Made by a program: the position numbers and the translations under genes. A stretch of DNA of 64,000 nucleotides, taken from contig JAQGGW010000005.1 in assembly GCA_028289135.1 (NCBI GenBank), positions 139,219 to 203,218 on the forward strand. Direction: 5' to 3'. Source of the DNA: Candidatus Saccharimonadota bacterium (lineage in GTDB: Bacteria; Patescibacteriota; Saccharimonadia; Saccharimonadales; JACDBH01). Each line of letters opens with the position of its first letter. Position 1 is the first letter of the stretch. The notes under the pieces are model-generated. The model was not told where the DNA came from. It made no database searches and worked only from the letters and a program-made list of their open reading frames with translations. Shown here piece by piece: positions 1-64,000 of the stretch.

Positions 1-133
1 AATAAGCTTACAAATTAGCGGTATTTATGTCTTAAACTATTCTTAATTACGCTATACTAATGACTATCTATTAGATGATAAGATAATCTAGTCTAGTATA
101 CCTTGATTGTTAAACTAAAACCTGAGGAATAAG

Positions 134-1384
134 ATGACTCTTTCAGAAGAACTTGCCTGGCGCGGCTTCGTAAACCAAACTACCTACAAAGATCCAAAAA
201 CACTTGACGGTGACGCTATAAGTTTTTATTGGGGGGTTGACCCCAGTGCTGCAAGTATGCAAGTCGGCAACCTGGCTGCCGCGATGATGGTACGGCATTT
301 TATTGATCATGGCCACAAGGCATTTTTATTGCTTGGCGGAGCAACCGGCATGATTGGCGACCCAGACGGCAAGGCCGAAGAACGCGACCTAAAATCTCTG
401 GACGAAATAGCCAAAAATAAGGCAGGGATTGCTGCCCAGTATAAATCGATTTTTGGCGGCAAAGATTTTACGATTGTAGACAACTACGACTGGTTTAAAG
501 ACATGAATTACCTCACATTTCTTCGTGAAGTGGGCAAGCACGTGCCTCTGCGCCAGATGGTTGGCCGCGATTTTGTCCAGTCGCGAATGGGCGAAGACGG
601 CGCTGGGATTAGCTATGCCGAGTTTAGCTACAGCCTTATCCAGGCCTACGACTTTTTGTACCAGCACGAAACTTATGGTGTCGATTTGCAATTATGCGGA
701 GCCGACCAGTGGGGAAATTGTATTGCAGGAGTTGACCTTATCCGGCGCAAAACTGGCCATGAGGCTCACATCTGGTCATCGCCGCTTATTATTAACAAAG
801 CAACAGGCAAAAAGTTTGGCAAAAGCGAAGATGGAGCCGTTTGGCTAGACCCAGAGCTCACAAGTGTCTACAAATTTTACCAATTCTGGCTCAATGTCGA
901 CGACGAAGGTGTTGAGGATTATATAAAAATTTACACATTGTTGGATAAAGACACTGTTGACGGAGTTATGCATGACTTCCGTGCCCGCCCCGGTGAGCGT
1001 TTGGCTCAAAAAACATTGGCATACGAAGTTACGGCTCTGGTGCACGGCAAAGAACGGGCTGATGCTGTTAAAAAAGTCAGCGAAACATTGTTTGGTGCGG
1101 GCGACTACAAGAATTTGTCGGCTGCAGATTTTGGGCTATTAGAAAACGAATTGCCTATGGTTGAAGCTAAACTTAATGAAACAGGTTTAATAGAGGTGCT
1201 GGTCAGTGCTGGTCTTGCTAGTTCAAACGGTGAAGCCCGCCGTTTTCTAGGCGATAGTGCTGTTTATATCAACGGCGAACAGTTTTCTAGCGACAAAACA
1301 ACCTTTGGCCCAGAAGACGTAATTAACGGATACGCAGTGCTTCGCCGTGGTAAAAACTCCCAAGTTATTGTAAAACTGTCTTAA
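134..1384 (+). CDS. tyrS: tyrosyl-tRNA synthetase
   Basis: 416-aa ORF. KMSKS-type loop (KFGKS), C-terminal S4-like module (SNGEARRFL), SD GAGGAA upstream. Confidence 0.93.
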   Translation: MTLSEELAWRGFVNQTTYKDPKTLDGDAISFYWGVDPSAASMQVGNLAAAMMVRHFIDHGHKAFLLLGGATGMIGDPDGKAEERDLKSLDEIAKNKAGIAAQYKSIFGGKDFTIVDNYDWFKDMNYLTFLREVGKHVPLRQMVGRDFVQSRMGEDGAGISYAEFSYSLIQAYDFLYQHETYGVDLQLCGADQWGNCIAGVDLIRRKTGHEAHIWSSPLIINKATGKKFGKSEDGAVWLDPELTSVYKFYQFWLNVDDEGVEDYIKIYTLLDKDTVDGVMHDFRARPGERLAQKTLAYEVTALVHGKERADAVKKVSETLFGAGDYKNLSAADFGLLENELPMVEAKLNETGLIEVLVSAGLASSNGEARRFLGDSAVYINGEQFSSDKTTFGPEDVINGYAVLRRGKNSQVIVKLS

Positions 1385-1428
1385 AAGTGCTATAGTTCTT
1401 TAGGATTTTTTATTGAGGAGATTTTGAG

Positions 1429-1695
1429 TTGTCTGAATTTAATGTGTCAAGATCTGATCGTGTGGAGCAAACACAATCCCTATCAGCGGGAAAGGTGGCT
1501 TGCATGAGTGCCGCTACGCAACACGGAAAAATTCCAGTTGGCTATGAGCCCGATGGATTTTGCTCATGGGAGACACCACTTAGTTCAGTTGATCTTACTG
1601 TTCCTCCGATAACACGTGATGGTGATAAGTACTATCATCATGCGGGCTCTCCTACGTTAAGCTTGGCTAACGATACTCCTCAACCTTTGAATTAG
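1429..1695 (+). CDS. hypothetical small protein (88 aa, ORFan)
   Basis: TTG start 8 nt after SD GAGGAG. No recognisable motif. Sits between tyrS and murT. Confidence 0.45.
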   Translation: MSEFNVSRSDRVEQTQSLSAGKVACMSAATQHGKIPVGYEPDGFCSWETPLSSVDLTVPPITRDGDKYYHHAGSPTLSLANDTPQPLN

Positions 1696-1719
1696 TTTTC
1701 TAGTATACTAAGTGCATTA

Positions 1720-3012
1720 ATGCGCTTTATTTCTTTATTAATTGGTAAAACTATTTTACGTGGGCTCAGGCTTCTCGGGCGAAGCGGTTCGGCGCTTCCT
1801 GGACTTGTTGTTGAGAAAATAAACCCCGGCTTTTTAAAAAAAATGCTTACTGATTTGCCGCAGGGCGTTGTGGTTGTAACTGGGACCAACGGCAAGACCA
1901 CGACCACCAAGGTTATTACGGAGCTTTTGGAAGTACAAGGGTTAAGGGTTCTTACTAATAAAACCGGCAGTAACTTTGTACGCGGTACCGTTACGACAGT
2001 AATTGATAAAGCAAAAATGAACGGTGCGCTGCCGTATGATATTGCCGTTTTTGAGCAGGACGAGGCTCATGCCGTGCATTTTGTGCACCAAATCAAACCC
2101 CGCGGGGTTTTGGCGCTAAACATTATGCGCGACCAAATGGACCGATTTGGCGAAATTGACACCACCGCCAAACTTATTGAAAAGGTCGTTGGCAGCGCAA
2201 CGTCCTGGGTGGTTTTAAACGCCAACGACGAACGGGTCGCAAAAATGCAGGTCCCAGAAGGCATAAAAACTTATTGGTATGGCCATTCAAAAGAGCTGCA
2301 GCATAGTTTTTTGACAGACGATGAGCTGCACCACCAGGATAAAACGGCATATACGCAGGCGGGTGAGATGACGACAGAGCTTACATCATATGATTCCCAA
2401 CAAGTAACATTTAAGATTGATGGGCAGGAAAAAGTTTTTAAAACCGCGCTAAGCGGCAGCCATAACGCCATTAACCTAAGCGCCGCTTTAACGGTACTAA
2501 GCGCCATAGTACCAACTGCAGACATGGCAAAAACTACCGAAGCAGTTGCCAAGCTGCAGCCTGCTTTTGGCCGCGGCGAAACTATCAAATTAAAAACAGG
2601 CGAAACTATAACGCTACAGCTTGTTAAAAATCCTGGCGGTTTTACGCACGCTCTGCGGATGCTCGAGCTGCGTTCTTATGACACAATTGGGATGGCAGTA
2701 AATGACGATTATGCCGACGGTCGCGACGTTTCGTGGCTGTGGGACGTGGATTTTGCTGTTCTTGAAGATACTGACAAGACAGTAGTATGCGGAGGCACGC
2801 GCGCCTATGATATGGCTGTGCGGCTTAAATATGACGGCGTAAAAACAACTGCCAACGAAAGAGAACTTGCGGCATTTGTAAAAACAATAAACCGCTCAGC
2901 CGCTGATTCAAGTACAAAGACGGCTATTATATTTTGTACCTACACTGCGATGCTTAAGATTCGGTCGGATTATAAAAACTACAGCGATGAAGTTTATGGA
3001 GTCACCGTATGA
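1720..3012 (+). CDS. murT: lipid II isoglutaminyl synthase, Mur-ligase-like subunit MurT
   Basis: 430 aa. Mur-ligase P-loop GTNGKTTTT, C-terminal DVSWLWDVDF motif, 4-nt overlap with the next gene. Confidence 0.85.
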   Translation: MRFISLLIGKTILRGLRLLGRSGSALPGLVVEKINPGFLKKMLTDLPQGVVVVTGTNGKTTTTKVITELLEVQGLRVLTNKTGSNFVRGTVTTVIDKAKMNGALPYDIAVFEQDEAHAVHFVHQIKPRGVLALNIMRDQMDRFGEIDTTAKLIEKVVGSATSWVVLNANDERVAKMQVPEGIKTYWYGHSKELQHSFLTDDELHHQDKTAYTQAGEMTTELTSYDSQQVTFKIDGQEKVFKTALSGSHNAINLSAALTVLSAIVPTADMAKTTEAVAKLQPAFGRGETIKLKTGETITLQLVKNPGGFTHALRMLELRSYDTIGMAVNDDYADGRDVSWLWDVDFAVLEDTDKTVVCGGTRAYDMAVRLKYDGVKTTANERELAAFVKTINRSAADSSTKTAIIFCTYTAMLKIRSDYKNYSDEVYGVTV

Positions 3013-3731
3013 GCAAGCAAAATTTACACATAGTGCATTTGTACCCCAAAGAAATGAATATATATGGTGATACTGGCAATACGTTGATTTTGCGACGGCG
3101 AGCTGAATGGCGCGATATTGATGTCCGGGTTAGTTTGGTAGGGATTGGCGACGAGGTTCCGCACGACGCCGACATAATCTTGGGAGGTGGCGGCCAGGAT
3201 GCTGGTCAGGATAAAGTACAGGCCGATTTGCAGGAAAAAGCTGATGCTTTGCATAAACTTGCATTTGATGGCACGGTGATGCTGATGATTTGCGGCATGT
3301 ACCAGCTGTTTGGCAGGGCTTTTAAGACTGGCAGCGGCAACGTCATAAAAGGGATTAGTATTTTGCCGCTAGAAACCACCGCGGGGCTGGAGCGCTTTAT
3401 TGGCAACACGGTGTACCAAACCGAATTTGGCGAAACTGTCGCATACGAAAACCATAGCGGCGTCACGTCGCTGGACGACAAGTCGCTTGCTCTTGGCAGG
3501 GTTGTCCAAGGGGCGGGCAACAATGGCCTCGATAAAACCGAAGGCTGCAGGATAAAAAACGTCTTTGGAACTTATTCTCACGGGCCGCTACTCAGCAAAA
3601 ATCCAGTGTTGGCAGACTTGTTACTTGAAATTGCCCTGAAGCGTAAATACGGTGAATCCGCAATGCTTGCGCTGTTGGACGACAGTTTGGAGCAAGAAGC
3701 CTACAAATTTGCCAAACAGCGCCCGCGATAG
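3009..3731 (+). CDS. gatD: lipid II isoglutaminyl synthase, glutamine amidotransferase subunit GatD
   Basis: 240 aa CobQ-type GATase. ICGMYQLFG (Cys nucleophile) and GTYSHGP. ATGA overlap with murT. Confidence 0.85.
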   Translation: MSKQNLHIVHLYPKEMNIYGDTGNTLILRRRAEWRDIDVRVSLVGIGDEVPHDADIILGGGGQDAGQDKVQADLQEKADALHKLAFDGTVMLMICGMYQLFGRAFKTGSGNVIKGISILPLETTAGLERFIGNTVYQTEFGETVAYENHSGVTSLDDKSLALGRVVQGAGNNGLDKTEGCRIKNVFGTYSHGPLLSKNPVLADLLLEIALKRKYGESAMLALLDDSLEQEAYKFAKQRPR

Positions 3732-3753
3732 TCATATATACTGTTTAGTACTA

Positions 3754-3918
3754 TGAACCCATTTCATATCTTATCCCTGTTCTGCGGTCAAAACTGGCGG
3801 AAAGCTAATAACTTTTTGCTTCGCACCATATCTAAAGATATGCCTTGTTGCAAGAAAGTCATTATCTTCCTAGCCAGTTTTACCCTCGAACTTCAGAGAA
3901 AGGTATGAAATGGGTTCA
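3754..3918. repeat. 165-nt whole-spacer imperfect palindrome (copy 1)
   Basis: Perfect 15-bp terminal inverted repeat TGAACCCATTTCATA (3754-3768) / TATGAAATGGGTTCA (3904-3918). Inner arms AAAACTGGC (3790-3798) / GCCAGTTTT (3873-3881). Apex CATATCT..AGATATG (3827-3842) lies at the geometric centre. The 3' arm covers the recG ATG. Confidence 0.8.
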
Positions 3919-5955
3919 ATGGAACTAACAGGGGGTCTGACTGGTTTAAAAGGCGTGGGGCCAAGCGTTGCGGCGCTTTTTAAGGGCATTGGCATTTCGA
4001 CAATTGCCGAGCTGCTGGATTACTTTCCGCGTACGTATAATGACTATTCCGAAATCCAGACGATTTCGAAGATCAAACCCGGGATGGTTACCGTTGAGGT
4101 CGAGATTAAACAGTCCACAGGGCGCTATGTCCGCCGCGGCATGCATATCACCGAAGCAGTTGCTTCGGACGCTACAGGCAGCGTGCGTTTGCTGTGGTTT
4201 AACCAGCCCTATAGAGCCGCAAGCATTAAAACAGGCCAAAAATACTTTGTTACCGGCAAGCTGGAGCTTAAGGCCCAGCGCTTTAGTATTACAAACCCAA
4301 GTATGGAACAATCAAGCGATTTTCCGCTTCACACGGCACGCATTGTTCCGGTTTATCGTGAAAGCAAGGGCATAACTTCAACACTTCTGCGGCGGGTTTT
4401 ATACCAAGTGATCAAGTCCGCTTATCTATTGCCCGAACCTTTGCCAGAAGAAATCCGACGTAAATATAAATTGTTAACTTACGGCGCTGCAATTAGCGAA
4501 CTGCATTTTCCAACTTCGCGCGAAAGCTTTGCGGCTGCACGGCGGACGATTGGTTTTATAGAAGTTTTTGAGCTGATGCTGGCGGCATCATTAAACAAAG
4601 CCCAGAACCAAAGCGAACCGGCTCCATCAATCCCTTTTAAAGAAAAACTGGCCCAGAAGTTTGTAAAGTCTTTGCCGTTTACCTTAACCAACGCCCAAAG
4701 AGTTGCCGCATGGCAGATTTACCAAGATATTGTCTTCCCGGTACCTATGAACAGGCTTTTGGAAGGCGATGTTGGCTCCGGCAAAACCGTGGTGGCGGGG
4801 ATGGCCGGTCTAATGGCTATGGAGGCCGGATACCAAGTTGCATTAATGGCGCCGACTGAACTTTTGGCGCGGCAGCATGCCGAAACTTTAACCGATTTGT
4901 TTAAGGCGACTGGGCATGATGAGGTCGTGAGCCTACTTGTCGGAAGTTTAAAACCGGCCCAAAAGAAGATAGCCCAGGAACGCATTGCTAGCGGGCATAT
5001 CAAGTTTATTGTTGGAACGCAGGCTTTGCTGCAAGAAAAAGTTGTCATGCAAAACTTGGGGCTGTTGATTGTGGACGAACAGCACCGTTTTGGCGTTGAC
5101 CAGCGTAAAAAGTTGCTAAAAAGTTCGGGGTATATGCCGCATGTGCTCAGCATGACGGCCACCCCAATTCCGCGCTCTTTAGCATTGACGCTGTACGGTG
5201 AGCTGGATATTTCGCTTTTGGATGTTATGCCTATGGGCCGCAAGCCGATTATTACCGAAATTGTATCGCCGAACAGCCGAGAACCGCTTTATAAAAAAAT
5301 CGACGACGAAATTACGCAGGGACGTCAGGTTTACATAGTCTGCCCAGTCATTAAGGAAGGTTCTGGCCTAAAAGCGCCAAGCGCCGAGCAAACATATGAA
5401 AAATTGCGTAAAACCACCTTTAAACATCGCCAGCTGAGGCTTTTGCATGGCAAAATGAAAGACGATGAAAAATCCGCTGTTATGGAAGAGTTCGCAGCCG
5501 GGAAAATAGACATCTTGGTGGCAACAACCGTAATTGAAGTTGGTATCAGCGTCGCTAATGCCAGCGTGATGGTCATAGAGGGCGCTGACAGGTTCGGTCT
5601 TGCCCAAATGCACCAGCTCCGCGGCCGTGTGGGACGGAGTACCGATCAGGGCTACTGTTTTATTGTGCCAAGTGATAGCAAAGCCCCCAGCCCTAGGTTG
5701 CGGGCACTGAGCCAGTCTACAGATGGATTTAAGTTGGCAGAACTTGATCTAGAGCTACGCGGACCAGGAGCTATTTATGGCACGCTGCAGCACGGTGAGC
5801 TTGACCTGCGGATAGCCAAGCTCAGCGATGCCAAACTGCTGGCCGAAAGCCGCAAAGCGGTAAATGACTTTATTAAGGCAAAAATTAAATTGAGCGATTA
5901 CCCCGAACTAAAACGTCGTGTGCGTGCCGCCCAAGCCGTCGTTACCCTGAATTAG
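3910..5955 (+). CDS. recG: ATP-dependent DNA helicase RecG
   Basis: 681 aa. Walker A GDVGSGKT, DEQHRFG, TATPIPR, QLRGRVGR. SD GAAAGG 6 nt upstream. Confidence 0.93.
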   Translation: MGSMELTGGLTGLKGVGPSVAALFKGIGISTIAELLDYFPRTYNDYSEIQTISKIKPGMVTVEVEIKQSTGRYVRRGMHITEAVASDATGSVRLLWFNQPYRAASIKTGQKYFVTGKLELKAQRFSITNPSMEQSSDFPLHTARIVPVYRESKGITSTLLRRVLYQVIKSAYLLPEPLPEEIRRKYKLLTYGAAISELHFPTSRESFAAARRTIGFIEVFELMLAASLNKAQNQSEPAPSIPFKEKLAQKFVKSLPFTLTNAQRVAAWQIYQDIVFPVPMNRLLEGDVGSGKTVVAGMAGLMAMEAGYQVALMAPTELLARQHAETLTDLFKATGHDEVVSLLVGSLKPAQKKIAQERIASGHIKFIVGTQALLQEKVVMQNLGLLIVDEQHRFGVDQRKKLLKSSGYMPHVLSMTATPIPRSLALTLYGELDISLLDVMPMGRKPIITEIVSPNSREPLYKKIDDEITQGRQVYIVCPVIKEGSGLKAPSAEQTYEKLRKTTFKHRQLRLLHGKMKDDEKSAVMEEFAAGKIDILVATTVIEVGISVANASVMVIEGADRFGLAQMHQLRGRVGRSTDQGYCFIVPSDSKAPSPRLRALSQSTDGFKLAELDLELRGPGAIYGTLQHGELDLRIAKLSDAKLLAESRKAVNDFIKAKIKLSDYPELKRRVRAAQAVVTLN

Positions 5956-5978
5956 TTTGTTAGGGGTAAAGAAGACGA

Positions 5979-6143
5979 ACACATTCCACACTTGAGCTAG
6001 TTTCGGTACGGCTGCGCGGAACGCAAGTTAGCTGTACGGGATGGTACTGCTAACGCGTACCGCAAGCGGCCAAGCCGAAAATAGCCAAGAGTTCAGCCAC
6101 GGCTCGGCTTTGCCGAGACCTGGATGAACGGTGTGGGATGTGT
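5979..6143. repeat. 165-nt whole-spacer imperfect palindrome (copy 2, with 3' side branch)
   Basis: 13-bp terminal helix ACACATTCCACAC (5979-5991) / GTGTGGGATGTGT (6131-6143), one G-U. Inner helix CTTGAGCTAGTTTCGG / CCGAAAATAGCCAAG. Apex GTAC-GGGATG-GTAC (6034-6047). Side hairpin CTCGG-CTTTG-CCGAG. Core CCGAAAATAGCCA at 6075-6087. Confidence 0.75.
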
Positions 6144-6157
6144 GTATACTAGGTGTA

Positions 6158-6973
6158 ATGTATTCTGGACTAACCCTAACTCGTTACTCTGGGCGGCTAT
6201 TTGGCGGCCATCAACATGTTGACCGTGTGGCACGCAGGCATTTGGCCGAGCTTATGCACCCAAAATCGGCCTTTCCAGGGATCCGTTCAATTTTGCATTT
6301 TGAAGGCAAAAACGGTCCGGACGGCATAAAGCGCAAAAGCCCCTCCCGCAATGAGCCGTGGCATTTTTTTGAACCGCTAAAAGGCGATACGACGGCATTT
6401 ATGAAACTCATAGAGCAACATTACAAGCAACTCGTTAAAGAGCTTAAGGCAAAGAACAAAGAACGGTCGGCATTTGAAGCCGCTTGGTTTGCACATACCA
6501 TTGTTGACGGCTTAACTCCGGCGCACCATTATCCGTACGAAGAAAAAATGGCTGAGCTTCGGGGAGGAGCCGCGAAAGATGACCGTACGACCGTTATGCA
6601 AAAGTGGATTTTTAAAGGAGATACCAAATCAAAAACACTGCAAAATGTGTTTAAAACCTGGGGTCCGCGCGGGCTGTATATTGCCCACGGTATGTTTGAG
6701 CTGGGGTTTGGCTTTATTATTAAACCTCTTCGCTTTCCAGATGCGCGCCCACGCCCAAGCGACATACTTTTGGCTAAAAAATTAGGTTATCACGAATATT
6801 ATTTGCGCCAGGCGCGTAAAGTTGCCCGCATGCAACTGTTTGATGCTTACATTAAAGATGGCTGGACGAGCAAGATCAGCCGTCAGGTACGCGAAGAGCT
6901 AGCGCCGACTATCGTAAAGACAATCACAATAATGTGGTACATAGCTGCCGAAGAAGCGGGAGTAGATAAGTGA
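6158..6973 (+). CDS. hypothetical protein (His-rich motif HTIVDGLTPAHH)
   Basis: ORF is open from GTG 6131. ATG 6158 lies 7 nt after TATACT (6145-6150), so the start is uncertain. No confident family call. Confidence 0.6.
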   Translation: MYSGLTLTRYSGRLFGGHQHVDRVARRHLAELMHPKSAFPGIRSILHFEGKNGPDGIKRKSPSRNEPWHFFEPLKGDTTAFMKLIEQHYKQLVKELKAKNKERSAFEAAWFAHTIVDGLTPAHHYPYEEKMAELRGGAAKDDRTTVMQKWIFKGDTKSKTLQNVFKTWGPRGLYIAHGMFELGFGFIIKPLRFPDARPRPSDILLAKKLGYHEYYLRQARKVARMQLFDAYIKDGWTSKISRQVREELAPTIVKTITIMWYIAAEEAGVDK

Positions 6974-7500
6974 GAATCATTGCTGGGTACTTAGGCGGTA
7001 GGATTTTTGATTCGCCAGAAACGGGCAATACACATCCGATGGGCGAAAAACCCCGGGGAGCGATCTTTAATGCCTTGGGCGATATTGAGGGCCTGACTGT
7101 TTTGGACGCCTATGCCGGCAGCGGAGCGCTAGGGTTTGAGGCAATTAGCCGCGGTGCAAAGTCGGTGGTGGCTGTGGAGCTGGATAAACAGGCCTATAAA
7201 ACAATTGTTGATAATATTTTTAAACTTGGTCTTGAGGATAAAGTCCATGCGGTGATCTCGACAATGCGCGCTTGGTCCAACAAAAACCAAAACCTAATGG
7301 TCGACATAGCCATCTGTGACCCGCCGTACGACGCAGTGCTGGCGCTTGAGATTGAGCGCCTCGTTAAGCATGTTAAGAAAAACGGCTTGCTGGTGCTTTC
7401 GTGGCCATCCAAGCTGGAAGCGCCGCCAATGCCAGGCTGCGAAATCTTAAATGAAAAAGAATACGCCGGTGCCAGGATTGTTTTTTATAGGAAGTCATAA
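6970..7500 (+). CDS. rsmD: 16S rRNA (guanine966-N2)-methyltransferase RsmD-like
   Basis: 176 aa. SAM-binding DAYAGSGALGFEAISRGA and catalytic DPPY. 4-nt overlap with the upstream ORF. Confidence 0.85.
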   Translation: MRIIAGYLGGRIFDSPETGNTHPMGEKPRGAIFNALGDIEGLTVLDAYAGSGALGFEAISRGAKSVVAVELDKQAYKTIVDNIFKLGLEDKVHAVISTMRAWSNKNQNLMVDIAICDPPYDAVLALEIERLVKHVKKNGLLVLSWPSKLEAPPMPGCEILNEKEYAGARIVFYRKS

Positions 7501-7503
7501 CAC

Positions 7504-8259
7504 ATGCAATTTCTTTTAATTATTCCATTTGTGTTTTTGATAGAATTTTTGAGGTCAGCTATTGTGATAGCAAAGTTACAGCACGACTTTTATAAGTCCT
7601 ACAAACCGCAGCAAGATTTATATACACTCGGCAAAGGCAAAGAATTCCATATTGTGCTGCTTGGAGACTCAGGAATCGATGGACACGCGAATAATAAGTT
7701 GAAGTTTGGCCCTGCCCAGACAACAATCGAGCAGCTGGCGCGGACGCATAAAGTTATTGTGCATATTTTTGCGAAAGAAAGTTCACGGAGTTACGACGTT
7801 ATTAACAAGCAGCTGCCAAAGGTAAAATTACTTAAAGATGTCGATATGATTTTTGTCTATATGGGCGCGAATAATGTTATCCGGCTTAGAAGCGCAAAAC
7901 GGGTTTATAAAGATTTTGTGACACTTGTTGATTATGCTGAGCAGCGCAAAGTTGCTTTGGTCGCTACGGCAGTTGCCGATTATCATCACTTAACTATGTT
8001 TTCGTGGCTGCAGCGCATTGTAATCTGGAGGCTCATCCGGAATTGCAATAGCAACCTGCAGAAACTAGCGGCTGAACGTAAAAATTTCGTGCTTGCAGAT
8101 ATGAGCTGGCTAACTAAAAAGTATGTTAGTTCTGACTGGATGGCTGACAGATTGCACCCAAACGATCCAATGATTAGGCTTTGGGCAGACAAAGCGTTCG
8201 AAGCGGTTAAGCAAAGCCCAGAGACAAAAGGCCTTTTCACTGATATAATAGCCAAGTAA
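7504..8259 (+). CDS. SGNH/GDSL-family hydrolase, N-terminal membrane anchor
   Basis: 251 aa. Blocks LLGDSG, GANN and DRLHPN. Hydrophobic N-terminus. Confidence 0.75.
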   Translation: MQFLLIIPFVFLIEFLRSAIVIAKLQHDFYKSYKPQQDLYTLGKGKEFHIVLLGDSGIDGHANNKLKFGPAQTTIEQLARTHKVIVHIFAKESSRSYDVINKQLPKVKLLKDVDMIFVYMGANNVIRLRSAKRVYKDFVTLVDYAEQRKVALVATAVADYHHLTMFSWLQRIVIWRLIRNCNSNLQKLAAERKNFVLADMSWLTKKYVSSDWMADRLHPNDPMIRLWADKAFEAVKQSPETKGLFTDIIAK

Positions 8260-8265
8260 TTTTAC

Positions 8266-8349
8266 GCGCGAGTGGTGAAATGGTAGACACGCTAGCCTTA
8301 GGAGCTAGTGCCGCAAGGTGTGCTGGTTCAAGTCCAGTCTCGCGCACCA
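8266..8349 (+). tRNA. tRNA-Leu (anticodon UAG), class II, CCA encoded
   Basis: Hand-folded cloverleaf. Acceptor GCGCGAG/CTCGCGC, anticodon stem CTAGC/GCTAG with loop CTTAGGA, 13-nt variable arm, T-arm GCTGG-TTCAAGT-CCAGT, 3' ACCA. Confidence 0.9.
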
Positions 8350-8364
8350 TCTTTGATTTTAAAT

Positions 8365-8628
8365 ATGTCAGAAATACACATAAGTCCACAGTGGTGCAGC
8401 AAGGACTTTACTCCAGGCGGAAGATCTACGTGGGCTACAGAAGTCAGCGCTTCTTTAGCATGCGCAAACTGCCGCACGGAGGGGCTTGGTGTCTTCATGT
8501 GGCCACCGATGGATAGCGAATTAATTGTAGGTACTGCACGTGAGGCTATTAAAGGAGCTACGGGGCTTGCCTTATCAGCTGCCCAAGTAGCTTGTCCTGC
8601 AGATTGCACAATCATTTGTAAACAATAA
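8365..8628 (+). CDS. candidate Cys-rich small protein (87 aa); could instead be non-coding
   Basis: ATG 8365 to TAA 8628 (MSEIHISPQWCSKDF...ACPADCTIICKQ), six Cys. No SD. Three overlapping ORFs on both strands are open here, so coding status is unclear. Confidence 0.3.
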   Translation: MSEIHISPQWCSKDFTPGGRSTWATEVSASLACANCRTEGLGVFMWPPMDSELIVGTAREAIKGATGLALSAAQVACPADCTIICKQ

Positions 8629-8695
8629 AAAGGTTGTGCTTAAACAGATCAAAACGCTATACTAAGACTAGAACAAAAAGTATAGGAATTTGTCG

Positions 8696-9901
8696 GTGAA
8701 AATATTAATGTTGGGCTGGGAACTACCGCCTCATAACAGCGGTGGGCTTGGAGTGGCGTGCATGAACTTATGCAAGGCCTTATCTGTTGCTGGCGCCGAT
8801 ATTCACTTTATTGTCCCTTATACTGCCGATCACAGCTCGATAGATTTTATGAAAGTTAGCGCTGCCACCCCAGTTGGAGTTAAAGAAGTACAACAATCTG
8901 GAATTGCTTATGACAGTTTTAAATTTACAGACACAAACGGCTACGAGGAATGGGTCAGCCTGTTTGATTATCACCGGATGTACGAAAAATCGATGGACAG
9001 CATAGTCGCAATGGGTGAATTTGACGTAATTCACGCCCACGACTGGCTAACGATGCGTGCCGCAGTCCGCGCAAAACAGATCAGCGGCAAGCCTTTGGTG
9101 GTACACATCCATGCCACGGAATTTGACCGCTCAGGCGGAAACCACGGCAACCCGATGGTCGAAGAGATCGAATACATGGGCATGATGATGGCCGACAAGA
9201 TCATTGCCGTGTCAGAACACACCAAAAAGGTGATTGTCGAGCATTACGGAATCCCGGCAGAAAAAATTGAAGTTGTATACAATAGCATCGACGTCGATAT
9301 TTATGACTCTGTCGTAGGCAAAAACGCCTACCCATATTTCGAAAAAATGCGCGAGCACGGCTATAAGGTCGTAATGAACTTTGGCCGCCTAACCGTGCAA
9401 AAAGGCCTTTATAACCTCGTGCAGGCAATGCGGATCGTTATCGAAAAACGCCCCAAGACGCTATTGGTATTTATGGGAAATGGCGAACAAGAGTTGGAGC
9501 TGCTGGAATTGGCTGCCGAGCTCGGAATTGGCGCTAATGTTATATTTACCGGTTTTCAGCGCGGCAAGAACTGGCGTGACATGCTGGACCAGTCCGATAT
9601 GTTCGTGATGCCTTCGATTAGCGAGCCTTTTGGGTTGACAGCGCTTGAAGCGGGGTCTTATGGAGTGACGACTCTCGTCAGCAAGCAGTCTGGCGTGGCC
9701 GAAGTAATGCGCAGTGCTCTGACGGTGGATTATTGGGATGTGAACGAAATGGCAAACCAGATCCTGGGTGTGCTAAATAGCAATGATCTGCAGGCGCAGC
9801 TGTCCGAAGATGTGCTGCGAGAAGTTTCAAAAATGTCGTGGCAGCACGAAGCCGATAAGCTCATGAATATTTACGCCCGCTATGATGGGGTGTACGCATG
9901 A
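8696..9901 (+). CDS. GT-B glycosyltransferase, glycogen-synthase-like
   Basis: N-terminus KILMLGWELPPHNSGGLGV, C-terminal EPFGLTALEA motif. GTG 8696 is 7 nt after AGGAA; the TTG at 8690 in the ORF track has no spacing for an SD. Confidence 0.8.
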   Translation: MKILMLGWELPPHNSGGLGVACMNLCKALSVAGADIHFIVPYTADHSSIDFMKVSAATPVGVKEVQQSGIAYDSFKFTDTNGYEEWVSLFDYHRMYEKSMDSIVAMGEFDVIHAHDWLTMRAAVRAKQISGKPLVVHIHATEFDRSGGNHGNPMVEEIEYMGMMMADKIIAVSEHTKKVIVEHYGIPAEKIEVVYNSIDVDIYDSVVGKNAYPYFEKMREHGYKVVMNFGRLTVQKGLYNLVQAMRIVIEKRPKTLLVFMGNGEQELELLELAAELGIGANVIFTGFQRGKNWRDMLDQSDMFVMPSISEPFGLTALEAGSYGVTTLVSKQSGVAEVMRSALTVDYWDVNEMANQILGVLNSNDLQAQLSEDVLREVSKMSWQHEADKLMNIYARYDGVYA

Positions 9902-11121
9902 GGCTCCACACAGAAGAACGCGCCATTGTGCTTTATCTGCACGTCCACCAGCCATTCCGCATCCGGCATTACACTATTTTTGACGCCGGCGAGAACCATG
10001 CCTATTTTGACGCGCCAGAGGGCGACGACACCAACAATGCTGACATTGTCCGCAAGGTCGCTGAAAAGTCTTATTACCCTATGAACGAGCGCCTTATGCG
10101 TATGATTAAGGACAACCCAGAGTTTAAGGTTTCGCTTTCCATCACCGGTACTGTGATAGAGCAGTTTGAACGCTACGCACCAGAAGTGCTTGAAAGTTTT
10201 AAAGCATTAGTTGCCACGGGCCGAGTTGAAATTTTAGCAGAAACCTATCATCACTCCTTAGCGTTCTTTTATTCCCGCCAAGAGTTTGAAGCCCAGGTAA
10301 AAATGCACCACGACAAGATAAAAGCTGTTTTTGGTCTAACGCCAACCGCATTCCGTAACACCGAACTTAGCTATAACAACGACATTGCCTACTGGGCCGA
10401 CCAGGCCGGCTATAAAGCGATCATATGCGAAGGCTGGGATCCAATCCTTGACTGGCGCTCACCGAATTTTGTCTACCGTCCTGCCTACACCGACAACATC
10501 AGGTTGCTGATGAAAAACTACAAACTCAGTGACGACCTGGCATTCCGTTTTGGCAATAAGGCATGGGAAGAATATCCGCTAGACACCCAAAAGTTTGTTA
10601 ACTGGGCCAATGCGGCATGGGACCAGCCAATTTTGAACCTTTTTATGGATTATGAAACTTTTGGCGAACACCAATGGGCTGACACCGGAATTTTTGACTT
10701 TATAGAAAACTTGCCAAAAGAATGGCTTAAAACAGCTGGGCATACATTTATGACCGTAACAGAGGCCGCTACTAATTTTGAACCTGTTGACCACATCGAC
10801 GTCCCGCACACAATCACTTGGGCCGACACTGAGCGCGACCTGACGGCGTGGCTTGGCAACCGCATGCAGCACGGCGCCATTACTGCCTTATACGCTTTGG
10901 AAAACGCTATTCTAGAAGCTAAAGATGAAGCCCTAACAGCCGACTGGCGCAAACTTCAAACCAGCGACCATTTTTATTATATGTGCACCAAATGGTGGAG
11001 TGACGGCGACGTCCACGCCTATTTTAGCCCCTACCAAACACCATATATAGCGTATATGAACTTTATGAACGCCTATCACGACATTAAATTCCGTTTAACC
11101 GAAAAAGGGGTGGAGGTTTAA
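9898..11121 (+). CDS. glycoside hydrolase family 57 (alpha-glucan-active)
   Basis: 407 aa. N-terminal LYLHVHQPFR signature typical of GH57. 4-nt overlap with the upstream GT. Confidence 0.8.
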   Translation: MRLHTEERAIVLYLHVHQPFRIRHYTIFDAGENHAYFDAPEGDDTNNADIVRKVAEKSYYPMNERLMRMIKDNPEFKVSLSITGTVIEQFERYAPEVLESFKALVATGRVEILAETYHHSLAFFYSRQEFEAQVKMHHDKIKAVFGLTPTAFRNTELSYNNDIAYWADQAGYKAIICEGWDPILDWRSPNFVYRPAYTDNIRLLMKNYKLSDDLAFRFGNKAWEEYPLDTQKFVNWANAAWDQPILNLFMDYETFGEHQWADTGIFDFIENLPKEWLKTAGHTFMTVTEAATNFEPVDHIDVPHTITWADTERDLTAWLGNRMQHGAITALYALENAILEAKDEALTADWRKLQTSDHFYYMCTKWWSDGDVHAYFSPYQTPYIAYMNFMNAYHDIKFRLTEKGVEV

Positions 11122-11122
11122 G

Positions 11123-13057
11123 ATGGGCAGGCCAGTAATTCTTGGTAACAATGCGCTAACGGTTGGGCTTAACGAACACGGGCTGGTGAACGATTTTTAT
11201 TATCCTTATGTTGGCTTAGAGAACCTAACAACTGCGCGTAGCCTGCATCACTCGGTTGGCGTCTGGGTAGACGGTGTGTTTTCTTGGGTAGATGACGAAA
11301 AATGGGATAAAAGCGTGGACTTCGAGGACGATGCGCTCATTAGTACCATTAGCATGCACAGCAAAGCGCTTGAGCTGGAGCTGTATTTTAAAGATTTTGT
11401 AGATTCGAGGGCAAATATTTTTTGCCGCCAGATTTATGTAAAAAACATGGCTAAAAAACAAAGAGATGTGCGGCTGTTTATGCACCAGGTCTTCCAGATT
11501 TCGGATTCTGGACGTGCTGACACGGCGCTGTTTGAGCCCGAAGAACATTATTTGCTGGACTACAAGGGCCGCTGCGTGCTTCTGATTGGCGGCATGAACG
11601 GAGACGGCGAACTTTTTGACCAGTACGCTGTTGGCAATTACGGCATGGAAGGCAAAGAAGGCACTTTCCGCGATGCAGAAGACGGCGAGCTGTCTGGCAG
11701 CGTTGTAGAGCACAGCGGCGTGGACTCGGTGATGCGTTTCCAAAAAATATTAGCCGCTGGAGCCGAACTTAAGGTTGACTATTGGATAGTTGCATCAGAC
11801 ACCCAGCAAGAGGCCGAAAAAATCCATATTATGCTCAAAGAAACAGGGCTGGATGAGCGGATAACCAGAACCCGGGCTCACTGGCAGCAGTGGCTGCTAA
11901 AATCCATTGAAAAACGCAGTGTAGTGAGCGATGAGCTCCAGCCATGGCTTACAAAGTCATTGCTACTAATTAAAGTGCACATCGATAAGCGCGGCGGGAT
12001 TATCGCCAGCTGCGACTCGTCTATATACAATTACGGCCGCGATTATTACAGCTATGTCTGGCCGCGTGACGGCGCCTTTGCGCTCTGGCCGTTGATCCGC
12101 CTGGGCTATTCGGCCGACGCCAAGCGCTTTTTTAGCTTTTGCAAAGACATTATGCACCCCGACGGCTACATGCTGCACAAATACCAGCCTGACCGCGCCA
12201 TTGGCAGCACCTGGCACCCTCTGCTGCATGGCAGGCACAAAGAGCTGGCCATCCAGGAAGACGAAACGGCAGTTGTTCTGTTTATGCTGGGTGAATTTTT
12301 GGACTACTGTGTGGACGAAGAATTTGTGCACGAAATGTATGATTCTTTCATCCGCCCGGCCGCCAACTTTATGTCAAAGTTTATAGACAAGCAAACCAAC
12401 TTGCCGCACGCATCGTATGACCTCTGGGAAGAAAAGTTTGCGACCCATACCTACACCACGGCCGTTACCTACGGCGCACTCAAAGTGGCAGCGCGGATTG
12501 CGGAAATGTTTAGCGAACACAACGACGCCGAAAAGTGGACGGCCGCAGCCAAACGGATTGGTGACGAGTCAAAAACATTCTTTAACGAAGAGCGCGGTAA
12601 TTATATTAAGGGCTTCTTGCTTGGCGATAACGACGAACTTGTCCTCGACAACACTCTCGATGTTTCGAGCACTTACGGCATATACATGTTCAACTACCCG
12701 GTCACAAAGGATCATCTTACGCTTAGCATTGCATCAATCGAAAAAGAACTGCTTAACTCAGCGCCAATTGGCGGCGTGCCAAGGTATGAATATGACAACT
12801 ATTTTGCCTCTACCCCGCCGTACAAAGGCAACCCATGGTTTGTCACAACACTGTGGCTGGCCCAGCTTTATATGCGCACCGGCGAATACGAAAAGGCCAT
12901 GCAGCTGCTTAAGTGGAGCACCGATCGAGCGGCACCAAGCGGAGCGTTGGCCGAGCAGGTAAACCCAGAAAGCGGCTTTGCAACAGGGGTGTCGCCGCTT
13001 GTTTGGAGCCATGCCGAACTGGCCAACACAATACTGGACGTCTCAAAAACCAAGTAA
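11123..13057 (+). CDS. glycoside hydrolase family 15 (glucoamylase/glucodextranase-like)
   Basis: 644 aa. YSYVWPRDGAF and C-terminal (alpha/alpha)6-type WSHAE segment. Confidence 0.8.
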   Translation: MGRPVILGNNALTVGLNEHGLVNDFYYPYVGLENLTTARSLHHSVGVWVDGVFSWVDDEKWDKSVDFEDDALISTISMHSKALELELYFKDFVDSRANIFCRQIYVKNMAKKQRDVRLFMHQVFQISDSGRADTALFEPEEHYLLDYKGRCVLLIGGMNGDGELFDQYAVGNYGMEGKEGTFRDAEDGELSGSVVEHSGVDSVMRFQKILAAGAELKVDYWIVASDTQQEAEKIHIMLKETGLDERITRTRAHWQQWLLKSIEKRSVVSDELQPWLTKSLLLIKVHIDKRGGIIASCDSSIYNYGRDYYSYVWPRDGAFALWPLIRLGYSADAKRFFSFCKDIMHPDGYMLHKYQPDRAIGSTWHPLLHGRHKELAIQEDETAVVLFMLGEFLDYCVDEEFVHEMYDSFIRPAANFMSKFIDKQTNLPHASYDLWEEKFATHTYTTAVTYGALKVAARIAEMFSEHNDAEKWTAAAKRIGDESKTFFNEERGNYIKGFLLGDNDELVLDNTLDVSSTYGIYMFNYPVTKDHLTLSIASIEKELLNSAPIGGVPRYEYDNYFASTPPYKGNPWFVTTLWLAQLYMRTGEYEKAMQLLKWSTDRAAPSGALAEQVNPESGFATGVSPLVWSHAELANTILDVSKTK

Positions 13058-13091
13058 AAAATATATAAAACTAGCGCACTATTGACATAAG

Positions 13092-13220
13092 TGGTATAAT
13101 ATCACCGTAATGAAATACTTTTTATCTAACCAGAACCATCTGCATATATCGCCGGAGCTTGTCGGTTAGTTTTCTATTTCTCTTGAATTATTAAAACGCC
13201 GATGAATTTCGGCGTTTTTT
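13092..13220 (+). promoter_or_regulatory. leaderless leader-ORF attenuator upstream of the his genes (His codons)
   Basis: Extended -10 TGGTATAAT (13092-13100). ATG 13110 opens the 19-codon ORF MKYFLSNQNHLHISPELVG (to 13169). TCGGTTAGTTTT (13162-13173) mimics the terminator 3' arm. Terminator AAAACGCCGA/TCGGCGTTTT plus T-run at 13193-13220. Confidence 0.55.
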
Positions 13221-13282
13221 ATACCCCTTGAACAATTTTCATGGGGCATTTTGATTTGTTTTAAATAATTTAGGAGAATGAA

Positions 13283-13984
13283 ATGAGTAATTTAGAAATA
13301 GAGGCGGCCAGGGAGGCTGCCTTAGAGGCACGACAGGTGCTTTTCCCGAACAGATACGAAGAGCCATTAATTGAAGCTTTCCAAGACTTAACGGGAATTG
13401 AAGTGCCTACACCAAAACCCAGGCAGATAACCGTTATGTCCAAAGGGGTAACCTTTGTTTTTCCGAGAGGGAGGAACATTCCATGGCTTACGGCACTTGC
13501 CAACAGGCAGCAAAATGCACCACCAACAATTGGTATGACTGGCTCAGAATGGTACGGCGAATATGCCATGGGAAGTCTTGGTAACTATAACCGTCCGCGA
13601 GTCAATGGGTTCCAAATAAGAGACAAAAAAATGGGTGAGGTTGCTTTGTTTACCCCATCTAATGTAGATAGTGAAGAAACAGCTTTGCAGTTCGCTTACA
13701 ACAAAAAAATAAGTGTTGTAACACCTTACCCCAAGCTGCTGGCGGCAATAGCAGTAAGCGATGGGTGGAGAATATATCAGGCTGAAATTTTTGACGACAT
13801 GCAAGAAACTATCAGCGGCGGTGTTGAAGCCGTAGCCGAGATGTTTGGTTTGCCTGGTGTAGACCTTGTCTGCAAAGGCGATACGCTGGACGCAAATAAC
13901 TGTACCTATATCGGAGTATTACGTGATGTTTTTCCAACGCTTGTTGCGGCAGGACGCTCGAGGTCAAATCGTGAAGCAATATAA
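13283..13984 (+). CDS. hisG: ATP phosphoribosyltransferase-like protein (divergent HisG)
   Basis: 233 aa. RGRNIPWL...IGMTGSEWYGE and ISGGVEAVAEMFGLPGVDLVCKGDTLDANN resemble HisG blocks; the N-terminus is atypical. SD AGGAGA. Confidence 0.6.
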   Translation: MSNLEIEAAREAALEARQVLFPNRYEEPLIEAFQDLTGIEVPTPKPRQITVMSKGVTFVFPRGRNIPWLTALANRQQNAPPTIGMTGSEWYGEYAMGSLGNYNRPRVNGFQIRDKKMGEVALFTPSNVDSEETALQFAYNKKISVVTPYPKLLAAIAVSDGWRIYQAEIFDDMQETISGGVEAVAEMFGLPGVDLVCKGDTLDANNCTYIGVLRDVFPTLVAAGRSRSNREAI

Positions 13985-15263
13985 AAACCCCCGACCAAAG
14001 GACTGGGCAAGCATATGTATGCGACCAGTTTTTGAACGCGCAAGTCTTGAAGATACTATTTCAAAAATCTTCGAGGATGTTCGGATAAACGGTGACAAAG
14101 CATTAAAAAGTCTAACTAAAAAATATGACGGTATAGATTTAGCGAATGTAATGCTTAGTAAAGAAGAGATATCAGAATTGGCTAGTACGACGCCTCCGGA
14201 TCTGAAAATGGCAATCTTGACGGCGTACAAGAATATCTTGTCATTCCACAGGCTCCAGGTTCCGTTAAACTTAAAACCTTACGAAACATCTAGGGGTGTT
14301 GTCTGTTGGCAAGAAAACAAGGCGATAGAAAAAGTGGGGTTGTATATACCTGGTGGTAGCGCCCCATTGATTTCAACAGTGTTGATGCTTGGCATACCGG
14401 CTAGGCTCGCTGGCTGTTCAGAGGTGATTCTTTGCACCCCGCCCTCAGCAGATGGTTTGGTTAATCCAGCCATATGTCTTGCTGCTCAGCTAGTTGGCGT
14501 TTCAAAAATAATCCGCGTAGGCGGTGTCCAGGCAATTGCGGGGCTAACTTTTGGAACCGAAAGCGTGCCAGCCGTAAATAAAGTTTTTGGTCCTGGCAAC
14601 CAATATGTTTCGGCCGCTAAAGAATATGCGCGGCGGTATGGGGTTGGTTTAGATTTGCCGGCCGGGCCATCTGAGATTATGGTGATTGCCGATGAAACCG
14701 CAATTCCAGCTTTTGTTGCAGCCGATCTTTTGAGCCAAGCGGAGCACGGTCCGGATAGCCAGGTCGTGCTCGTGGCATCAAAAACCGAAGTAATAGATAA
14801 GGTGCAGCGTGAAATTTTAAAACAGTTAAAAGATTTACCTCGTCGCGAGATCGTAATAAAGGCTTTAGAAAATTCGTTTTGCGTCTTGTTTAAAGATGTA
14901 AAAACAGCAATGGACTTTGCGAATACTTACGCACCAGAGCACCTTATTTTGAGTGTAGCGAACCCTGAAAAAATTGCTGGGCAGGTTATAAACGCCGGTT
15001 CGGTATTTCTTGGAAACTTTACGCCCGAAAGTGCCGGCGACTATGCAAGCGGCACAAATCACACATTGCCCACGGGAGGCTGGACAAAAGCATACGGGAG
15101 CTTGGGAGTTGATGATTTTCTAAAAAAGATCAGTTTCCAAAATATAAGTAAGGACGGCCTGGAAGGACTTGCTTCAATCATTACGACAATAGCGGAGGCT
15201 GAAGGGCTTGGAGCTCACGCCCGTGCTGTAATAAAACGGCTAAATTTTAAGGAGAACATATGA
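13971..15263 (+). CDS. hisD: histidinol dehydrogenase
   Basis: QAEHGPDSQ, APEHL and GDYASGTNHTLPT motifs. The ORF is open from 13866; GTG 13971 (14-nt overlap with hisG) or ATG 14019 fit HisD N-termini better, so the start is uncertain. Confidence 0.88.
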   Translation: MKQYKNPRPKDWASICMRPVFERASLEDTISKIFEDVRINGDKALKSLTKKYDGIDLANVMLSKEEISELASTTPPDLKMAILTAYKNILSFHRLQVPLNLKPYETSRGVVCWQENKAIEKVGLYIPGGSAPLISTVLMLGIPARLAGCSEVILCTPPSADGLVNPAICLAAQLVGVSKIIRVGGVQAIAGLTFGTESVPAVNKVFGPGNQYVSAAKEYARRYGVGLDLPAGPSEIMVIADETAIPAFVAADLLSQAEHGPDSQVVLVASKTEVIDKVQREILKQLKDLPRREIVIKALENSFCVLFKDVKTAMDFANTYAPEHLILSVANPEKIAGQVINAGSVFLGNFTPESAGDYASGTNHTLPTGGWTKAYGSLGVDDFLKKISFQNISKDGLEGLASIITTIAEAEGLGAHARAVIKRLNFKENI

Positions 15264-15664
15264 GTGAATTAAGGCTACTGACAAATATTGACAAACAACT
15301 CTGTTTTGATAAAGCCCCATTTACCGAAGCAGGCCAAGGTATGGTTTCGGCGATTGCAATAGATAGGTTAATGCTGGCGATAGACGGGCTTGCAGCAGTA
15401 CGCATGCAGGCCTATATGACCAGAGAGGCCGTTGAAGCGACTATTCTTGACGGATTTGTAACTTGGTTTTCGCGGTCCAGACAAGATCTTTGGCAAAAAG
15501 GTGAAACTACCGGCAACGTGTTACGGGTACGTGATGCCTGCAAAGGCGGTCTATTTTTGGGACGTGCGATCTGGGTAGACTGTGACGGCGATTCGCTGCT
15601 TATTGACGTCGAACCCATGGGCCCAACCTGCCACACTGGCGCACGTTCTTGTTTTGAAATGTAA
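15260..15664 (+). CDS. hisI: phosphoribosyl-AMP cyclohydrolase (HisI domain only)
   Basis: 134 aa. DCDGDSLLIDVEPMGPTCHTGARSCF signature. 4-nt overlap with hisD. Confidence 0.85.
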   Translation: MSELRLLTNIDKQLCFDKAPFTEAGQGMVSAIAIDRLMLAIDGLAAVRMQAYMTREAVEATILDGFVTWFSRSRQDLWQKGETTGNVLRVRDACKGGLFLGRAIWVDCDGDSLLIDVEPMGPTCHTGARSCFEM

Positions 15665-15684
15665 ACTATAGGAGAATAAACGTA

Positions 15685-16992
15685 ATGAGTCTTTCAACAC
15701 AACCGTACAAAGGTACCCGGGATTTTTATCCTGAGGACAAACGAATCCAGAAATATATGTTTAACAAATGGCGTGATGTCTTTGAGCTTTTTGGCTACGA
15801 AGAATACGACGCGCCGGTTTTGGAGCCGACTGAGCTCTATCTTGCCAAGGGCAATGAAGAGATCATCCAAGAGCAAACGTACACCTTTTTGGACCGCGGC
15901 GAGCGAAGTGTAACGCTGCGAACCGAAATGACGCCAAGTGTGAGCCGGTTGGTGGCGGCCAAGCGCCAAGAGCTGGCATATCCGCTGCGCTGGTACTCAA
16001 TACCAAACCTATGGCGTTATGAACGGCCGCAAAAAGGCCGATTGAGAGAGTTTTGGCAGCTTAATGTCGACATTTTTGGTGTTGCCGGAATTGAGGCCGA
16101 CCAAGAGATAATCCAGGTGGCCGATGCCACGGTACTTAGTTTTGGCGCCAAGCGCACAATGTATAGCATTAAGCTCAACAACCGGGCACTGATGAACTAT
16201 ATTAGCAATGATTTTTTAGGTCTTGATTCCGTTCAGTCCACTACGTTAATCCGCCTTATTGACCGCATGAATAAAATGAAGGCGCCCGAGTTTTGGGGTC
16301 TGGTGGAAGCAATATTTAGCCCCTCGCAGCGCGATGCAAAACTAACAGACAAACTAAAAAAGATTTTGAACGCTAAAACAATGAAAGCCCTTCCAAAAGA
16401 AGTTGCGGCATCTGAGCCGGCCCAAAAACTTGGTAAATTAATTGAGCTTCTGCACCTCCAAGGCATTAGTAATGCCGTTTACGACCCAACATTGATGCGC
16501 GGGTTTGACTATTACACGGACATTGTTTTTGAAGTGTTTGACACAGACCCAGAAAATAACCGCTCGATGTTTGGCGGCGGACGTTATGACGGCCTAATCG
16601 GCCAGTTTGGCGTAGAACCTGTTCCGTCGGTCGGTTTTGCTGCGGGCGATGTAACATTCCAGAACTTTTTAGAATCACATGAGCTTTTGCCAGTTCTTGC
16701 TAGCGAAACAGATGTGTACGTCATTCTGATTGGTGATGTGTACGAGCGTGCCATTAAACCAATACAAGAGCTCCGTGAAATGGGCGTGAAAGTTGCCGTG
16801 GATTTGACGGGCCGTAAAATGGATAAACAGATTAAAACTGCATTAAAAAAGAACATTCCGTATGCATTGTTTATAGGCGAGGAGGAGCTTAAAAAAGGCC
16901 AGTTCAAGCTTAAAGAACTTGCTAAGAACAGCGAAGAATCTTTGGCATTGGCTCGGATCGTGACCGTGGTAAAAGATTACCGCCGCAAGTAA
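15685..16992 (+). CDS. hisS: histidyl-tRNA synthetase
   Basis: 435 aa. GTRDFYP, class II motif 2 (RYERPQKGRLREFWQ), motif 3 (GGGRYDGL). SD GGAGAA. Confidence 0.92.
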   Translation: MSLSTQPYKGTRDFYPEDKRIQKYMFNKWRDVFELFGYEEYDAPVLEPTELYLAKGNEEIIQEQTYTFLDRGERSVTLRTEMTPSVSRLVAAKRQELAYPLRWYSIPNLWRYERPQKGRLREFWQLNVDIFGVAGIEADQEIIQVADATVLSFGAKRTMYSIKLNNRALMNYISNDFLGLDSVQSTTLIRLIDRMNKMKAPEFWGLVEAIFSPSQRDAKLTDKLKKILNAKTMKALPKEVAASEPAQKLGKLIELLHLQGISNAVYDPTLMRGFDYYTDIVFEVFDTDPENNRSMFGGGRYDGLIGQFGVEPVPSVGFAAGDVTFQNFLESHELLPVLASETDVYVILIGDVYERAIKPIQELREMGVKVAVDLTGRKMDKQIKTALKKNIPYALFIGEEELKKGQFKLKELAKNSEESLALARIVTVVKDYRRK

Positions 16993-17022
16993 GCGCTTAC
17001 GCTCGCAATCCTTAAGCCAATC

Positions 17023-17031
17023 TGTTAAAAT
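17023..17031 (+). promoter_or_regulatory. extended -10 promoter TGTTAAAAT of tig (recurrent ATCTGTTAAAAT motif)
   Basis: ATCTGTTAAAAT at 17020-17031. The tig ATG (17040) lies 8 nt after the -10 and there is no SD, so the transcript is probably leaderless. Confidence 0.55.
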
Positions 17032-17039
17032 CGTTAGTT

Positions 17040-18320
17040 ATGCATATAACCAAAGTCCAAAAGAACCCCAATTTAGTCGAACTAACTATTACCGCCAATG
17101 AAGCGGACTTGAGCCCAGTCAAGGCAAACACGCTTAAAAAACTAGCGCCAAACGTAAAACTCGCTGGTTTCCGCGAAGGCAAAGTGCCGCTTAATATGGT
17201 CGAAAAAAACCTCGACCAAGCGGCTTTCCAGAGTGAGTTTTTAGACATGGCTGTTAATGCACTTTACAACCAAGCCTTGACCCAAGAAGACCTCCGTCCA
17301 GTGGCGAACCCAGAGATGAACCTTAGTAAATTTGTACCTTTTACTTTGCTTGAGTTTACCTTGACCGTACCAGTGATCGGTACAATCAAGCTTGGCGACT
17401 ACAAAAGCATCAAGATGAAAAAGACGCCTGTGACGATTGAGGCTAAGCAGGTTAACGAAGTCGTGGCATCACTTCAAAAGCGGATGGCCGAGCGCGCGCC
17501 TGTGATTAGGGCCGCAAAAGACGGCGACGAAGTTATGTTGGACTTTAAAGGTACAGACGAAAAAGGCGAAGCCGTTGGTGGGGCCGAGGGTAAGGACTAT
17601 CCTTTGGCACTTGGCAGTAACACTTTTATCCCGGGCTTTGAAGAAAACGTAGTTGGGCTAAAGCCTACCGAAACTAAGACCTTTACAATTCCATTTCCTA
17701 AAGACTACGGCGTAAAAGCGCTGCAAGGCAAAAAAGTAACGTTTGAGATTACTGTTAACTCAGTCAACGAACTTGTTGAGCCAAAACTGGATGATGACTT
17801 TGCCGCCAAGGCTGGTCCGTTTAAGACTCTAGCAGAGCTAAAAGAAGACATCAAAAAGCAGCTTTTGGTTGAGCGCGAGCAAGAAGCCGAGCGCAACTAC
17901 GAAGAAGCGCTGCTGCAGGAAATTGCTAAAAAAAGTAAAATCAGCGTACCAAAAGAATTGGTGGACGAGCAGATTGAACGGATTGAAAACGAAGAAAAGC
18001 AGAATCTTGTCTATCGCGGCCAAACATGGGAAGAGCACCTCAAAGCCGAAGGCGTAACTGCCGATGAGCACAAAGAGCAAAAACGCGGTGCCGCAACCAG
18101 CCGGGTTGAGATTGGTATTTTATTATCCGAAATTGCCGAAGCCGAGAAAATTACCGTCGAGCCAAAAGAATTTGACGCCCGGATTAAGGCCATGAAAGCC
18201 CAGTATCAAGATGCCGCCGCCCAGTCGGAGCTAGATAAGCCAGAAGTCCAGCGCGACATCTTGGCGCGGATGATTACTGAAAAAACTATCAATAAGCTTG
18301 TTGGCTACGCTACAAAGTAA
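17040..18320 (+). CDS. tig: trigger factor
   Basis: 426 aa. FKBP-type segment FIPGFEENVVGLK; three-domain length and order typical of Tig. Confidence 0.9.
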   Translation: MHITKVQKNPNLVELTITANEADLSPVKANTLKKLAPNVKLAGFREGKVPLNMVEKNLDQAAFQSEFLDMAVNALYNQALTQEDLRPVANPEMNLSKFVPFTLLEFTLTVPVIGTIKLGDYKSIKMKKTPVTIEAKQVNEVVASLQKRMAERAPVIRAAKDGDEVMLDFKGTDEKGEAVGGAEGKDYPLALGSNTFIPGFEENVVGLKPTETKTFTIPFPKDYGVKALQGKKVTFEITVNSVNELVEPKLDDDFAAKAGPFKTLAELKEDIKKQLLVEREQEAERNYEEALLQEIAKKSKISVPKELVDEQIERIENEEKQNLVYRGQTWEEHLKAEGVTADEHKEQKRGAATSRVEIGILLSEIAEAEKITVEPKEFDARIKAMKAQYQDAAAQSELDKPEVQRDILARMITEKTINKLVGYATK

Positions 18321-18325
18321 AGCAT

Positions 18326-18580
18326 ATGGCAGACGACTCTGAGAGAGTGCAAGGCTTCATAGGAAATGGTGAAATGCTCGACATTTCACATATTGTCCGG
18401 CTGGGAAGATATGCTGCTAACGCGGGACTAACATTGCTTAGTTTGTATAGCATTGGCCTTTTGCGGCCGTTAGGTGAAAGTGATCCGCATAATGTAACCA
18501 GCCCTGACGGGTATACTTTAGGTGCAACATTGGTTCTCAGTATTGCAGAAGGAATAAGAAGAATTAGCACTCGGACTTGA
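18326..18580 (+). CDS. hypothetical small protein (84 aa) between tig and clpP
   Basis: ATG 5 nt after the tig stop, no SD. An antisense ORF is also open. Hairpin GCACTCG-GACTTGA-CGAGTGC follows. Confidence 0.3.
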   Translation: MADDSERVQGFIGNGEMLDISHIVRLGRYAANAGLTLLSLYSIGLLRPLGESDPHNVTSPDGYTLGATLVLSIAEGIRRISTRT

Positions 18581-18616
18581 CGAGTGCCAATTAGCAGATG
18601 TATAGTAATAAGCACT

Positions 18617-19225
18617 ATGAATATATCTTCTTCCACCCCATCAAATATGCTAATCCCAACAGTTATCGAATCCGAAGGCCGTATGGAGCGCGCCTACGAT
18701 ATTTACTCACGTCTGTTAAAAGACCGCATAATCTTTATGGGCGAAGATGTTAACCCGCACACCGCAAACCTTATCGTTGCCCAGCTACTTTTCCTGGACA
18801 ATACTAGCAGCACCGAACCAATCCACTTTTATATCAATAGCCCCGGCGGCTCCGTCTATGACGCACTCGCCATCTATGACACTATGCAGTTTGTGAAAGC
18901 CCCTGTGCACACCTACGGCATTGGAATGCAGGCATCAGCAGCGGCATTTTTGTTAAGCTCAGGCGAAAAGGGCAAGCGTTACGTATTGCCGCATTCGACT
19001 GTCATGATCCACCAGCCAAGCAGCGGCACCCGCGGTAAGGTAACCGACCAAGAAATTGACCTAAAAGAATCACTTCGCGTTAAGCATTTACTTGAAGAAA
19101 TTATGGCAAAAAACACTGGCCAAAAACCAGCCAAGATCCACGAAGACATGGAACGCGACAAATGGCTCAGCGCCGATGAAGCCAAAACTTACGGTCTTGT
19201 CGACAAAGTCATCCAAAAGCTTTAG
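18617..19225 (+). CDS. clpP: ATP-dependent Clp protease proteolytic subunit
   Basis: IPTVIE...ERAYDIYSRLLKDRIIFMG, active-site blocks GMQASAAAFLL and MIHQP. Start is ATG 18617 or 18647. Confidence 0.93.
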   Translation: MNISSSTPSNMLIPTVIESEGRMERAYDIYSRLLKDRIIFMGEDVNPHTANLIVAQLLFLDNTSSTEPIHFYINSPGGSVYDALAIYDTMQFVKAPVHTYGIGMQASAAAFLLSSGEKGKRYVLPHSTVMIHQPSSGTRGKVTDQEIDLKESLRVKHLLEEIMAKNTGQKPAKIHEDMERDKWLSADEAKTYGLVDKVIQKL

Positions 19226-19232
19226 ACATAAG

Positions 19233-19260
19233 TTAGTAATACTGTCTAAAAGACTATATT
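19233..19260 (+). promoter_or_regulatory. sigma70-type promoter TTAGTA-N16-TATATT
   Basis: -35 at 19233-19238, -10 at 19255-19260. ATG 19269 follows 8 nt later, so the transcript is probably leaderless. Confidence 0.5.
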
Positions 19261-19268
19261 CTATAGTA

Positions 19269-19964
19269 ATGGCTGAGAGAGTTACGTATACACTTGAAAC
19301 AGGCGGTGAGGTTATATTTTTCGATAATATTTTTGGGGAGCACCTAGGCTCTGAACAAGCATCCGCACAAGGTCAGGCGCTCAGGGCGCTGCTAGAAGAT
19401 AGCTATGGCGCAAAACCATATATACAGATAAGGGAACCAGTGTTTTCGGCGCCCGACTTTATTACCGAACAGCTAGAAAGGCTACATGACAACTCCCATC
19501 AAGGGTGGGCTGCCAGAACCGGTACGTTGGGCACGGCATATGATGTTCTGTTTATGTCCAAACAAGTACCTGCTGGGGAAAGTACAAAATTTCAGAGGAC
19601 TATGTTTGAGCCTGTGGAAGTTCTGGGAGGTAGAGTTAGTGAGCATAAGGTAGCAGCGGCGGGAGTGCTGTATCTTGCTTTAGCAACTTCTGAAGTCCCG
19701 AGCGAGGAAGAAAGTTTAAACTTGTCAGATGCGGAAAAAAGAGCGCGGCGTAGAGTACAAATAAGAGTCGATGACGGTGCTCCGGGAGATCGTAGATGGC
19801 TTGAGGCCATTGGTTTTGAATTTCAAGGTTTCAGACCACATAATAGCCGAGGCGAAGAAGATAAGTATGGCGCGCAGGTTTTTGGGGCGTACAGCCCAAT
19901 CGATGTTCGTGAAAAGATCCTTAGTGTATATCCAGAAATCGGTAATCTTCAACAAAATATATAA
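19269..19964 (+). CDS. hypothetical protein (231 aa, ORFan)
   Basis: Internal ATG of ORF 19092..19964, chosen because the upstream part overlaps clpP. No recognisable motif. Confidence 0.5.
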   Translation: MAERVTYTLETGGEVIFFDNIFGEHLGSEQASAQGQALRALLEDSYGAKPYIQIREPVFSAPDFITEQLERLHDNSHQGWAARTGTLGTAYDVLFMSKQVPAGESTKFQRTMFEPVEVLGGRVSEHKVAAAGVLYLALATSEVPSEEESLNLSDAEKRARRRVQIRVDDGAPGDRRWLEAIGFEFQGFRPHNSRGEEDKYGAQVFGAYSPIDVREKILSVYPEIGNLQQNI

Positions 19965-20051
19965 CGTTTAGATTAGTCCTAGAAGATTAGCACAAAGTAG
20001 ACAAAGTCATTAAAAAATTATAAAGTCTAGAAAACTTCATAAGGAGGCATC

Positions 20052-20411
20052 ATGGCGGCAGAATCATACGATATTAGTTTTAAGATAAGAGAAGTTAATA
20101 GTAATGTGACTTACTTGGAGATAGAGGTTGTTCCGCCTGTTTCTGAGACAACCCTCAAGAAGCTTTTTAGCGTTGCAGAAAGTAGCCTTCGCGGGCAGTG
20201 TAGCGTTCTCAGTATGCCTACAATTGCTGAAAACAGCCTTAGCTCATTCGGAGTAGCGCAAATCATTAACCCTGCTTCAGGACATGCTGAAGTTAAAACT
20301 GAAAAACAGAGTTTTATTAATGATATAAAATATTCCTTGTCTCCAACTGGTATGGTAGACACAAACATAGTAGCTTGTGATATTAAGTTATTGGAAGGGC
20401 AGATTGCGTAA
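20052..20411 (+). CDS. hypothetical protein (119 aa, ORFan)
   Basis: Strong SD AAGGAGG 5 nt upstream. AT-rich codons. No recognisable motif. Confidence 0.5.
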   Translation: MAAESYDISFKIREVNSNVTYLEIEVVPPVSETTLKKLFSVAESSLRGQCSVLSMPTIAENSLSSFGVAQIINPASGHAEVKTEKQSFINDIKYSLSPTGMVDTNIVACDIKLLEGQIA

Positions 20412-20424
20412 TAGATTTTAAAGC

Positions 20425-20453
20425 TTGACATTTATCTTTTAGTTCCTCACAAT
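20425..20453 (+). promoter_or_regulatory. sigma70-type promoter TTGACA-N17-CACAAT upstream of rpoB
   Basis: -35 at 20425-20430, -10 at 20448-20453. Followed by a ~185-nt leader containing hairpin TTCAGGC...GCCTGAA. Confidence 0.55.
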
Positions 20454-20639
20454 AGACCCTTAAGAAGTAGTAATGACGCGGCGTATTTAAGTTGTCTCAC
20501 AATTTTTATAAAAAATGCCATCGTCTAGGTAGCTTCGGCCGACAAAAACTGCAGTAATACAAAAATACAACAATTATCATCATTTCAGGCGGCCTGTTCT
20601 ATTCTAGTGGCCTGAATCATAAACGGAGTTCAACAAAGC

Positions 20640-23600
20640 ATGGCGAAAGCAACCGTTAAATCTGACCCACGTGGCAAGCGCGTGTATTTTACTAAAGTCG
20701 ATGATGTTTTGGATATGCCAAACCTCGTTGATCACCAGAACAAATCATTCCAATGGTTTGTAGACGAAGGCCTTGGGGAGCTTCTTGCTGAAGTCAGCCC
20801 AATCGACGACTACACTGGCGGCAAATTATCACTTACCTTCAAGGGCTACCACTTTGAAGAGCCAAAGATCACCGAATCTGAAGCTCGAGAGAACAACGTT
20901 AGCTACGACGTGCCATTAAAGGCAGTTGTTGAGCTAACAAACAAAGTTACTGGTGAGATCAAAGAGTCCGAAATCTACTTGGGCGACTACCCATGGATGA
21001 CTAAGCGCGGTACCTTTATCATTAACGGCGCGGAACGTGTTGTTGTATCCCAGCTGATCCGTTCGGCTGGAGTGTTCTTTACATCTGAACAACATGGCCT
21101 TAACAAGCTCTACGGAGCCAAGGTTATCCCTGGCCGTGGCGCATGGCTCGAATTTGAGACCGCCGCTGCAGGCGCTCTCTACGTTAAGATCGACCGAAAG
21201 CGAAAAATTGCTGTTACCACATTACTAAAAGCTCTTGGTATGACCGAAGCTCAGATCAAAGATGCATTTAAGCACGTTGACCAAGGCAAGCTAAACTACA
21301 TCGAGACAACATTGGATAAGGACCCATCTAAGGGTTCAAACGAAGCCTTGATCGAAGTCTATCGCCGTTTGCGCCCAGGTGACCTCGCGACCGTTGATAA
21401 TGCCCGAAGTTTGCTTGAAAACATGTTCTATAACTACAAGCGCTTTGACTTTAGCCGCGTTGGCCGCTACAAAATCAACAAGCGTCTTAACTTGGACGTT
21501 CCAAATGTGGCCGAAAACCGCGTTATGCGCCTTGAAGACCTTATAGCCATCATTGCCGAAGTTATCCGCATGAACAACACTCAAGAAGCAGCTGACGATA
21601 TCGACAGCCTTGCTAACCGCCGTGTTAAATTGGTTGGCGAGCTTGTACAGCGCCAGTTCCGTATTGGTTTGCTACGCATGGAGCGCAATGCCAAGGACCG
21701 TATGAGCATGAGCGACATCGAAAACGTTTCCCCAGGCCAGCTCATTAACGCCCGCCCAATTGTGGCTGCCGTTCGTGAGTTTTTTGCTTCATCACAGCTA
21801 AGCCAGTTCATGGATCAGATTAACCCATTGTCTGAGCTAGCCCACAAGCGCCGCCTTAGCTCTATGGGACCTGGTGGACTATCCCGTGAACGCGCTGGAT
21901 TTGAAGTCCGTGATGCCCACGCAACCCACTACGGCCGTATATGCCCTGTGGAAACGCCTGAAGGCGCCAACATTGGCTTGGTGCTAAACCTTGCATCATA
22001 TGCCCGTATTAACGACTATGGTTTTATTGAAACTCCGTACCGCCGTGTTGTTAACGCTGCGACCGCCAAAGACATTGTTGGCCATGTTGCCGGCGCTGAT
22101 TTGGAAGTAAACGGCAAAGTAGTTGTGAAAGCTGGTAAATTTGTTACCGCCGAGGACGCTAAAAAGCTAGCAACCGTTAAAGATCAGGTTACTTGGCCAG
22201 TTAAGGCCCGCGCATCCAAAGATGTTGTCTATATGGACGCATCCGAAGAAGAGCACGCGATTATTGCCAGTGCCGGTAGTGAGATCGACGAAGATGGCTA
22301 TTTCATTGACGAACGTCTTCCAGCCCGCCGTTTCTTGGTTGCCGCCGAAGTTGGCGCCGACGAAGTTACGCATGTTGATGCCGCCCGCCGCCAGGTGATC
22401 GGTTCCAGCGCAGGCTTGATTCCGTTTATTGAAAAGAACTATGTCTACCGAAGTTTGATGGGTAGTAACCAGCAGCGCCAAGCCGTGCCGCTAATCTCCC
22501 CGCAGAGCCCGATTGTTGGTACAGGTTTCGAAGGTACAGCAGCGCGCAACACCGGCCAGCTGATTGTGGCCGAAGGCGAAGGCGAAGTTGTGCAGGCCGA
22601 AGGCGCCCAGGTTACCGTTAAGTATACTGACGGCCAAAAAGTTGTCTACGAACCGTTGCACTTTGTGCGCTCTAACGAAGGCACCAGCATAAACCAAAAA
22701 GTTGTTGTTGCCACCGGTGACAAGGTTAAAATGGGTGATGTTTTGATCGAAGGTATGTCAGTCCAGGGCGAAGAACTCGCGCTTGGCAAGGACCTTGTCG
22801 TGGCATTTATGCCATGGAGCGGCTACAACTTTGAAGATGCGATCATTATTTCCCGCAAACTTGTCGAAAACGACACATTGACCAGCATTAACATTGTTGA
22901 CTATATGACCGAAGTCCGCGAGACAAAACTCGGGCCTGAAATCGTTACCCGCGACATCCCGAACGTATCAGAAGACGCTCTCCGCCACCTCGACGAAGAC
23001 GGTATTGTCCGCATTGGCGCCGAAGTCCATCCTGGCGACATCTTGGTTGGTAAGATTACGCCAAAGGGCGAACAGGAACTAAGCTCAGAAGAAAGACTGC
23101 TCCGCGCGATCTTTGGTGAAAAAGCCAAGGAAGTCCGCGATACTTCACAGCGTATGAGCAACGGCAAACACGGTAAGGTTGTGGGCGTAAAAGTCTTTAG
23201 CCGCCAGAATGGCCATGAACTTAAAGCCGGTGTTTTGATGCAAATCCAGGTTTTTGTGGCCCAAATGCGCAAGATCCAGGTCGGCGACAAGCTCGGTGGA
23301 CGCCACGGTAACAAGGGTGTTATTGCCCGTATTTTGCCAGAAGAAGATATGCCGTTTACCGAAGACGGTACGCCAGTTGATATCGTGCTCAACCCACTCG
23401 GTGTCCCAAGCCGTATGAACATCGGACAGCTGTTCGAAACCCACCTTGGTATGGCCGCACGAGCATTAGGCATGAAAGTTGCCAGCCCATCATTCAACGG
23501 TGTTCCAATCCAGAAAATCCAGGACCTTCTAAACGACGCTGGTTTGCCGCGCGATGGCAAGCAGCAGCTGTTTGACGGCCGCACCGGCGACGCATTTAAA

Positions 23601-24212
23601 GAGCGCACCACTGTTGGAAGCATGTACATGATTAAGCTAAACCACATGGTTACCGATAAGATTCACGCCCGCTCAACTGGTCCATACACCATGGTTACCC
23701 AGCAGCCACTCGGCGGTAAGGCACAAAACGGCGGCCAACGCTTTGGGGAGATGGAAGTTTGGGCTTTGGAAGCTTATGGCGCCAGCAACACTTTGCAGGA
23801 AATGCTTACTATTAAGTCAGACGACGTTTACGGACGTTCAAAGGCCTACGAAAGCATCATCAAGGGTACCGAAATTGTTGGGCCGAAGGTTCCAGAAAGC
23901 TTTAACGTGCTTGTGAAAGAACTTCAAGGCTTGTCACTTAAGGTTGACCTGCTTGATCTGCACACCAACAAATTGATCGATGCCGAACAAATTTTGGCCG
24001 AAAACATCAAGGACGAAGCAATGCACGGTGTTGAAATTGAAGTAGCACCGGTTGAGCTTGATATGGAAGAAATTACCGAAGAAACTATTGAAAATGAATT
24101 CATGACCGTTGGAGACGACGACAATTTGGACGGCGACGGCGTAGCTGTTACCGCGACCGATGACGATGGAGATGACACGACAACAGACGACAACGATGGG
24201 GAGGAAGCATAA
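20640..24212 (+). CDS. rpoB: DNA-directed RNA polymerase subunit beta
   Basis: 1190 aa, collinear with bacterial RpoB. Ends in an acidic tail (DDDNLDGDG...DDDGDDTTTDDNDGEEA). Confidence 0.97.
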   Translation: MAKATVKSDPRGKRVYFTKVDDVLDMPNLVDHQNKSFQWFVDEGLGELLAEVSPIDDYTGGKLSLTFKGYHFEEPKITESEARENNVSYDVPLKAVVELTNKVTGEIKESEIYLGDYPWMTKRGTFIINGAERVVVSQLIRSAGVFFTSEQHGLNKLYGAKVIPGRGAWLEFETAAAGALYVKIDRKRKIAVTTLLKALGMTEAQIKDAFKHVDQGKLNYIETTLDKDPSKGSNEALIEVYRRLRPGDLATVDNARSLLENMFYNYKRFDFSRVGRYKINKRLNLDVPNVAENRVMRLEDLIAIIAEVIRMNNTQEAADDIDSLANRRVKLVGELVQRQFRIGLLRMERNAKDRMSMSDIENVSPGQLINARPIVAAVREFFASSQLSQFMDQINPLSELAHKRRLSSMGPGGLSRERAGFEVRDAHATHYGRICPVETPEGANIGLVLNLASYARINDYGFIETPYRRVVNAATAKDIVGHVAGADLEVNGKVVVKAGKFVTAEDAKKLATVKDQVTWPVKARASKDVVYMDASEEEHAIIASAGSEIDEDGYFIDERLPARRFLVAAEVGADEVTHVDAARRQVIGSSAGLIPFIEKNYVYRSLMGSNQQRQAVPLISPQSPIVGTGFEGTAARNTGQLIVAEGEGEVVQAEGAQVTVKYTDGQKVVYEPLHFVRSNEGTSINQKVVVATGDKVKMGDVLIEGMSVQGEELALGKDLVVAFMPWSGYNFEDAIIISRKLVENDTLTSINIVDYMTEVRETKLGPEIVTRDIPNVSEDALRHLDEDGIVRIGAEVHPGDILVGKITPKGEQELSSEERLLRAIFGEKAKEVRDTSQRMSNGKHGKVVGVKVFSRQNGHELKAGVLMQIQVFVAQMRKIQVGDKLGGRHGNKGVIARILPEEDMPFTEDGTPVDIVLNPLGVPSRMNIGQLFETHLGMAARALGMKVASPSFNGVPIQKIQDLLNDAGLPRDGKQQLFDGRTGDAFKERTTVGSMYMIKLNHMVTDKIHARSTGPYTMVTQQPLGGKAQNGGQRFGEMEVWALEAYGASNTLQEMLTIKSDDVYGRSKAYESIIKGTEIVGPKVPESFNVLVKELQGLSLKVDLLDLHTNKLIDAEQILAENIKDEAMHGVEIEVAPVELDMEEITEETIENEFMTVGDDDNLDGDGVAVTATDDDGDDTTTDDNDGEEA

Positions 24213-24214
24213 AA

Positions 24215-27200
24215 ATGAGAAAATTTAACTACGGCACAAACATTGCTGATTTTGACGCGGTACGCTTGGCAGTTGCATCACCAGAAGACATTTTGGACTG
24301 GAGCTACGGCGAAGTAACCAAGCCAGAAACAATCAACTACCGCACACAGAAGCCTGAACGCGACGGTTTGTTTTGTGAGAGAATATTCGGACCGGTCAAG
24401 GACATTAACCCACACGACGCTAAATACAAAGGCCTAAGAAGCCGTGAAGCCGCAGTCGACAAAAACGGTGAACTTGTTACCCGTTCTATCGTCCGACGCG
24501 AACGCATGGCGCACATTACGCTTGCAACACCTGTAGCCCACATCTGGTTCCTCCGTGGGACTCCTTCAGCTATTGGTTTGTTACTTGGTATGACCGTTAA
24601 GAACCTTGAGCGCGTTGCATATTTTGCCAGCTACATTATTAAGAGTGTAGACACAGTAAAGCGCGACGCGTTACTTGGCGACAAAGAAGCTGAATTTGCA
24701 GCCGCAAAAGAAGCCATAAAGATCCGCTACGAAGCAGAAGCCGCTAAGGAAGACGCTAATGTTAAGGCTTTGGCCGAAATGCAGACCAAAGAGCTCGAAG
24801 AAGTTACCGTTGACTTTGAAACTGTTAAAGAACAGCTTTCAAACCTTGAAAAACTGCGTTTGCTCAGCGAGTCTGACTACCGTGGCCTTCCAGATGACCT
24901 TCGTAAGCTCATCACTGTTGGAATGGGTGGAAACGCTCTTAAAGACCTTTTGGTTGAAATTGAGCTAAAAGACCTGATTGCCGAGCTAAACACCGAGGCC
25001 GAAGAAGCCAAGGGTCAGCGTCGTAAGAAGATCATGAAGCGCCTTCGTTTGCTCGAAAGCATGCACAATGCCGGCATTAAGCCATCAAGCATGTGTGTAT
25101 CTGTTTTGCCGGTCATTCCTCCAGATCTTCGCCCTATGGTGCAGCTAACTGGTGGCCGTTTTGCCACATCTGACATGAATGACCTTTACCGCCGTGTCAT
25201 TAACCGTAACAACCGCCTTAAGAAGCTCATGGATCTTAACGCTCCAGAAGTAATCCGCCGCAACGAGCAGCGTATGCTCCAAGAAGCCGTTGATGCCTTG
25301 ATTGATAACAACTCCGCCCGTTCTGGCCGTGCTGTTGCCGCAACTGGCCAGCGCCGCCGCTTAAAGAGCCTTTCTGACCTTCTAAAGGGCAAACAGGGCC
25401 GTTTCCGCCAGAACCTTTTGGGTAAGCGCGTTGACTACTCTGGACGCTCCGTTATTGTTGCCGGACCTGAGCTAAAGATCAGCCAGTGTGGCTTGCCTAA
25501 AATGATGGCGCTTGAACTGTTTAAGCCGTTCATTATCGGTAACCTCATCGCCAATGACTACGCACACAACATTAGAAGCGCTACCCGCATGATCGAAACT
25601 GGTGAAATCGAAGTCTGGGACGCACTCGATGAAGTAATTAAGGGTAAATACGTTCTTTTGAACCGTGCCCCATCTCTTCACCGTTTGTCTATCCAGGCAT
25701 TTATGCCAGTGTTGATCGAAGGCCGCGCTATCCAGCTGCACCCACTCGTCTGTAAGGGCTTTAACGCCGACTTCGACGGTGACCAGATGGCCGTGCACCT
25801 TCCGCTCAGCGATGCTGCCCAGGATGAAGCCAAGAACATCATGGCTGCTAACAAGAACCTTTTGAAGCCAGCTGATGGCTCACCAATCTTGCACATCGAA
25901 CAAGACATTGTGCTTGGCTGTTACTACCTAACCTACGACCGCCCAGGAAACAAGAGCACCAAGAAGAGCTTTACCAGCCTTGAAGAAGCGCTTATGGCGT
26001 TTGAAAACAAAAGCTTGCAGCTTCAGGACTATGTCCGTTTGAACTTCCGTGGCACAATGCGCGAAACAACGCTTGGCCGTGTGCTATTTAACGAAATTTT
26101 CCCAGAAGACTTCCCATTCCAGGACGAAGCAATGACCAAAAAGAAGCTATCTGGAGTTATGGCACTTGCATACCAGCAATACGGCCAAGATAAAACTGCC
26201 GAGATTGCCGATGACCTAAAGGACATAGGTTTTGAATACGCGACAATGTCTGGCCTTTCAATGGGTATGGACGACTTCTCAGAAATTAAGGGCCTTGAAG
26301 GCATTCTTGAAAAGGGTGACGACCGTTCTGCAGAAATTAGCGACCAGTTTGAACAAGGTTTCATTACTGACGAAGAGCGCTACCGTTTGACAGTTGAAAC
26401 ATGGCAAGGAGTGGTTGGAACCGTGCAAAAGACTTTGAGCGACCAGTTCTCATCCGAAGACAGTTCTATGTCCATCGCCGTAGTCTCTGGCGCCCGTGGT
26501 AACATCGGCCAGGTTATGACCGCCGTTGGTATGCTTGGTGTTACAACCGATGCTACCGGTAAGGCGATTGAGCTACCGATTAAGAGCAACTATAAGGGTG
26601 GTTTGACATCGCTTGAATACTTTACAGCCACTCGTGGTGCGCGTAAGGGTATGATCGACACCGCGCTAAAGACCGCTGACTCAGGCTATTTGACCCGCCG
26701 CTTGGTTGATGTCTCTCAAGACGTCTTCACCATTGAGGACGAAGTTGAGGATCCAGGTTTTGCAATCTACCGTTCTGACTCCGAAGAAATCGGTGTTAGC
26801 TACGCTTCACGTCTCCAGGGACGTTTTGCCGCCGAAGATATTGCTAAGTACGTTAAAAAAGGCGAGCTCATTACGCTGGCCATTGCTACCCAGATTGATG
26901 CCGATGCTACTCTTGACGGTGTTAAGATCCTCAGCGTCCTTAGCGCAGCTACCGCCCGCGGTATCCCCGCTAAGAGTTACGGCCTTGACCCAGCTACTGG
27001 ACGTTTGGTCGCGTCACGCCACCCAGTTGGTGTCATTGCTGCCCAGTCCATTGGTGAGCCGGGTACTCAGCTGACCCTCAAGACCTTCCACAGTGGTGGT
27101 GTTGCCGGTGCTGATATTACAACCGGTTTGCCTCGTGTCGAAGAGTTGTTCGAAGTCCGCGCACCAAAGGGTGAAGCCTATGTTTCTGAAGTTTCCGGTG

Positions 27201-28030
27201 TTGTTACTGCCTTCGAAGAGGGTGAACACTATGTTGTTACAGTAACCAGCGACGAAGTCGAAAGCGTTAAGCTCAAACTAGACGGCCGCACTGTTAAGGT
27301 AGCATCAGGTTCAGACATTGCCATTGGTGATGTTATTGCCGAAAACGCTAAGGGTGCAGATCCATTGATTGCACCAATTGCCGGCAAGATTGACCTAACT
27401 GACAAAACTGTAACAATTAGCCCAGCTAAGCAAGCAGTTGAGCGTTACGAAATCCCAGCATTCAAGCAAATTGTTGTCAAAGACGGCGACAAAGTTGTTG
27501 CCGGACAGAGACTGACCAACGGTTCAATTAACCTCCATGACCTAATGCGTCTCCAGGGTGTAGAGCAAACACAACGCTACATCATGAACGAAATTCTTCG
27601 TATCTTTGCTTCACAGGGCCAGAACATTGCCGACAAGCACCTTGAAATCATAGTGCGCCAGATGTTTGGCCGTGTCCAGATCGAAGATGCTGGCGACAGC
27701 GAACTGGTTAACGGTGACGTTGCTTCTAAGCAAGCAATCTTGGTTCTTAACGAAGAACTCGTTAAAGCTAAGCGTAACCCTGTCCAGTACAACCAGTTAC
27801 TCCTTGGTATCACCAAGGCCAGCCTTTCAACTGACTCGTTCCTTAGCGCCGCAAGCTTCCAGGACACCACCCGTGTCTTGATTGCAGCCGCAACCAGTGG
27901 TAAGGTGGATAACCTCTACGGATTGAAGGAAAACGTTATCCTGGGTCGCCGTATCCCTGTGGGTACCGGTGCAAGATATACGGACGAAGAAGCTGCACGC
28001 GCAGATGCACTCGTAGAAGCAAACGTATAG
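24215..28030 (+). CDS. rpoC: DNA-directed RNA polymerase subunit beta'
   Basis: 1271 aa. Catalytic NADFDGDQM motif. Starts 2 nt after the rpoB stop. Confidence 0.97.
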   Translation: MRKFNYGTNIADFDAVRLAVASPEDILDWSYGEVTKPETINYRTQKPERDGLFCERIFGPVKDINPHDAKYKGLRSREAAVDKNGELVTRSIVRRERMAHITLATPVAHIWFLRGTPSAIGLLLGMTVKNLERVAYFASYIIKSVDTVKRDALLGDKEAEFAAAKEAIKIRYEAEAAKEDANVKALAEMQTKELEEVTVDFETVKEQLSNLEKLRLLSESDYRGLPDDLRKLITVGMGGNALKDLLVEIELKDLIAELNTEAEEAKGQRRKKIMKRLRLLESMHNAGIKPSSMCVSVLPVIPPDLRPMVQLTGGRFATSDMNDLYRRVINRNNRLKKLMDLNAPEVIRRNEQRMLQEAVDALIDNNSARSGRAVAATGQRRRLKSLSDLLKGKQGRFRQNLLGKRVDYSGRSVIVAGPELKISQCGLPKMMALELFKPFIIGNLIANDYAHNIRSATRMIETGEIEVWDALDEVIKGKYVLLNRAPSLHRLSIQAFMPVLIEGRAIQLHPLVCKGFNADFDGDQMAVHLPLSDAAQDEAKNIMAANKNLLKPADGSPILHIEQDIVLGCYYLTYDRPGNKSTKKSFTSLEEALMAFENKSLQLQDYVRLNFRGTMRETTLGRVLFNEIFPEDFPFQDEAMTKKKLSGVMALAYQQYGQDKTAEIADDLKDIGFEYATMSGLSMGMDDFSEIKGLEGILEKGDDRSAEISDQFEQGFITDEERYRLTVETWQGVVGTVQKTLSDQFSSEDSSMSIAVVSGARGNIGQVMTAVGMLGVTTDATGKAIELPIKSNYKGGLTSLEYFTATRGARKGMIDTALKTADSGYLTRRLVDVSQDVFTIEDEVEDPGFAIYRSDSEEIGVSYASRLQGRFAAEDIAKYVKKGELITLAIATQIDADATLDGVKILSVLSAATARGIPAKSYGLDPATGRLVASRHPVGVIAAQSIGEPGTQLTLKTFHSGGVAGADITTGLPRVEELFEVRAPKGEAYVSEVSGVVTAFEEGEHYVVTVTSDEVESVKLKLDGRTVKVASGSDIAIGDVIAENAKGADPLIAPIAGKIDLTDKTVTISPAKQAVERYEIPAFKQIVVKDGDKVVAGQRLTNGSINLHDLMRLQGVEQTQRYIMNEILRIFASQGQNIADKHLEIIVRQMFGRVQIEDAGDSELVNGDVASKQAILVLNEELVKAKRNPVQYNQLLLGITKASLSTDSFLSAASFQDTTRVLIAAATSGKVDNLYGLKENVILGRRIPVGTGARYTDEEAARADALVEANV

Positions 28031-28044
28031 CAGTAGAGAGTAGC

Positions 28045-28073
28045 TTGCGTAAGCAGTTACAATCTGTTAAAAT
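28045..28073 (+). promoter_or_regulatory. promoter TTGCGT-N17-TAAAAT (extended TG) of the rpsL unit
   Basis: AGCTTGCGTAA...ATCTGTTAAAAT. -35 at 28045-28050, -10 at 28068-28073. Followed by a ~113-nt structured leader (GTGGAG...CTCCAC). Confidence 0.65.
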
Positions 28074-28186
28074 CTAGGAAGAGTTTAAGTGTAGTGGAGT
28101 GTTTCGTGCTGAAATGCTCCACTGCGCGACTACATTTAATAACGCAGGCTTGGATCTAATCCACCCCTGTAATTTGGAGAAATAAG

Positions 28187-28600
28187 TTGCCAACAATTAA
28201 CCAGCTCGTTCGCAATGGACGCCACAGCACGCATCAGAAGACCAAGAGTCCTGCTTTGCAGCGCGTTACTAACAGCCTTAAGACTAAGTCATACGAAAAG
28301 CCAGCGCCATTTAAGCGCGGTGTTTGTATTAAAGTTACAACCAAGACACCCAAAAAGCCAAACTCAGCCCTCCGTAAAGTCGCCCGCGTTCGCTTGAACA
28401 ACGGCTACGAAGTCTGGGCATACATTGGCGGCGAAGGCCACAACCTTCAGGAACACGCCGTAGTGCTTGTCCGTGGTGGCCGTGTGCCCGATTTGCCAGG
28501 TGTTCGTTATCACATAGTTAGAGGCAGCCTTGACCTTCAGGGTGTTGCCAACCGCAAGCGCAGCCGTTCAAAGTACGGTGCCAAGAAAGACAGTAAATAA
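28187..28600 (+). CDS. rpsL: 30S ribosomal protein S12
   Basis: 137 aa, [12 protein letters not shown]... TTG start, SD GGAG. Confidence 0.96.
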
Positions 28601-28602
28601 TC

Positions 28603-28824
28603 ATGGGTGAAAGATTTGCCACTGATTTCGATATTGAAACTGGAGTTAACCGTAAAGAAACACCTATTATACAACCTGTAACTGATGGATTATTTGATCA
28701 AGCTGCATACGTTGAGGCTCTTGAACAAGGTAAAGCTCCAATAACAGCACGTCGTGCTGGTATCAATGCAGGGAGTGTCACAATGGCAGCGATTGTGACA
28801 GTAGAAGGAGTTCAAAATGCCTAG
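28603..28824 (+). CDS. hypothetical acidic micro-protein (73 aa) inserted between rpsL and rpsG
   Basis: ATG 2 nt after the rpsL stop. Its last codons contain the rpsG SD (GAAGGAG), and its TAG lies inside rpsG codons 2-3 (ATGCCTAG). AGA/TTA/ATA codons. Confidence 0.5.
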   Translation: MGERFATDFDIETGVNRKETPIIQPVTDGLFDQAAYVEALEQGKAPITARRAGINAGSVTMAAIVTVEGVQNA

Positions 28825-29293
28825 GAAAGTTACCAAAGCCCTCGTCCGCGAGGCCGCACCAGACCGCAAATACGGCAACCAACAGGTTACCCGTGTTATC
28901 AACCGCGTTATGATCGATGGCAAAAAGCAAACCGCCGAACGCCTTGTATACGAAGGTATGGAAATTGCAGCTAAAAAGCTTAAAGTAGAGAGCCCACTAG
29001 AAGTTTTCGAAAAAGCTCTTGGCAACATCCGCCCACATCTTGAAACCCGTTCCCGCCGTGTTGGTGGTGCAAACTACCAGATCCCATTTGAAGTTAAAGG
29101 CCAGCGCCAAAACCACCTTATGACTATGTGGTTTGTAAACGCAGCCCGCGCCCGCAAAGGCATTGGCATGTCAGATCGTATTGCTATGGAACTCGTTGAC
29201 GCCTTTAACGGCACCGGCACCGCTGTCAAAAAGCGTGAAGACGCACACAAGATGGCCGAATCTAACCGCGCCTTCGCTCACTTCGCTCGCTAA
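28817..29293 (+). CDS. rpsG: 30S ribosomal protein S7
   Basis: 158 aa, MPRKVTKA...; conserved S7 blocks (RRVGGANYQIP). Confidence 0.96.
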   Translation: MPRKVTKALVREAAPDRKYGNQQVTRVINRVMIDGKKQTAERLVYEGMEIAAKKLKVESPLEVFEKALGNIRPHLETRSRRVGGANYQIPFEVKGQRQNHLMTMWFVNAARARKGIGMSDRIAMELVDAFNGTGTAVKKREDAHKMAESNRAFAHFAR

Positions 29294-29297
29294 CAAA

Positions 29298-29777
29298 ATG
29301 AGTAGACAAAGCCGAGGTCGTTTTGACTGGCAAAGCGAAAGATCTCATATTGCAGCCAGAAAACCGGCAGCACCACGATGGGGCGTCGTAACTAGTGGAG
29401 AAACATTGCCCGAAGCAAAGATAGTGCTGAGCCGGCCGTTATACGCCAAGGCAAGTGGATGTATGGGGTGTTTGGCAATAGATTCTTGCATACAAAGAGC
29501 AAGAGAAGCTTTTGATTCGATAGCAGCTCGCGGCGATATTATATTCGAAGATGTTGAGCAGAATAAAAAAGTGATTGTCGACCCTAAAAAAGTATCGGAA
29601 GATTTAGCTCAAATGATCGGTGGCTTTAATGATGCAAAAGAACAATATACTCAGCTTGCACAAGTTTGTAGAGATTCGGACACGGGCAAAATAGATCTTT
29701 ACGATGAGGGTGCCGTAGTTGGTTATATTTGCGGTGCTACTCAAGAAGAGTATAAGATAACACCAACAGAGAGTTAA
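29298..29777 (+). CDS. hypothetical protein (159 aa, ORFan; CxxC-containing)
   Basis: ATG 4 nt after the rpsG stop (internal start of ORF 29163..29777). GCMGCLAIDSC cluster. Followed by an intrinsic terminator. Confidence 0.5.
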   Translation: MSRQSRGRFDWQSERSHIAARKPAAPRWGVVTSGETLPEAKIVLSRPLYAKASGCMGCLAIDSCIQRAREAFDSIAARGDIIFEDVEQNKKVIVDPKKVSEDLAQMIGGFNDAKEQYTQLAQVCRDSDTGKIDLYDEGAVVGYICGATQEEYKITPTES

Positions 29778-29779
29778 AT

Positions 29780-29806
29780 ACAGGTAGGGAACTGCCTGTT
29801 ATTTTT
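29780..29806 (+). terminator. intrinsic terminator inside the str region
   Basis: 8-bp stem ACAGGTAG/CTGCCTGT (one G-U) with GGAA tetraloop, then TATTTTTATT. Confidence 0.65.
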
Positions 29807-29936
29807 ATTAATAGCAATTCTCCAGATTGTATGTGATAATATTGGCAAGTTCGTTATTTCTAAAGGTTTACTTTTTAGGATGCGATAGGTGGTGGAAGAC
29901 TATTAAGTTCGATACTTTTTTTGAAAGGATTTCACA

Positions 29937-30389
29937 ATGCCCGGTTACACAGAAAAGGGGCCAAGCTCAATGTCATCAGGCAATCAAGTTCAGTCAGTTT
30001 TGCCCATGAACATTGAAAAATGGAACCTAACTATTTCGAATCATATTGGACATCCCTCTAATGATGGCTACCCCGCGCTTGGAGTGCAGGGTGAGATTGT
30101 TTGGTTTGACTATACAGGTATGCAAATACCTCCTCTTTATAACCCTTATACTACTCAAGCCTCTGCACCCACAACAGCTAACAGGCTTTCACGCCGTGTT
30201 GAATCTAGTTCGTCCCGAGTAACGGCACTAGACTTAAGCCCACAACAAATTTGTGAGCAAGCGTGTTCGAGCAACCGAAGAAGTGGTTATCGTTGCGACG
30301 GCGCACAACTTGACAAGGACTTTGGAGATTTTAAGTGTTCAGTCACGGGTGATTATGAATCTTTGCCGGTAAGTTTAAGATTTAGGTAA
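29937..30389 (+). CDS. hypothetical protein (150 aa, ORFan)
   Basis: SD AAAGGA 8 nt upstream. First of three ORFs separated by 1 nt each. Confidence 0.5.
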   Translation: MPGYTEKGPSSMSSGNQVQSVLPMNIEKWNLTISNHIGHPSNDGYPALGVQGEIVWFDYTGMQIPPLYNPYTTQASAPTTANRLSRRVESSSSRVTALDLSPQQICEQACSSNRRSGYRCDGAQLDKDFGDFKCSVTGDYESLPVSLRFR

Positions 30390-30390
30390 T

Positions 30391-30879
30391 ATGGTAGATC
30401 CTGAAATTACCGGAGCTGTAGAGCCTTGGCAGGAATCTGCTGACCGCGATTATCCTGGATATGATGGTGGTTTCGTAGGCCATGAAGCTATAAAAAATTA
30501 TTATAACGCGTTAGCTTTGGACATCGTGACAGCAAATATCAAAAACTATTTTCAGGTAACTGGCAGTTATGCTGAAGCTAACGGAGTGGTCACTCACGAA
30601 GATTTAGCAGCAGGCTATGCGGCTCTGATTGTTTCTATCGCTGAAAGTGCTGCCCTGAGCGCACAAGCGGAAGATACTAAAAATGGTGGTAATGCGCGTT
30701 TGCGCCTTATGATTGATATGAAGCAAGATTTAATAGATGCTGAAGCAAAGAAGAAGGCAGCAGCGGCCAAAGCGGACGAACTAAAAGAAGCAATACGAAG
30801 GATTAATGAAGACAGCATATTGCGACAAGCCGCAGTCATAACAGCGAGCCGTGCCGAAATAGTGGAGGTAACAGAATAA
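30391..30879 (+). CDS. hypothetical protein (162 aa, ORFan; Ala/Lys-rich helical C-terminus)
   Basis: Starts 1 nt after the previous stop. DAEAKKKAAAAKADELKEAIRR segment. Confidence 0.5.
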   Translation: MVDPEITGAVEPWQESADRDYPGYDGGFVGHEAIKNYYNALALDIVTANIKNYFQVTGSYAEANGVVTHEDLAAGYAALIVSIAESAALSAQAEDTKNGGNARLRLMIDMKQDLIDAEAKKKAAAAKADELKEAIRRINEDSILRQAAVITASRAEIVEVTE

Positions 30880-30880
30880 T

Positions 30881-31255
30881 ATGGCAGGCCAAGAAACATC
30901 TATTAGAGCTGGAGAGGAATCAGCAGCTGAACAACCGCGATACGCTCGAGTTTTATCTGAAGTTGAAAGAATCCAAGGAGAAGAGGCTAAGCGTATCATA
31001 AGTCTTTCAAAACTTGCTTGGGTATTTGAATTAACACAAAAGCAAGTAAATTTGCATTCTCATTTAGAGGTTGCCGCCGAACGGCTAGCTAGAGGTATCG
31101 CTTCAATTCCAGTATTACCTGAGATATTGGCAGTATTCCAAGAAAATTACACGACTCCGCTTGTTGATGTTCTTGGAGCTGATAGATTCGCCACCATAGT
31201 TGCAGAATGTTCAGATCAAACTAACATTGTTCAATCACAGCCTGAGCTTGCGTAA
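30881..31255 (+). CDS. hypothetical protein (124 aa, ORFan)
   Basis: Starts 1 nt after the previous stop. Its 3' end overlaps the -35 of the fusA promoter. Confidence 0.5.
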   Translation: MAGQETSIRAGEESAAEQPRYARVLSEVERIQGEEAKRIISLSKLAWVFELTQKQVNLHSHLEVAAERLARGIASIPVLPEILAVFQENYTTPLVDVLGADRFATIVAECSDQTNIVQSQPELA

Positions 31256-31276
31256 CACCTCTAAAACTGCTAAAAT
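31248..31276 (+). promoter_or_regulatory. promoter TTGCGT-N17-TAAAAT (extended TG) upstream of fusA
   Basis: AGCTTGCGTAA (same 11-mer as the rpsL promoter) ...CTGCTAAAAT. -35 at 31248-31253, -10 at 31271-31276. Confidence 0.6.
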
Positions 31277-31364
31277 TACAGGGAATATGTGAGTATGGGC
31301 TGGTTTTATACGGCCAAAATCTTACAGATAACAAGTAACTAAAAAATAACCAGGAACCGACCAT

Positions 31365-33455
31365 ATGGCAGACGCAAAGAAAACACCAATGAAAGACATC
31401 CGCAACTTGGGCATTATCGCCCACATTGACGCGGGTAAAACCACTACCACCGAAGGTATTTTGTACCGCACTGGCATCAGCCACAAGATTGGCGCCGTGC
31501 ACGAAGGCGAAACCACTACCGACTGGATGGCTCAGGAGCGTGAGCGCGGTATTACCATCGTTGCTGCCTCTGTTACGTGTTTTTGGAAGGGTAATCAGAT
31601 TAACATTATCGATACTCCTGGTCACATTGACTTTACGGTTGAAGTCGAACGTTCACTCCGTGTGCTTGACGGCGCCTGCGTTGTGTTCGACGGCAAGATG
31701 GGTGTCGAAAGCCAGTCCGAAACTGTTTGGCGCCAGGCCGACAAATACGGCGTGCCTCGTATCTGTTTTATCAACAAAATCAACCAAACCGGTGGCGATT
31801 TCTACAAGAGCCTCGAATCAATTCATAACCGTTTGAGCAAGCGTGCTTTCCCAGTCCACATTCCAATTGGCTTTGAACAGAGCATCAACGGTCTTGTTGA
31901 CCTAGTTGAAATGAAGGCCTATACCTACACCGAATTCCACGACAAAGAATTAGTTGAAGCGCCAATTCCAGAAGACATGATGGATCAGGTTAAAAAAGCC
32001 CGCAGCCTGCTGGTTGAAAACGCCGTTGCCGAAGACGAAGCAATTCTTGAAAAATACTTTGAAGTTGGCGAAGAAGGTCTTAGCGTTGCTGAAATCAAGC
32101 AGGCGATCCGTACCGCAGTATTGTCTGGCAAGTTCTTTGCCGTTACCGGCGGCGATGGCCGTGGTGTTATCGTTGAAAAAGTTTTGGACATGGTGAATGA
32201 CTACCTCCCAAGCCCGCTGGACAAGGGTTCAACTTGGGGCACGCATCCAAAAACTGGTGACGAAGAAGAGCGCAAGCCATCCGAAGCTGAGCCGTTTTCA
32301 GCACTTGCGTTCAAGATTACTACCGACCCATTTGTTGGTAAGCTGGCATACTTCCGCGTTTATTCCGGAACTGTTACCGCTGGTTCATACATTTTAAACA
32401 GCTCAAACGGTGAAAAAGAGCGCGTTGGCCGTATTGTCCGCCTCCAGGCCGACAAACGTGCTGACGTTACCGAAGTGGGTGCTGGTGACATTGCCGCAAT
32501 CGTCGGCCTAAAGGCTACAACTACTGGCCATACCCTTTGTGACCCTGCGCACCCAATTGTGCTTGAAAGCATCGAATTCCCAGAACCACCTGTTTCTATC
32601 GCCATCGAACCAAAGACCAAGTCTGACCAAGAAAAAATGGGCATTGCTATGCAGCGCCTTGCCGAAGAAGATCCAACATTTAGAATCCGTGTCGACGACG
32701 AAACCGGCCAAACGGTTATCTCTGGAATGGGTGAGCTTCACCTCGAAATCCTGGTTGACCGCATGAAGCGCGAATTTGATGTTGAAGCCAACATTGGCGC
32801 GCCGCAGGTTGCCTACCGCGAAACTGTCCGCAAAGCAGGCGTTGAAGCCCAAGGTAAGTTTATCCGCCAATCTGGTGGACGTGGCCAATACGGTGACGCG
32901 TGGCTCAGAATTTCTCCAAACGAACAAGGCAAGGGCTTTGAGTTCAAAAACTCCATCAAGGGTGGTGTTATACCTGGTGAATACATCAAGCCAGTTGAAG
33001 CTGGTGTTGTTGAAGCCATGAGCACCGGTACCGTCGCTGGTTACCCAGTTGTTGATGTTATTGTTGAGCTGTTTGACGGTTCTTACCACGAAGTTGACTC
33101 CAACGAAATGGCCTTCAAAATCGCCGGCTCAATGGGCTTCCAGGCCGCAATGAAAGCCGCTGGACCAGTTTTGCTCGAACCTGTCATGAAAGTCGTTGTT
33201 GTAACTCCTGAAGAGTTCATGGGTGACGTCATCGGCGACCTAAACTCCAAGCGCGCACGCATTGAATCCATGGAAGACCTAAGCTCCGGCATCAAAGAAA
33301 TTACTGCTTTTGTTCCTCTTGGCGAAATGTTTGGCTACACAACCGCGCTACGTTCTTCTACCAAAGGCCGCGCAAGCAGCTCAATGGAGCTTGACCACTA
33401 CGCTGACGTTCCAAACCACGTTGCCGAAGCAATTGCATCTAAACGAGCAAAATAA
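31365..33455 (+). CDS. fusA: elongation factor G
   Basis: 696 aa. G1 AHIDAGKTT, DTPGHIDF; full five-domain length. Confidence 0.97.
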   Translation: MADAKKTPMKDIRNLGIIAHIDAGKTTTTEGILYRTGISHKIGAVHEGETTTDWMAQERERGITIVAASVTCFWKGNQINIIDTPGHIDFTVEVERSLRVLDGACVVFDGKMGVESQSETVWRQADKYGVPRICFINKINQTGGDFYKSLESIHNRLSKRAFPVHIPIGFEQSINGLVDLVEMKAYTYTEFHDKELVEAPIPEDMMDQVKKARSLLVENAVAEDEAILEKYFEVGEEGLSVAEIKQAIRTAVLSGKFFAVTGGDGRGVIVEKVLDMVNDYLPSPLDKGSTWGTHPKTGDEEERKPSEAEPFSALAFKITTDPFVGKLAYFRVYSGTVTAGSYILNSSNGEKERVGRIVRLQADKRADVTEVGAGDIAAIVGLKATTTGHTLCDPAHPIVLESIEFPEPPVSIAIEPKTKSDQEKMGIAMQRLAEEDPTFRIRVDDETGQTVISGMGELHLEILVDRMKREFDVEANIGAPQVAYRETVRKAGVEAQGKFIRQSGGRGQYGDAWLRISPNEQGKGFEFKNSIKGGVIPGEYIKPVEAGVVEAMSTGTVAGYPVVDVIVELFDGSYHEVDSNEMAFKIAGSMGFQAAMKAAGPVLLEPVMKVVVVTPEEFMGDVIGDLNSKRARIESMEDLSSGIKEITAFVPLGEMFGYTTALRSSTKGRASSSMELDHYADVPNHVAEAIASKRAK

Positions 33456-33634
33456 TGTCTCCTAAAACTCCCGAATATATTAATCCTGCCGAAGCACCTG
33501 TTGACCTTGTTCGCGATAGTGAAACACGATCAACTCTTTATGTAGTCGGCGGCGCAATTTTATTTGCAGCAGTTGCTGCTGGTGCAGTAATGATCGGTGC
33601 GCCAAAGAAATTGTTCAGATTCGAAAGTGACTGA
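33455..33634 (+). CDS. hypothetical single-pass membrane micro-protein (59 aa)
   Basis: Below the ORF-track cutoff. Its ATG overlaps the fusA TAA (TAATG). MSPKTPEYINPAE...LYVVGGAILFAAVAAGAVMIGAPKK has one clear hydrophobic helix. Confidence 0.45.
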   Translation: MSPKTPEYINPAEAPVDLVRDSETRSTLYVVGGAILFAAVAAGAVMIGAPKKLFRFESD

Positions 33635-33664
33635 TAATTAATAACTGGGTGGCGGAGAATTGAC

Positions 33665-34264
33665 ATGCCTACTCATCCCGAACTTGTAGCACAAACACTT
33701 TTGACACTTGAGGCACATCGCCAGGCTCCCCATATAATTGATGATGCCTATGAAGATGGCATTATTGATGATGCTCATCATCTAGTAATTACTTCTAAAG
33801 GCAACTCGCAAACTGCAGTAGTGACACCGATGTATAGGGGCTTCGTGTATGGTTCAAGCCTGCTCGAACGATTTGATATGGCGGCATTATGTAATCGAGT
33901 TTTTGTCGAGGCGCGTATTAAAGTGGCTTCAAATGATCGTAAACAACTTGAAACAGCCAACGTAACGCTTAGATATGCTTTTGCACCAAAATTCCTACAA
34001 CCAAATAAGGTTCTAGAAACCCAGGCTCGCTACCCATTAGATCCAGAGGCCGAATATGGCACTATGGAAAGAGTTATTGCTGCAATTGGCGAAGTAGGTG
34101 TTGAAGGGGCAACAGTTCCAAATACTAGTGGTTATGTAGAGGTACCTGATGACCCGTACAGAAAAAATAACGACCGCTGGGTTGTAACTGATCACATGAG
34201 CGGTTTAGTAGTTGCTGAATGTATCCATGAAGCAGTGAGCCGGTTGCATTTTACGGAGCTTTAA
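33665..34264 (+). CDS. hypothetical protein (199 aa, ORFan)
   Basis: SD GGAG ~8 nt upstream. No recognisable motif. Sits between fusA and tuf. Confidence 0.5.
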   Translation: MPTHPELVAQTLLTLEAHRQAPHIIDDAYEDGIIDDAHHLVITSKGNSQTAVVTPMYRGFVYGSSLLERFDMAALCNRVFVEARIKVASNDRKQLETANVTLRYAFAPKFLQPNKVLETQARYPLDPEAEYGTMERVIAAIGEVGVEGATVPNTSGYVEVPDDPYRKNNDRWVVTDHMSGLVVAECIHEAVSRLHFTEL

Positions 34265-34267
34265 CCC

Positions 34268-34297
34268 TTTACAAACACCTATAGTTTGAGGTATATT
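34268..34297 (+). promoter_or_regulatory. promoter TTTACA-N18-TATATT upstream of tuf
   Basis: CCCTTTACA block (also present at the infA promoter). -35 at 34268-34273, -10 at 34292-34297. ~105-nt leader with CCATCT...AGATGG helix. Confidence 0.5.
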
Positions 34298-34403
34298 AAG
34301 ACCATCTCGCGTGAGGGCATTGTTAGGTTTGCTCCAGATGGAGCGGCCGAGCAGTAAGATCGCGGAAATAATAACAAATTATCATAACAAGGAGACTCTC
34401 CAC

Positions 34404-35588
34404 ATGGCAGAGAATTTTGATCGAACAAAGCCTCACGTTAACGTAGGTACTATGGGTCACGTTGACCACGGTAAAACAACTCTAACAGCTGCAATTACTA
34501 CTGTTTTGGCAAAGCGTATGCCAAGCAAAGTTAACCAACCAATTGCTTACGACCAGATCGACAACGCACCTGAAGAAAAAGCTCGTGGTATCACGATTGC
34601 TACTTCCCACCAGGAATACGAATCAGAAAAGCGCCACTACGCGCACGTCGACATGCCAGGTCACGCCGACTACGTTAAGAACATGATTACCGGTGCCGCT
34701 CAGATCGACGGCGCAATCTTGGTTGTTGCTGCAAACGACGGTCCACTTCCACAGACTCGTGAGCACGTATTGCTCGCCCGCCAGGTCGGTGTTCCAAGCA
34801 TCCTCGTATTCATGAACAAGATGGACCTTGCTGATCCAGAACTCATCGAACTTGTTGAGATGGACATCCGCGAACTCTTGGCCAAGAATGGTTATGACGA
34901 AAACGCTCCAATCATCAAGGGCTCAGCTACAAAAGCTATGGCCGGCGACAAAGAAGCTGAAGACGCTATTATGGAACTCGTTAAGGCTATGGACGACTTC
35001 GTTCCAGAACCAAAGCGCGAACTCGATAAGCCATTCTTGATGAGCATCGAAGACGTATTCTCGATCAAGGGTCGTGGTACTGTTGCAACCGGTCGTATCG
35101 AAACTGGTATCGTTAAGGTTAACGAAGAAGTTGAAATCGTCGGTCTTAAGGACACTCGTAAGAGCGTTGTTACCGGTGTTGAAATGTTCAAGAAGAACCT
35201 CGACCAAGGTCAGGCTGGCGACAACGTCGGTATCCTCCTCCGCGGTATCGAGCGTGAAGATATCGAGCGCGGCCAAGTTTTGGCTAAGCCAGGTACTATC
35301 ACTCCTCACACCGAATTTGACGCTGAAGTTTATATCTTGACCAAAGAAGAAGGCGGCCGTCACACTCCTTTCTTCAAGGGCTACAAGCCACAGTTTTACT
35401 TCCGCACAACGGACGTAACTGGTGAAGTTGAACTCCCAGCTGACAAAGAAATGGTTATGCCTGGTGACACTATCACTTTCAAAGTGAAGCTTCTCCAGCC
35501 AATCGCCATGGAACAAGGTCTCCGCTTCGCTATCCGCGAAGGTGGCCGTACTGTTGGTGCTGGTGTTGTTACTAAGATTACTAAGTAG
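34404..35588 (+). CDS. tuf: elongation factor Tu
   Basis: 394 aa from [34 protein letters not shown] 8 nt upstream. The longer ORF-track start (34311) is not supported. Confidence 0.97.
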
Positions 35589-35718
35589 GTTCTCGCCCAT
35601 TTATCAGGGTACATTGCAGGCTAAAACCTGCGACAGAAAAAGGAGCAGTACGTTTGTACAGCTCCTTTTTCGTGCTCGGCCTTAGCTCTGCACTGCACTC
35701 CTGAAAATGACCGAGAAC
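35589..35718. repeat. 130-nt whole-spacer imperfect palindrome (copy A) directly after tuf
   Basis: Outer arms GTTCTCGCCCATTT (35589-35602) / AAATGACCGAGAAC (35705-35718). The 5' half and the reverse complement of the 3' half align along the whole length. Apex is the terminator hairpin. Homologous to copy B. Confidence 0.75.
35637..35670 (+). terminator. intrinsic (bidirectional-looking) terminator of tuf
   Basis: AAAAAGGAGCAGTAC-GTTT-GTACAGCTCCTTTTT, with an A-run and a T-run flanking the stem. Confidence 0.8.
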
Positions 35719-35870
35719 GGCTCAACTACGCTTCTATGCACGGCAAGAAACGAAAAACTGCATCCAAATGCATCGGCCAGTGACATGTTTGAATTGTTCC
35801 AGGAAATGAGATTTTGTTATTTTAGTCAAAACTATGCTAAAGTAGGTTTAATTAAATGAGGTTAATTGAG

Positions 35871-36215
35871 ATGGCGGAATTTTGTCCTGGATGCGATAGA
35901 GCGGGAATGGTTGTAGGTGATGTAGCTATAAGTATAAAAAAAGACGAACTTAGAAGTCCTTTAACAGATCTAGCTATAACTTTTACAGACGAAGATGGTT
36001 TTTTGCAACGCGGTTTTTTTGGTAGAGTTGTAGACCAAGAAGCAGACCTGGATACCAGCCTACTTGGCGAACGTCTTCTCAGCCGTATAGATCGCTGTAA
36101 AAGCCCAATGAGAAATGGTACATGCCCAGCCTTTAATCATGAGGTGGTTGAACAGTTAATACGATCTCAAGTAAGCCAGGAAGCAATAACTGAGCCTGAC
36201 CAGCCAGGAATTTAG
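35871..36215 (+). CDS. hypothetical protein with two Cys pairs (possible zinc-ribbon-like)
   Basis: MAEFCPGCDRAG...RCKSPMRNGTCPAF. ATG 35871 has GAGG 9 nt upstream; ATG 35856 is also possible. Confidence 0.45.
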   Translation: MAEFCPGCDRAGMVVGDVAISIKKDELRSPLTDLAITFTDEDGFLQRGFFGRVVDQEADLDTSLLGERLLSRIDRCKSPMRNGTCPAFNHEVVEQLIRSQVSQEAITEPDQPGI

Positions 36216-36295
36216 AAAAGCAAAAATACCATCGTGTAAAGAAGCTCACTGACTTATCTAGATAGACATTCATAATAAGTATCTTAGGAGTGCTT

Positions 36296-36628
36296 ATGTC
36301 TGTAGAGTTTAAGGGGCCTGTTATACCTGTTAGAATTGATGGCGAAAATGCTTCGCTACGTATTGTGCGTGATATGTCGTATAACATCGAAGCCGCCAGC
36401 GTGCTGTCTAACCCCGATGCAAATCCACCTTATGTCCAGCTAACACTGATATCTCCTCCAGGACCGCATTATAAAGAAGTTTGTGCAGATAAAATTACAG
36501 GTGATCCTGAGCCAAACCGTGCTCGCCTTATGTTTAACGAGCCATTTGGCGTTGATAAACTTATAGCTAACGCAATGAAAAGAGTAAGCAAGTCCAGGCA
36601 CCCAGCAGGAAGAGGAAATGCGAATTAA
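36296..36628 (+). CDS. hypothetical protein (110 aa, ORFan)
   Basis: SD GGAG 5 nt upstream of ATG 36296. No recognisable motif. Confidence 0.5.
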   Translation: MSVEFKGPVIPVRIDGENASLRIVRDMSYNIEAASVLSNPDANPPYVQLTLISPPGPHYKEVCADKITGDPEPNRARLMFNEPFGVDKLIANAMKRVSKSRHPAGRGNAN

Positions 36629-36687
36629 TTAAATTGCTTGACAGTAGGAATATAATTAAAGCATAAGTATTAATAAGGAACACAAAA

Positions 36688-36918
36688 ATGAAAAATGGAT
36701 TTGAGGATTCGGTAGCTCCAGTAGCTTATGGAGCTGATTTCGCTGGGCGAGTTGCTGTTGCAAGAGTTAATATGGATCAAGTATTAGAAACTCATCCTAA
36801 ACCAGATGTAAGATCTGTTGCAGCTCATGCGGGCAAAGTAATATTTCGAGAAATTGTATTTGCAGGTGCATGGTTAAACGCTGAAATTCATGGCGTAGAT
36901 CTTAGCCAAGTTGGTTAG
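36688..36918 (+). CDS. hypothetical protein (76 aa, ORFan)
   Basis: SD AAGGAA 8 nt upstream. No recognisable motif. Confidence 0.45.
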   Translation: MKNGFEDSVAPVAYGADFAGRVAVARVNMDQVLETHPKPDVRSVAAHAGKVIFREIVFAGAWLNAEIHGVDLSQVG

Positions 36919-37047
36919 GCTTTTCTTTTAAAGAAAAATGTTGTAAGATAACAGGGTAAATTAATGACGATGACTAAAAGTCGTTGTCCCGCTCTCTATA
37001 ATGGGCCAAAGATGTTACATCGCACGTGAAGAAAGGTTTTATATATT

Positions 37048-37410
37048 ATGGCTGAAGAAAAAAAGCCCGCAGCAACCAAAGCAGCTGCACCAGTAAAAAC
37101 TGAAGGCAAGCAACGCATCCGTATCCGTCTCAAGGCATACGACCACAAAGTAATCGACCAGTCTGCTAAGCAGATTGTTGATACCGCGCTCCGCACAGGT
37201 GCTACCATTGCTGGTCCAATCCCTCTCCCAACCCGTCGTAACACCTTCACCGTTGTTACCAGCCCGCACGTGTTTAAAAAAGGTCGTGAACAGTTTGAAA
37301 TGCGTATTCACAAGCGCCTGATTGACGTTTTTGACCCAACTCCAAAGACAATCGACAGCCTCATGAACTTGAGCCTGCCAGCCGGCTGCGACGCTGAAAT
37401 CAAAATGTAA
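37048..37410 (+). CDS. rpsJ: 30S ribosomal protein S10 (with A/K/P-rich N-terminal extension)
   Basis: 120 aa; core [19 protein letters not shown]... Perfect TATAAT at 36997-37002 upstream and a terminator immediately downstream. Confidence 0.95.
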
Positions 37411-37420
37411 CCATCTAAAG

Positions 37421-37450
37421 GGGCCTGGGAAACCGGGCCTTTTACTTTTT
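37421..37450 (+). terminator. intrinsic terminator right after rpsJ
   Basis: GGCCTGG-GAAA-CCGGGCC (7 bp, one G-U, GNRA loop) followed by TTTTACTTTTT. Confidence 0.8.
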
Positions 37451-37789
37451 ATGATTCACTTTCATGCTAATTATTTCGAAGGCACGACACAGCTCGGCCC
37501 TCATGTTACTCGTACTTTTGTTATTAACGAGGCTGGCTTCAGCGTGCCTGGTGCAATAACCGCATTTGAGGAATTAGAGTTAGCACGTGTCATTACATTC
37601 GCGCCTCATGTACATTTCGACACAAATGTTGAGCATCCAAGTATTCTTGTCCGCAATTCCGTGAAGGCCGGGAAACATATTGCTAAAGTCTTACGGCTAA
37701 GCGATTGGGGGGTTGGTAACTTCTCGAATGTATTCAACACAGATGCACTAGATTTTTGGCGTCCACAACAAGCTGACGATGATCTCTAA
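37451..37789 (+). CDS. doubtful hypothetical protein (112 aa)
   Basis: The ATG abuts the T-run of the rpsJ terminator and there is no SD or promoter. No motif recognised. Confidence 0.3.
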   Translation: MIHFHANYFEGTTQLGPHVTRTFVINEAGFSVPGAITAFEELELARVITFAPHVHFDTNVEHPSILVRNSVKAGKHIAKVLRLSDWGVGNFSNVFNTDALDFWRPQQADDDL

Positions 37790-37804
37790 GAGTGGTAAGT
37801 TAAC

Positions 37805-38158
37805 AAAAAAATAACCCCGGGCCTGATAAGCTTCGGGGTTATTTCGTATTCCGTCAGATGTATTCTTCGCGCATAGCCAGCTATTTCGAATTATTGCTGA
37901 GCAGGGTTATCAGCCCTCTTTTTCACGCTAGTCTGAGTCTCGCGCCGCACGGATACAATTTGCCGCTTAGCGATGGTGCCGGAGGTAAAAGGTTGGTCAA
38001 CTCTTGTCCATGGAACAAGCCGCCGCCTCTATTTTTACAACCTTCCTACAATAGCAGCTCACAACCAGTTTGGGCCGTACCCTCGCCGCATTGCTTATCA
38101 CCCTCCCAAAACAGAAGAATGCTCCTTAAACATACACTGGAACCATAACCAAAATCAA
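37805..38158 (-). ncRNA. candidate ~350-nt structured non-coding RNA, unclassified
   Basis: No credible ORF on either strand. Minus-strand TTGACC (38192-38187), 16-18 nt, then TATATAAA (38170-38163). Minus-strand terminator AACCCCG...CGGGGTT (37840-37813) plus T7. The transcript ends pair: 38114-38142 with 37849-37868 (4+4+7 bp). Confidence 0.45.
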
Positions 38159-38209
38159 CTATTTTATATATGAAAAAACTTACAGCGGTCAAAATGGTAT
38201 ATTAAAGTC

Positions 38210-38683
38210 ATGAATAAAGTTGTTGTGGCCGCAGAAGCTTTGGACCTTAGGCGGGGAATTGATTATATTGGTATTTCGGCTAATTTTGTCATTCACGATG
38301 GCAAAGGCAATATTTTATTACAAAAACGGAGCCAGAACTGCCGTGATGAACAGGGCAACTGGGACATTGGCGGCGGGGCTTTAGAATTTGGCGAAACTCT
38401 AGTAGAAGGCGTACGGCGCGAAGTTAAAGAAGAACTAATGACCGAAGCATTGGAAATAAAACTTCTAAAAGCCTACGAAGCCATCCGTGACAACAACGGT
38501 ACGCCTACGCACTGGATGGCGTTTACCCACGCCGTGCTGGTTGATCCTAAATCTATAAAAATTGGCGAACCACACAAGATTGATGAAATTGGCTGGTTTA
38601 CATCCGCGAACTTACCGAGTCCGCTGCACAGCCAGTTTTATAAGTCTTTTGATATTGCCCGCGAGCTCGGAATTGTGCATTAA
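38210..38683 (+). CDS. NUDIX hydrolase
   Basis: 157 aa. Nudix box GGGALEFGETLVEGVRREVKEELM. Extended -10 TGGTATATT (38195-38203) lies 6 nt before the ATG. Confidence 0.88.
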   Translation: MNKVVVAAEALDLRRGIDYIGISANFVIHDGKGNILLQKRSQNCRDEQGNWDIGGGALEFGETLVEGVRREVKEELMTEALEIKLLKAYEAIRDNNGTPTHWMAFTHAVLVDPKSIKIGEPHKIDEIGWFTSANLPSPLHSQFYKSFDIARELGIVH

Positions 38684-38738
38684 TCCAACTGTGGCATATC
38701 TAACAGCTTATGCTAAAGGGTTTTGATAACTTTATTAG

Positions 38739-39035
38739 GTGGAGTTTCCCCCATACGAAGCAGGTGAAGACGAACTTCTAACGGCCGCCAGAGGTGCTGT
38801 ACCTGAACTTTGCGGTGGATGTGAAGATATTAATGAGTTGGCATTTAGTTTATATAAACATGCTGCATATGAACGTGATTTTTTTAGACGTGATAGGCGT
38901 TCCAGATATCCTGATACTTTACGGATGCAACCTCCAAATCCAGAGCGCCTAGCCAGACACATATCCCTTGTTATTGTGGCAAAATGTTTATCACAGTGTC
39001 CATACGGCGTCCCTGTGCGAATAAGAACTTCTTAG
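38739..39035 (+). CDS. hypothetical protein with CGGC and CLSQC pairs (98 aa)
   Basis: GTG start without a convincing SD. Two Cys pairs. Confidence 0.3.
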   Translation: MEFPPYEAGEDELLTAARGAVPELCGGCEDINELAFSLYKHAAYERDFFRRDRRSRYPDTLRMQPPNPERLARHISLVIVAKCLSQCPYGVPVRIRTS

Positions 39036-39050
39036 TGCTACACTTAATTT

Positions 39051-39944
39051 ATGAAATTTGGCGCTACTTTTTCATATAAATATGCCCTGGAAATGAGCGT
39101 TGACCCCAAGGAGTGTCTAAAAGCGGCACTGGATGATCTGGGTGTAAGGAGATTGCGCCTTATGAGCTACTGGGATCTCCACGAACCCAAACAAGGCTCC
39201 TACGACTTCACAGAGCTCGACTGGCAGGTTGATATGGCCGAGCAGTCTAATTGTGCTGTTTTGCTATGCCTTGGCCTCCGGCAGCCCCGTTGGCCCGAGA
39301 GCCATTGGCCGGCTTGGGCAAAAGTGTTACCGGATGCAGAGTGGCAAAAGGCGCTGGACGACTACATTACAGTGGTGGTTAACAGATATAAAGGCCGGAA
39401 ATGTATCTTAAGCTATGAGTTAGAAAACGAAGCACTGCTAAAAGCCTTTGGACTAGATGGTAACTATGACCGTAACAGATTAAAACGTGAGTTTAAACTG
39501 GTTAAAACATTGGATCCAAGCCGGATAGTCATAATGAGCACCAGCGACTCCGGCGGTTTCCCATTATTTGGCCCAAAACCAGATATGTACTCCTACACAA
39601 TCTACCGTTACTTCTTTAGGCGCGGCAAGTACCGCCACTCTGTCCGCCCAGCTTGGACATACCACCTGCGGGCACAAATTATCTATCTGTTTAAGCGCCG
39701 TAAATCTTTCATCCATGAGCTCCAAGCTGAACCGTGGGGTCCAGAAGGCACTTCAAAGTTAACTGTCGAAGAGCAGTTTAAGAGTATGAACAGGGAAAGA
39801 GTCCAGGAAGCTGTGGCATACGTGCGCCGTACGCAACTGCTTCCAGCTGACCTTTGGGGCTTGGAGTGGTGGTACTGGCTAAAAACGGCTCAAGATATGC
39901 CGGAAATATGGAATGACCTAAAACCTATATTCGCTGAGGAATAA
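39051..39944 (+). CDS. glycoside hydrolase, clan GH-A TIM-barrel-like (family unassigned)
   Basis: 297 aa. SYELENE (acid/base-type NE) and IHELQAEPWG (nucleophile-type E) spaced as in clan-A enzymes. Confidence 0.6.
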   Translation: MKFGATFSYKYALEMSVDPKECLKAALDDLGVRRLRLMSYWDLHEPKQGSYDFTELDWQVDMAEQSNCAVLLCLGLRQPRWPESHWPAWAKVLPDAEWQKALDDYITVVVNRYKGRKCILSYELENEALLKAFGLDGNYDRNRLKREFKLVKTLDPSRIVIMSTSDSGGFPLFGPKPDMYSYTIYRYFFRRGKYRHSVRPAWTYHLRAQIIYLFKRRKSFIHELQAEPWGPEGTSKLTVEEQFKSMNRERVQEAVAYVRRTQLLPADLWGLEWWYWLKTAQDMPEIWNDLKPIFAEE

Positions 39945-39949
39945 CAGTT

Positions 39950-40495
39950 CTACTCTCCAAATAAACTGGTGGTGGTTGCCATACCAACAGTAACCGTTGC
40001 TAACATCTGTAGTGGGTGCTTTTTGCCATCCTGGTTGCCTACGCGTATAAATCTATCAAAAAATGCCGCTCGCGCACCCCAGTAAGAGGTAAATCTTGTG
40101 TCCACGTGCGCTGCTCTGCGTGGATCTACTTTTGCACTTCTAGCTGCCGCACCTAGAGCGTTTAGTGAAGTTAAAAACCCGCCGTATTCGTTGGGAGCAT
40201 ATACGGGAGGGTAGCCAAGCTGCGCCTGGACCATTTCAACCAAAGTAGACGAAATTCCACAGGCATCCGCCGGGAGGTCTTGGTGGTTGTCGTTTATAAT
40301 CGCGGTTTTGATCCCAACTTCGGCCAATTCCTCAAGCAATGTCTGTGCATGCTCATGTACATCATAAGTGTTACTACCATGAGCTAGCATCAAACTACCA
40401 AGTCCAAAGGTAACCAGGCCAATACCGCCTTGCTCAAACCCTTTTGCGTTAAGTTTGCTTAAGTCGACGCCTACTTCTATTCCAGTTCTTAACAT
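39950..40495 (-). CDS. hypothetical protein (181 aa)
   Basis: Only sizeable minus-strand ORF inside the r-protein region that does not overlap a plus-strand gene. No motif recognised. Confidence 0.5.
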   Translation of the reverse strand: MLRTGIEVGVDLSKLNAKGFEQGGIGLVTFGLGSLMLAHGSNTYDVHEHAQTLLEELAEVGIKTAIINDNHQDLPADACGISSTLVEMVQAQLGYPPVYAPNEYGGFLTSLNALGAAARSAKVDPRRAAHVDTRFTSYWGARAAFFDRFIRVGNQDGKKHPLQMLATVTVGMATTTSLFGE

Positions 40496-40584
40496 GCGTA
40501 CAAGTGTAGGGCAGCCTTATATTAAAGTAAAACGCTAAAGCTAATGTAAAATATGCTGCAACACGCAGTAGAATGCACAACGTC

Positions 40585-40614
40585 TTGACAGGGGTAGTGT
40601 TAGCATGGTAATCT
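40585..40614 (+). promoter_or_regulatory. promoter TTGACA-N18-TAATCT (extended TG) of the rplC operon
   Basis: -35 at 40585-40590, TGG at 40606-40608, -10 at 40609-40614. Confidence 0.6.
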
Positions 40615-40647
40615 GTAGTGGTATATCAACAAATTGTGTACGCAGCA

Positions 40648-40701
40648 CTTGGTAAATTGGCAGGTCTAACAGATTAGAAACCGCCTCCTACCAAGGTTTT
40701 T
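40648..40701 (+). promoter_or_regulatory. terminator-like hairpin in the rplC leader (possible autoregulatory attenuator)
   Basis: Three stacked helices: CTTGGTA/TACCAAG, GGC(A)GG/CCGCC and TCTAA/TTAGA. Followed by GTTTTT, 55 nt before the rplC ATG. Confidence 0.5.
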
Positions 40702-40756
40702 AATAGCTGTGCCTCACAGAGATATCGAAAGATAACTCATAAAAAATAAGGAATCT

Positions 40757-41374
40757 ATGAAAGCACTTATTACTCGAAAGGTCGGCATGACAAGCCTAGT
40801 ATCTGATACTGGTGTTGTTACTGCTGTTACCTTGCTTTCCGCTAGTCCTTGCGTCATTACGCAAGTGAAGACCATTGATACTGATGGGTATCAAGCGGTC
40901 CAAATTGGCACAGAAGTTGCCAAGAACGCCAGCAAGCCGGCTCAAGGCCACGCTACCAAAGCTGGTGTAGCACCATCAAAAATTACACGCGAAATCCGCG
41001 TGGACGAAATCACAGAAGAATTAACCGTCGGCACCGAACTCAAGGCCGACGTTTTTAGTGTCGGTGATTCCGTCCAAGTTACTGGGACAAGCAAGGGTAA
41101 AGGCTTTGCCGGAACCATCAAGCGCCACAATTTTAAGCGCCAGCGCAAAACCCACGGTGGTAAGGGTGATACCCGCAAGCCAGGCTCAATTGGCTCAATG
41201 TACCCACAGCGTATTTTTAAGGGCAAGCGTATGGCTGGCCGCATGGGCGGTGACCAAGTTACTGTTCGCGGTCTCAAGATTGAACTTGTTGACACAGAGC
41301 TAAACGTTATCGCTGTCAGCGGAGCCGTTCCTGGCCCGCGTAAAAGCATTGTGCTACTGAAAGGAACCAACTAA
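40757..41374 (+). CDS. rplC: 50S ribosomal protein L3
   Basis: 205 aa, MKALITRKVGMTS...; conserved L3 blocks. Confidence 0.96.
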   Translation: MKALITRKVGMTSLVSDTGVVTAVTLLSASPCVITQVKTIDTDGYQAVQIGTEVAKNASKPAQGHATKAGVAPSKITREIRVDEITEELTVGTELKADVFSVGDSVQVTGTSKGKGFAGTIKRHNFKRQRKTHGGKGDTRKPGSIGSMYPQRIFKGKRMAGRMGGDQVTVRGLKIELVDTELNVIAVSGAVPGPRKSIVLLKGTN

Positions 41375-42042
41375 TGAGCGTCCCTACTTATACCAAGGCC
41401 GGCGTTAAAGCTACGACCGCCGCAAAGCTTCCAAAAGGCATTTTTGACCTTGAAGTAACTTCCCACGAACTTTTAAAGCAGGCTTACACCGCTTATATGT
41501 CCAACAGCCGCACCGTAAATGCTCACACGCTCAAGCGCGGTGAAGTATCTGGTGGTGGCCGCAAACCATGGAAGCAAAAGGGAACTGGCCGCGCACGTTT
41601 TGGTTCGATCCGCGTTCCAATTTGGCGTGGCGGTGGTATTACTTTTGGTCCAACTGGCAACGAAAACTTTACCAAAGAACTTCCAGTTAAGACCAAGCGC
41701 CAGGCTATCCGCCAGGCACTCAGCGTCAAGAACGACGTTATCTCTGTTATCGACGAAATTGATTTCAAAGACGGCAAAGTTGCACCAGTTGCAGCACTTC
41801 TAAGCAAACTTGGCGCTACCAAGAAAGTATTGATTGTTGTTGACGCTAAGGACGAAATGTCAGTCCGCGCAACCCGCAACCTGGCTGACGTTAAGGTTAC
41901 CCAAGCCCGCTACCTAAATGTGTATGACCTGCTTAATGCCGACTCAGTCATCATTACTGCAAAATCACTCGACATCATTGCTGAATGGCTTGCTCCAACT
42001 TCTGCTGCCGCAACTGGCAAAACAGCTAAGGAGACCAAATAA
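41374..42042 (+). CDS. rplD: 50S ribosomal protein L4
   Basis: 222 aa. GGGRKPWKQKGTGRAR motif. TAATG overlap with rplC. Confidence 0.96.
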   Translation: MSVPTYTKAGVKATTAAKLPKGIFDLEVTSHELLKQAYTAYMSNSRTVNAHTLKRGEVSGGGRKPWKQKGTGRARFGSIRVPIWRGGGITFGPTGNENFTKELPVKTKRQAIRQALSVKNDVISVIDEIDFKDGKVAPVAALLSKLGATKKVLIVVDAKDEMSVRATRNLADVKVTQARYLNVYDLLNADSVIITAKSLDIIAEWLAPTSAAATGKTAKETK

Positions 42043-42422
42043 TGAAAGATCTCATGTTAATTCCTAGAATCTCCGAAAAGGCATATGCCATGAGCCAGCG
42101 CGACAACATTAAGACCTATGTCTTTGAAGTCCCAACCGGTTCAAACAAGCATTCTGTTGCCCGCGCCGTGACCATGCAGTTTGACGTTGTTGTTACCAGT
42201 GTCCGCACAACTACTGCTAAGGGCAAGGTTAAGCAAAGTTACCGCAAGGGCGGCCGCCCAATTACCGGAACCCGCAGCGATGTTAAAAAGGCATATGTAA
42301 CACTCCGTGAAGGCGATGTTTTGCCATTATTCATAGAAGAGCAGCAAGAAGAAGAAAAGCAGCTTAAGGCTGACCAAAAAGCTGCTAAAGAAGCCAAAAA
42401 GGCTAAGAAGGAGACCAAGTAA
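42042..42422 (+). CDS. rplW: 50S ribosomal protein L23 (Lys/Glu-rich C-terminal extension)
   Basis: 126 aa. L23 core plus tail EEQQEEEKQLKADQKAAKEAKKAKKETK. Confidence 0.93.
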   Translation: MKDLMLIPRISEKAYAMSQRDNIKTYVFEVPTGSNKHSVARAVTMQFDVVVTSVRTTTAKGKVKQSYRKGGRPITGTRSDVKKAYVTLREGDVLPLFIEEQQEEEKQLKADQKAAKEAKKAKKETK

Positions 42423-42679
42423 TGGCTATTCATAACCAAGACCCTTTTGTCTTACATATTGACGATGTTCTTGCACATAATTCTATCGCAACTGGCATAA
42501 AAGACGCTACGGGATTAGATACGGTTTTTGTACCAGCAAATCCTAGCAATACACCTAAAGAAAATGCTATGTTTGCTGGAAAAGCTGCTCTAGCTAGTTC
42601 AATTAATAATGGTGGTTTAGTAAGAGCTGCAGAAGCTATTATTGAAGAACGTGGTGGTTTATTTGGGGAGGCAATCTAA
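42422..42679 (+). CDS. hypothetical acidic micro-protein (85 aa) inserted between rplW and rplB
   Basis: TAATG overlaps at both ends. Its first 10 nt (ATGGCTATTC) are identical to the first 10 nt of rplB. Carries the rplB SD (GGGGAGG). TTA/AGA/ATA codons. Confidence 0.5.
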   Translation: MAIHNQDPFVLHIDDVLAHNSIATGIKDATGLDTVFVPANPSNTPKENAMFAGKAALASSINNGGLVRAAEAIIEERGGLFGEAI

Positions 42680-43533
42680 TGGCTATTCGCGCTTATAAGC
42701 CTACAACTCCTGGCCAACGTGGCATGACCACCCAGGACTTCGATACAATCACGACTAAGAAGCCTCTTAAGAGCTTGATAGTTGTAAAAAAGAAACAGTC
42801 AGGACGAAATAACCAGGGCCGTATTACAACCCGCCACCAAGGTGGTGGTGTCCGCCAGTTCTACCGTTTGGTAAACTTTAACCTTCCTGCCGGCACCAAA
42901 GCTACCGTTGAAGAGATTGAATACGATCCAAACCGCAGCGCCCGTATTGCCCGCATAAAAGACCAGGACAACAAGTACCACTATATCTTAGCCGGCACCG
43001 GAATTGTCCAGGGCCGCGTTATCCAGGCTGGCGAAGACGCTCCTGTTGAAGCTGGCAACCGTTTGCCAATCAAGAACATCCCAGTTGGTTCAACTATTTA
43101 TGCTATCGAAATCCAAGTTGGTAAGGGTGCCCAAATGGTGCGTTCTGCCGGTAACAATGCCCAGCTAATGGCTAAAGAGGGTGAATACGCCCAAGTCCGT
43201 TTGCCATCTGGCGAAATCCGTTTGATCAATGTTGATTGTATGGCTAGCTTGGGTACCGTTGGTAACGAACAGCACCAGAACATCAAGATTGGTAAAGCTG
43301 GACGCAACCGCAAGAAGGGCATCCGCCCATCTGTACGTGGTGTTGTTATGAACGCTGTTGATCACCCGCACGGTGGTGGTGACGGTGGTCGGCACGGTGT
43401 TGGTGGTGGTAAAAACCATGGTTCTGCTCCGCGCACTCCATGGGGTATTAAGACACTTGGCTACAAGACCCGTAAGCGTAAGTCTACAAGTAAGATGATC
43501 GTAAAGAGCCGTCACGCGGCGAAGAGGAAATAA
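42679..43533 (+). CDS. rplB: 50S ribosomal protein L2
   Basis: 284 aa, MAIRAYKPTTPGQRG...; VMNAVDHPHGGG motif. Confidence 0.97.
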   Translation: MAIRAYKPTTPGQRGMTTQDFDTITTKKPLKSLIVVKKKQSGRNNQGRITTRHQGGGVRQFYRLVNFNLPAGTKATVEEIEYDPNRSARIARIKDQDNKYHYILAGTGIVQGRVIQAGEDAPVEAGNRLPIKNIPVGSTIYAIEIQVGKGAQMVRSAGNNAQLMAKEGEYAQVRLPSGEIRLINVDCMASLGTVGNEQHQNIKIGKAGRNRKKGIRPSVRGVVMNAVDHPHGGGDGGRHGVGGGKNHGSAPRTPWGIKTLGYKTRKRKSTSKMIVKSRHAAKRK

Positions 43534-43535
43534 CC

Positions 43536-43832
43536 ATGATGTTCCCTAATACTTTAGTAGAAAAAGAAATGAACAGATTTACAGAAAGAGTTGTATCGTA
43601 CGCTAATGGATCTGATCCAAGAACTCGTGATGGTATGCTTTCTGTTGTTGCTGAGGAAATTGCTATAAGTGCTGTTGACAGTCCTTTGGCCCATCCAATA
43701 GCGTGGAAAAAAGATGCCTACGATGCTATCGGTGGTTATAACCGAATAGCGGCACCGGTTATTGAGAACGCTGTTGACTTTGTATTAAAAGAAATTGGAA
43801 GAACAGCAAGCTTAGGAGGCCGATATGTCTAG
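43536..43832 (+). CDS. hypothetical micro-protein (98 aa) inserted between rplB and rpsS
   Basis: ATG 2 nt after the rplB stop. Its 3' end supplies AGGAGG for rpsS, and its TAG lies within rpsS codons 2-3 (ATGTCTAG). Several AGA codons. Confidence 0.5.
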
Positions 43833-44094
43833 ATCATTAAAGAAAGGTCCGTTTATCGATCCAAAGCTTGCAAAGAAAATTGCAGCTTTGTCTAATGACG
43901 ACCGTACCATCATCAAAACTTGGGCACGCAGCAGTACAATCTCACCAGATTTTGTTGGCCGCACCTTGGCTGTACACAACGGCAAAGTCCACGTTCCAGT
44001 GTTTGTAACCGAAAACATGGTTGGCCACAAGCTTGGTGAATTTAGTCCAACACGTAAGTTCCGCTCACACGGCGGTAAGATGGCGAAGGGTTAA
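43825..44094 (+). CDS. rpsS: 30S ribosomal protein S19
   Basis: 89 aa, [15 protein letters not shown]... Confidence 0.96.
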
Positions 44095-44098
44095 AATT

Positions 44099-44521
44099 AT
44101 GCCAGTACAAGCAATTGCCAAAGGTGTTAGTATCTCTCCACGCAAAGTATCAGTTGTTGCAAGCCTTGTTCGCGGCCGTACTGTTGCAGACGCATTAGTT
44201 ATCTTAAGCCACACTCCACGTAACTCAGCCACATCTGTAATTAAGGTCATCAACAGCGCAAAAGCCAATGCTGACCACAACCATGGCTACAAGCCCGACA
44301 CACTTCGTATTACCGAAATTTCCGTTACTCCTGGCCCACGCAGCAAGCGTTTCCGTCCAGTCTCACGCGGTATGGCACACCCATACCAGAAGCGTACCAG
44401 CCACATCAAAGTGGTTGTAGACGGCGAAATGCGCGCAGCTAAGAAGCCAGCTGTATCTACCGCTAAAGCATCTGATGCCAAGGCCGCTAAACCAGTAACC
44501 ACAAAGAAGGAAGCAAGGTAA
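44099..44521 (+). CDS. rplV: 50S ribosomal protein L22 (A/K-rich C-terminal tail)
   Basis: Starts at MPVQAIAKGVSISPRKV (internal ATG of ORF 44021..44521, 4 nt after the rpsS stop). Confidence 0.95.
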   Translation: MPVQAIAKGVSISPRKVSVVASLVRGRTVADALVILSHTPRNSATSVIKVINSAKANADHNHGYKPDTLRITEISVTPGPRSKRFRPVSRGMAHPYQKRTSHIKVVVDGEMRAAKKPAVSTAKASDAKAAKPVTTKKEAR

Positions 44522-45150
44522 TGGGACAAAAAGTAAACCCAATCAGCATGCGCCTTCAGGTCAACAAAGACTGGCGCAGCAAATGGTTTGTTAGCAAGCG
44601 TGATTACGCTGACTACCTAACCAAGGACCTTAGTGTCCGCCGTATGATCGAAAAGAAAACTGGTTCACGCGCTGCTATTAACAAAGTTGATATTGAACGC
44701 AGCCCAAACCTTGTCACGGTTACTATCGTTACTGCTAAGGCTGGTGTTGTCATCGGCCGTGGTGGTGCGGGCGCCCAGGAGCTTAAGGCAGCAATTGAAA
44801 AGATCTACGCCGTTCCTGTGAGAGTGAACATTGAAGAAATCAAGAAGCCTGAGCTGTATGCCAAGCTTGTTGCTGAGAACATTGCTCACCAGCTTGAGCG
44901 CCGGATTGCATTCCGCCGTGCTATCAAGAGCTCATCAGCTGCAACTATGCGTGCCGGTGCTAAGGGCATCCGTATTCAGATGTCAGGCCGTTTGAACGGC
45001 GCTGACATGTCCCGCACCGAAAAAGAAGTCCAGGGTTCTGTCCCGCTTCATACACTCCGTGCAGATATTGACTACGCACAAGTTGGCGCACAAACCCCAG
45101 CTGGTGTCATTGGCATCAAAGTATGGATTTACAAGGGTGAGGTAGCCTAA
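44521..45150 (+). CDS. rpsC: 30S ribosomal protein S3
   Basis: 209 aa, [12 protein letters not shown]...; KH domain. Confidence 0.96.
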
Positions 45151-45151
45151 C

Positions 45152-45565
45152 ATGTTAATGCCTAGCCGAACCAAGTACCGCAAGGTACGAAAGGGTAAAA
45201 TCCGTGGTGTTGCAACCAGTGGTAACTACATCGCTCACGGAACTTACGCCTTACAGTCACAAGAAAACAAGCGGATTACATCCCGTCAAATTGAAGCATC
45301 ACGTCAGGCTATGACCCGCTATATCAAGCGCGGCGGCCAGATCTGGATACGCATTTTCCCTCATACTCCTGTTACCAAAAAGCCGCAGGACGTAAAAATG
45401 GGTAGCGGTAAAGGTTCTCCAGAATACTTTGCAGCGAAAGTCCACGCCGGTACCATCTTGTTTGAGATGGACGGTATTTCCGAAGAAGTCGCTCGTGAGG
45501 CAATGCGCCTTGCAGCACACAAACTGCCTGTCAAGACTAAGTTTCTTGTCAAGGAGGTGAAATAA
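45152..45565 (+). CDS. rplP: 50S ribosomal protein L16
   Basis: 137 aa, [11 protein letters not shown]... Confidence 0.96.
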
Positions 45566-45567
45566 TT

Positions 45568-45768
45568 ATGAAAATTACTGATATCCGTAAACAATCAACT
45601 GCCGAACTGGCAACCGCTGCTACAGAGCTTCGCGAAGAAATCGCGGATCTAAAGCGCCGGATGCACGTTGGCGAGGTTCAGAACGTCCGGATTGTACGAG
45701 TCAAACGTAAAGACTTGGCAAGAATATTAACTGTCTTAAGCGAACAGCTTATGAAGGAGGCCCTATAA
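45568..45768 (+). CDS. rpmC: 50S ribosomal protein L29
   Basis: 66 aa. Position and helical L29 pattern (ELREEIADLKRR). Confidence 0.92.
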   Translation: MKITDIRKQSTAELATAATELREEIADLKRRMHVGEVQNVRIVRVKRKDLARILTVLSEQLMKEAL

Positions 45769-46079
45769 TGTCGCGCACACTAGTTGGTATTGTCACGAGC
45801 GACAAGGGCGAAAAAACCATTGTCATTACCGTGCATACCCGTAAAACACACCCGATCTATAAGAAGCAGTATTCTGTAACTCAAAAGATCATGGCTCATG
45901 ACGAAAAGAATGAAGCAAAGCTTGGGGACAAGGTTGAAATCAGCGAATGCCGTCCGCTTAGTGCACGCAAGCGCTTTACGCTCGCACGGGTCGTTGAAAC
46001 AGCCAAGATCCTGCACGTTGAACCAGAAGAAGTTAAGGCAAAAGCTCCTAAAGAAGCTGCCGTAGAGGAGACAAAGTAA
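45768..46079 (+). CDS. rpsQ: 30S ribosomal protein S17
   Basis: 103 aa, [18 protein letters not shown]... C-terminal extension. Confidence 0.94.
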
Positions 46080-46447
46080 TGATCCAACAAGAATCAAGAC
46101 TCCTCGTTGCCGACAACTCTGGCGCCAAAGAAATTCTTTGCATCCGCGTCCTTGGCGGCACCCGTCGCCGCTACGCGCACGTTGGCGACGTTATCGTCGC
46201 TACCGTTAAACAAGCCAACCCAAGCGGCGGCGTTAAGAAAAAGTCAGTTGTTAAAGCAGTTGTTGTCCGCACCCGTAATGCCATCCGCCGCCCGGATGGT
46301 TCAACAATCCGTTTTGACGACAACGCCGCAGTAATTATTGGCGATGACAGATTGCCAAAAGGCACGCGTATCTTTGGCCCAGTACCCCGCGAACTTCGCG
46401 ACCAGGGTTATGCCAAGATCATCAGCCTTGCGCCGGAGGTCCTATAA
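46079..46447 (+). CDS. rplN: 50S ribosomal protein L14
   Basis: 122 aa, [17 protein letters not shown]... Confidence 0.97.
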
Positions 46448-46794
46448 TGTATAACTTAGAGAAGAAAAAAACTGTGTTTAACATCCGCCTTAAGATTGGC
46501 GACACTGTTGTTGTCCGCAGTGGCAAGTACAAAGGCAAAACCGGCAAGGTTACCGCCACACACCCAAGCCTCAACAAAGTAACCGTCGAAGGCATTAACA
46601 TCGTTAAAAAGCATGTTAAGCCAAACCGTGCGCACCCACAGGGCGACATTGTCGAACTGACAAAGCCAATTTGGGTTAGTAAAGTCGGTATTGTTGAGCC
46701 AACTAGCAAGAAGGCAAGCAAGATAGAGCACAAAATTGACGCTAAAGGTGTTAAAACCCGTGTATTTAAGAGCACCGGCAAGGAGATAAAGTAA
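46447..46794 (+). CDS. rplX: 50S ribosomal protein L24
   Basis: 115 aa. KOW motif IGDTVVVRSGKYKGKTG. Confidence 0.94.
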   Translation: MYNLEKKKTVFNIRLKIGDTVVVRSGKYKGKTGKVTATHPSLNKVTVEGINIVKKHVKPNRAHPQGDIVELTKPIWVSKVGIVEPTSKKASKIEHKIDAKGVKTRVFKSTGKEIK

Positions 46795-47390
46795 TGGCTA
46801 CTGCAACTAAAACCGCTAAACCAGCGAAGCAAGCAACTACAGAAGCCCGCTTGAAGACCCTCTATAACACAGAGTACGCTAAAGAGCTTTTGAAGGACTT
46901 GGGTCTTACCAATGTCCACCAGGTACCAAAGCTTGAGAAAATTACTCTCAACGTTGGCCTTGGCCGTGCTAAGGATGACAAAAAGCTGATTGAGATTGCT
47001 GCTAATACCCTAAAGAAAATTACCGGCCAACAACCTGTTGAAACTGTTGCCAAGCTTTCAATCGCGAGCTTTAAGCTCCGTGAAGGCAACAAAATTGGTC
47101 TAAAGGTTACTCTCCGTGGTGACCGTATGTACGAATTCATGGACCGTTTGATCAACATCGTTTTGCCTCGCTTACGTGACTTCCACGGTGTTAGCGCAAA
47201 AGCGTTTGACCGCCAGGGCAACTACGCGCTTGGCCTGACAGAACAGTCAGTTTTCCCAGAACTAACATTCGAAGAAACTACGACCCCTCACGGATTACAG
47301 GTAATATTTACGATTAAATCAGCAGAACCAGCACATGCACGTGCACTATTAACCAAATTCGGTATGCCATTTGAAAAGGGAGACAGATAA
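46794..47390 (+). CDS. rplE: 50S ribosomal protein L5
   Basis: 198 aa. Conserved L5 blocks (LPRLRDFHG). Confidence 0.96.
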
Positions 47391-47391
47391 T

Positions 47392-47661
47392 ATGGCTAAG
47401 AAATCTAGCATTGTACGCGACGAAAAGCGTAAGAAAATGATCAAGCAGTACGCCGCAAAGCGTGCTGAGCTTAAAGCGCTTGGCGACCTTGACGGCTTGG
47501 CTAAATTGCCTCGCAATAGCAGCCCAACCCGTTGGAAGAACCGCTGCACAGAAACCGGCCGTCCACGTGCCTACATGCGCATGTTTGGTCTGAGCCGTTT
47601 AAGCTTCCGCGAACATGCTGTCAAAGGCGAAATTCCGGGTGTAACGAAAGCGAGCTGGTAA
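47392..47661 (+). CDS. rpsN: 30S ribosomal protein S14 (long, Cys-less form)
   Basis: 89 aa from [18 protein letters not shown] 1 nt after the rplE stop; the ORF-track start 47371 overlaps rplE. Confidence 0.94.
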
Positions 47662-47665
47662 TAAT

Positions 47666-48070
47666 ATGAGCATAATCACGACCGATCCAATCGCTGACAT
47701 GCTAACCCGCATACGTAATGCCATTGGTGTACGTAAGCACACCGTTACTATGCCGCACAGCAACCTCAAAGAAGCCGTTGCGAAAGTATTAAAAGACCAG
47801 AACTTTGTTGATGGCTACTCTGTTGATAACGATGCTTCTGGCTACAAAGTCTTGACCGTTAACATCAATAGCGAAGACAGCAACGCCCGTATTACAGAAA
47901 TCGAACGCCTCAGCCGCCCAGGCCGCCGCTGGTATTCATCAAGTGAGGAAATCCCAGTTGTTAAGCGCGGACGCGGCATTGTCGTTGTCAGTACTTCCAA
48001 GGGTCTTATGATTGGCAAAGATGCCAAGCAGCAGCACCTTGGCGGTGAATTAATTTGTAAAGTGTTCTAA
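47666..48070 (+). CDS. rpsH: 30S ribosomal protein S8
   Basis: 134 aa, TDPIADMLTRIRNA... Confidence 0.96.
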   Translation: MSIITTDPIADMLTRIRNAIGVRKHTVTMPHSNLKEAVAKVLKDQNFVDGYSVDNDASGYKVLTVNINSEDSNARITEIERLSRPGRRWYSSSEEIPVVKRGRGIVVVSTSKGLMIGKDAKQQHLGGELICKVF

Positions 48071-48079
48071 GGAGATCAT

Positions 48080-48619
48080 ATGAGTCGTATAGGAAAACAA
48101 CCTATTGCTATCCCATCAGGAGTGACAATCACTGTCGACACCGATCTTATTACCGTTGCCGGTGGTAAAGGAACTTTGAGCCAAGCAACGCTCGAAGGTG
48201 TAACAGTAACTGTAGCTGATGGCGTTGCAACCGTAACAAGAATTAATGACGAGCCAAAAAACCGTGCCAAGCATGGTTTGATGCGCACACTAGTAAACAA
48301 CATGGTCGTTGGTGTAACCACCGGCTTTAGCAAACAGCTAGAAATCAACGGTGTTGGTTACCGCGTTGCCGCCCAAGGCCAGGACCTTAAGCTAAACCTT
48401 GGCTTTTCACACGATGTTATTTTTAAGATTCCTGCAGGCATCCAGACCAAGCTTGAACAAAACGTCATTACCATCAGCGGTATCGACAAACAGCAAGTTG
48501 GCCAGATTGCCGCAGACATCCGCAAGCTTAAGAAGCCAGAGCCATATAAGGGCAAAGGCATTAAGTACGTCGGCGAACGTATTATCCGCAAGTCCGGTAA
48601 GTCAGGTAAGGAAAAATAA
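48080..48619 (+). CDS. rplF: 50S ribosomal protein L6
   Basis: 179 aa, MSRIGKQPI... Confidence 0.96.
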   Translation: MSRIGKQPIAIPSGVTITVDTDLITVAGGKGTLSQATLEGVTVTVADGVATVTRINDEPKNRAKHGLMRTLVNNMVVGVTTGFSKQLEINGVGYRVAAQGQDLKLNLGFSHDVIFKIPAGIQTKLEQNVITISGIDKQQVGQIAADIRKLKKPEPYKGKGIKYVGERIIRKSGKSGKEK

Positions 48620-48975
48620 TGAATAATTTAGCCAAAAAACTACACACCCGCACTCAACGCAAAAACCGTATCCGTTCAACCGTTACCGGTACGACCGAAC
48701 GCCCGCGTCTTAGCGTTTTTGTCAGCAACCTGAACATTACCGCCCAGATTATCGACGACAGCAAGCAAGTAACACTTGTTGCCATCACTACCGTTGGTGA
48801 AAAATCTGTTAAGGGAACAATGACCGAAAAAGCTGCTTGGGCAGGAACCGAAATTGCTAAAAAAGCCAAAACCGCAAAAGTTACGAAAGTAGTTTTTGAC
48901 CGCGGTGGCCGGCAGTATCATGGACGCGTTAAAGCACTTGCGGAAGCCGCACGTGCAGGAGGATTGGAATTCTAA
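48619..48975 (+). CDS. rplR: 50S ribosomal protein L18
   Basis: 118 aa. VFDRGGRQYHGRVKALAEAAR motif. Confidence 0.95.
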   Translation: MNNLAKKLHTRTQRKNRIRSTVTGTTERPRLSVFVSNLNITAQIIDDSKQVTLVAITTVGEKSVKGTMTEKAAWAGTEIAKKAKTAKVTKVVFDRGGRQYHGRVKALAEAARAGGLEF

Positions 48976-49556
48976 TGAACCCATCAAGAAACAATGACCG
49001 CAGACGTCCGCAAGAACCAATGGAAGAAAAGCAGTTTGACGAGCGCATTATCCACGTCAACCGTGTCGCACGTGTTGTTAAGGGTGGCCGCCGTTTCCGT
49101 TTCCAGGCACTCGTTGTCGTTGGAGACCGCAAGCACAAAGTTGGAATTGGCGTAGCTAAAGGCGCGGATGTTACCGCTGCCGTTACAAAAGCCACTGACG
49201 TTGCTAAAAAGCACATGATGACTGTAAACCTTTACAAAGGCACTGTCCCGCACGAAGCCCTCGGCCGCGTTGGCGGCGCCAAGATTTTGATCAAGCCAGC
49301 AAGCGCTGGTACCGGTCTGATCGCTGGCGGTGTCGTCCGTACAATTTTGGAAGTTGCCGGTGTTAGCAACGTGCTTAGTAAATCACTCGGTTCAACCAAC
49401 AAAATTAACACTGCCTACGCTGTTTTAAATGCCCTTGAGCAGCAAGTACCAAGCAAGAACTGGGTCACAACCCGTCTGGCTGGCAAAGACGACGCGGCCA
49501 AGAAAATTGCTGCAAAAGCTAAGCCTGCAGCAGAAGCTGTAGCGGAGGCTAAATAA
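48975..49556 (+). CDS. rpsE: 30S ribosomal protein S5 (extended at both ends)
   Basis: 193 aa. VNRVARVVKGGRRFRF core. Confidence 0.95.
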   Translation: MNPSRNNDRRRPQEPMEEKQFDERIIHVNRVARVVKGGRRFRFQALVVVGDRKHKVGIGVAKGADVTAAVTKATDVAKKHMMTVNLYKGTVPHEALGRVGGAKILIKPASAGTGLIAGGVVRTILEVAGVSNVLSKSLGSTNKINTAYAVLNALEQQVPSKNWVTTRLAGKDDAAKKIAAKAKPAAEAVAEAK

Positions 49557-50036
49557 ATGAAATTTCACGAACTTACAACTACCACCAAATCCGGCAAAGG
49601 CAAAAGCCGTGTCGGACGCGGTATTGCTGCCGGACAAGGTAAAACTGCCGGGCGCGGTACCAAAGGCTACGGCTCCCGTACAGGTTCGACCCGCAAGCCA
49701 GGTTTTGAAGGCGGCCAGAACCCGCTTATGCAGCGCCTGCCAAAACTCCGCGGTTTTAAGAGCAAGCACATTAAGCCAGAACTCGTAACGCTCGCTGACC
49801 TTGCGAAAATCAAAGGTACTGTCGACAACTTTAGCGCCTTTGAAGCTGGTCTTGTTTCCAGCCCGCACGTCATGACAAAGCTCATCAGCAACGGCAAAGT
49901 TACTGCCAAGCATGTTGTTAAATTGCAGTTGGCTACCAAGTCCGCAATCGAGGCCGTAACAGCGGCTGGCGGCACCTTTACGCCGACCATCCAGGTTGCC
50001 CGGGTTGCTAAAAATACCGAGAAGACACAGGCTTAG
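49557..50036 (+). CDS. rplO: 50S ribosomal protein L15
   Basis: 159 aa. Starts the base after the rpsE stop, so there is no room for an L30 gene. Confidence 0.95.
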   Translation: MKFHELTTTTKSGKGKSRVGRGIAAGQGKTAGRGTKGYGSRTGSTRKPGFEGGQNPLMQRLPKLRGFKSKHIKPELVTLADLAKIKGTVDNFSAFEAGLVSSPHVMTKLISNGKVTAKHVVKLQLATKSAIEAVTAAGGTFTPTIQVARVAKNTEKTQA

Positions 50037-50100
50037 TCTGGCATTAGTTGCCAAAATACGTTTAAATACTAGAGAGTAAAAAATAAAGGGGTCTATTTCC

Positions 50101-51594
50101 GTGAACTGGAAGACGATAAGTTTGTCGTTAAAAAGCTCAGATATGCGCAAACGCATTTTTGCGGTCTTAGGCATGCTTTTAGTTTTCCGCTTTTTAGCGC
50201 ACGTTCCTATCCCGCTCAGTAACCCCGAAACCCTTAAGCAGATTATCCAGAACGCTTTTAACTCTGCCCAGTCTTCGTCACTAGTCAGCTTTATTAATGT
50301 TCTATCTGGCGGTGCCTTGGCTAACTTTTCTATCATGTTGGTTGGTATGGGGCCGTACATCAACGCCTCTATCATTATCCAGCTGCTTACCCGCGCTATT
50401 CCGAAGCTTGAAGCCCTCAACAAAGAAGGCGAATTTGGCCGCAAGAAGCTGAATCAATATACCCGTATGATAGCCTTTCCGCTGGCTCTTATTCAGTCGG
50501 TTGGTATGATCTACCTCGTCCGTCAGGTTGCCAGCAGCTACTCTGGCCTTGGTGATATTACTGCCGGGGCAACGCTTTCACAGTGGGTGTTAATGGTCGC
50601 TGCCCTCACCGGTGGCTCGATGATTCTTATGTGGCTCGGTGAGCTTATTACCGAACAGAGCGTTGGAAACGGGATTAGCTTGGTTATTACTGTTGGTATC
50701 GTTAGTGGACTGCCGCGCACCATCAGCAGCATTGTTGGTAGCGTTTATGACGGTGCGCACAAGTGGCACATCCTGGGCGTTAATATGCCTTTTAACCGTA
50801 CAGCCTTTTATTATGCCGGTATCCTGGTTTTGTCGATTGTGACGGTGACCTGGCTGGTGGTTAAGATCAACGAGGCGGCGCGAAACGTCACTGTCAACTA
50901 TGCCAAACGCGTACAGGGTTCACGGGCTTATGGCGGCGTGACTACTATCTTGCCGATTAAGCTGATTGCTGCCGGCGTTATCCCGATTATCTTTGCCGTG
51001 GCGTTTTTGAGCGTGCCGAGCTACGTTGGCCAGATCCTGAGCTCTTCGACAACCGTTAAGTACCAGCAGCTGGGGACTCATCTTGTCAGCTGGTTCCAGA
51101 ACCCAAGCTCCACAACCTTCGCGGCTGGTGGCTTTACCCCGTATATTTATCCAATTGTCTATTTTGTCTTGGTTGTTGTGTTTACGTTCTTTTACACCAG
51201 CGTCACATTCAATGCCAAGGAAATTGCCGAAAACCTCCAGCAACAGGGTGGCTTCATTGGCGAAGTCCGTGCTGGCAAACAGACGGAAAAGTACTTGAGC
51301 AAGGTCGTTAACCGCCTAACACTTTTTGGTTCGTTCTCACTCGGTCTCTTAGCCTTGCTACCAATCCTAGCCCAAGCGTTCTTGAAAGTTAACATTGCCA
51401 TTGGCGGTACCAGCATCTTGATCCTTGTATCTGTAGCCCTTGAGACACTCCGTGCGGTTGAGTCACGTGCATTGATGGTAACTTATGACCAATACTCTGA
51501 GCCAGGCTACTTTGGCGGTGAAAATGAAGAACCAACCAACAACAAAAAACGCCTCTTCAGACGCTCCAAAAAAGCCAAAACTGTAACAGAGTAA
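50101..51594 (+). CDS. secY: preprotein translocase subunit SecY
   Basis: 497 aa, GTG start. Ten-TM SecY pattern (GMGPYINASIIIQLL). Basic C-terminal tail. Confidence 0.95.
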   Translation: MNWKTISLSLKSSDMRKRIFAVLGMLLVFRFLAHVPIPLSNPETLKQIIQNAFNSAQSSSLVSFINVLSGGALANFSIMLVGMGPYINASIIIQLLTRAIPKLEALNKEGEFGRKKLNQYTRMIAFPLALIQSVGMIYLVRQVASSYSGLGDITAGATLSQWVLMVAALTGGSMILMWLGELITEQSVGNGISLVITVGIVSGLPRTISSIVGSVYDGAHKWHILGVNMPFNRTAFYYAGILVLSIVTVTWLVVKINEAARNVTVNYAKRVQGSRAYGGVTTILPIKLIAAGVIPIIFAVAFLSVPSYVGQILSSSTTVKYQQLGTHLVSWFQNPSSTTFAAGGFTPYIYPIVYFVLVVVFTFFYTSVTFNAKEIAENLQQQGGFIGEVRAGKQTEKYLSKVVNRLTLFGSFSLGLLALLPILAQAFLKVNIAIGGTSILILVSVALETLRAVESRALMVTYDQYSEPGYFGGENEEPTNNKKRLFRRSKKAKTVTE

Positions 51595-51600
51595 TTACCC

Positions 51601-51629
51601 TTTACATTAGTGCCCAGATTTGGTACACT
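51601..51629 (+). promoter_or_regulatory. promoter TTTACA-N17-TACACT (extended TG) of infA
   Basis: CCCTTTACA block. -35 at 51601-51606, TGG at 51621-51623, -10 at 51624-51629. Confidence 0.55.
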
Positions 51630-51643
51630 GAGTGTTGATATTT

Positions 51644-51865
51644 ATGGCCAAGAACAAGGAAGTCATCGAACTAGCCGGTACCATCACCGAGACACTACCG
51701 GGCACCCAGTTCCGTGTTGAACTCGAGAATGGCCATCAAATCATTGCACACGTTGCAGGTAAGATGCGAAAGCACTTTATCCGTATCGTGCCAGGAGACA
51801 GCGTGACGGTAGAATTGACACCTTACGATCTCACCAAAGGTCGTATAACCTACCGCAAATCTTAG
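51644..51865 (+). CDS. infA: translation initiation factor IF-1
   Basis: 73 aa from [16 protein letters not shown]... S1-like fold pattern. Confidence 0.95.
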
Positions 51866-51869
51866 CTTT

Positions 51870-51978
51870 CGTAGCTTGCACATTTCAGGCCAAAATCTGC
51901 GTCAAAAAGTCTCAATGTACTTCTTTGTACATCTCAACTTTTGTGCTCGATTATGACTCTGAACTGCGCTAAGCTACG
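51870..51978. repeat. 109-nt whole-spacer imperfect palindrome (copy B) directly after infA
   Basis: 8-bp outer helix CGTAGCTT (51870-51877) / AAGCTACG (51971-51978). Apex ATGTAC-TTCTTT-GTACAT with A-/T-run flanks. Aligns with copy A over ~150 nt (CATTTCAGGCCAAAATCTGCG vs CATTGCAGGCTAAAACCTGCG, and so on). Confidence 0.7.
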
Positions 51979-52120
51979 CAACCTAAGATGGTTGCACGAC
52001 AGAAACTTTACAAGAAAAGACATAGCAAGGTCCTAAAAGACCAGAGATGTAGTTTCTTGCAAAGAGTCTAATTATTAATAACTAACGCAGTGTGTCACCC
52101 CTTTGAAAGGAGCGATCCGT

Positions 52121-52237
52121 ATGAAAGTACGTGCGAGTATCAAAAAAATGAGCCCAGACGACAAAATCGTCAAGCGAAAAGGACGTTTATACGTCATCAA
52201 TAAGTTCAAACCTAAGCACAAGCAAAGGCAAGGTTAA
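52121..52237 (+). CDS. rpmJ: 50S ribosomal protein L36 (Cys-less form)
   Basis: 38 aa, [38 protein letters not shown]. Below the ORF-track cutoff. SD AAGGAG upstream. Confidence 0.9.
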
Positions 52238-52240
52238 TTT

Positions 52241-52627
52241 ATGGCACGTATTGCTGGTGTTACTATTCCATCCGAAAAGCAGATTGGTATTGCTTTAACC
52301 TACGTCTACGGCATTGGACCAAAGACAAGCGAGCTCGTTATCGCCAAGGCTAAAGTTGACCCGACTGTCCGTGTAAAAAACCTAACCGACGACGAACTCG
52401 GCCGCATTACAGAAGTAATTGCCGCTGATTACACCGTTGAGGGTGAATTACAGCGCATTGTTGTCGCAAACATTAAGCGTTTGAAAGATATCAAATCATA
52501 CCGTGGCCTGCGCCATACGGCCAACTTGCCATCACGTGGCCAGCGAACCCGTACCAATGCGCGTACCCGCCGTGGTAAGAAAATCACTGTTGGTGGTACA
52601 GCGAAGAAAGTAGCAGCGAAGACTTAA
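52241..52627 (+). CDS. rpsM: 30S ribosomal protein S13
   Basis: 128 aa, [10 protein letters not shown]... Confidence 0.96.
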
Positions 52628-52631
52628 TATT

Positions 52632-53087
52632 ATGGCTGAAGATACAACTACAACAACACCAGAAGAAGTCGTTACGACTACCGAGCAGGCAGAAGCTCCA
52701 GTTGCTGCCGCTCCAAAGCGTAAGAAGATCAAGCGTGCGGTCCCAGTGGGCCAAGTGCACATTCTTGCAACATTTAATAACACGATCATTACTGTTACTG
52801 ACCTAAACGGCGGCGCATTAACATTTTCTAGCGCTGGTGCCTGCGGTTTCCGCGGTTCCAAAAAAGGTACAGCATACGCAGCCCAGGTTGCAGCAGAAAA
52901 AGCCCTTGGTGAAGCAAAGCAGAACCACGGTGTCGCTAAAGCTGATGTATATGTCAAAGGCATCGGCCTTGGACGCGAAGCTGCAATCCGCGCTATGCAG
53001 ACTGCCGGCATTGCATTAGACGGTATCCATGACGTAACAGGCGTGCCGCACGGCGGCGTCCGCCCAAAGAAAGCACGGAGGGTCTAA
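52632..53087 (+). CDS. rpsK: 30S ribosomal protein S11 (Thr/Ala-rich N-terminal extension)
   Basis: 151 aa. Core HILATFNNTIITVTD... Confidence 0.95.
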   Translation: MAEDTTTTTPEEVVTTTEQAEAPVAAAPKRKKIKRAVPVGQVHILATFNNTIITVTDLNGGALTFSSAGACGFRGSKKGTAYAAQVAAEKALGEAKQNHGVAKADVYVKGIGLGREAAIRAMQTAGIALDGIHDVTGVPHGGVRPKKARRV

Positions 53088-53090
53088 ACT

Positions 53091-53705
53091 ATGAGCAAAC
53101 CATCTATCGTTAAACAATCCCGCCGTGAAGGCTACGCGCTGCATCCTAAAGCTGCAAAAGCTATGGTTAAGCGCAGTACGCTTCCTGGTATGCAGGGCGG
53201 CCGCAACCAACGCAACAAAGCTAGCCAGTATTCACTGCAGCTCCGCGAAAAGCAAAAGGTTAAAAGACTTTACGGTCTGTTGGAAAAGCAATTTTCTAAC
53301 CTTATGGCTGAAGCAAACCGCGGCAAAGGCCAATCTGGCCAGACACTGCTCCGTTTGCTAGAACAACGCATGGACAATGCTGTTTACCGTGCCGGTTTTG
53401 CACCGTCACGTCCAGCTGCGCGCCAGCTTGTAACCCATGGCCACTTTATGTTGAACGGCCGCCGTGTTGACATTCCTTCTATCCGCCTAAAAGCCGGAGA
53501 CGAAATTACAGCCCGTCCGCACAGCGCCAGTAACAACTACTTCCAGAAAATTGACGAAGTCAGCCCAGAAGTTCCAGACATCAGCCTCAGCTGGTTAAAG
53601 GTCAACCGCAAAAAGTTGTCTATTACCGTTACTGGGTTACCAACCCGAGAAGAAGCCGAACCTGAGATCAAAGAGCAATTAATCGTAGAATATTACTCAC
53701 GCTAG
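53091..53705 (+). CDS. rpsD: 30S ribosomal protein S4
   Basis: 204 aa. S4 domain ARQLVTHGHFMLNGRRVDIPS. Confidence 0.95.
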   Translation: MSKPSIVKQSRREGYALHPKAAKAMVKRSTLPGMQGGRNQRNKASQYSLQLREKQKVKRLYGLLEKQFSNLMAEANRGKGQSGQTLLRLLEQRMDNAVYRAGFAPSRPAARQLVTHGHFMLNGRRVDIPSIRLKAGDEITARPHSASNNYFQKIDEVSPEVPDISLSWLKVNRKKLSITVTGLPTREEAEPEIKEQLIVEYYSR

Positions 53706-53723
53706 GGAGGCGGGAAATACATT

Positions 53724-54662
53724 ATGTCAAAGCAAATTCACACACCAACATTGAGCCGCATCGACGATCACAGTGCAACCAGCACAACTTTCGTTATCGA
53801 GCCACTACACACCGGTTACGGTATGACACTAGGTAACTCGCTTCGCCGCGTTTTGCTCAGCAGCATCTCCGGTGCCGCAATCACCGCCTTCAAGATCGAA
53901 GGCGCAACTCACGAGTTCACCACTGTTAAGGGCGTCAAAGAAGACGTAGTTGACATTATGTTGAATCTTAAAAGCATCCGTTTCCGTGTTTACAGCCAAG
54001 AACCGCAAACACTTCGTATTGTTAAAAAAGGCAAGGGAACGGTTACAGCCAAGGATATCCAGGTTAACGCCGATGTCGAAATAGTAAACCCAACCCAAGT
54101 CATCGCGACTATTGACGACGACAAAGCAACTTTTACCATGGATCTAGTTATCGAAACAGGCCGAGGTTACCGTTCAATCGACGAAAGCGCCACCAAGAAG
54201 GCCAGCGACATGATTGCACTTGATGCAATCTTTAGCCCAGTCCTCCGCGTTCGCTACAAAGTTGAAAACACCCGCGTTGGCCAGGCAACTGACCTCGACA
54301 AGCTACTTTTGACCGTTGATACCGACGCTTCAATCACTCCGCGTGATGCTTTTGAAGAAGCCAGCGCTATTTTGGTTAACCAGTACACCGCGCTTGCCGG
54401 CCAGACCCGCGTTGAAGCTCCAGCCCCACTTATCGACAGCGCCACCAAAGCCGCTGACGAAGGTGACGAAGCTCCAGCACTCATGACCCCAATCGAAGAC
54501 CTTAACCTTAGTGCCCGCACAACTAATGCCCTCATCAATAACGAAATCCACACCCTAAAAGACTTGTTCTCTCTTGGTGACGCCGAGCTCCGCGACCTCA
54601 AAGGTTTTGGCAGCAAAGCTTTGGACGAAGTTAAAGAGAAGATGGCGGAGTTGGAGCTTTAG
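53724..54662 (+). CDS. rpoA: DNA-directed RNA polymerase subunit alpha
   Basis: 312 aa. NTD plus CTD (LSARTTNALINNEIHTLKDL). Confidence 0.96.
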   Translation: MSKQIHTPTLSRIDDHSATSTTFVIEPLHTGYGMTLGNSLRRVLLSSISGAAITAFKIEGATHEFTTVKGVKEDVVDIMLNLKSIRFRVYSQEPQTLRIVKKGKGTVTAKDIQVNADVEIVNPTQVIATIDDDKATFTMDLVIETGRGYRSIDESATKKASDMIALDAIFSPVLRVRYKVENTRVGQATDLDKLLLTVDTDASITPRDAFEEASAILVNQYTALAGQTRVEAPAPLIDSATKAADEGDEAPALMTPIEDLNLSARTTNALINNEIHTLKDLFSLGDAELRDLKGFGSKALDEVKEKMAELEL

Positions 54663-54664
54663 TC

Positions 54665-55120
54665 ATGCACCGTCACGGATATAAAGGCCGCAAATTCGGC
54701 CGCGAGAACGACCAGCGCACAGCCCTCATTAAGGGCCTTGCCACATCGCTCGTTGAACATGGCAGCATCGAAACTACTTTGCCAAAAGCAAAGACCTTGC
54801 TTCCATACACCGAAAAGCTCATTACCAAGGCAAAAAAGGGCGATTTACACAACCGCCGTATGATTGTTAGCTCACTTAACACCCTTGCTACCGCCCACAA
54901 GCTAGTAGACGAGATCGCTCCAAAGCTCACCGGCCGCGTTAGCGGACACCTTCGTATTGTCAAAACTGGCCTACGCCGCGGCGACAACACCCAGATGGCA
55001 CGGATCAGTTTTGTTGATGACCTTTCTGCAGCACCTGTCGCAAAAGCCGCAGCTGCTGTTGCTAAGCCGAGCGTTAAACCTGCTGTCAAAAAGCCGGTTG
55101 CCGCAAAGGAGACAAAATAA
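54665..55120 (+). CDS. rplQ: 50S ribosomal protein L17 (A/K/P-rich tail)
   Basis: 151 aa, MHRHGYKGRKFGR... Confidence 0.95.
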   Translation: MHRHGYKGRKFGRENDQRTALIKGLATSLVEHGSIETTLPKAKTLLPYTEKLITKAKKGDLHNRRMIVSSLNTLATAHKLVDEIAPKLTGRVSGHLRIVKTGLRRGDNTQMARISFVDDLSAAPVAKAAAAVAKPSVKPAVKKPVAAKETK

Positions 55121-55584
55121 TGCAAACTACTTATTCTGCTAAGCCTGCGGACGTCACCCGCAAATGGTACGTTGTTGACGCTTCAGAAGCACCACTTGGC
55201 CGCGTTGCTACCCAAATTGCAACATTGCTAACTGGCAAAGGCAAGCCACAGTTTACCAAGCACATCGACTGCGGCGACTTCGTCGTAGTTATCAATGCTG
55301 GCCAAACAGTTGTTACCGGCCAAAAGAACGATGACAAAATGTACTACCACCATAGCCACTACCCAGGCGGATTAAAAGAACTTACTTTCAAAGAAGTTAT
55401 GGTTAAAGATCCTACCAAGGCTCTTACCCTTGCTGTCCGCGGTATGCTGCCTGTTAACAAGCTACGCCCAGAGCGCTTACAGCGCCTTAAGGTCTATGCC
55501 GGTGCCGAACACAACCACGCCGCCCAGCAGCCAGTTGCTGTTAGCGTTGCTAGCAAAAAGACTGTTCAGAAAGGAACTAAGTAA
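55120..55584 (+). CDS. rplM: 50S ribosomal protein L13
   Basis: 154 aa, RKWYVVDASEAPLGR... Confidence 0.95.
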   Translation: MQTTYSAKPADVTRKWYVVDASEAPLGRVATQIATLLTGKGKPQFTKHIDCGDFVVVINAGQTVVTGQKNDDKMYYHHSHYPGGLKELTFKEVMVKDPTKALTLAVRGMLPVNKLRPERLQRLKVYAGAEHNHAAQQPVAVSVASKKTVQKGTK

Positions 55585-55586
55585 TT

Positions 55587-55982
55587 ATGGCTAAAGATAC
55601 CTATTTTTACGCCCTCGGCCGCCGCAAGCGCGCGACTGCCCGTGTCCGCCTTCAGAGCGGTAAAGGCAACATTACCATCAATAAGAAAACTGCTGCTGAA
55701 TATTTTAGCGACAGCGAATACTTGCTGAACGAACTCAAGCTGCCTTTTGCAGTTATCGAAAAAGATACTTTTGACGTTAGCGTCGTTGTCTCTGGTGGCG
55801 GCATGGCCGGCCAGGTTGATGCAATCCGCCTTGGCATTGCCAAGACACTTGCGCTCATGAACGAAGATCTTAAAGGCACACTTAAGCGTGCCGAGCTTCT
55901 TGGCCGCGATCCACGCGAAAAAGAACGCAAGAAGTACGGTCTTAAAAAAGCAAGAAAGCAAAGACAATTTACGAAACGCTAG
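55587..55982 (+). CDS. rpsI: 30S ribosomal protein S9
   Basis: 131 aa, GRRKRATARVRL..., C-terminal KQRQFTKR. Confidence 0.95.
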   Translation: MAKDTYFYALGRRKRATARVRLQSGKGNITINKKTAAEYFSDSEYLLNELKLPFAVIEKDTFDVSVVVSGGGMAGQVDAIRLGIAKTLALMNEDLKGTLKRAELLGRDPREKERKKYGLKKARKQRQFTKR

Positions 55983-56000
55983 TTTTGTAAGGTTTTATGT

Positions 56001-56029
56001 AAAGAGGCTCCAACCGGAGCCTCTTTTTT
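56001..56029. terminator. bidirectional intrinsic terminator between rpsI (+) and the AlaX-like gene (-)
   Basis: AGAGGCTCC-AACC-GGAGCCTCT, 9-bp stem with A-run and T-run flanks. Confidence 0.85.
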
Positions 56030-56031
56030 GT

Positions 56032-56757
56032 TTACGCAACAGCGTAGGATACGCGGATTACGCCGTCTTTTTCTTTAATTTTTCTAATTGTTTCCTGCCC
56101 AATATCTTTAAGCTCAACAACGTGAGTGCCGCCGCACGGGACTCCAAAATCACCATACAAAACCACACGGCTTGGCTTATCTTTCGGTAAGAATTCTGGT
56201 ACGTGGCGGCACAGAGCAGCCATTTCGTCTTTTGAGACAAAACGGATCTCAGTTTTTATGTTCCGTGCAAGTATCTCGTTAATCTTGCTGCCAATTTTAT
56301 CAGCAACAGCTTCTGGAGTTTCTTCACCTAGAGTGCCAGAATACTCAACGTATGGCCCTTCAGGGAAATGAAAGCCTTTGCCGGGCGTCCAGGTATAGCC
56401 AAGTTCGTTTATAGCCATATCTACAACATGCCCGCCGGAATGAAGCCGCGTATTTAACGCTCGGCGTTCTGCATCCACTTTGCAAGACACGTCCTCGCCC
56501 TGCATAAACCGGCCTTTCTCAAAGTGTCCAATATGCGAAACAATGCCTTCTCCAAAGCGTACTTCTTCAACCACAAAAGTGGCATTGTCGTTAGAAATTG
56601 TGCCGTTGTCATAGGGCTGTCCGCCGCCTTGCGGGTAAAAAACTGTTTGGTCGAGCGTAACGACAACATTGCCGTCTTTATCTTCAACATCCTCAACATA
56701 AGCACTGCACTCAAGCAGCTGCATATCGGTCATATAAAGTAATTTTGTCGGTTCCAT
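56032..56757 (-). CDS. alaX: alanyl-tRNA editing protein AlaX-like (Thr/Ala-tRNA synthetase second additional domain)
   Basis: Zinc motifs RLHSGGHVVD and PCGGTHV. Start taken at MEPTKLLYMTD (56757) rather than the ORF-track 56802. Confidence 0.8.
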   Translation of the reverse strand: MEPTKLLYMTDMQLLECSAYVEDVEDKDGNVVVTLDQTVFYPQGGGQPYDNGTISNDNATFVVEEVRFGEGIVSHIGHFEKGRFMQGEDVSCKVDAERRALNTRLHSGGHVVDMAINELGYTWTPGKGFHFPEGPYVEYSGTLGEETPEAVADKIGSKINEILARNIKTEIRFVSKDEMAALCRHVPEFLPKDKPSRVVLYGDFGVPCGGTHVVELKDIGQETIRKIKEKDGVIRVSYAVA

Positions 56758-56832
56758 TTTTATCCTTCTCGTTAGTCTTAGTAATATATTAACAAAAAAC
56801 ATCTATAAACATTTAAATTTGTATATTAATAT

Positions 56833-57078
56833 CTAGTGAATCCAGGTTTCTTGTTCGGGAAGTACTTCGTCAGCTTTTAGCTGGTTTAGTCGTCCAAGTA
56901 TAGCGTTTCTCCCAATCCGTTGTGTGTGCAGGTTCGCCCTTTCAGCGGCTAATGCAACTTCGTCTATGGGCTTGTTAGCCAACACTTCTTTTACTGCCTC
57001 ACCGCCTAAATGCACGGCCATATTGGCAGCATAAAGCTCTCGTCCTACTTCTTCTATTTTCGGGTTTCCGTTATTCAT
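56833..57078 (-). CDS. hypothetical protein (81 aa)
   Basis: SD AGGAGA 7 nt upstream. Its translation-initiation region is near-identical to that of hisG. Confidence 0.5.
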   Translation of the reverse strand: MNNGNPKIEEVGRELYAANMAVHLGGEAVKEVLANKPIDEVALAAERANLHTQRIGRNAILGRLNQLKADEVLPEQETWIH

Positions 57079-57101
57079 TTCATTTCTCCTAAATTATTTA
57101 A

Positions 57102-57267
57102 AATAAAAAAGCCTCCTGGTTGGAGGCTTAAGGTTCGTTAGTTTGTGCTAAATTACAATGTAAAGTAAGCAATGCCTCCGTGGGTCGAAGACGTAAAGAA
57201 ATTGTTTAACTGGATTGAGACTGTTCTCATAGCGAGAAATAATAACATATACATTTTATAATAGCAA
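57102..57267 (-). promoter_or_regulatory. leaderless leader-ORF attenuator (Phe-Phe codons), minus strand
   Basis: Minus strand: TTGCTA (57267-57262), 17 nt, TATTAT (57244-57239). ATG at 57230 opens the 25-codon ORF MRTVSIQLNNFFTSSTHGGIAYFTL (to 57153). GGAGGC (57179-57174) competes with the terminator AAGCCTCC-AACCA-GGAGGCTT plus T-run (57129-57105). Confidence 0.5.
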
Positions 57268-57283
57268 ACACTATTTTTGTCGA

Positions 57284-57595
57284 ATGCTTATGCTCTGTAC
57301 GAAATACACCTTAGGAACTATACTATGTGTAATGTACAAGCTTGAGCATATCCGCGAAGAAGACTACTGGCTGTTTCCAATAGTATTTATCAACATCGTC
57401 TGCGTAGCCGTCGCTGTCTATGCTTCTGTCCTGATGTTCCGCGCCCCAGCCATAGTCCTAGGTTTCTTAGGCATATGGTTTACATCCTCAAAAGTACGGA
57501 AAGGCTACTCCGCCAAGCGTGCGCAGATTCATATTGGCCTAACACTGTTTTTTGGACTTCTTTTGGCATATGTTATTTATTTGTTGACAAATTAA
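57284..57595 (+). CDS. small membrane protein (two or three predicted TM helices)
   Basis: Hydrophobic stretches FPIVFINIVCVAVAVYASVLMF, IVLGFLGIWF and IGLTLFFGLLLAYVIYLL. Start uncertain (several ATGs). Confidence 0.5.
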   Translation: MLMLCTKYTLGTILCVMYKLEHIREEDYWLFPIVFINIVCVAVAVYASVLMFRAPAIVLGFLGIWFTSSKVRKGYSAKRAQIHIGLTLFFGLLLAYVIYLLTN

Positions 57596-57739
57596 AATAC
57601 GGAGTGTATATTAGACAAGTTATGAGAATTATTGCAAACGTATCATATTGGTTTACCGACACTGCTGTGGCGGTTTCTTCTGTGCGATAAAGCATAAATC
57701 AAAAGATAAGAAAACCAACCGCCACCAAGGCGGTTTTTT
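57584..57739 (+). promoter_or_regulatory. leaderless leader-ORF attenuator W1 (Trp codon)
   Basis: TTGACA (57584-57589), 17 nt, TATATT (57607-57612). ATG 57622 opens the 22-codon ORF MRIIANVSYWFTDTAVAVSSVR. X GTGGCGGTT (57667-57675), Y AACCGCCAC (57717-57725), Z GGCGGTT plus T-run (to 57739). Confidence 0.65.
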
Positions 57740-57760
57740 AATGCATAATAAGGAGTTAGT

Positions 57761-57931
57761 GTGAATACAGATCCAACAAAACAGCCAACAGACGAAGAGC
57801 TAGGAATGCCTACTGCCCTCTGGAATGCACAAGCCCTAGAAGGTGGAGTCAATATTGGAGATATTGTTGCCCTGGAGCGTCAAAGGAGAATGGCTTTACT
57901 TGAAGTTCAACAACAGGAAAGCACGATCTAA
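57761..57931 (+). CDS. hypothetical protein (56 aa)
   Basis: Below the ORF-track cutoff. GTG start 5 nt after AAGGAG. Its TAA overlaps the ATG of the next ORF (TAATG). Confidence 0.45.
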   Translation: MNTDPTKQPTDEELGMPTALWNAQALEGGVNIGDIVALERQRRMALLEVQQQESTI

Positions 57932-58227
57932 TGACAAGCGAGATGGGTAAGGTACCAAAGATTCCAACTGAACAAATTGAGAGGGCAACATGGATACGTA
58001 GCGACTTCCATAGGGTAGTTGGCCAATATGCGGATAGAATGGGCCATCCCGTTGAGAAAGCAGGCAGAATGCGGCTTGTACGCGATGAGCTACTTGTTTT
58101 GACAGGGCTTTTAATCGATCAAAGCAATCAAAACATTGAGGCTGAAGTAGCACGATTTGACCCCGACAGAGTATTTCCAGTAGTCGAAAGAAGAGAGTGT
58201 CCATATTTAGTAAAAAACGAAGGATAA
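57931..58227 (+). CDS. hypothetical protein (98 aa)
   Basis: Translationally coupled to the 56-aa ORF. No motif recognised. Confidence 0.5.
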   Translation: MTSEMGKVPKIPTEQIERATWIRSDFHRVVGQYADRMGHPVEKAGRMRLVRDELLVLTGLLIDQSNQNIEAEVARFDPDRVFPVVERRECPYLVKNEG

Positions 58228-58236
58228 GAAAATAAT

Positions 58237-58350
58237 ATGAAAACAACAGTTCAACAATTCATCTGGCGTTACCACCTAAAATGTTGGCGGTACTGATCGA
58301 ATTGCTCAGATTTTTTTAGAATTACCGCCAACATGGGCGGTTTTTAATTT
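58237..58350 (+). promoter_or_regulatory. leader-ORF attenuator W2 (Trp codons) upstream of the trpS operon
   Basis: 19-codon ORF MKTTVQQFIWRYHLKCWRY (58237-58296). X TGTTGGCGGTA (58282-58292) pairs over 11 bp with Y TACCGCCAACA (58323-58333). Terminator ACCGCC-AACATG-GGCGGT plus TTTTTAATTTTT (58324-58350). Confidence 0.65.
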
Positions 58351-58366
58351 TTAAAGGAGAAATGAA

Positions 58367-58621
58367 ATGAATTTACAAGAAGCAGGTCAATTATTACGAG
58401 CAAAGGGCATAGAAGTTGACCCTACTGATCCTCGTGACGTTATACAAATCGGTCTAGATATGGGTCATATAGGACTCAAGCATCGACTGACCGAATTAAC
58501 GGGCAGTTACGATCGTGCAGACATAGCAGCTATGCGAAGAGGTGGGCTTGTGGTGGAAGCTGTCGGCTTCGGCCAGGCGGTATATGAAGCAGTATTTATC
58601 GATCAAATTACCCAAATTTAA
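58367..58621 (+). CDS. hypothetical protein (84 aa)
   Basis: SD AAAGGAGA upstream. First ORF after attenuator W2. Confidence 0.5.
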   Translation: MNLQEAGQLLRAKGIEVDPTDPRDVIQIGLDMGHIGLKHRLTELTGSYDRADIAAMRRGGLVVEAVGFGQAVYEAVFIDQITQI

Positions 58622-58629
58622 GGAGTTAT

Positions 58630-59320
58630 ATGAAGAATAATAGAACAATTGGAATTATAGGTGGCATGGGTCCGCAGGCAGGCCTGTTTGCACATGAGTT
58701 AATTTTAGAGCATGCGAGGTCTCTTTGGGCCAGCAACCTTGCTAAATTTCCCTACCGTCGTTCATCTTACGCTGCCGGTTACAAACTTTTTTGCTAATCC
58801 TGAACACGCGCAGAAAGGAGTGGCGACGATATTCTCTGGGATCGAAAAGCATTCACTTGCAACTTGTGATGATGTTATTATAGCCTGCAATACTGCGCAT
58901 ATATTAGCCGAAGAGATCACAGATAAGACGAGGATCAAGCTACGATCGCTCATTGAACGAACGCATAAAGAAATAGTAGTAAGAGGACATAAAAGAGTTG
59001 GAATTATTGCCTCTCCCACCACTTTAAAGAAGCGGCTTTTTGCATTTTCGGGTGTTGATCTTGTGTTGCCTACTACAAAAGAAATAAATACCCTTGAACG
59101 CATTATAGGAGAAGTCATAAATGGCAAAAGTACTTCGGAAGTTAAAGAAGAAGTTGAAGAAATTGTAAGTAGGCTTTTTAGTCTCGGGGTAGATGCTGTA
59201 ATTCTTGGTTGTACAGAATTGGAAATGATACTTCGGGATAGCAAACATACGGATCTGATAAAACCACTTAATCTAACAATTAAGTCGATATTTGAAGGCA
59301 CAATAGAAAACGCAGAATAA
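58630..59320 (+). pseudogene. aspartate/glutamate racemase family gene with a +1 frameshift
   Basis: N-terminal MKNNRTIGIIGGMGPQAG... is in the frame of ATG 58630, which stops at 58797. The rest (NFPTVVHLTLP...IIACNTAH...ILGCTE) is in the frame of ORF 58712..59320. Confidence 0.75.
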
Positions 59321-59335
59321 GGTATACTGTATCTA

Positions 59336-60364
59336 ATGAGTAAAGAAGTAATCTTGACTGGCATTAGGGCGAATAATGACCTGACTTTGGGCAACTATTT
59401 TGGGGCGATTTTGCCTATTGTGGACATGGCTAAGAAGCGGGCAAATGAATATCAAATTAACTTGTTTGTACCTGATTTGCATAGTTTTACGACGCCAATC
59501 GATCATAGCCAGCTGCAAGAACAAATCATGCACAATCTGCGTTTGTTTGTTGCGGCTGGCTTACCGCTTAACCACCCAGATGTGCACATTTATAGGCAGA
59601 GTTATATTCCTGCTCATAGTGAGCTTGCATGGATTCTGGATTGCTTTACCGGTTTTGGAGAAATGAGTCGGATGATTGAATTTAAAGATAAATCGGCAAA
59701 ACTAGGTGAAGAACGGGTTGGCGTGGGGCTTTTTAATTACCCTGTTCTGATGGCGGCCGACATACTGCTCTACAATGCAACATATATACCTGTCGGAGAC
59801 GACCAAACCCAGCATCTTGAGTTTACCCGGGACATCGCAGAGCGCTTAAATACACGTTTTGGCGACCTATTTTCCGTGCCGTATCAGGTAAAAAAACAGC
59901 ATGAATTCTTTGGCAACGACCAAGGCTTGCGCATTAAGGACCTTCAAGATCCAACCAAAAAGATGAGCAAAAGTGACGAAACTGGCAAAGGTGTCATTTT
60001 CTTAGGTGACACTCCAGAGGTGGCTGCCAAAAAGATTATGAGCGCTACAACGGACTCCCTGGGAGTAATTAAGTTTGACTGGGCAGAACAACCCGGCATA
60101 ACCAATCTGTTGCAACTTCTTGCGCTGGCTACAGAACGCCCTCAAACAGAGGTAAATAAGCAATGGGAAGGCAAAACAGCATATGGTGAGCTCAAGAAAG
60201 CCGTTGCTGAAGCCATTACGGGCTTTTTGCAGGGGTTGCAGGGGCAGTTGGTTCTTGTGGACGATTCTGCGCTGCTGGCCAAGCTCGGCGCATCTGAAAA
60301 AGCTATGAATGAAGTTGCTAACAAAACACTCTATAAAGTCCAAAAAGCCGTCGGACTGCGCTAG
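59336..60364 (+). CDS. trpS: tryptophanyl-tRNA synthetase
   Basis: 342 aa. HIGH-region variant TLGNYFGA, KMSKS present (KKMSKSD). Confidence 0.93.
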   Translation: MSKEVILTGIRANNDLTLGNYFGAILPIVDMAKKRANEYQINLFVPDLHSFTTPIDHSQLQEQIMHNLRLFVAAGLPLNHPDVHIYRQSYIPAHSELAWILDCFTGFGEMSRMIEFKDKSAKLGEERVGVGLFNYPVLMAADILLYNATYIPVGDDQTQHLEFTRDIAERLNTRFGDLFSVPYQVKKQHEFFGNDQGLRIKDLQDPTKKMSKSDETGKGVIFLGDTPEVAAKKIMSATTDSLGVIKFDWAEQPGITNLLQLLALATERPQTEVNKQWEGKTAYGELKKAVAEAITGFLQGLQGQLVLVDDSALLAKLGASEKAMNEVANKTLYKVQKAVGLR

Positions 60365-60526
60365 GGCTTTTCCCCTAAGTAAATTATGAGACATAAAATG
60401 AGATATTTTCGAGACAAAATAGTTAAGGTGCGACAAAAGGTAGTAGATGCTACATTGCGAAGCGGCTTAGCTGTTTTGTCCGAAAATAGCCATTTTAGGG
60501 CCACAATCTTGCTTGGGGAGAAGCCC
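60364..60526. repeat. 163-nt whole-spacer imperfect palindrome (copy 3)
   Basis: Outer helix GGGCTTTTCCCCTAAG (60364-60379) / CTTGGGGAGAAGCCC (60512-60526): 15 bp, one G-U, one bulge. Nested helices TAAAATG/CATTTTA, TATTTTCG/CGAAAATA and GACAAAATAGTTAAG/CTTAGCTGTTTTGTC. Core CCGAAAATAGCCA at 60480-60492. Confidence 0.8.
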
Positions 60527-60528
60527 TG

Positions 60529-61395
60529 ATGCCGCGGCAATGGATCACCGTCACCGAAGAACTGGTCGGTAAAAGAACAGATAAGCTGATTGCCGACTAT
60601 TTTCCTTCATACCCTCGCGCCGCGCTGCACAAACTATTTGAAAGCGGCGATATTGAGATGAATGAAAAACCTGTTAAGCCAGGAATAAAAGTCCGGCTGG
60701 GTGATAATCTTCGTATTGATCTTTCGCCGCTTGATATAACGATTGAGGATATCGAACTGCCTATTTTGTATGAAGATGATGACGTTTTGGTTGTAAACAA
60801 GCCGGCGGGTATAATCTCCCATGCGCGAGGCAAGTATTTTGATGAGCCGTCGGTGGCGTCTTTTGTCCGTCAAAAAGTTGCTTCTTTAACGGGTGAGCGG
60901 AGCGGGATTGTTCATCGCCTTGACCGTGCGACTAGCGGTGTTATGGTCTGTGCCAAAAACCCTGAAAGTTTGAGCTGGCTGCAGCAGCAGTTTAGCGGCC
61001 GTAAAGTCCAAAAGACTTATATGGCGATTGTCGTCGGCAGTATGCCTACCGAAGAAGGGAAGATCGATATGCCGATTGCGCGCAACCCGGCCAAACCGGT
61101 GACATTTCATGTTGACCCGGGAGGTAAAGATTCGGTCACGAACTTTAAGGTCGTTTCAAGCCACAAGAACTACACTTTGCTTGAACTCAAACCAGTTACA
61201 GGGCGCACTCACCAGCTGCGCGTGCATTTGAGCCATCTTAAACATCCAATTGTTGGGGATGACCTTTATAGCGGCGAACCGGCTGAACGGCTCATGCTGC
61301 ATGCTTATTCTTTAGTTATTACTTTGCCTTCAAAAGAAGTGGTAACATTTGAAGCGCCTATCCCTGAGGAATTTAAAAAGTACACGGACGCCTGA
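60529..61395 (+). CDS. rluD: RluA-family pseudouridine synthase (RluD-like, S4 domain plus catalytic domain)
   Basis: 288 aa. Catalytic HRLDRATSGV. N-terminal S4-like segment. Confidence 0.82.
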   Translation: MPRQWITVTEELVGKRTDKLIADYFPSYPRAALHKLFESGDIEMNEKPVKPGIKVRLGDNLRIDLSPLDITIEDIELPILYEDDDVLVVNKPAGIISHARGKYFDEPSVASFVRQKVASLTGERSGIVHRLDRATSGVMVCAKNPESLSWLQQQFSGRKVQKTYMAIVVGSMPTEEGKIDMPIARNPAKPVTFHVDPGGKDSVTNFKVVSSHKNYTLLELKPVTGRTHQLRVHLSHLKHPIVGDDLYSGEPAERLMLHAYSLVITLPSKEVVTFEAPIPEEFKKYTDA

Positions 61396-62270
61396 TGTTC
61401 GAGGATTTACTTTTACACCCCAGAACCCGCACGCAGCTGGAACAGTTTGCAGCCAATCCTTCACATGGGTTAATTTTGATCGGGCCTGAGGGTTCAGGAA
61501 AAAAGACTTTAGCCCATGCTGTATCGGCCGTTTTGCTTAGCGTCGAGAATGACAAGCTTGCAAATCATCCATACTATTCTTTAACAAACCCAGACGACCC
61601 AAGCATCACAATCGACGAAATCCGTGCCTTGCAGCGCCTTCTAACACTTAAAACACCCAAAACTAATGACAACATCCGCCGCGTTCTGACCACAATAGAC
61701 GCTGGCCGGATGCGTTTTGAAGCCCAAAATGCCTTTTTAAAAAGCCTCGAAGAACCGCCAACCGACACATGCATTATATTGACAGTCGACGCTACTGGAG
61801 ATCTGTTAGAAACAATGTATTCTCGCGCCCAGAAGATCGATATTTTGCCTGTTTCCGAAGCTATGGCTAAAGAATATTACTCCAAAAAAGGAATAACATC
61901 GGTGGAACTTGCCAAAAACTATGCATTATCACAAGGCCAGGTTGGCTTATTGAGCTCATTATTGTCAGTTGATACAAATCATCCCCTTAAAGAATGGGTC
62001 GAGACTGCGAAAGGCCTCTTGGCGCAACCAGCTGGTGAGCGCATTATGCAGACCGATGTTTTAAGTAAGGACAAGCTGGGTGTGTTGCTACTTTTGAACG
62101 CTTTTGGCCGGATTGCCCACGCGGCCTTAACTTCAGCTGCAAAAACAAGCAATGCCAAGGCAATCGAAAGATGGAAAGACTCTCTTGAGGCTGTGCAGAA
62201 TGCGCACGAGGCCATGACCCACAACGCCAACACAAAGCTCATGCTCGACCACTTACTGCTATCAATCTAA
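61395..62270 (+). CDS. holB: DNA polymerase III delta' subunit-like AAA+ protein
   Basis: 291 aa. LILIGPEGSGKKTLA P-loop and SRAQ (SRC-like) motif. TGATG overlap with rluD. Confidence 0.75.
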   Translation: MFEDLLLHPRTRTQLEQFAANPSHGLILIGPEGSGKKTLAHAVSAVLLSVENDKLANHPYYSLTNPDDPSITIDEIRALQRLLTLKTPKTNDNIRRVLTTIDAGRMRFEAQNAFLKSLEEPPTDTCIILTVDATGDLLETMYSRAQKIDILPVSEAMAKEYYSKKGITSVELAKNYALSQGQVGLLSSLLSVDTNHPLKEWVETAKGLLAQPAGERIMQTDVLSKDKLGVLLLLNAFGRIAHAALTSAAKTSNAKAIERWKDSLEAVQNAHEAMTHNANTKLMLDHLLLSI

Positions 62271-62289
62271 GGATGATATACTATAGGCT

Positions 62290-62943
62290 ATGTTTGAACT
62301 CGTGTTTATCGCAGGATTTGGTTTTTTAGCTTTCCGTACAGCTAAGATACAAAGCACCGAACTCAGCGGCGTGTCGCAGCGCATTAGTGATCGCATGGGC
62401 AAGCTGTGGGACATCGCCCAGACTGGCATGCGCGAAAACCGCTTTTTGCGAGCCGAAAAGGCCCTCTTAACCATTCTTAAAATCGACCAAAAAAATGCCG
62501 CCGCCTATAACCGCCTTGGGATCTTGTACGCCAAGCAAAAAGAATACAAAGACGCGATCGACTGTTTTGAAATTGCCAGCAGCATCCAGCCAAGCGCTTC
62601 CTCACTTCATAACTTGGGGCTTATTTATTTTGAGACAGAAAATTATGATAAAGCTGCCCAGGCATTTGAAATGTCACTAAAGCTCGAAAGCAACCTTGCT
62701 GCCCGGCACATTGCCTATGCCAAAGTCCAAGAAAAGCTTGGCAACGAAAAACTTATGATTATTGAGCTAGAAAAAGCATCTGAGCTGGAACCAAATCCAG
62801 AGACCTTAGGATTATTACTGCGGGCATATGAAGCAAATGACATGCACGCCGAAGCAGATGTTATTAAGTCAAAACTCGACAAGCTAATCATGCCAGCCGG
62901 CAAACCTCGCCGCGTTTTAAGGCCGCGTAAAGTCGTAATCTGA
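62290..62943 (+). CDS. TPR-repeat protein with N-terminal membrane anchor
   Basis: 217 aa. Repeated A..Y..LG..Y....Y..A...F..A pattern. Confidence 0.7.
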   Translation: MFELVFIAGFGFLAFRTAKIQSTELSGVSQRISDRMGKLWDIAQTGMRENRFLRAEKALLTILKIDQKNAAAYNRLGILYAKQKEYKDAIDCFEIASSIQPSASSLHNLGLIYFETENYDKAAQAFEMSLKLESNLAARHIAYAKVQEKLGNEKLMIIELEKASELEPNPETLGLLLRAYEANDMHAEADVIKSKLDKLIMPAGKPRRVLRPRKVVI

Positions 62944-62947
62944 CATC

Positions 62948-63940
62948 ATGGCAGAAGAAAAAGCATCTGCGGGCTCGGTTCATTATATGCAGACGGATGC
63001 TTGGGCGGCTGTTAAAGCGGATTATGGTTGGCCATCCGATTCATTGACTTGCGAACTAGTAAATAGCGGCATACTTCGTATCTACAAACGCTCTGTTCCA
63101 GGTGTCGGAAAACTTTTTTACAGCCCTGGCGTGGCAGGCATAACAGCGCTGTCTGCTCCAATGTTTACGCAGCAACTTAAAAAACAATACAAAAGACGTG
63201 GATTTGGTGTGCGTTTGGAATTAAACCAGGCATTTGACGATGAATTATTAACTTCGCTTAAACAAGCCGGTTGGCGCAAAGCCCAGAGCCATGTCCAGTA
63301 CCGTGACACGATAGTGGTTGACCTTAGCCAGAGCGAAGACGATGTTTGGATGAGTTTAAAGTCACGCGGGCGTTATGAAATTTTGCAGGCCCAAAAGTTT
63401 GGCGTGGAAGCTTTGGAAGTTGAACCAACAGATGAAAACCTTAATAAAATGTATGATCTTTTGCAGACAACATCCACTCGCAACAAGTTTTATATACGGG
63501 ACAAAAAGTTTACTATGGATTATTGGCGCCAATTTAGCGAAAAGGGAATGTTACGGCTGTTTTTTGCAACTCATGAAGGTGATCTTTTGGCCGGCGCGAC
63601 AATTATTGTTAACAAAGACCAGGCTTGGTATAAGGAAGGCGGTTCAGTCCGGGACAAATCACACATGATGGCAGCACGCTCTTTGCAATGGGAAGTTATG
63701 AAAGCATTAAAGAAGGCCGGCGTAATGACATATGACCTTGGCGGGATTCCAGCGCCAAGCAGCCAGCAAACCAGCTCCATGCACGGTATATACGTTTTTA
63801 AATCAGCCTTTTCTAAACAAACTGTTGAGCTTATGCCAACACTTGAACTGCCATTGAGCGTACGCTATAAATTGTGGCCAAAAGCCGAAAAGCAATGGCT
63901 CCGAGCCTATAACCTGTTCGCGCACAGCCTTTGGTGGTAG
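62948..63940 (+). CDS. FemAB-family peptidoglycan interpeptide-bridge transferase-like protein
   Basis: 330 aa. Twin GNAT-like halves with FATHEGDLLAG and YKEGGS segments typical of FemX/MurM proteins. Confidence 0.75.
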   Translation: MAEEKASAGSVHYMQTDAWAAVKADYGWPSDSLTCELVNSGILRIYKRSVPGVGKLFYSPGVAGITALSAPMFTQQLKKQYKRRGFGVRLELNQAFDDELLTSLKQAGWRKAQSHVQYRDTIVVDLSQSEDDVWMSLKSRGRYEILQAQKFGVEALEVEPTDENLNKMYDLLQTTSTRNKFYIRDKKFTMDYWRQFSEKGMLRLFFATHEGDLLAGATIIVNKDQAWYKEGGSVRDKSHMMAARSLQWEVMKALKKAGVMTYDLGGIPAPSSQQTSSMHGIYVFKSAFSKQTVELMPTLELPLSVRYKLWPKAEKQWLRAYNLFAHSLWW

Positions 63941-63950
63941 GCTTATTTGG

Positions 63951-63979
63951 TTGAAAGAGACGGCCATATCTGTTAAAAT
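63951..63979 (+). promoter_or_regulatory. promoter TTGAAA-N17-TAAAAT (ATCTGTTAAAAT motif) at the window edge
   Basis: -35 at 63951-63956, -10 at 63974-63979. The transcript it drives runs off the window. Confidence 0.55.
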
Positions 63980-64000
63980 TGCTCGGTACGCCGCCTTAGC

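Follow-up and report, generated by a model that had tools for sequence, protein, structure and literature searches.

Palindromic, probably mobile hairpin elements in the short gene junctions around recG of a Saccharibacteria genome

Genomes of Saccharibacteria (TM7) and other CPR bacteria are very small, with genes packed closely together, and are usually called repeat-poor. The DNA described here is a 64,000-nt stretch (the window) from a Candidatus Saccharimonadota bacterium, in which both spacers flanking recG fold into long hairpins. With its conserved start (MELT...), recG occupies 3919-5955 on the plus strand, and nearly all of its homologues are 678 aa long; it is followed on the same strand by a gene for a 271-aa protein without a Pfam match (6158-6973, conserved start MYSG...). 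The hairpin elements of the two spacers are named H1 (upstream) and H2 (downstream), and the window holds three more such elements at 60365-60526, 35589-35718 and 51859-51990 (H3, H4 and H5). A sliding fold scan of the whole window placed H1 and H2 among the three strongest outliers.

The H1 element (3755-3917, 163 nt, unoriented) separates the recG -10 box from the conserved start codon of the gene. Positions 3754-3918 form a single hairpin with a central apex (MFE -66.2 kcal/mol, z -9.9, matched by 0 of 200 shuffles), and its ends match as inverted repeats over 15 bp without a mismatch (3754-3768 and 3904-3918), or over 19 pairs with one G-U when extended; the perfect terminal repeat and central apex of the original prediction are confirmed. 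The left terminal repeat of the element, GAACCCATTTCATATCT (3755-3771, plus strand), is identical at 15 of 17 positions to the terminus GAACCTATTCCATATCT of an element in locus L064, and the right one (3901-3917, minus strand) reads GAACCCATTTCATACCT as reverse complement. The flanks may carry a 3-bp target duplication, with TAT at 3752-3754 as the left copy and AAT at 3918-3920 as the right copy; in an alternative reading ATG is duplicated at 3753-3755 and 3919-3921. The corresponding empty site in L029, the recG locus of the closest relative, is AGTACTATGGAG, and BLAST places its ATG on both window positions. The flank repeat is ambiguous between TAT/AAT (one mismatch) and a 1-3-bp A, AT or ATG.

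The TATACT at 3737-3742 (plus strand) is the putative -10 box of a recG promoter that would ancestrally have been leaderless; in seven relatives TATACT or TATAAT stands 7-10 nt upstream of the recG ATG. From the ancestral leaderless ATG, a 51-codon open reading frame (3753-3908, plus strand) now runs through H1 and ends with a TGA one base before ATG 3910. This ATG, the first in frame with recG, is an alternative start inside the 3' arm and has GAAAGG 6 nt upstream, whereas the conserved start codon begins at 3919, the first base after the hairpin. The proposal that the 3' arm of H1 holds the recG start is accordingly right for the alternative start and wrong for the conserved one. Sequestration of a start codon, another role proposed for these spacers, is possible for H1 only, in which the terminal helix would contain both the Shine-Dalgarno-like GAAAGG and ATG 3910, and is inapplicable to H2.

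The H2 element (5977-6145) is Y-shaped, folds better on the plus strand and separates the recG stop codon from the -10 box of the downstream gene. In the fold of 5979-6143 (MFE -95.6, z -10.2), 5979-5992 pair with 6130-6143 in a 14-bp closing helix, which encloses a long hairpin at 5993-6087 and a side hairpin at 6091-6129, in agreement with the terminal helix, long inner helix and side hairpin originally predicted. Directly 3' of H2 is the TATACT -10 box of the downstream gene (6145-6150, plus strand), and in relatives a GGTATAAT or CGTATAAT box is conserved at 7-10 nt upstream of the ATG. Since H2 ends just upstream of this conserved box and the gene starts at 6158, the element leaves the start codon uncovered. 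The GTG at 6131, which had been taken as a start codon covered by the 3' arm, is on comparative grounds an artefact of ORF extension, the real start being the conserved ATG 6158, beyond H2. The statement that both spacers' palindromes have exactly the same length depends on where their ends are drawn: measured against empty sites, the insert is 163-166 nt for H1 and about 174 nt (relative to L029) for H2.

The remaining elements occupy comparable positions. H3 (60365-60526, about 160 nt, z -10.7, plus strand folding better) fills the junction between trpS and rluD, which is 5 nt long in loci L081, L082 and L032 and is replaced by a gene overlap in other relatives. It contains a 47-codon open reading frame (60386-60529, plus strand) whose TGA overlaps the rluD ATG (TGATG), and its 3' arm provides GGGGAG 8 nt upstream of that ATG. 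It is hypothesized that the reading frames in H1 and H3 may serve translational coupling, although frames of this length are not rare in shuffled sequences and hence not significant. H4 (35589-35718, 130 nt, z -8.4, minus strand folding better) follows directly after the tuf stop codon and has a terminator-like apex. H5 (51859-51990, 132 nt, minus strand) lies after infA and is homologous to H4 (Smith-Waterman z 21; nhmmer E 1e-5 to 1e-6). All reading frames inside these 130-175-bp elements are short (at most 59 aa) and none is a transposase gene. Chance alone would give roughly 0.3 adjacent pairs for five elements among about 60 spacers, and the presence of an element on each side of recG is therefore not claimed as a special link to this gene.

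The closest relative (loci L029 and L081) has RecG and RluD proteins 94% and 96% identical to those of the window, with DNA only about 80% identical. Its spacers at the positions of H1, H2, H3 and H5 measure 21, 28, 5 and 30 nt and contain no element; relative to L081, the H5 insert is about +173 nt. H1 is missing from L029, L001, L031, L002, L004, L005 and L012. H1 and H2 would then represent lineage-specific insertions of about 163-174 nt, because both recG-flanking spacers are short and empty in the closest relative and in about ten others; as that closest relative is only about 80% identical in DNA, the choice of insertion over repeated loss rests on parsimony. Horizontal replacement of recG as a cassette was also considered and rejected, as the divergence of recG from L029 equals that of its neighbours.

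Homologues of the elements were found with nhmmer and covariance models; a BLASTN comparison of the hairpins with the window and 85 loci had missed every one of them. The covariance model R3 identifies the L064 element as a relative of H1 (51.7 bits); GAACCYATTYCATATC is present at both ends of each, their lengths are 163 and 164 bp, and the L064 element is flanked by TTA/TTA. H2 has one homologue at L084 5243-5420(-), between rpmG and gdh (nhmmer E 3.8e-12), and another at L061/L062 9175-9345(-), upstream of trpS (covariance model 47.5 bits). The core of H3 is homologous to L064 9812-9985(-) (nhmmer E 8.8e-5), and a covariance model built from these two gave no additional members.

According to the original prediction the terminal arms of H1 and H2 share no sequence and only their pairing is conserved, and neither statement stands. 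With an offset of 1-2 nt, the left ends GAACCCATTTCATAT (3755) and GAACACATTCCACAC (5977) are identical at 11 of 15 positions, and both elements have the terminal motif GAACnnATTyCA in common. The sequence GAACNNATTYCA occurs three times in the 64 kb, always at H1 or H2 termini, against 0.34 occurrences expected. On these similarities H1 and H2 are assigned to one superfamily. H3, H4 and H5 have termini without clear identity to these GAAC-type ends, and the five window elements sort into two or three divergent groups at least. Identity among relatives, within a genome or between genomes, is only about 60-70%, unlike that left by a recent MITE burst, and 73 kb of the source genome contain no second near-identical copy of H1, H2 or H3. 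No further element was found in the extra 9 kb upstream of the window, and no transposase in the window or those 9 kb; H2, H3 and the elements of L084 and L061 show no visible target duplication.

Searches against wider collections were negative. The hairpins had no match in phage and plasmid collections (distant blastn), nor did a two-arm terminal-repeat pattern in viral contigs. At Rfam gathering thresholds only a tRNA-Leu passes in the whole window, and in permissive scans of three spacers the best sub-threshold matches are generic microRNA-precursor hairpins. No short palindromic motif is over-represented in the 64 kb. A seed-based inverted-repeat census and a maximum-nesting-depth statistic did not discriminate the elements; a GC-corrected energy scan did, and its top matches in relatives are mostly tRNAs and terminators.

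Pairing within the families is conserved far beyond sequence. In the comparison of H2 with the L084 element all 62 pairs are retained (100% paired, none broken) and 21 of them have changed on both sides, as opposed to 0-3 such pairs in slid controls; compensatory pairs number 17 of 48 between H3 and the L064 element, and 17 of 42 between H4 and H5. In every member of the H2 and H3 families the same element strand folds better, by 11-20 kcal/mol, and this strand has 4-7 G-U pairs in comparison with 0-3 on the other, the majority of them member-specific. The asymmetry holds even in members antisense to both neighbours; it tracks the element, not the host genes. A uniform G-U bias on the mRNA strand was rejected as an explanation, the bias going with element orientation. 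Together, the covariance-model search and the empty-site check favour real, structure-conserving elements.

The interpretation that we favour, and consider probable, takes H1 and H2 as members of a hitherto undescribed superfamily of mobile palindromes in Saccharibacteria, small (about 130-175 bp), non-coding and similar to MITEs or REPINs. The reading as MITE-like mobile hairpins, one of the roles first suggested for these spacers, is supported by the empty sites, the homologues at non-orthologous loci, the shared termini and the further copies in the window. The insertion point would in each case have been a very short, A/T-rich junction of two genes: for H1 the gap that separates the -10 box of recG, ancestrally leaderless, from its start codon, for H2 the gap between the recG stop and the next -10 box, and for H3 the 5-nt, translationally coupled trpS-rluD junction. 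The hairpin would be a property of the element itself, kept in one strand, probably as a single-stranded DNA intermediate or an element transcript; persistence or spread may be limited to lineages that retain pairing, which would account for the compensatory changes. Read on the sense strand, the elements would form long stem-loops in the mRNAs of the neighbouring genes. With the Shine-Dalgarno-like sequences and short reading frames that they contribute, they may allow ribosomes to melt the stem and start again at recG and rluD, and they may also serve as RNase III substrates, 3' stabilizers or terminators. Points against this reading, besides the absence, in the sequence covered, of near-identical copies of H1, H2 or H3 and of a transposase, and the lack of a clear target duplication, include the mobilization chemistry: the possible 3-bp duplication at H1 is of the kind that cut-and-paste DDE enzymes typically leave, whereas strand-specific selection of the hairpin is typical of single-strand HUH enzymes.

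A bolder form of this interpretation, which we regard as distinctly doubtful, is that the elements are not decaying MITE relics but CPR-specific, strand-specific hairpin replicators or mobile expression modules. Selection would act on a single-stranded form (ssDNA or element RNA), the targets would be A/T-rich junctions near promoters or stop codons, and insertion would give leaderless genes a leader, hairpin gating and translational coupling. The mobilizing enzyme would be one not yet linked to such elements in Saccharibacteria.

An alternative to mobile hairpins, to which we give a modest but real chance, is that the spacers are cis-acting RNA elements selected by the host (RNase III sites, 5' or 3' stabilizers, terminators or translational repressors) which separate expression of recG from that of its neighbours and sequester the Shine-Dalgarno sequence and start codon. 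Basal helices of 14-19 bp are plausible RNase III substrates, the terminal helix of H1 buries GAAAGG and ATG 3910 and that of H3 the GGGGAG before the rluD ATG, a canonical terminator forms the H4 apex right after tuf, and in the L084 and L061 elements the side hairpins precede T runs on the strand of the upstream gene. Pairing is kept by compensatory change, and an unrelated genome (L030) likewise has hairpin spacers flanking recG. However, the orthologous junctions of all close relatives lack the elements, so these genes do not need them, and H2 has no contact with the real start codon. In addition, five or six of eight elements fold best antisense to a flanking gene (H4, H5, the L061 and L064 elements, H1 weakly, and the L084 element relative to rpmG), which weakens an RNase III or stability role as primary cause.

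It is very unlikely that the palindromes were instead made locally at each junction, by template switching, fold-back repair or repeat slippage, and are mutually unrelated. In favour of such an origin, the L030 spacers on both sides of recG are inverted arrays of 7-8-nt tandem units which resemble the local -10 box; a similar low-complexity hairpin is seen at L064 261-390, and the arms of H1 and H2 have no copy elsewhere in the window. The arms of the window elements, however, contain no tandem repeats, and the ancestral spacers of 5-28 nt are too short to supply 80-nt arms. A local origin of H1-H5 is largely refuted by homologues, H1, H2, H3 and H4 each having relatives at other loci or in other genomes, with shared termini.

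Integron attC-type sites, or hairpin sites of another site-specific recombinase marking gene cassettes, are a highly improbable identity for the elements. Like attC they are imperfect palindromes, here of 130-175 bp, with structure far better conserved than sequence and with one strand favoured, as the bottom strand is the substrate in attC. Their termini nevertheless misfit the R''/R' core consensus RYYYAAC...GTTRRRY (right ends GTTCAAT in H1 and GTTCTTA in the L064 element), the window has no integrase gene, and there is no sign of cassette behaviour; recG, trpS, rluD, tuf and infA are syntenic housekeeping genes of the core genome with the same divergence as their neighbours. Chimeric inverted joins from assembly or amplification have a negligible probability and are refuted for practical purposes: although the source is a metagenome-assembled genome and MDA chimeras can yield long inverted repeats, independent Logan contigs of run SRR13312994 have identical H1 and H2 (L028) and H3 (L080), bulges and G-U pairs make the stems imperfect, the inserts are placed exactly between intact genes, and datasets unrelated to this one (ENA, JGI and other sources) contain homologues of the elements.

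If mobile hairpins are the correct reading, these are elements inserted into junctions of only 5-30 nt, including the space between a -10 box and a leaderless start codon, and they allow the tolerance of leaderless and translationally coupled genes for a 165-nt stem-loop to be studied as a natural experiment. They also constitute new families for annotation, which at present cause mis-called starts such as GTG 6131 and ATG 3910. The strand-specific structural selection would point to a single-strand mobilization mechanism, undescribed in this phylum.

Several known systems resemble these elements in part. Mycobacterial MIRUs are intergenic operon repeats with short reading frames overlapping the flanking stop and start codons. 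H1 and H3 similarly lie in operon-type junctions and carry short frames ending at or on the next start (TGA-A-ATG and TGATG), which suggests preserved translational coupling even though the frames are not statistically exceptional; MIRUs differ in being direct tandem repeats and not hairpins. Bacterial MITEs with whole-length stem-loops include ERIC/IRU, YPAL/RU-2 (168 bp), Correia/NEMIS and RUP, and Correia elements are RNase III substrates (PMC2229807). The elements share with these a length of 100-200 bp, lack of coding capacity, terminal inverted repeats, intergenic location with filled and empty sites among relatives, transcripts predicted to form one long stem-loop and, in some cases, contiguous reading frames co-translated or co-transcribed with neighbours (PMC2229807). 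In contrast to MITEs, the copies described here are few and old (60-70% identity) instead of many and similar, have neither the 5'-TA-3' terminal signature nor a clear target duplication, and reside in a CPR genome of roughly 1 Mb, for which no MITE report was found in the literature searched. They also maintain pairing by compensatory change over the whole stem and with a strand bias, which is not expected of elements recognized only through double-stranded terminal repeats.

REPINs, which are REP doublets forming hairpins mobilized by RAYT tyrosine (HUH) transposases (PMC3116915), are shorter (about 70-110 nt, with two 20-40-nt REP motifs) are linked to a single-copy RAYT gene and reach tens to hundreds of copies, unlike the five elements in 64 kb reported here; no REP motif or RAYT gene was detected within 73 kb of the source genome. 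The features in common are a replicative unit in the form of a symmetric hairpin made of two inverted conserved motifs, ends that are conserved around a variable spacer, compensatory changes in the stem, a structure proposed to form in ssDNA or mRNA, and long persistence in lineages (PMC3116915).

The Saccharibacteria (TM7) genome under study carries recG in the gene order tyrS, murT, gatD, recG, a 271-aa gene of unknown function and a methyltransferase gene, followed by rpoBC and ribosomal-protein clusters. The palindromic hairpins that the original prediction placed on either side of recG are real structures, far beyond chance. The 5' hairpin H1 (3754-3918) has a terminal inverted repeat that is perfect over 15 bp (19 pairs including one G-U) and folds into one hairpin with a central apex (-66.2 kcal/mol, z = -9.9, no shuffle as good). 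In the 3' hairpin H2 (5979-6143), a closing helix of 14 bp encloses an inner hairpin of 95 nt and a side hairpin of 39 nt (-95.6 kcal/mol, z = -10.2). Both rank within the top three outliers when GC-corrected folding energy is scanned along all 64 kb of the window; the same scan detected more outliers at 60365-60528 (H3, trpS-rluD junction) and 35589-35718 (H4, after tuf) and a weaker one at 51859-51990 (H5, after infA). No Rfam family was matched by these elements.

Empty sites were found in relatives, as the original prediction had proposed to check. In the closest genome compared, JGI contig Ga0500643_000011 (loci L029 and L081; RecG 94%, RluD 96% and DNA about 80% identical), the gatD-recG junction measures 21 nt vs 178 nt in the window (H1), the junction of recG with the next gene 28 vs 202 nt (H2), the trpS-rluD junction 5 vs 164 nt (H3) and the segment left unaligned 3' of infA 30 vs 203 nt (H5). 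Junctions are likewise empty in L001, L002, L004, L005, L006, L012, L031, L032 and other relatives. H1 separates the recG -10 box (3737-3742) from the ATG, H2 is placed between the recG stop and the -10 box of the next gene (6145-6150), and H3 splits a junction that elsewhere is 5 nt or overlapping. Judged from these alignments the elements are insertions; preferring insertion to loss relies on parsimony over some 15 genomes, the closest relative being already another species. An assembly artefact is ruled out, since H1, H2 and H3 recur in independent Logan contigs.

The tyrS-murT spacer (1387-1719) spans 333 nt vs 53 nt in L029, contains an 88-codon ORF (1429-1695) and has no exceptional fold (mononucleotide-shuffle z = -1.2). 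Just after tRNA-Leu (8350-8624) the window is about 216 nt longer than L029; the tRNA-Leu 3' end is duplicated about 200 nt downstream in L001 (7551-7819) and L005 (8373-8645), an inverted repeat around this tRNA is common to L003 (6070-6360) and L005, features that resemble scars left by integration at tRNA-Leu. Two stretches split the tuf-rpsJ-rplC cluster (35589-40756), with H4 at the left edge: tuf is separated from rpsJ (37048-37410) by about 1.4 kb of small ORFs lacking family matches, and rpsJ from rplC by about 3.3 kb that holds unknown ORFs besides a NUDIX hydrolase and a glycosyl-hydrolase-like protein. Upstream of trpS an Asp/Glu racemase gene (58712-59320; region 58594-59319) occupies a site that in L081 lacks it and measures 17 nt. 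The trpS-rluD junction, which in L083 (1294-1743; RluD 92% identical) holds a 149-aa ORF without Pfam match instead of a hairpin, seems to have taken up insertions repeatedly. Elsewhere in the source genome (L079, 640-860), TTAGCACTC occurs twice upstream of clpB, one copy forming a CIRCE-like inverted repeat (TTAGCACTCTTGACACGTGAGTGCTAA) ahead of this gene.

BLASTN of the hairpins returned no homologues; these came to light with nhmmer and covariance models. Within the window, H4 is a homologue of H5 (Smith-Waterman z = 21, nhmmer E 1e-5 to 1e-6). At other loci, H2 has a counterpart in L084, situated between rpmG and gdh (E = 3.8e-12), and the H3 core has one in L064, in an element that precedes trpS (E = 8.8e-5). 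Model R1 adds an H2-type element of L061/L062 (47.5 bits, full length, same Y shape), again upstream of trpS, and model R3, built from H1, scored the same L064 element at 51.7 bits and matched no other long hairpin. Both termini are common to H1 and the L064 element (GAACCYATTYCATATC, 15/17 identical), their lengths are 163 and 164 bp and their flanks TAT/AAT and TTA/TTA, respectively. The left end of H2 (GAACACATTCCACAC, at 5977) is identical to that of H1 at 11 of 15 positions, and GAACNNATTYCA occurs three times in the window (0.34 expected), solely at H1 and H2 termini; given these shared termini and homologues, the earlier view that the two have only pairing in common is incorrect, and they are diverged members of one superfamily. 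H2 (6075-6087) and H3 (60480-60492) share the 13-mer CCGAAAATAGCCA at nearly equal distance from their left ends, with CAAAAATAGCC at the matching position of the L084 element; it may represent a conserved internal motif of the superfamily.

Pairing is conserved, as checked by changes on both sides of a pair. These affect 21 of the 62 predicted pairs between H2 and the L084 element, all formed in both (slid controls: 0-3 double changes, 32-44% pairing), 17 of 48 between H3 and the L064 element and 17 of 42 between H4 and H5. This conservation is strand-specific, the structure having been selected on one strand: throughout the H2 and H3 families it is always the same strand of the element that folds more stably than its complement, by 11-20 kcal/mol and with 4-7 G-U pairs vs 0-3, and in H4 and H5 the minus strand folds better. 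The G-U pairs are mostly restricted to one member and therefore arose independently.

The elements may secondarily have been co-opted as host regulatory RNA, with RNase III cleavage, 5'/3' stabilisation or termination as candidate effects. The H4 apex is terminator-like, and T runs follow the side hairpins of the L084 and L061 elements when these are read on the upstream gene's strand. The favoured strand is sense to neighbouring genes at H2 and H3. At H4, H5 and the L061 and L064 elements it runs antisense to the genes on either side, a pattern that is hard to reconcile with a sole role as cis element of flanking mRNAs and that fits an element whose own single-stranded form (ssDNA or own transcript) must fold. 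For H1-H5, an origin as palindromes arising de novo in place is rejected. Such an origin may apply to L030, another Saccharibacterium (RecG 86% identical) with hairpin spacers of 88 and 93 nt at the same two recG junctions (455-552, 2580-2682); these are inverted arrays of 7-8-nt tandem units (AGTAGAA / TTTAGACT; GTATTTC / TATACGA) resembling the local -10 box, of a different kind from the window elements and possibly grown in place. An approximately 90-nt hairpin in L064 (261-390), just upstream of a gene, has arms of GTAAGTA / TACTAC runs and is of the same low-complexity type. Sites of attC type are rejected by core motifs and gene context.

Alignment with relatives places the recG start at ATG 3919 (MELT...; 678 aa in nearly all 120 best homologues) and that of the next gene at ATG 6158 (MYSG...). 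In seven relatives a TATAAT/TATACT box precedes both ATGs by 7-10 nt, as would be expected of mRNAs with no leader or almost none. Such a box occurs at 8 of 43 window genes vs 3.5% of random positions and a Shine-Dalgarno motif at 27 of 43; in about one fifth of the genes the start is preceded, at 6-11 nt, by a TATAAT-like box with no Shine-Dalgarno motif (e.g., 1720, 6158, 17040, 38210, 59336, 62290), and the genome would thus mix leaderless and Shine-Dalgarno-led genes. From these conserved starts and boxes, GTG 6131, the start codon assigned to the 3' arm of H2, is a mere ORF extension, and no start codon is covered by H2. Coverage by H1 holds only for the first in-frame recG ATG (3910), which its 3' arm contains together with a GAAAGG motif; H1 ends one base before the conserved start. 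The ancestral leaderless ATG (3753) opens a 51-codon ORF through H1 that stops one base before ATG 3910, and in H3, which supplies a GGGGAG motif, the TGA of a 47-codon ORF overlaps the rluD ATG. Based on these ORFs, translating ribosomes could melt the stems and re-initiate downstream, which is offered only as a hypothesis because open frames of this kind are not rare among shuffled sequences.

The hairpins form dispersed families with shared termini, made by insertion, and are probably non-autonomous mobile elements of the MITE/REPIN kind that would insert into A/T-rich junctions beside -10 boxes and stop codons. Several points count against this reading: the copies are few as well as old, a target duplication is either ambiguous or absent, the 73 kb of source genome examined contain no transposase, and hints on the chemistry conflict (possible 3-bp duplication vs strand-specific hairpin selection). 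No account of MITEs in Saccharibacteria or CPR was found in the literature searched. MITE-type features were matched against PMC2229807 and REPIN-type features against PMC3116915: the general kind of element is already well known and the families described here are new, with an unusually clean covariation and strand-bias signature and an instructive case of a -10 box being parted from a leaderless start codon by an insertion.

Follow-up and report, generated by a model that had tools for sequence, protein, structure and literature searches.

In the hisL attenuator of Enterobacteria (Rfam RF00514), a short ORF containing His codons is followed by a pause-type 1:2 hairpin and by mutually exclusive antiterminator and terminator structures, and the charging of tRNA-His thereby controls the histidine genes. 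The usual regulator of hisS in Firmicutes is the T-box riboswitch (RF00230). Saccharibacteria and other CPR bacteria have tiny genomes and few known regulators, and to our knowledge no cis-regulatory RNAs of the attenuator type have been described in them. His leader peptides have been predicted upstream of a hisS paralogue and of hisZ in Bacillus, according to the description of these leaders by Naville & Gautheret 2010 (PMC2965389). In Deinococcus deserti, leaderless leader peptides with mapped start sites precede aminoacyl-tRNA synthetase and amino-acid genes, and in the case of cysS as few as two regulatory codons are present (de Groot et al. 2014, PMC4007540); a histidine example was not encountered in the main text of that paper. 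In mycobacteria, leaderless polycysteine short ORFs are described in a preprint as attenuating the downstream genes of their operons (bioRxiv 10.1101/834739).

The stretch of DNA analysed here, referred to as the window, comprises 64,000 nucleotides (64 kb) and its source genome belongs to Candidatus Saccharibacteria (TM7). The initial annotation had read the region upstream of its histidine genes as a leader-peptide attenuator with His codons, and this reading was strongly supported by the comparison with relatives. The region 13082-13282 is very probably a ribosome-mediated transcription attenuator, which senses charged tRNA-His and serves the hisG-like, hisD, hisI and hisS genes; its response to histidine is what we infer from these comparisons. 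The tig gene, which follows hisS, is probably also under the control of the leader.

With hisL the leader shares the short ORF with His codons, the 1:2-type hairpin, the mutually exclusive folds, the proposed tRNA-His logic and the histidine genes. It differs from hisL in that no sequence or covariance-model match exists between them, in the number of His codons (2-3 here, 7 consecutive ones in hisL), in being probably leaderless and without a Shine-Dalgarno (SD) sequence, in having hisS as the main target, and in the additional pairing of segment 1 with segment 4, by which the antiterminated form becomes one long hairpin. A peptide with His codons and a premature terminator before a hisS-family gene, outside Proteobacteria, is the feature shared with the predicted Bacillus leaders (PMC2965389); as described there, those leaders belong to another phylum, no sequence similarity is reported and they are not called leaderless, and it is by this description that the present leader is set apart. 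The Deinococcus leaders (PMC4007540) are alike in that the peptide begins at the transcription start, as is predicted here, two codons suffice and tRNA synthetases are among the targets, but they belong to another phylum and their start sites were mapped, whereas ours were deduced from the −10 spacing. The likeness to the mycobacterial ORFs (bioRxiv 10.1101/834739) lies in an ORF, here probably leaderless, that is rich in a single amino acid and has an attenuator role; the amino acid there is cysteine and the phylum is a different one. As in the T-box, uncharged tRNA-His would lead to read-through into hisS, and the genomic position is the same; the T-box, however, binds tRNA directly and without translation, and no T-box match was present in the window.

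Searches with Rfam, at the gathering threshold for the window and at E values up to 10 for 12950-13400, returned neither His_leader RF00514 nor T-box RF00230, and terminator hairpins were matched at chance level. No literature on such leaders in Saccharibacteria or Patescibacteria was found. Since relatives of the idea are known, and none was found for these groups, the leader is a new family with a known mechanism. It is also a good candidate for a new Rfam family, since its compact sequence of about 110 nt is highly conserved and shows much covariation.

The elements of the leader, all on the plus strand, were checked by reading 12700-13500, and the positions initially annotated for the −10 element, the ATG, the ORF, the His codons, the decoy and the terminator were all confirmed. 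The extended −10 promoter element TGGTATAAT (13092-13100) is preceded by a TTGACA box (13082-13087) which lies 7 nt before the −10 hexamer. The leader ORF MKYFLSNQNHLHISPELVG (13110-13169) starts with the ATG at 13110 and has 19 codons followed by the stop codon TAG (13167-13169). The regulatory codons CAT-CTG-CAT (His10, Leu11 and His12, 13137-13145, columns 25-27 and 31-33 of alignment A2) include the two His codons of this copy, CAT at 13137-13139 and CAT at 13143-13145, and the second of them starts 19 nt before TCGGTTAGTTTT (13162-13173). Segment A, CGCCGGAGC (13150-13158, codons S-P-E-L), has two roles, as 5′ strand in the outer antiterminator helix and as 5′ arm in the A:B hairpin. Segment B, TTGTCGGT followed by TA and then GTTTT (13159-13173), holds the stop codon, corresponds to the initially annotated decoy of the terminator 3′ arm and pairs with AAAACGCCGATGA (13193-13205). 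The small A:B hairpin (GCCGG-AGCTTG-TCGGT, 13151-13166), followed by UUAGUUUU, was called terminator-like by a simple terminator scan. The intrinsic terminator itself (AAAACGCCGA, loop TGAATT, TCGGCGTTTT and TT; 13193-13220, arms 13193-13202 and 13209-13220) was missed by the scan, because the A/T-extended stem swallows the T run. Between segment B and the terminator lies the pyrimidine-rich spacer TTTCTCTTGAATTATT (13177-13192). The terminator stands as initially annotated, with its distance to the next start codon (13283) corrected from 60 to 62 nt. An nhmmer search with the family profile detected the leader at E = 9e-22 and no second copy in the 64-kb window; together with its recurrence upstream of hisS in about 40 other loci, this places the leader beyond chance.

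The upstream neighbour of the leader is a GH15-type glycoside hydrolase gene (11123-13057). Downstream, on the plus strand, the Shine-Dalgarno sequence AGGAG (13272-13276) precedes the first structural gene, an ORF of 233 amino acids (13283-13984). It is followed by hisD for histidinol dehydrogenase (14019-15263, TIGR00069 492 bits, Pfam 521 bits), whose start codon is probably the ATG at 14019, by hisI with the phosphoribosyl-AMP cyclohydrolase (PRA-CH) domain only (15260-15664, PF01502 91 bits), by hisS for histidine--tRNA ligase (15685-16992, TIGR00442 357 bits), and then by tig and clpP. The hisA, hisF, hisH, hisB and hisC genes are not near the hisG-like, hisD and hisI genes, and the pathway appears incomplete within the window.

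The initial naming of hisD, hisI and hisS proved solid, while in the case of hisG the direct evidence was weak and the name was reached through homologues. Pfam HisG (PF01634) matched the 233-residue ORF with 16.5 bits (E = 0.0085), under the gathering threshold of 25.5 bits, and the NCBIfam search gave no match; direct naming by Pfam, NCBIfam or PDB was thus weak or failed, whereas a homology chain and a family profile succeeded. In tblastn the protein was linked to a homologue in locus L015 (E = 1e-13), and this in turn to the HisG of L025 (E = 2e-16); the proteins of L025, L019 and L017 score 41-71 bits on PF01634. The family profile A3 recovered canonical HisG with E = 1e-19 to 1e-13, and the protein can be aligned with other HisG proteins of Saccharibacteria. 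The hisG assignment relies on this chain, by which the ORF is a divergent HisG relative and a putative ATP phosphoribosyltransferase. Among 5.8 billion proteins, the 233-residue sequence was found unchanged in a hypothetical protein from a Candidatus Saccharibacteria MAG, and its relatives formed only two further clusters.

Elsewhere in the window, two short ORFs with Trp codons (57624-57740 and 58238-58350, the "Trp pair") each precede a hairpin with a T run. Downstream of them lie small ORFs of no assigned function in a low-GC stretch, not trp genes; trpS is at 59336-60364. The string TTTTAAATAATTTAGGAGAA(A)TGAAATG, spanning the ribosome-binding site and the start codon, stands before the HisG-like gene (13259-13285), and the same string occurs on the minus strand at about 57060-57130, directly after the hairpin AAGCCTCCAACCAGGAGGCTTTTT.

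The TTGACA at 13082-13087 was considered as a −35 box and rejected as a normal one, since it is only 7 nt from the −10 hexamer. The same arrangement, TTGAC(A/T), 7 nt and TATAAT, was found in at least 10 other promoters of His leaders, and in 705 kb of Saccharibacteria loci the histogram of spacings between the two motifs had its peak at 7 nt (10 cases), compared with 9 cases at 17-18 nt. TTGAC(A/T) located 7 nt before a (TG-extended) TATAAT was observed in the window at 13082-13100 and at 36638-36656, at L029:8098 and in many His-leader promoters; in these promoters the box lies at about −25. A long gene with a leaderless transcript is driven by the promoter at L029:8098.

In 22 of the 28 leaders with a recognisable hexamer the −10 box ends 6-8 nt before the ATG of the leader ORF (9 nt in the window). 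No SD-like sequence was found before this ATG in any of 32 leaders. An in-frame ATG giving 17-19 codons was present in 32 of 34 leaders and the remaining two are fused to a TrpR-like gene. Since the SD sequence is lacking in 32 leaders and the distance between the −10 box and the ATG is short, the leader peptide is taken to be leaderless: the transcript would probably begin at or nearly at the start codon, as judged from the −10 spacing.

In the relative L001 the leader precedes a HisG-like gene whose protein is 35% identical to the 233-residue protein of the window. It consists of TGTTAGAAT, 7 nt, the ATG of MNFVQTSQHHLHILPERVG and a terminator, and from the His codons to the stop codon it is nearly identical in nucleotides to the leader of the window. 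One genome per species was scanned with the pattern GCCGGAGNNNGTCGGTTAGTTT, which represents the part of the leader with the hairpin and the stop codon and does not contain the His codons. Out of 22 matches 19 were leaders of the Saccharibacteria type; those in L009 (Zixibacteria), L014 (Desulfobaccia) and L023 (Leclercia) were rejected as chance matches without ORF or terminator context. All of the 19 complete leaders found by the pattern had 2-3 in-frame His codons (CAT/CAC) just upstream of the motif, arranged as HHxH or HxH, and the N-terminus of their ORF was variable with codons that are not conserved. A GC-rich terminator with a T run was present in 21 of 21 genome leaders.

As an independent sample, 80 metagenomic hisS loci were chosen by the similarity of the HisS protein, and a sequence profile together with a heuristic search detected the leader in about 17 of them. 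The 14 variants aligned from this sample all carried 2-3 His codons in the same place, and the variants with altered A, B or terminator sequences all had at least two (HHxH, HxH, HxxH). In alignment A2, C31 and A32 were invariant and the third position of the His codon was only T or C. Loss of the His codons in orthologous leaders had been named initially as an observation that would count against the attenuator; the counts of 19/19 and 14/14 are in its favour, and the promoter, the ORF with His codons, the decoy with the stop codon, the terminator and the His-related genes downstream were all found conserved in relatives. The leader is not a universal feature of hisS in Saccharibacteria: about 63 of the 80 sampled loci are without it, most of these having a promoter alone, 10-25 nt before hisS, and it is therefore lineage-restricted.

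Divergent forms of the leader were also observed. At L045:4885-4936 the leader MLQRSNHHSHLTSKRIG has different pairing segments (GTCGAAGCG / CGCTTCGAC), and in this predicted leader the design is retained at a sequence divergence beyond the range of the profile. In L015 (about 6840-7170, minus orientation) and L076:3100-3488 the His-codon leader forms the C-terminal tail of a TrpR-like ORF (YerC/YecD, PF01371; proteins P0057 and P0058), and this ORF closely precedes HisG-type or other inserted genes. Fusions of TrpR with HisG, about 403 residues long, exist elsewhere, which suggests that YerC-like proteins may be functionally linked to histidine genes.

Both alternative structures of the leader RNA are conserved by covariation. 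Across 34 leaders the terminator helix was paired to 97.4%, and 6 of its 9 pairs showed compensatory changes. Segment A has the family form CGCCGGAGCnn (codons S-P-E-x) and is complementary to the loop and the 3′ arm of the terminator (T3); in L020, for example, GCCGGAGCTTGTC pairs with GACAAGCTCCGGC. This A:T3 helix was paired to 90.5% in the 34 sequences and 6 of 9 pairs had changed on both sides. The helix of segment B with the terminator 5′ arm (B:T5) and the A:B hairpin were paired to 91% and 92%, respectively, in A2, with little variation, and the apparent conservation of A and B is inflated, since 20 of the 34 sequences of this alignment had been selected by the A/B motif. In A:T3 and B:T5 together 7 pairs had changed on both sides. 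None of 500 shuffles reached the observed values of the pairing measures, and the slid-partner controls were all exceeded. Three-way covariation of A, T5 and T3 was seen in L092 (CGCTCCG), L076 (CGCCAG) and L049, where the terminator arms change and segment A changes too.

In the window the antiterminated fold, 13150-13173 with 13193-13214, has a calculated energy of −23.9 kcal/mol, compared with −10.2 kcal/mol for the terminator alone; in constrained folds segment A pairs with 13207-13214. The inner helix, TTGTCGGT..GTTTT with AAAAC-GCCGATGA, reaches −11.3 kcal/mol before the 3′ arm is transcribed, and it is the minimum-energy structure once the 5′ arm and the loop have been transcribed, unless a ribosome covers segment B and the stop codon. 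The pairing of a decoy with the terminator 5′ arm, proposed in the initial annotation, can thus be regarded as real, since it is the best fold whenever B is free of the ribosome, and it turned out to be part of a larger antiterminator. The description of the antiterminator as weak did not hold, given the energy of the inner B:T5 helix and the second, covarying A:T3 helix.

In order to follow the effect of ribosome position, the RNA was folded in a purely thermodynamic model with the ribosome-covered part masked. The terminator had a probability of 0.00 in 20 of 20 leaders when the first His codon was placed in the A site and of 1.00 in 20 of 20 when the ribosome stood at the stop codon; for the last His codon in the A site the values were intermediate. 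In the control with segment A shuffled the mean probability of the terminator was 0.41-0.99. In the leader of the window, with the edge of the ribosome 11-12 nt past the last His codon, the equilibrium fold was the terminator (P = 0.74). The naked RNA at equilibrium preferred the antiterminator in most leaders, thus termination would depend either on a ribosome closely coupled to the polymerase or on the A:B hairpin as a kinetic trap.

A further pairing was calculated between the spacer 13177-13192 and the ribosome-binding (SD) region 13264-13279 of the HisG-like gene, with a duplex energy of −16.2 kcal/mol (z = −4.3); it is part of the minimum-energy fold. As a family-wide feature this pairing was rejected (mean z = −0.8, 6 of 31 significant, some of the gene starts being over-extended), and it is strong in the window, L033 and L097. 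In the window it could act as an extra translational layer.

According to the model suggested, transcription would start a few bases past TGGTATAAT, and the 19-codon ORF would be translated from a leaderless, or nearly leaderless, 5′ end. When charged His-tRNA is plentiful, the ribosome would reach the TAG codon and cover both A and B, so that the terminator at 13193-13220 could fold and transcription would end. When it is scarce, the ribosome would stall at His codon 10 or 12, leaving B free and A wholly or partly free. The free B (TTGTCGGT..GTTTT) would then capture the emerging 5′ arm of the terminator and A (CGCCGGAG) its 3′ arm; the resulting long hairpin (13150-13173 with 13193-13214) would exclude the terminator, and RNA polymerase would read into the his genes and hisS. 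In the terms used for classical attenuators, A:B would correspond to the 1:2 hairpin, a candidate pause hairpin and anti-antiterminator followed by UUAGUUU, B:T5 to the 2:3 antiterminator and T5:T3 to the 3:4 terminator, and the extra 1:4 pairing A:T3 would lock the antiterminated state.

The ribosome-mediated attenuator was weighed against other readings of the same elements. A promoter and a strong terminator bound a unit of about 110 nt (about 13107-13220), which could be a stand-alone or dual-function sRNA acting in trans, with a constitutive terminator and another promoter for his and hisS. Trans-acting sRNAs derived from attenuators exist elsewhere, as rnTrpL (PMC6614838), and there are weak, sub-threshold Rfam matches to terminator-bearing sRNAs (rseX 24.5 bits, cut-off 50). 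These matches are, however, due to the terminator alone, with E near 1. In every case the element has the same orientation as hisS and directly precedes the hisS operon, no convincing promoter was found in 13221-13282, and a covarying antiterminator would be without purpose if the terminator were constitutive. We regard this explanation as very unlikely.

Terminator and antiterminator folds resemble the expression platforms of riboswitches, and in Gram-positive lineages T-boxes are the usual regulators of aminoacyl-tRNA synthetases. Another reading is a sensor made of RNA alone, either T-box-like or a riboswitch that recognises tRNA-His or histidine, in which a tRNA anticodon or a ligand, not the ribosome, would read the CAU triplets. 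But no T-box or other Rfam family was identified at E values up to 10, the element of about 110 nt has no specifier-loop or T-box sequence, and the start codon, the reading frame, the length of the ORF and the stop codon are conserved, with CAT and CAC exchanged as synonymous codons, none of which such a sensor would require. This explanation was given still less credence than the sRNA.

The ORF could also encode a micro-protein with a function of its own, such as metal binding by a His-rich peptide, so that its conservation would reflect the function of the peptide. The C-terminal motif H(H)xH-x-(S/L)-P-E-x-V-G is indeed conserved, and in L015 and L076 it is the tail of a real protein. However, the conserved C-terminal codons are invariant at third positions too and covary with the terminator, which indicates selection at the RNA level; the codon after GAG varies (L, R, V, P, F or H) and follows the sequence of the terminator loop, and the N-terminus is free to vary. 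This is scarcely credible as the explanation, and lower again in our ranking. That the arrangement is accidental, the ORF being meaningless and the hairpin, which lies 135 nt past the upstream stop codon and, being flanked by an A tract and a T tract, could work bidirectionally, just terminating the GH15 gene (11123-13057), has a negligible probability and is refuted by the comparative data, since the whole module is found again before hisS in about 40 loci whose upstream genes are unrelated.

Returning to the attenuator, its target can be recognised from the gene orders. In 18 of 21 loci hisS was found downstream of the leader, directly or after 1-4 genes, and in the remaining three the sequence is cut short; the leader thus belongs primarily to hisS. 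In the closest relatives of the HisS protein of the window (L026:340-981 and L027:1394-2032, 85-86% identical) the leader stands directly before hisS, thus the hisG-like, hisD and hisI genes of the window appear as a cassette inserted behind the leader. By this comparison of gene orders the conserved target is hisS, and the his genes of the window represent one insert among several alternatives. Others between the leader and hisS are HisG (L017, 71 bits), a HisG-PRA-PH fusion, LD-carboxypeptidase, VanX-like dipeptidase, and phosphoribosyltransferase-like, LOG/SLOG, PfkB, nucleoside hydrolase, HAD and AstE/AspA-like genes. Among the genes behind the leader in L004, L033 and L044, where the first gene is concerned, and in L049, L097 and L113 are those for DapF-fold proteins like CntK/HisR and for VanX/M15-type dipeptidases; the best matches of the DapF-fold inserts are the histidine racemases CntK/HisR, under the curated cut-offs. 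It is possible that the CntK/HisR-like and VanX/M15-type inserts have histidine-salvage functions in an auxotrophic symbiont.

The hisG-like gene of the window is unsplit. In several relatives the hisG between the His leader and hisS is split at one point, which was first seen in L011, L019 and L025; altogether eight independent cases were collected (L011, L019, L025/L110, L106/L107, L108, L109, L111/L112 and L113). In all eight an invariant in-frame CTT CAY is present, with a stop codon in the zero frame 1-14 codons further on; in the +1 frame HisG continues gaplessly when compared with unsplit homologues and a solved HisG structure, and a +1 ribosomal frameshift would be needed to read the gene in full. 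In five of the eight, GGAGG lies exactly 3 nt upstream of CTT. The layout is the same as that of the +1 frameshift site of prfB (RF2), with the difference that a His codon replaces the UGA stop codon. Internal re-initiation at the SD-like GGAGG was judged unlikely, since, in all cases with CAC as the His codon, the +1 frame begins with the codon ACG or ACT, and transcriptional slippage likewise, since there is no homopolymer run at the split. We lean slightly towards the view that the leader may be one layer of a two-layer histidine sensing, in which a "hungry" His codon would trigger the +1 shift in hisG, and full-length ATP phosphoribosyltransferase would be made only when His-tRNA is scarce. 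According to a 2016 review no natural amino-acid sensor based on hungry-codon frameshifting is known (PMC5009743), and no description of this candidate CTT CAY frameshift in hisG was found in the literature searched. If true, the frameshift site in the hisG of the relatives could open a new class of amino-acid sensors.

For the biology of these organisms the leader means that Saccharibacteria would tune histidyl-tRNA synthetase by classical ribosome-coupled attenuation, from a predicted leaderless transcript. The genes located between the leader and hisS mark a "histidine regulon", and they hint at how auxotrophic symbionts may obtain histidine.

Follow-up and report, generated by a model that had tools for sequence, protein, structure and literature searches.

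Few gene arrangements in biology are as conserved as the junction between rpsL and rpsG, the genes for ribosomal proteins S12 and S7. In the window (the whole 64,000-nucleotide stretch of Saccharibacteria DNA analysed here) the two genes are separated by a 73-codon open reading frame (ORF), and the question which this locus raises is whether the ORF encodes a protein at all, and, if it does, whether that protein reflects biology specific to S12 and S7 or something more general about the way in which coupled operon junctions evolve. Because the junction is so conserved and the lineage is genome-reduced, ORFs at this site that are mutually unrelated, fast-changing, open and acidic are unexpected. 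Nothing on ORFs between these two genes turned up in literature searches, including those directed at Saccharibacteria and Patescibacteria.

The features of the junction all lie on the + strand. The rpsL gene, taken from the ORF list, occupies 28187..28600, with a TTG start, a TAA stop at 28598-28600 and a match to Pfam PF00164 at 4.4e-36, and rpsG occupies 28817..29293, with a match to Pfam PF00177 at 1.2e-50. Between them lies the 73-aa ORF (28603..28824; NCBI hypothetical protein JWO47_682, the product of which begins MGERFATDFDIETGVNRKE). An earlier note on this DNA correctly placed its ATG 2 nt (the two bases TC) past the rpsL stop and gave the start of the ORF as 28601; the true start is 28603, which is the sole possible one because there is an in-frame stop at 28594-28596. 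At the other end, as the note had also held, the last codons contain the Shine-Dalgarno sequence (SD) of rpsG, GAAGGAG at 28804..28810, which lies 6 nt before the rpsG ATG and codes for Glu-Gly inside the ORF. The ORF then runs into rpsG itself: its TAG stop (28822-28824) begins at +5 from the ATG and is indeed built from rpsG codons 2-3, within an 8-nt overlap of rpsG start and ORF stop that spans rpsG codons 1-3 (ATGCCTAG, 28817..28824).

Most junctions in this genome are spaced at -4 to +4 nt, a spacing which supports termination-reinitiation coupling, and the geometry of a termination-reinitiation pair, with stop and start on the same strand and either overlapping or a few nucleotides apart, is found at both ends of the 73-aa ORF. 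The ORF's own SD is weak (AAGAAAGA) and that of rpsG is strong; given the weak SD, translation of the ORF may depend on re-initiation, while rpsG, given its strong one, might be translated independently of any relay of ribosomes across the ORF. That the ORF would be translated stoichiometrically with S12 and S7, as the earlier note proposed, is an inference. A fusion of S12 to the ORF by frameshifting or readthrough was considered and rejected, since the ORF frame stops at 28594-28596 and the S12 frame closes soon after its TAA, and no internal promoter or terminator was found within the insert. Among dinucleotide-preserving shuffles of the 216-nt spacer, 1.5% keep any frame free of stops; the stop-free frame of the 73-aa ORF exceeds chance expectation.

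Relatives of the ORF are few. The identical protein, annotated as hypothetical, has been deposited from a Candidatus Saccharibacteria MAG and is the sole match among 5.8 billion clustered proteins, and a HMMER search through all of 1.84 billion representatives brought in one further true relative, a 93-aa protein (P0004) whose gene sits between S12 and S7 in the contig of another MAG (locus L081). Four long repeat proteins (P0002, P0003, P0005 and P0006) were rejected as homologues, their matches being multi-stretch and of low complexity. A first metagenome scan with the ORF profile gave no match; a third member, of 70 aa, is encoded at the same junction in a metagenome contig (L082), so that the family comprises three members, those of the window, L081 and L082. 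The flanking proteins of the two other loci are 94-95% identical to those of the window, with dS of 0.55-0.74. The N-terminal motif GERFATDFDIETGVNRKETP (28606..28665, + strand) is common to L082, where it reads PERFSVDADIETGAERQELP (shared pattern xERFxxDxDIETGxxRxExP; tblastn 46% identity over aa 1-48). The C-terminal motif PVTDGLFDQAAYVEALEQGKAPITARRAGI (28675..28764, + strand) is common to L081 (shared pattern PVTDGxFDxAAYxxALEQGxxPxTARRAGI...EGVQNA), which also matches the window letter for letter over the final 21 nt of the ORF. The rest of the three ORFs is unalignable and contains indels, and in each of them a single frame stays open all the way between the S12 stop and the S7 start. 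A frameshift as the cause of the C-terminal difference between the window and L082 was ruled out, since the DNA is dissimilar too.

The way in which the alignable segments differ bears directly on whether the frame is translated. Segments located via protein similarity, and hence subject to ascertainment bias, gave, in the C-terminal 37 codons compared with L081 (leaving aside the last 7 codons, which contain the SD and the overlap), 5/5/19 differences at the three codon positions and a dN/dS of 0.17 (Fisher p = 6e-5), as against 1.5-1.9 in the other two frames, and, in the N-terminal 20 codons compared with L082, a pS of 0.83 as against a pN of 0.29 (p = 3e-4). The GC content at the three codon positions is 0.63/0.45/0.18, and a codon-usage log-likelihood trained on the window's 52 genes gives the ORF a score of +15.8 bits, where real genes score 19 +/- 10 in frame and -63 +/- 22 out of frame. 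The dN of the ORF, 0.17-0.37, is 4-12 times that of S7 (0.045). Because of the third-position pattern, the dN/dS ratio, the codon usage and the keeping of the frame across indels, we conclude that the 73-aa ORF is genuinely coding and that the purifying selection on it is relaxed. Comparative sequence evidence of this kind, namely frame conservation and a dN/dS of about 0.17, argues for the view of the earlier note that this is a translated micro-ORF with coupled geometry at both ends; the checks which that note had proposed in relatives, of frame conservation and of synonymous against non-synonymous change, had a favourable outcome, the indels of L081 and L082 leaving one stop-free ORF in each.

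If the open frame were instead incidental, the spacer could be a non-coding one through which S7 would regulate its own synthesis, as an operator or leader RNA of the kind found in the S12-S7 region of E. coli. Extended rpsL-rpsG distances are common in bacteria (PMC3616713), and the spacer does hold a single candidate element, a stable 9-bp local hairpin (TGTCACAAT-GGCAGCG-ATTGTGACA, 28776..28800, + strand) which lies immediately 5' of the rpsG SD. This hairpin is specific to the window, where it falls within a 5-codon insertion relative to L081, and it has no significance against shuffles in its 71-nt context (z = -0.41); nor does the spacer as a whole fold more stably than shuffles (251 nt, z = -0.48) or contain an Rfam match, and its RNA-level sequence is not conserved between close relatives. 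A reading of this type also draws on three other loci (L014, L019 and L099), whose gaps of 80-103 nt look non-coding and have in common a motif, GTGGCTTCAGTGAC, followed by a hairpin, which could be an RNA element of a sub-clade and possibly an S7 operator. An S7 operator at the present locus would imply conserved structure in an untranslated spacer, and what is found is a coding pattern of substitution, with third-position changes specific to the ORF frame; because of that frame-specific pattern, a non-coding S7 operator is effectively excluded, and we attach hardly any probability to it.

The status of the ORF as an insert follows from the rpsL-rpsG gap in other genomes. About 60 Saccharibacteria loci, obtained from one-genome-per-species and metagenome scans with the window's S7, fall into three gap classes: gaps of about 0 nt (TAATG or TAAnnATG), which include the close relatives L085, L002, L025 and L109; gaps of 30-140 nt, which mainly look non-coding; and long gaps of 187-351 nt. 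In L085, which of the relatives without an insert is the closest, the junction reads AAGAAAGACGGTAAATAATCATGCC, and the rpsG ATG is at the position of the window's ORF ATG; the stretch is therefore an insert, and the ORF starts at the former rpsG start. In the window, TAATCATG at 28598..28605 (+ strand) is what was ancestrally the junction of rpsL stop and rpsG start and has since become the ORF's start site, and the insert-less loci L085, L009 and L002 read TAATCATGCC or TAGTCATGCC there. With regard to a source for the inserted DNA, a tandem duplication of the rpsL 3' end or the rpsG 5' end, or an origin elsewhere in the window, was looked for, and no similarity above shuffles was found.

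The long gaps are open far more often than their composition would predict, since one ATG-started ORF bridges the gap in 17 of the 18, as against 0.84 stop-free gaps predicted by shuffles; the eighteenth (L029) has an open frame with no start nearby. The bridging ORFs, of 60-110 codons, start at -1..+5 nt from the rpsL stop and end at -4..+8 nt from the rpsG ATG, and stops and frameshifts within them are strongly selected against in many lineages. Their products do not represent a single divergent family, a possibility rejected by all-against-all BLASTP and shuffle-calibrated Smith-Waterman comparison: three families are detectable (window/L081/L082, L004=L089 and L010/L017), and all other pairs are no better than shuffled sequences; the bridging sequences are mostly unrelated or very fast-evolving. 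In the L010/L017 family, pN is again below pS (0.36 against 0.73, p = 7e-7), and dN is twelve times that of S7.

What these ORFs do have in common is composition. The net charge is -3 or lower in 17 of 18 independent ORFs, as against 12.8% of null ORFs, the null being all 60-110-aa ATG ORFs of the same loci (P = 1e-14); lysine is depleted and proline enriched, and GC3 is below that of the adjacent S7 gene in 20 of 22 loci (p = 2.6e-4). On a neighbour-joining tree of S12 and S7 (about 284 residues), genomes with and without inserts are interleaved, and the window clusters with L081, L083 and L001, all of which carry inserts that differ in sequence.

The same arrangement recurs at other junctions of the window. 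Between rplW (L23) and rplB (L2), an 85-aa acidic ORF (42422..42679, + strand; GC3 0.18) overlaps the gene on either side. A perfect direct repeat of 12 nt, TAATGGCTATTC, flanks this ORF, because of which it opens with L2's own first codons (MAI). Between rplB and rpsS (S19), a 98-aa ORF (43536..43832, + strand) starts 2 nt past the L2 stop and ends in a TAG formed by S19 codons 2-3 (ATGTCTAG; S19 ATG at 43825), which gives the same ATGnCTAG overlap as in the 73-aa ORF. No family match was obtained for either. A little further on, the listed 166-aa ORF that starts at 44021 over-extends L22. In six relatives (L162-L167, L2 85-98% identical) the L23-L2 ORF is absent: L165, L166, L167, L163 and L164 (L2 95, 94, 89, 87 and 85% identical) have neither wedge ORF, and L162, with an L2 that is 98% identical, carries at L2-S19 an 83-aa ORF of unrelated sequence, together with an extra 78-aa ORF between L3 and L4, where the window has none.

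Similar ORFs occur next to genes of other kinds. An 84-aa orphan ORF (18326..18580) fills the space between tig and clpP, leaving 5 nt after the stop of the former and 3 nt ahead of the start of the latter, and a 59-aa ORF with a hydrophobic stretch (33455..33634) overlaps the stop of fusA, with a 199-aa orphan ORF between it and tuf; the class therefore extends beyond ribosomal-protein genes. Because the same geometry is found at L23-L2, L2-S19, after rpsG and at tig-clpP, and near relatives lack the ORFs or have different ones, wedge ORFs are a general phenomenon of tightly coupled operon junctions in this lineage, with rapid turnover, rather than a matter of S12/S7-specific biology. The 73-aa ORF is one case of a recurrent high-turnover class present at several operon junctions, with no singularity of S12 and S7.

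Turnover of this kind might be produced by a selfish or mobile cassette with a logic like that of mycobacterial interspersed repetitive units (MIRUs), which would target stop/start junctions, duplicate the junction and carry its ORF as camouflage against polarity, its sequence being replaced through repeated insertion or through recombination between the conserved flanks. Junction duplications are what such a cassette would leave, and besides the 12-nt repeat at L23-L2 the insert at L005:2660-2895 is bracketed by 18 nt, GAAGGAGAGCAAGTAATG, in which the 3' end of rpsL and the start are exactly duplicated, because of which that wedge protein ends in KESK as S12 does; 8-nt flanking duplications occur in L098 and at L3-L4 in L162. 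The window's own rpsL-rpsG insert, on the other hand, has no flanking repeat past the ATG, and the inserts share no common sequence, ends or inverted repeats.

Presence and absence among genomes whose L2 is 94-98% identical also point towards such a cassette, as does the divergence of ORFs at the same junction: the L2-S19 ORFs of the window and L162 align at shuffle level (global DNA z = 1.4), where simulated neutral divergence retains z = 8-16, the simulation having used L2 synonymous divergence, which may underestimate the neutral rate because ribosomal-protein synonymous sites were its basis. The low GC3 described above (0.18, as against 0.49 +/- 0.055 for host genes) likewise speaks for a cassette. 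Set against these points, the 64-kb window contains no second copy of the insert, and there is no recombinase. A mobile cassette seems to us quite improbable as an account of the insert.

The region downstream of rpsG contains further small ORFs. A 159-aa orphan ORF with a CxxC motif (29298..29777, + strand) starts 4 nt past the rpsG stop and is directly followed by a terminator-like hairpin and T-run (29780..29799), and rpsL, the 73-aa ORF, rpsG and the 159-aa ORF may therefore be a transcription unit apart from fusA. The interval 29294..31364 holds four orphan ORFs with low GC3 (29298..29777, 29937..30389, 30391..30879 and 30881..31255); among Saccharibacteria the rpsG-fusA gap varies from 18 nt to 3.9 kb, and in most relatives (loci L001-L114) an ORF of 75-125 aa begins 1-7 nt past the S7 stop. 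Four or five cysteines and an N-terminal CxxC are found in many of the small ORFs after rpsG and in one before rpsJ (window 29298..29777 and 35856..36215; L110, L002, L005, L008, L010, L017, L081, L082, L098, L100, L101 and L162:589-918). Few pairs of these are detectably similar (40% identity between window 35856 and L162:589, 27% between the 159-aa ORF and L110), and their shared cysteine pattern suggests a divergent family of small, possibly zinc-binding proteins typical of this operon region. Elsewhere in the window, at 13283..15664, genes for histidinol dehydrogenase and PRA-CH (histidine biosynthesis) adjoin hisS, which is unusual for a reduced Saccharibacteria genome.

The product of the 73-aa ORF, with a net charge of -4 and a pI of 4.5, is acidic and unlike a ribosomal protein, as the earlier note had observed. 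Identification as a ribosomal protein was rejected in view of the pI, the absence of the ORF from close relatives and the lack of a PDB match (best E = 0.087). In Pfam the top-scoring entry is DUF1802, with E = 0.19; searches of NCBIfam, PHROGs and PADLOC returned no match, and two viral scans gave no match that would indicate a phage origin, so that the homology and structure search which the note had named as a challenge to novelty matched no known family. An AlphaFold model (AF2, two-sequence alignment) has a pLDDT of 42, which is low confidence, and contains one helix, at residues 33-41 within the C-terminal motif; the product is probably disordered. Its predicted tryptic peptides are FATDFDIETGVNR, ETPIIQPVTDGLFDQAAYVEALEQGK and AGINAGSVTMAAIVTVEGVQNA.

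An acidic and partly disordered protein encoded between two basic, RNA-binding ones could have a function tied to its neighbours, as a partner of S12 and S7 that acts as a chaperone, an RNA mimic or a modulator of assembly or translation, with coupling setting its dose. The purifying selection at motif level (omega of 0.17), which is seen likewise in the independent L010/L017 family, speaks for such a role, as do the class-wide acidity and the placing of wedge ORFs between basic ribosomal proteins at three junctions. The constraint on the C-terminal motif (PVTDGxFDxAAYxxALEQG..TARRAGI), and that in L010/L017, exceeds what harmless filler would need and hints at a real protein function. A partner of S12 and S7 would, however, hardly be expected to be missing in the close relatives L085, L002, L025 and L109 or to be replaced by unrelated sequences at the same junction in other lineages, and because those sequences are unrelated they offer no common binding surface. 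Similar wedge ORFs at tig-clpP and after fusA have neighbours that are not basic ribosomal proteins, no fold is predicted, and non-synonymous change is far faster than in S7. A neighbour-tied function is in our judgement a possibility to be taken seriously but still an unlikely one.

The reading which we consider somewhat probable is that an insert at a stop/start junction is retained only when it forms a translated relay ORF, which preserves coupling, and that the product is mainly selected to be harmless, with a modest function at most. According to this account, about 216 nt were inserted exactly where the rpsL stop meets the rpsG start, giving rise to a 73-codon ORF that captured the old rpsG start site. 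Ribosomes finishing S12 would re-initiate 2 nt downstream, translate across the insert, unwind and pass the new rpsG SD and ATG, stop 5 nt beyond that ATG and begin again on rpsG, so that the insert would act as a translational relay or bridge and the essential coupled operon would stay covered by ribosomes. Stops and frameshifts would be purged because they would leave 200-350 nt untranslated and would uncouple or polarise rpsG and the genes downstream. Production of S7 would then depend on the ORF being translated. For E. coli, the share of S7 synthesis that is coupled to the translation of S12 amounts to 80-90% (PMC3616713, PMC10931766).

The same account extends to the peptide, which would be selected chiefly to be soluble and non-sticky at ribosomal-protein expression levels; such selection would explain why it is acidic, poor in lysine and probably disordered. 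Sequence-specific constraint would add to harmlessness, and part of the peptide is constrained.

If relay translation of this kind takes place, the locus is a natural experiment in which coupling both limits the insertions that an operon can accept and turns inserted DNA into a translated ORF. New peptides would be exposed to selection at very high expression, and bacterial de novo gene birth, as well as the cost of abundant junk peptides, would become directly testable. A further step, which we put forward as a speculative and rather unlikely extension, is that the stop/start junctions of the best-conserved and most heavily translated operons in soil Saccharimonadia are landing pads for continual gene creation, in which active insertion duplicates the junction, ribosome flow forces the inserts to be open, and the acidic peptides, produced at the level of ribosomal proteins, then gain functions such as buffering free basic ribosomal proteins or acting on a host; this would constitute a natural and recurrent route of gene birth within essential operons. 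Wedge ORFs are annotated as isolated hypothetical proteins, and annotation based on families would miss such ORFs.

Several known systems resemble the 73-aa ORF in part. The closest in logic are MIRUs (Supply et al. 1997, via PMC12548453) and short ORFs that deliver ribosomes; MIRU insertions at start codons and the ribosome-delivery concept are both reviewed in PMC12548453. As MIRUs are summarized in that review, they too place extra DNA at a start codon within an operon, just as the ATG of the 73-aa ORF is at the ancestral rpsG ATG position; they have the same junction overlap geometry, and they contain an internal ORF on the operon strand which is coupled to the downstream start and has little effect on expression. 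The MIRUs of that summary are, however, short, multi-copy and related in sequence, whereas the inserts described here are 187-351 nt long, mutually unrelated and, in the case of the window's, unique within 64 kb; their products are consistently acidic and partly under purifying selection, and the host belongs to Saccharibacteria rather than to Mycobacterium. Ribosome-delivery ORFs and synthetic bicistronic designs (PMC12548453) likewise involve a short ORF which ends at or just past the next start, delivers ribosomes and keeps the initiation region open. These are usually much shorter ORFs in 5' leaders, whereas the wedge ORF is internal, between two essential genes, belongs to a class of 60-110 codons and has constraint at the peptide level.

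In genomic position the counterpart is the S12-S7 region of the E. coli str operon, with its S7 operator and coupled translation (Saito, Mattheakis and Nomura 1994, via PMC10931766 and PMC3616713). As those two sources relay it, that region also has an extended spacer between the cistrons, and S7 synthesis there depends largely on ribosomes arriving from rpsL. The E. coli spacer is described in them as an S7-binding structured RNA of about 100 nt that is not translated, whereas the spacer here is coding and has no significant structure or Rfam match. The 73-aa ORF thus matches the logic of MIRUs and of ribosome delivery and the position of the E. coli S7 operator, yet it belongs to none of the three, because its insert is non-repetitive, it does not lie in a 5' leader and its spacer is not an untranslated structured RNA. 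As in lineage-specific orphan or de novo small proteins, homologues are found in very close relatives only and the product is small, probably disordered and fast-evolving; the wedge ORF differs from these in that it occupies a set place, a stop/start junction in a universally conserved operon, and in that the same slot holds different sequences in sister lineages.

Follow-up and report, generated by a model that had tools for sequence, protein, structure and literature searches.

The window, our term for the whole 64,000-nucleotide stretch of DNA under analysis, is a segment of a Saccharibacteria (TM7) chromosome. Housekeeping genes are followed by ribosomal clusters, nearly all on the + strand. 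In particular, the order is rpoB-rpoC-rpsL-rpsG-fusA-tuf and then the S10/spc/alpha ribosomal-protein genes. In a comparison of rplB with the GTDB species representatives, the best matches are Saccharibacteria MAGs throughout, with identities of up to 96%. The tuf gene (34404-35588, +) encodes EF-Tu with the Pfam domains GTP_EFTU, D2, and D3; its start was picked from the translation. The infA gene (51632-51865, +) encodes IF-1 (Pfam eIF-1a) and has the same gene order as in the related locus L001. Downstream of infA, rpmJ starts at 52122. Lineage-specific ORFs with no Pfam match are situated between fusA and tuf (59 and 199 aa; 33455-34264) and between tuf and rpsJ (119, 112, and 76 aa; 35856-36918). 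In relatives, small non-ribosomal ORFs are located directly 5' of rplC, the position expected for rpsJ.

Three related elements lie in the window, called copies A, B, and C for convenience. Copy A (35589-35718) is directly downstream of tuf, its first base being the base after the tuf stop codon. Its better-folding strand is the - strand, which is antisense to tuf. In the tuf sense (+), the apex of copy A (35637-35670) comprises an A-run (35637-35641), a hairpin (35642-35665), and a T-run (35666-35670), with the sequence AAAAA / GGAGC-A-GTAC GTTT GTAC-A-GCTCC / TTTTT, which reads alike on the opposite strand. Copy B (51860-51990; better-folding strand, -) is directly downstream of infA and starts 4-5 nt past its stop codon. 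The apex of copy B (51904-51942, +) comprises an A-run (51904-51908), a weak, AT-rich hairpin of the form ATGTAC/TTCTTT/GTACAT (51915-51932), and a T-run (51939-51942). Copy C (5974-6095, +) is a diverged member in the 3' spacer of recG, inverted relative to A and B.

As a sample of relatives, we use 81 rplB-centred Saccharibacteria loci, referred to by L numbers. The first search covers the 350 nt 3' of tuf and infA in these loci. A search for contigs encoding the EF-Tu of the window gives none, and the same search with IF-1 gives L001 only.

A family of hairpin-forming intergenic repeats

A first-pass annotation of the window placed related palindromic elements directly after tuf (35589-35718) and infA (51870-51978), and both are present exactly as given. 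Their similarity is genuine. The local alignment of A and B scores 54; in 1000 dinucleotide shuffles, the score is 16.8 ± 2.4 and never exceeds 33 (z = 15.5). The possibility that A and B are no more alike than shuffled sequence does not hold. With copy A as the query, a blastn search of the whole window recovers copy B (71% identity, 93 nt, E = 1e-5). Homology extends over about 90-120 nt, which is shorter than the alignment of about 150 nt that had been reported.

Copies A, B, and C are members of a family of hairpin-forming repeats, about 120-130 nt in length, that occupy intergenic spacers of one clade of Saccharibacteria. A profile of A plus B run on the tuf and infA 3' regions gives the first homologues, and a wider seed set adds the rplC and rpsH-rplF sites. 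Two covariance models, R1 (built from 17 copies) and R2 (built from 20 copies, in the opposite orientation), recover the identical set; the R2 search, in the folding orientation, finds no members beyond those of R1. The set consists of 22 copies of an element of about 125 nt in 17 sequences. Three copies are in the window (3 per 64 kb), 18 are in 15 of the 81 rplB-centred loci, and one is in a metagenome contig (L104). The elements after tuf and infA, correctly recognized at first pass, are thus two of at least 22 copies, and the original description understated the family.

Copy A scores 79.6 bits with R1 and 83.4 bits with R2 (minus strand), and copy B scores 92.4 and 93.7 bits (minus strand), respectively. 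Copy C scores 31.4 bits with R1 on the minus strand (E = 3.6e-7 with filters off, 7.7e-6 in the other R1 search) and 41.5 bits with R2 on the plus strand (E = 2.9e-7). It is presumably the third copy noticed at first pass, which does exist, though it is distant and inverted. The E values of the 19 homologues outside the window go down to 1e-25 with R2 and 1e-29 with R1.

The 22 copies occupy at least six kinds of site and occur on both strands. Ten are after infA, five after tuf, and four upstream of rplC; the remaining three are in the rpsH-rplF spacer, after recG, and after a pilin-like gene (in L104). The loci that bear copies are all in the nearer part of the sample, with rplB identities of 96-70%, and no copy is found in any of the 17 most distant loci.

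Searches beyond the sample are almost empty. A single scan of metagenomes with a 19-base type 1 pattern gives six matches, one of them true (L104); the pattern is probably too narrow for so diverse a family. A 16-base pattern of the 3' arm has 21 matches in viral contigs, and these are random because none passes the covariance model. Blastn gives no match of copy A in phages or of the L025 copy in plasmids. At the gathering threshold, Rfam reports one tRNA in the whole window and nothing else; at E <= 10, A and the L037 copy give far-sub-threshold microRNA and sRNA noise only, and the L104 copy gives no match. The literature searched on repeats, MITEs, and IS200 elements of Saccharibacteria and Patescibacteria contains no description of such repeats. 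The family is apparently undescribed in these collections and this literature.

Two further fragments had been proposed upstream of rpoB (about 20527-20600) and fusA (about 31300-31320), and this part of the annotation does not stand. The exact matches are 10-11 nt in length (20581-20590 and 31312-31322) with blastn E values of 3-10, and dozens of matches of equal score occur within coding DNA. With filters disabled and a limit of E <= 10, scanning all of the window with the covariance model reports nothing at either place. The two fragments are chance matches.

A separate observation concerns L006, in which about 330 nt (11764-12093) are added between rplV and rpsC and about 260 nt (10858-11118) between rplB and rpsS. 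Both stretches read as ORFs. The first gives a weak element-like match on its minus strand (R1, 25.5 bits, E = 4e-4).

Covariation and strand asymmetry of the hairpin

The structure was predicted with RNAalifold on a structure-blind MAFFT alignment. The predicted fold is one long hairpin with four helices and a conserved apex, cGUAC-loop-GUACg. In the better orientation, 87% of cells are in pairs, and both partners have changed in 18 of the 22 pairs. Covariation scores 0.59, compared with 0.24 ± 0.02 for shuffles, none of which (0/500) attains the observed value, and it falls to 0.06-0.15 when the pairing partners are slid. The covariation analysis suggested at first pass thus backs the hairpin. 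Copies A and B are also whole-length imperfect palindromes, as described: the mRNA-sense RNA folds of the stretches 35580-35730 and 51860-51990 have energies of -66.6 kcal/mol (z -8.0) and -44.4 kcal/mol (z -6.65).

The conservation sits in the core, which for A and B, read in the gene sense, is GCACA..GGGC-GAAAG-CTCCG .. cGTAC-loop-GTACg .. GTGCTCG..CTGCAC. The outer helices of A and B differ in sequence, in agreement with the initial observation, and the outer stems in general have locus-specific sequences with the complementarity kept. By locus, the outer helices are GTTCTCG/CGAGAAC, CGTAGCTT/AAGCTACG, and TCGAACCTTC/GAAGGTTCGA; the outer stem of A is CAGGGTAC/GCACTCCTG, compared with CGGGGCAC/GCGCTCCCG in L064. 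A local GGGC-GAAA-GCCC hairpin, the basis of an alternative 'clover' fold, was rejected; its support is inconsistent, with one pair in 6 of 20 sequences.

Two subtypes can be distinguished. Type 1 (A, B, L064, L104, and L005) has the inner A-run, hairpin, and T-run. Type 2 (L002, L037, L017, L051, L019, and most others) is without the T-run; by eye, a 16-17-nt motif is directly repeated on either side of its apex, and the arms as wholes are inverted. L025 is an exception within type 2, with short A- and T-runs. The subtype is independent of location, both types being found after tuf and after infA.

The two strands of the element do not fold equally well. Of the 20 copies folded on both strands, 18 are more stable as the complement of the R1 orientation, and the mean difference between gene strand and complement is about 10 kcal/mol. 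For copy A, the RNA fold has -63.7 kcal/mol in the mRNA sense and -78.4 kcal/mol (z -12.3) in the complement; for copy B, the values are -37.5 and -50.4 kcal/mol (z -8.5), the mRNA-sense z values of both copies being those of the longer stretches given above. The corresponding energies are -49.2 and -65.0 kcal/mol for L037, -32.7 and -48.8 kcal/mol for L019, and -32.3 (z -2.1) and -68.7 kcal/mol (z -10.05) for L025. With DNA parameters, copy A has -38.0 on the + strand and -45.8 on the - strand, and the sense strand of L025 folds no better than shuffled sequence (z -0.3), compared with z -5.4 for its complement.

The asymmetry arises because the G.U pairs of one strand are C.A mismatches on the other. 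Summed over the copies, the folding strand has 97 G.U pairs and the other strand 38. On the folding strand, the helix is almost unbroken and contains many G.U (G.T) pairs, and most copies share a conserved tandem GUGC/GUGC motif in it. Such an abundance of G.U pairs, like the tandem motif, is less usual in a DNA hairpin than in an RNA hairpin.

In 18 of 22 copies, including every one at a tuf or infA site, the strand that folds well lies antisense to the neighbouring genes. Four copies are inverted. In L035, L051 (upstream of rplC), and copy C, the asymmetry travels with the element, the better fold being that of the gene-sense strand; for copy C, the energies are -57.1 (+) and -49.6 (-). L061 is an inverted copy in which the asymmetry does not travel with the element. 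The keto skew of the + strand is -0.01 to -0.03 in the background and down to -0.15 in the copies. A transcription-linked mutation bias as the source of the asymmetry is excluded by three of the four inverted copies together with the small background skew. Because the complement of the tuf and infA mRNA folds much better than the mRNA itself, the hairpin kept by selection appears to be that of the strand opposite tuf and infA, not that of their mRNA.

Turnover and the terminator question

The distribution of the family is patchy among close relatives. The IF-1 of L001 is identical to the predicted protein of the window, and its infA DNA is about 94% identical by eye, but L001 is without copy B; its infA-rpmJ spacer is about 75 nt, compared with 256 nt in the window. 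L002 (rplB identity 96%) and L003 are also without copy B.

A remnant of a second, older infA-type copy (52001-52059) adjoins copy B. It is internally deleted (AGAAACTTTACA ... TGTAGTTTCT) and aligns with a counterpart in L005 with a score of 41. At their 5' ends, the L005 remnant and the full L037 copy agree in 21 of 23 positions. L005 shares the arrangement of the window, that is, B plus a deleted older copy. By eye, the short spacers of L001 and L002 keep the 3' end of the remnant. Therefore, the empty sites of L001 and L002 look like deletions, not like pristine sites.

The sites after tuf vary as well. L002 has only the 3' half of the copy A orthologue, and a type 2 copy occupies the place of the 5' arm. 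In L003, an ordinary terminator follows tuf instead of the element. The L104 copy, behind the pilin-like gene, is a chimera with an almost identical A-like apex and B-like flanks.

Two infA sites deserve separate mention. In L003 (19374-19460), a short hairpin and a T-run follow infA, with an outer stem (ACTTTCACAGTTAGGCAC ... GTGCCTTTTTGTGAAG) that by eye is like that of the infA-type copies. Heavy deletion of such a copy might have left this hairpin, which the covariance models miss. In L030 (19101-19258), an infA-site copy (34-35 bits) has about 60 nt of unrelated inserted sequence in place of its apex.

The elements after tuf and infA had been proposed to double as terminators. This is plausible for A only; B is weak. 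In the gene sense, the stem of the copy A apex alone has -11.9 kcal/mol and is followed by U5, and the equivalent apices have -13.5 kcal/mol with U6 (L064) and -11.4 kcal/mol with U6 (L104). The stem of the copy B apex alone has -5.8 kcal/mol and is followed by U4. A simple consensus terminator scan calls neither apex; for A, the likely reason is the A.A mismatch within the stem. Since the apices of A, L064, and L104 are alike and all follow genes expected to have a terminator, copy A is a plausible candidate for an intrinsic terminator or attenuator of tuf. Copy B would be at most a leaky attenuator before rpmJ, in a cluster that presumably reads through to rpmJ-rpsM.

Termination is a derived trait of one subtype and does not define the family, because most members are without the T-run. 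In addition, a type 1 transcript that ends at the T-run would never include the conserved, covarying 3' arm. With the hairpin apparently selected on the strand opposite the genes, a terminator role of the element would be a side job at most.

Interpretation and comparison with known elements

Our preferred reading, which we regard as probable, is a REPIN/ERIC-like interspersed palindromic repeat with a single-stranded stage, with A and B belonging to a terminator-bearing subtype. The family behaves like repeats of this kind: the element occupies unrelated loci in both orientations, its presence differs among close relatives, copies are nested within or adjoin older ones, and internal deletion degrades them. 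Its propagation or maintenance would pass via a single-stranded form of one particular strand. This form would most likely be ssDNA on which an enzyme supplied in trans acts, in the manner of REPIN/RAYT or IS200/IS605 systems, or alternatively the element's own RNA; the RNA-like richness in G.U pairs and the tandem motif speak against the DNA form. In type 1, the inner helix has been turned into an A-run, a G+C hairpin, and a T-run. The analysis shows family membership, covariation, the patchy distribution, and the strand asymmetry, and from it we infer the mobility mechanism and the terminator activity. Among the window ORFs scanned, there is no transposase or RAYT. Different loci have no terminal inverted repeats in common, and no target-site duplication is visible: copy A is flanked by AAGTAG and GGCTCA, and the sequences beside copy B (CTTAG ... 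CTAAG) lengthen the palindrome and do not repeat directly.

Among described elements, the REPIN comes closest. REPINs are about 100 nt in length and form hairpins in ssDNA or mRNA with compensatory changes, and a RAYT dimer is the proposed agent of their movement (PMC3116915). They have conserved flanks and a variable middle, and insert into or beside existing copies (PMC3116915). They persist for long times, mostly vertically (bioRxiv 10.1101/2022.05.22.493013). The present family likewise consists of long intergenic hairpins with compensatory changes (the 18 of 22 pairs) and long persistence. REPIN-like nesting is seen in L002, where the type 2 copy lies inside the A orthologue, and in the window and L005, where B lies beside the deleted older copy. 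A typical REP-RAYT system comprises two REP units in inverted orientation, one RAYT (Y1/HUH transposase) gene per genome with the repeat on its flanks, and tens to hundreds of extragenic copies. However, neither a RAYT (among the window ORFs scanned) nor a REP 16-mer is identified here, the apex-flanking motifs (GAGCACCGAAsCGGArG, folding strand) are direct and not inverted repeats, and the host has a CPR genome of about 1 Mb.

Other palindromic elements are less close. ERIC sequences are imperfect palindromes of about 127 bp in transcribed intergenic regions, patchy at orthologous sites, found across species and in either orientation. By description, our family is like ERIC in size, palindromic form, patchiness, and occurrence in both orientations, but the taxon is another one, ERIC hosts being enterobacteria or vibrios, and the strand asymmetry is directed away from the mRNA of the host. 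In Neisseria, the Correia (NEMIS) elements are MITE-like palindromic repeats of 100-150 nt beside genes; they form RNA hairpins, can affect transcript processing and termination, and have conserved terminal inverted repeats and TA duplications. In our family, the ends vary by locus and no duplication is seen, so that membership among MITEs or Correia elements was rejected on both features.

Integron attC sites are imperfect palindromes of 57-141 nt at gene 3' ends, conserved in structure more than in sequence, and their active bottom strand is antisense to the cassette genes. In contrast, the present copies have no R''/R' boxes (RYYYAAC ... GTTRRRY), have a conserved core sequence, lie within ribosomal-protein operons, and are accompanied by no integrase or cassette array. 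Membership among attC sites was rejected on the R boxes: A has a 5' GTT and a 3' AAC, in the reverse order, and the ends vary. Compared with intrinsic terminators, the apices of A, L064, and L104 are alike in having a G+C hairpin and 5-6 T directly after a highly expressed gene. However, this is only the tip of a conserved 125-nt structure; most members are without the T-run, and B is weak. The family would best be filed as a bacterial interspersed palindromic repeat of the REPIN/ERIC-like kind.

Alternatively, though we think it unlikely, the element could be a vertically inherited cis-acting RNA hairpin of ribosomal-protein operon mRNAs, immobile and lost in some lineages. As a 3'-UTR or intercistronic hairpin, it would terminate, attenuate, or stabilize transcripts, or be cleaved by RNase III. 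Copies abut the stop codons of highly expressed genes, compensatory changes are found, type 1 copies have T-runs, and the 'empty' sites of L001 and L002 resemble deletions. In addition, the outer stems are homologous and in equal orientation among the infA-site copies, which persist as orthologues in 10 species, and among the tuf-site copies A, L064, L002 (half), and L051 (partial). What looks like long vertical retention at fixed tuf and infA sites argues for a host function over frequent movement, and so speaks against our preferred reading. However, a cis-acting mRNA hairpin fits poorly with an mRNA-sense strand that folds worse, most clearly in L025 (z -2.1 with RNA and -0.3 with DNA parameters, compared with about -10 for the antisense strand). 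It also fits poorly with the copies at unrelated loci (recG, the pilin-like gene, and the rplC leader), with the inverted, nested, and chimeric copies, and with the T-run missing in most members.

A less likely alternative, with little probability in our view, is an antisense RNA from the minus strand that targets the sense mRNA or keeps antisense transcription out of the operons. This would agree with the antisense position of the folding strand in most copies (18/22), with the RNA-like G.U-rich helices and tandem motif, and with the type 1 apex, which is a hairpin followed by a U-run on the minus strand too. A promoter-like site on the minus strand (52098->52071; GTGACA-16-AATAAT, 10/12) is positioned just upstream of B in that direction, and by eye its -35-like TGACAC is kept in relatives. 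However, near A, neither strand has a promoter-like site. Moreover, the conserved block by rpmJ is also present in L001 and L002, which are free of the element, and hence is not tied to it. The folding strand is gene-sense in four copies, and the complete hairpin has no terminator after it. The block itself, ATTATTAATAAnyTAAGCAGTGTGTCAC (52070-52100), is located 20-40 nt 5' of the rpmJ start and is found in L001, L002, L003, L005, L025, and L037; its sole good promoter-like match is on the minus strand.

We regard as very improbable an autoregulatory binding site for a ribosomal protein, that is, an rRNA mimic reused at operon junctions. Most copies are within ribosomal-protein clusters and the internal loops are conserved, but copies are also found after recG and the pilin-like gene, and the element is missing from the closest relatives. 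In addition, the wrong strand folds, and no Rfam ribosomal-protein leader is matched; a ribosomal-protein leader was rejected. Chance likeness of two AT-rich terminator hairpins is refuted by the shuffling result and by the 19 further homologues outside the window.

The interspersed-repeat reading that we prefer has a bolder extension, which we offer as speculative. Despite their streamlined genomes of about 1 Mb, Saccharibacteria might keep ancient, vertically persistent, strand-specific hairpin replicators that are copied via a single-stranded intermediate, some of them domesticated as terminators. The intermediate would be either ssDNA, handled by an HUH-type or other enzyme not yet recognized, or RNA that is copied back into DNA. 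Copies would survive preferentially with the strong-folding strand antisense to essential operons.

Genomes of the candidate phyla radiation are regarded as minimal and repeat-poor. If our preferred reading is true, intragenomic sequence populations of the REPIN/ERIC type extend to this radiation. The gain, loss, and nesting of copies provide a handle for the comparative and population genomics of uncultured Saccharibacteria. A fold selected opposite the host genes would bear on the question of whether DNA or RNA is the form in which such repeats live. For annotation, caution is advisable: 'terminators' of tuf and infA in this clade may be the tips of larger elements.

Three further features of the window stand apart from the family. 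A whole-length palindrome of about 215 nt (3729-3943) is unrelated to the repeats. It sits between a GatD-like gene (3009-3731) and recG, overlaps the listed recG start, and has RNA folds of -83.5 kcal/mol (+; z -8.4) and -86.4 kcal/mol (-; z -9.0); no second copy is found in the window or in the related loci. A 32-nt stretch just 3' of rpoC (28042-28073) is 72% similar to one spanning the rpsG stop codon (31245-31276; AGCTTGCGTAA...), which may be chance. Finally, nearly identical leaders (TTTTAAATAATTTAGGAGAAATGAAATGAAT) at 13255-13282, 57079-57107, and 58342-58372 are positioned 5' of three genes, at 13283 (+), 56833-57078 (-), and 58367 (+), respectively; their sequences suggest a common promoter/RBS module or small paralogous genes.
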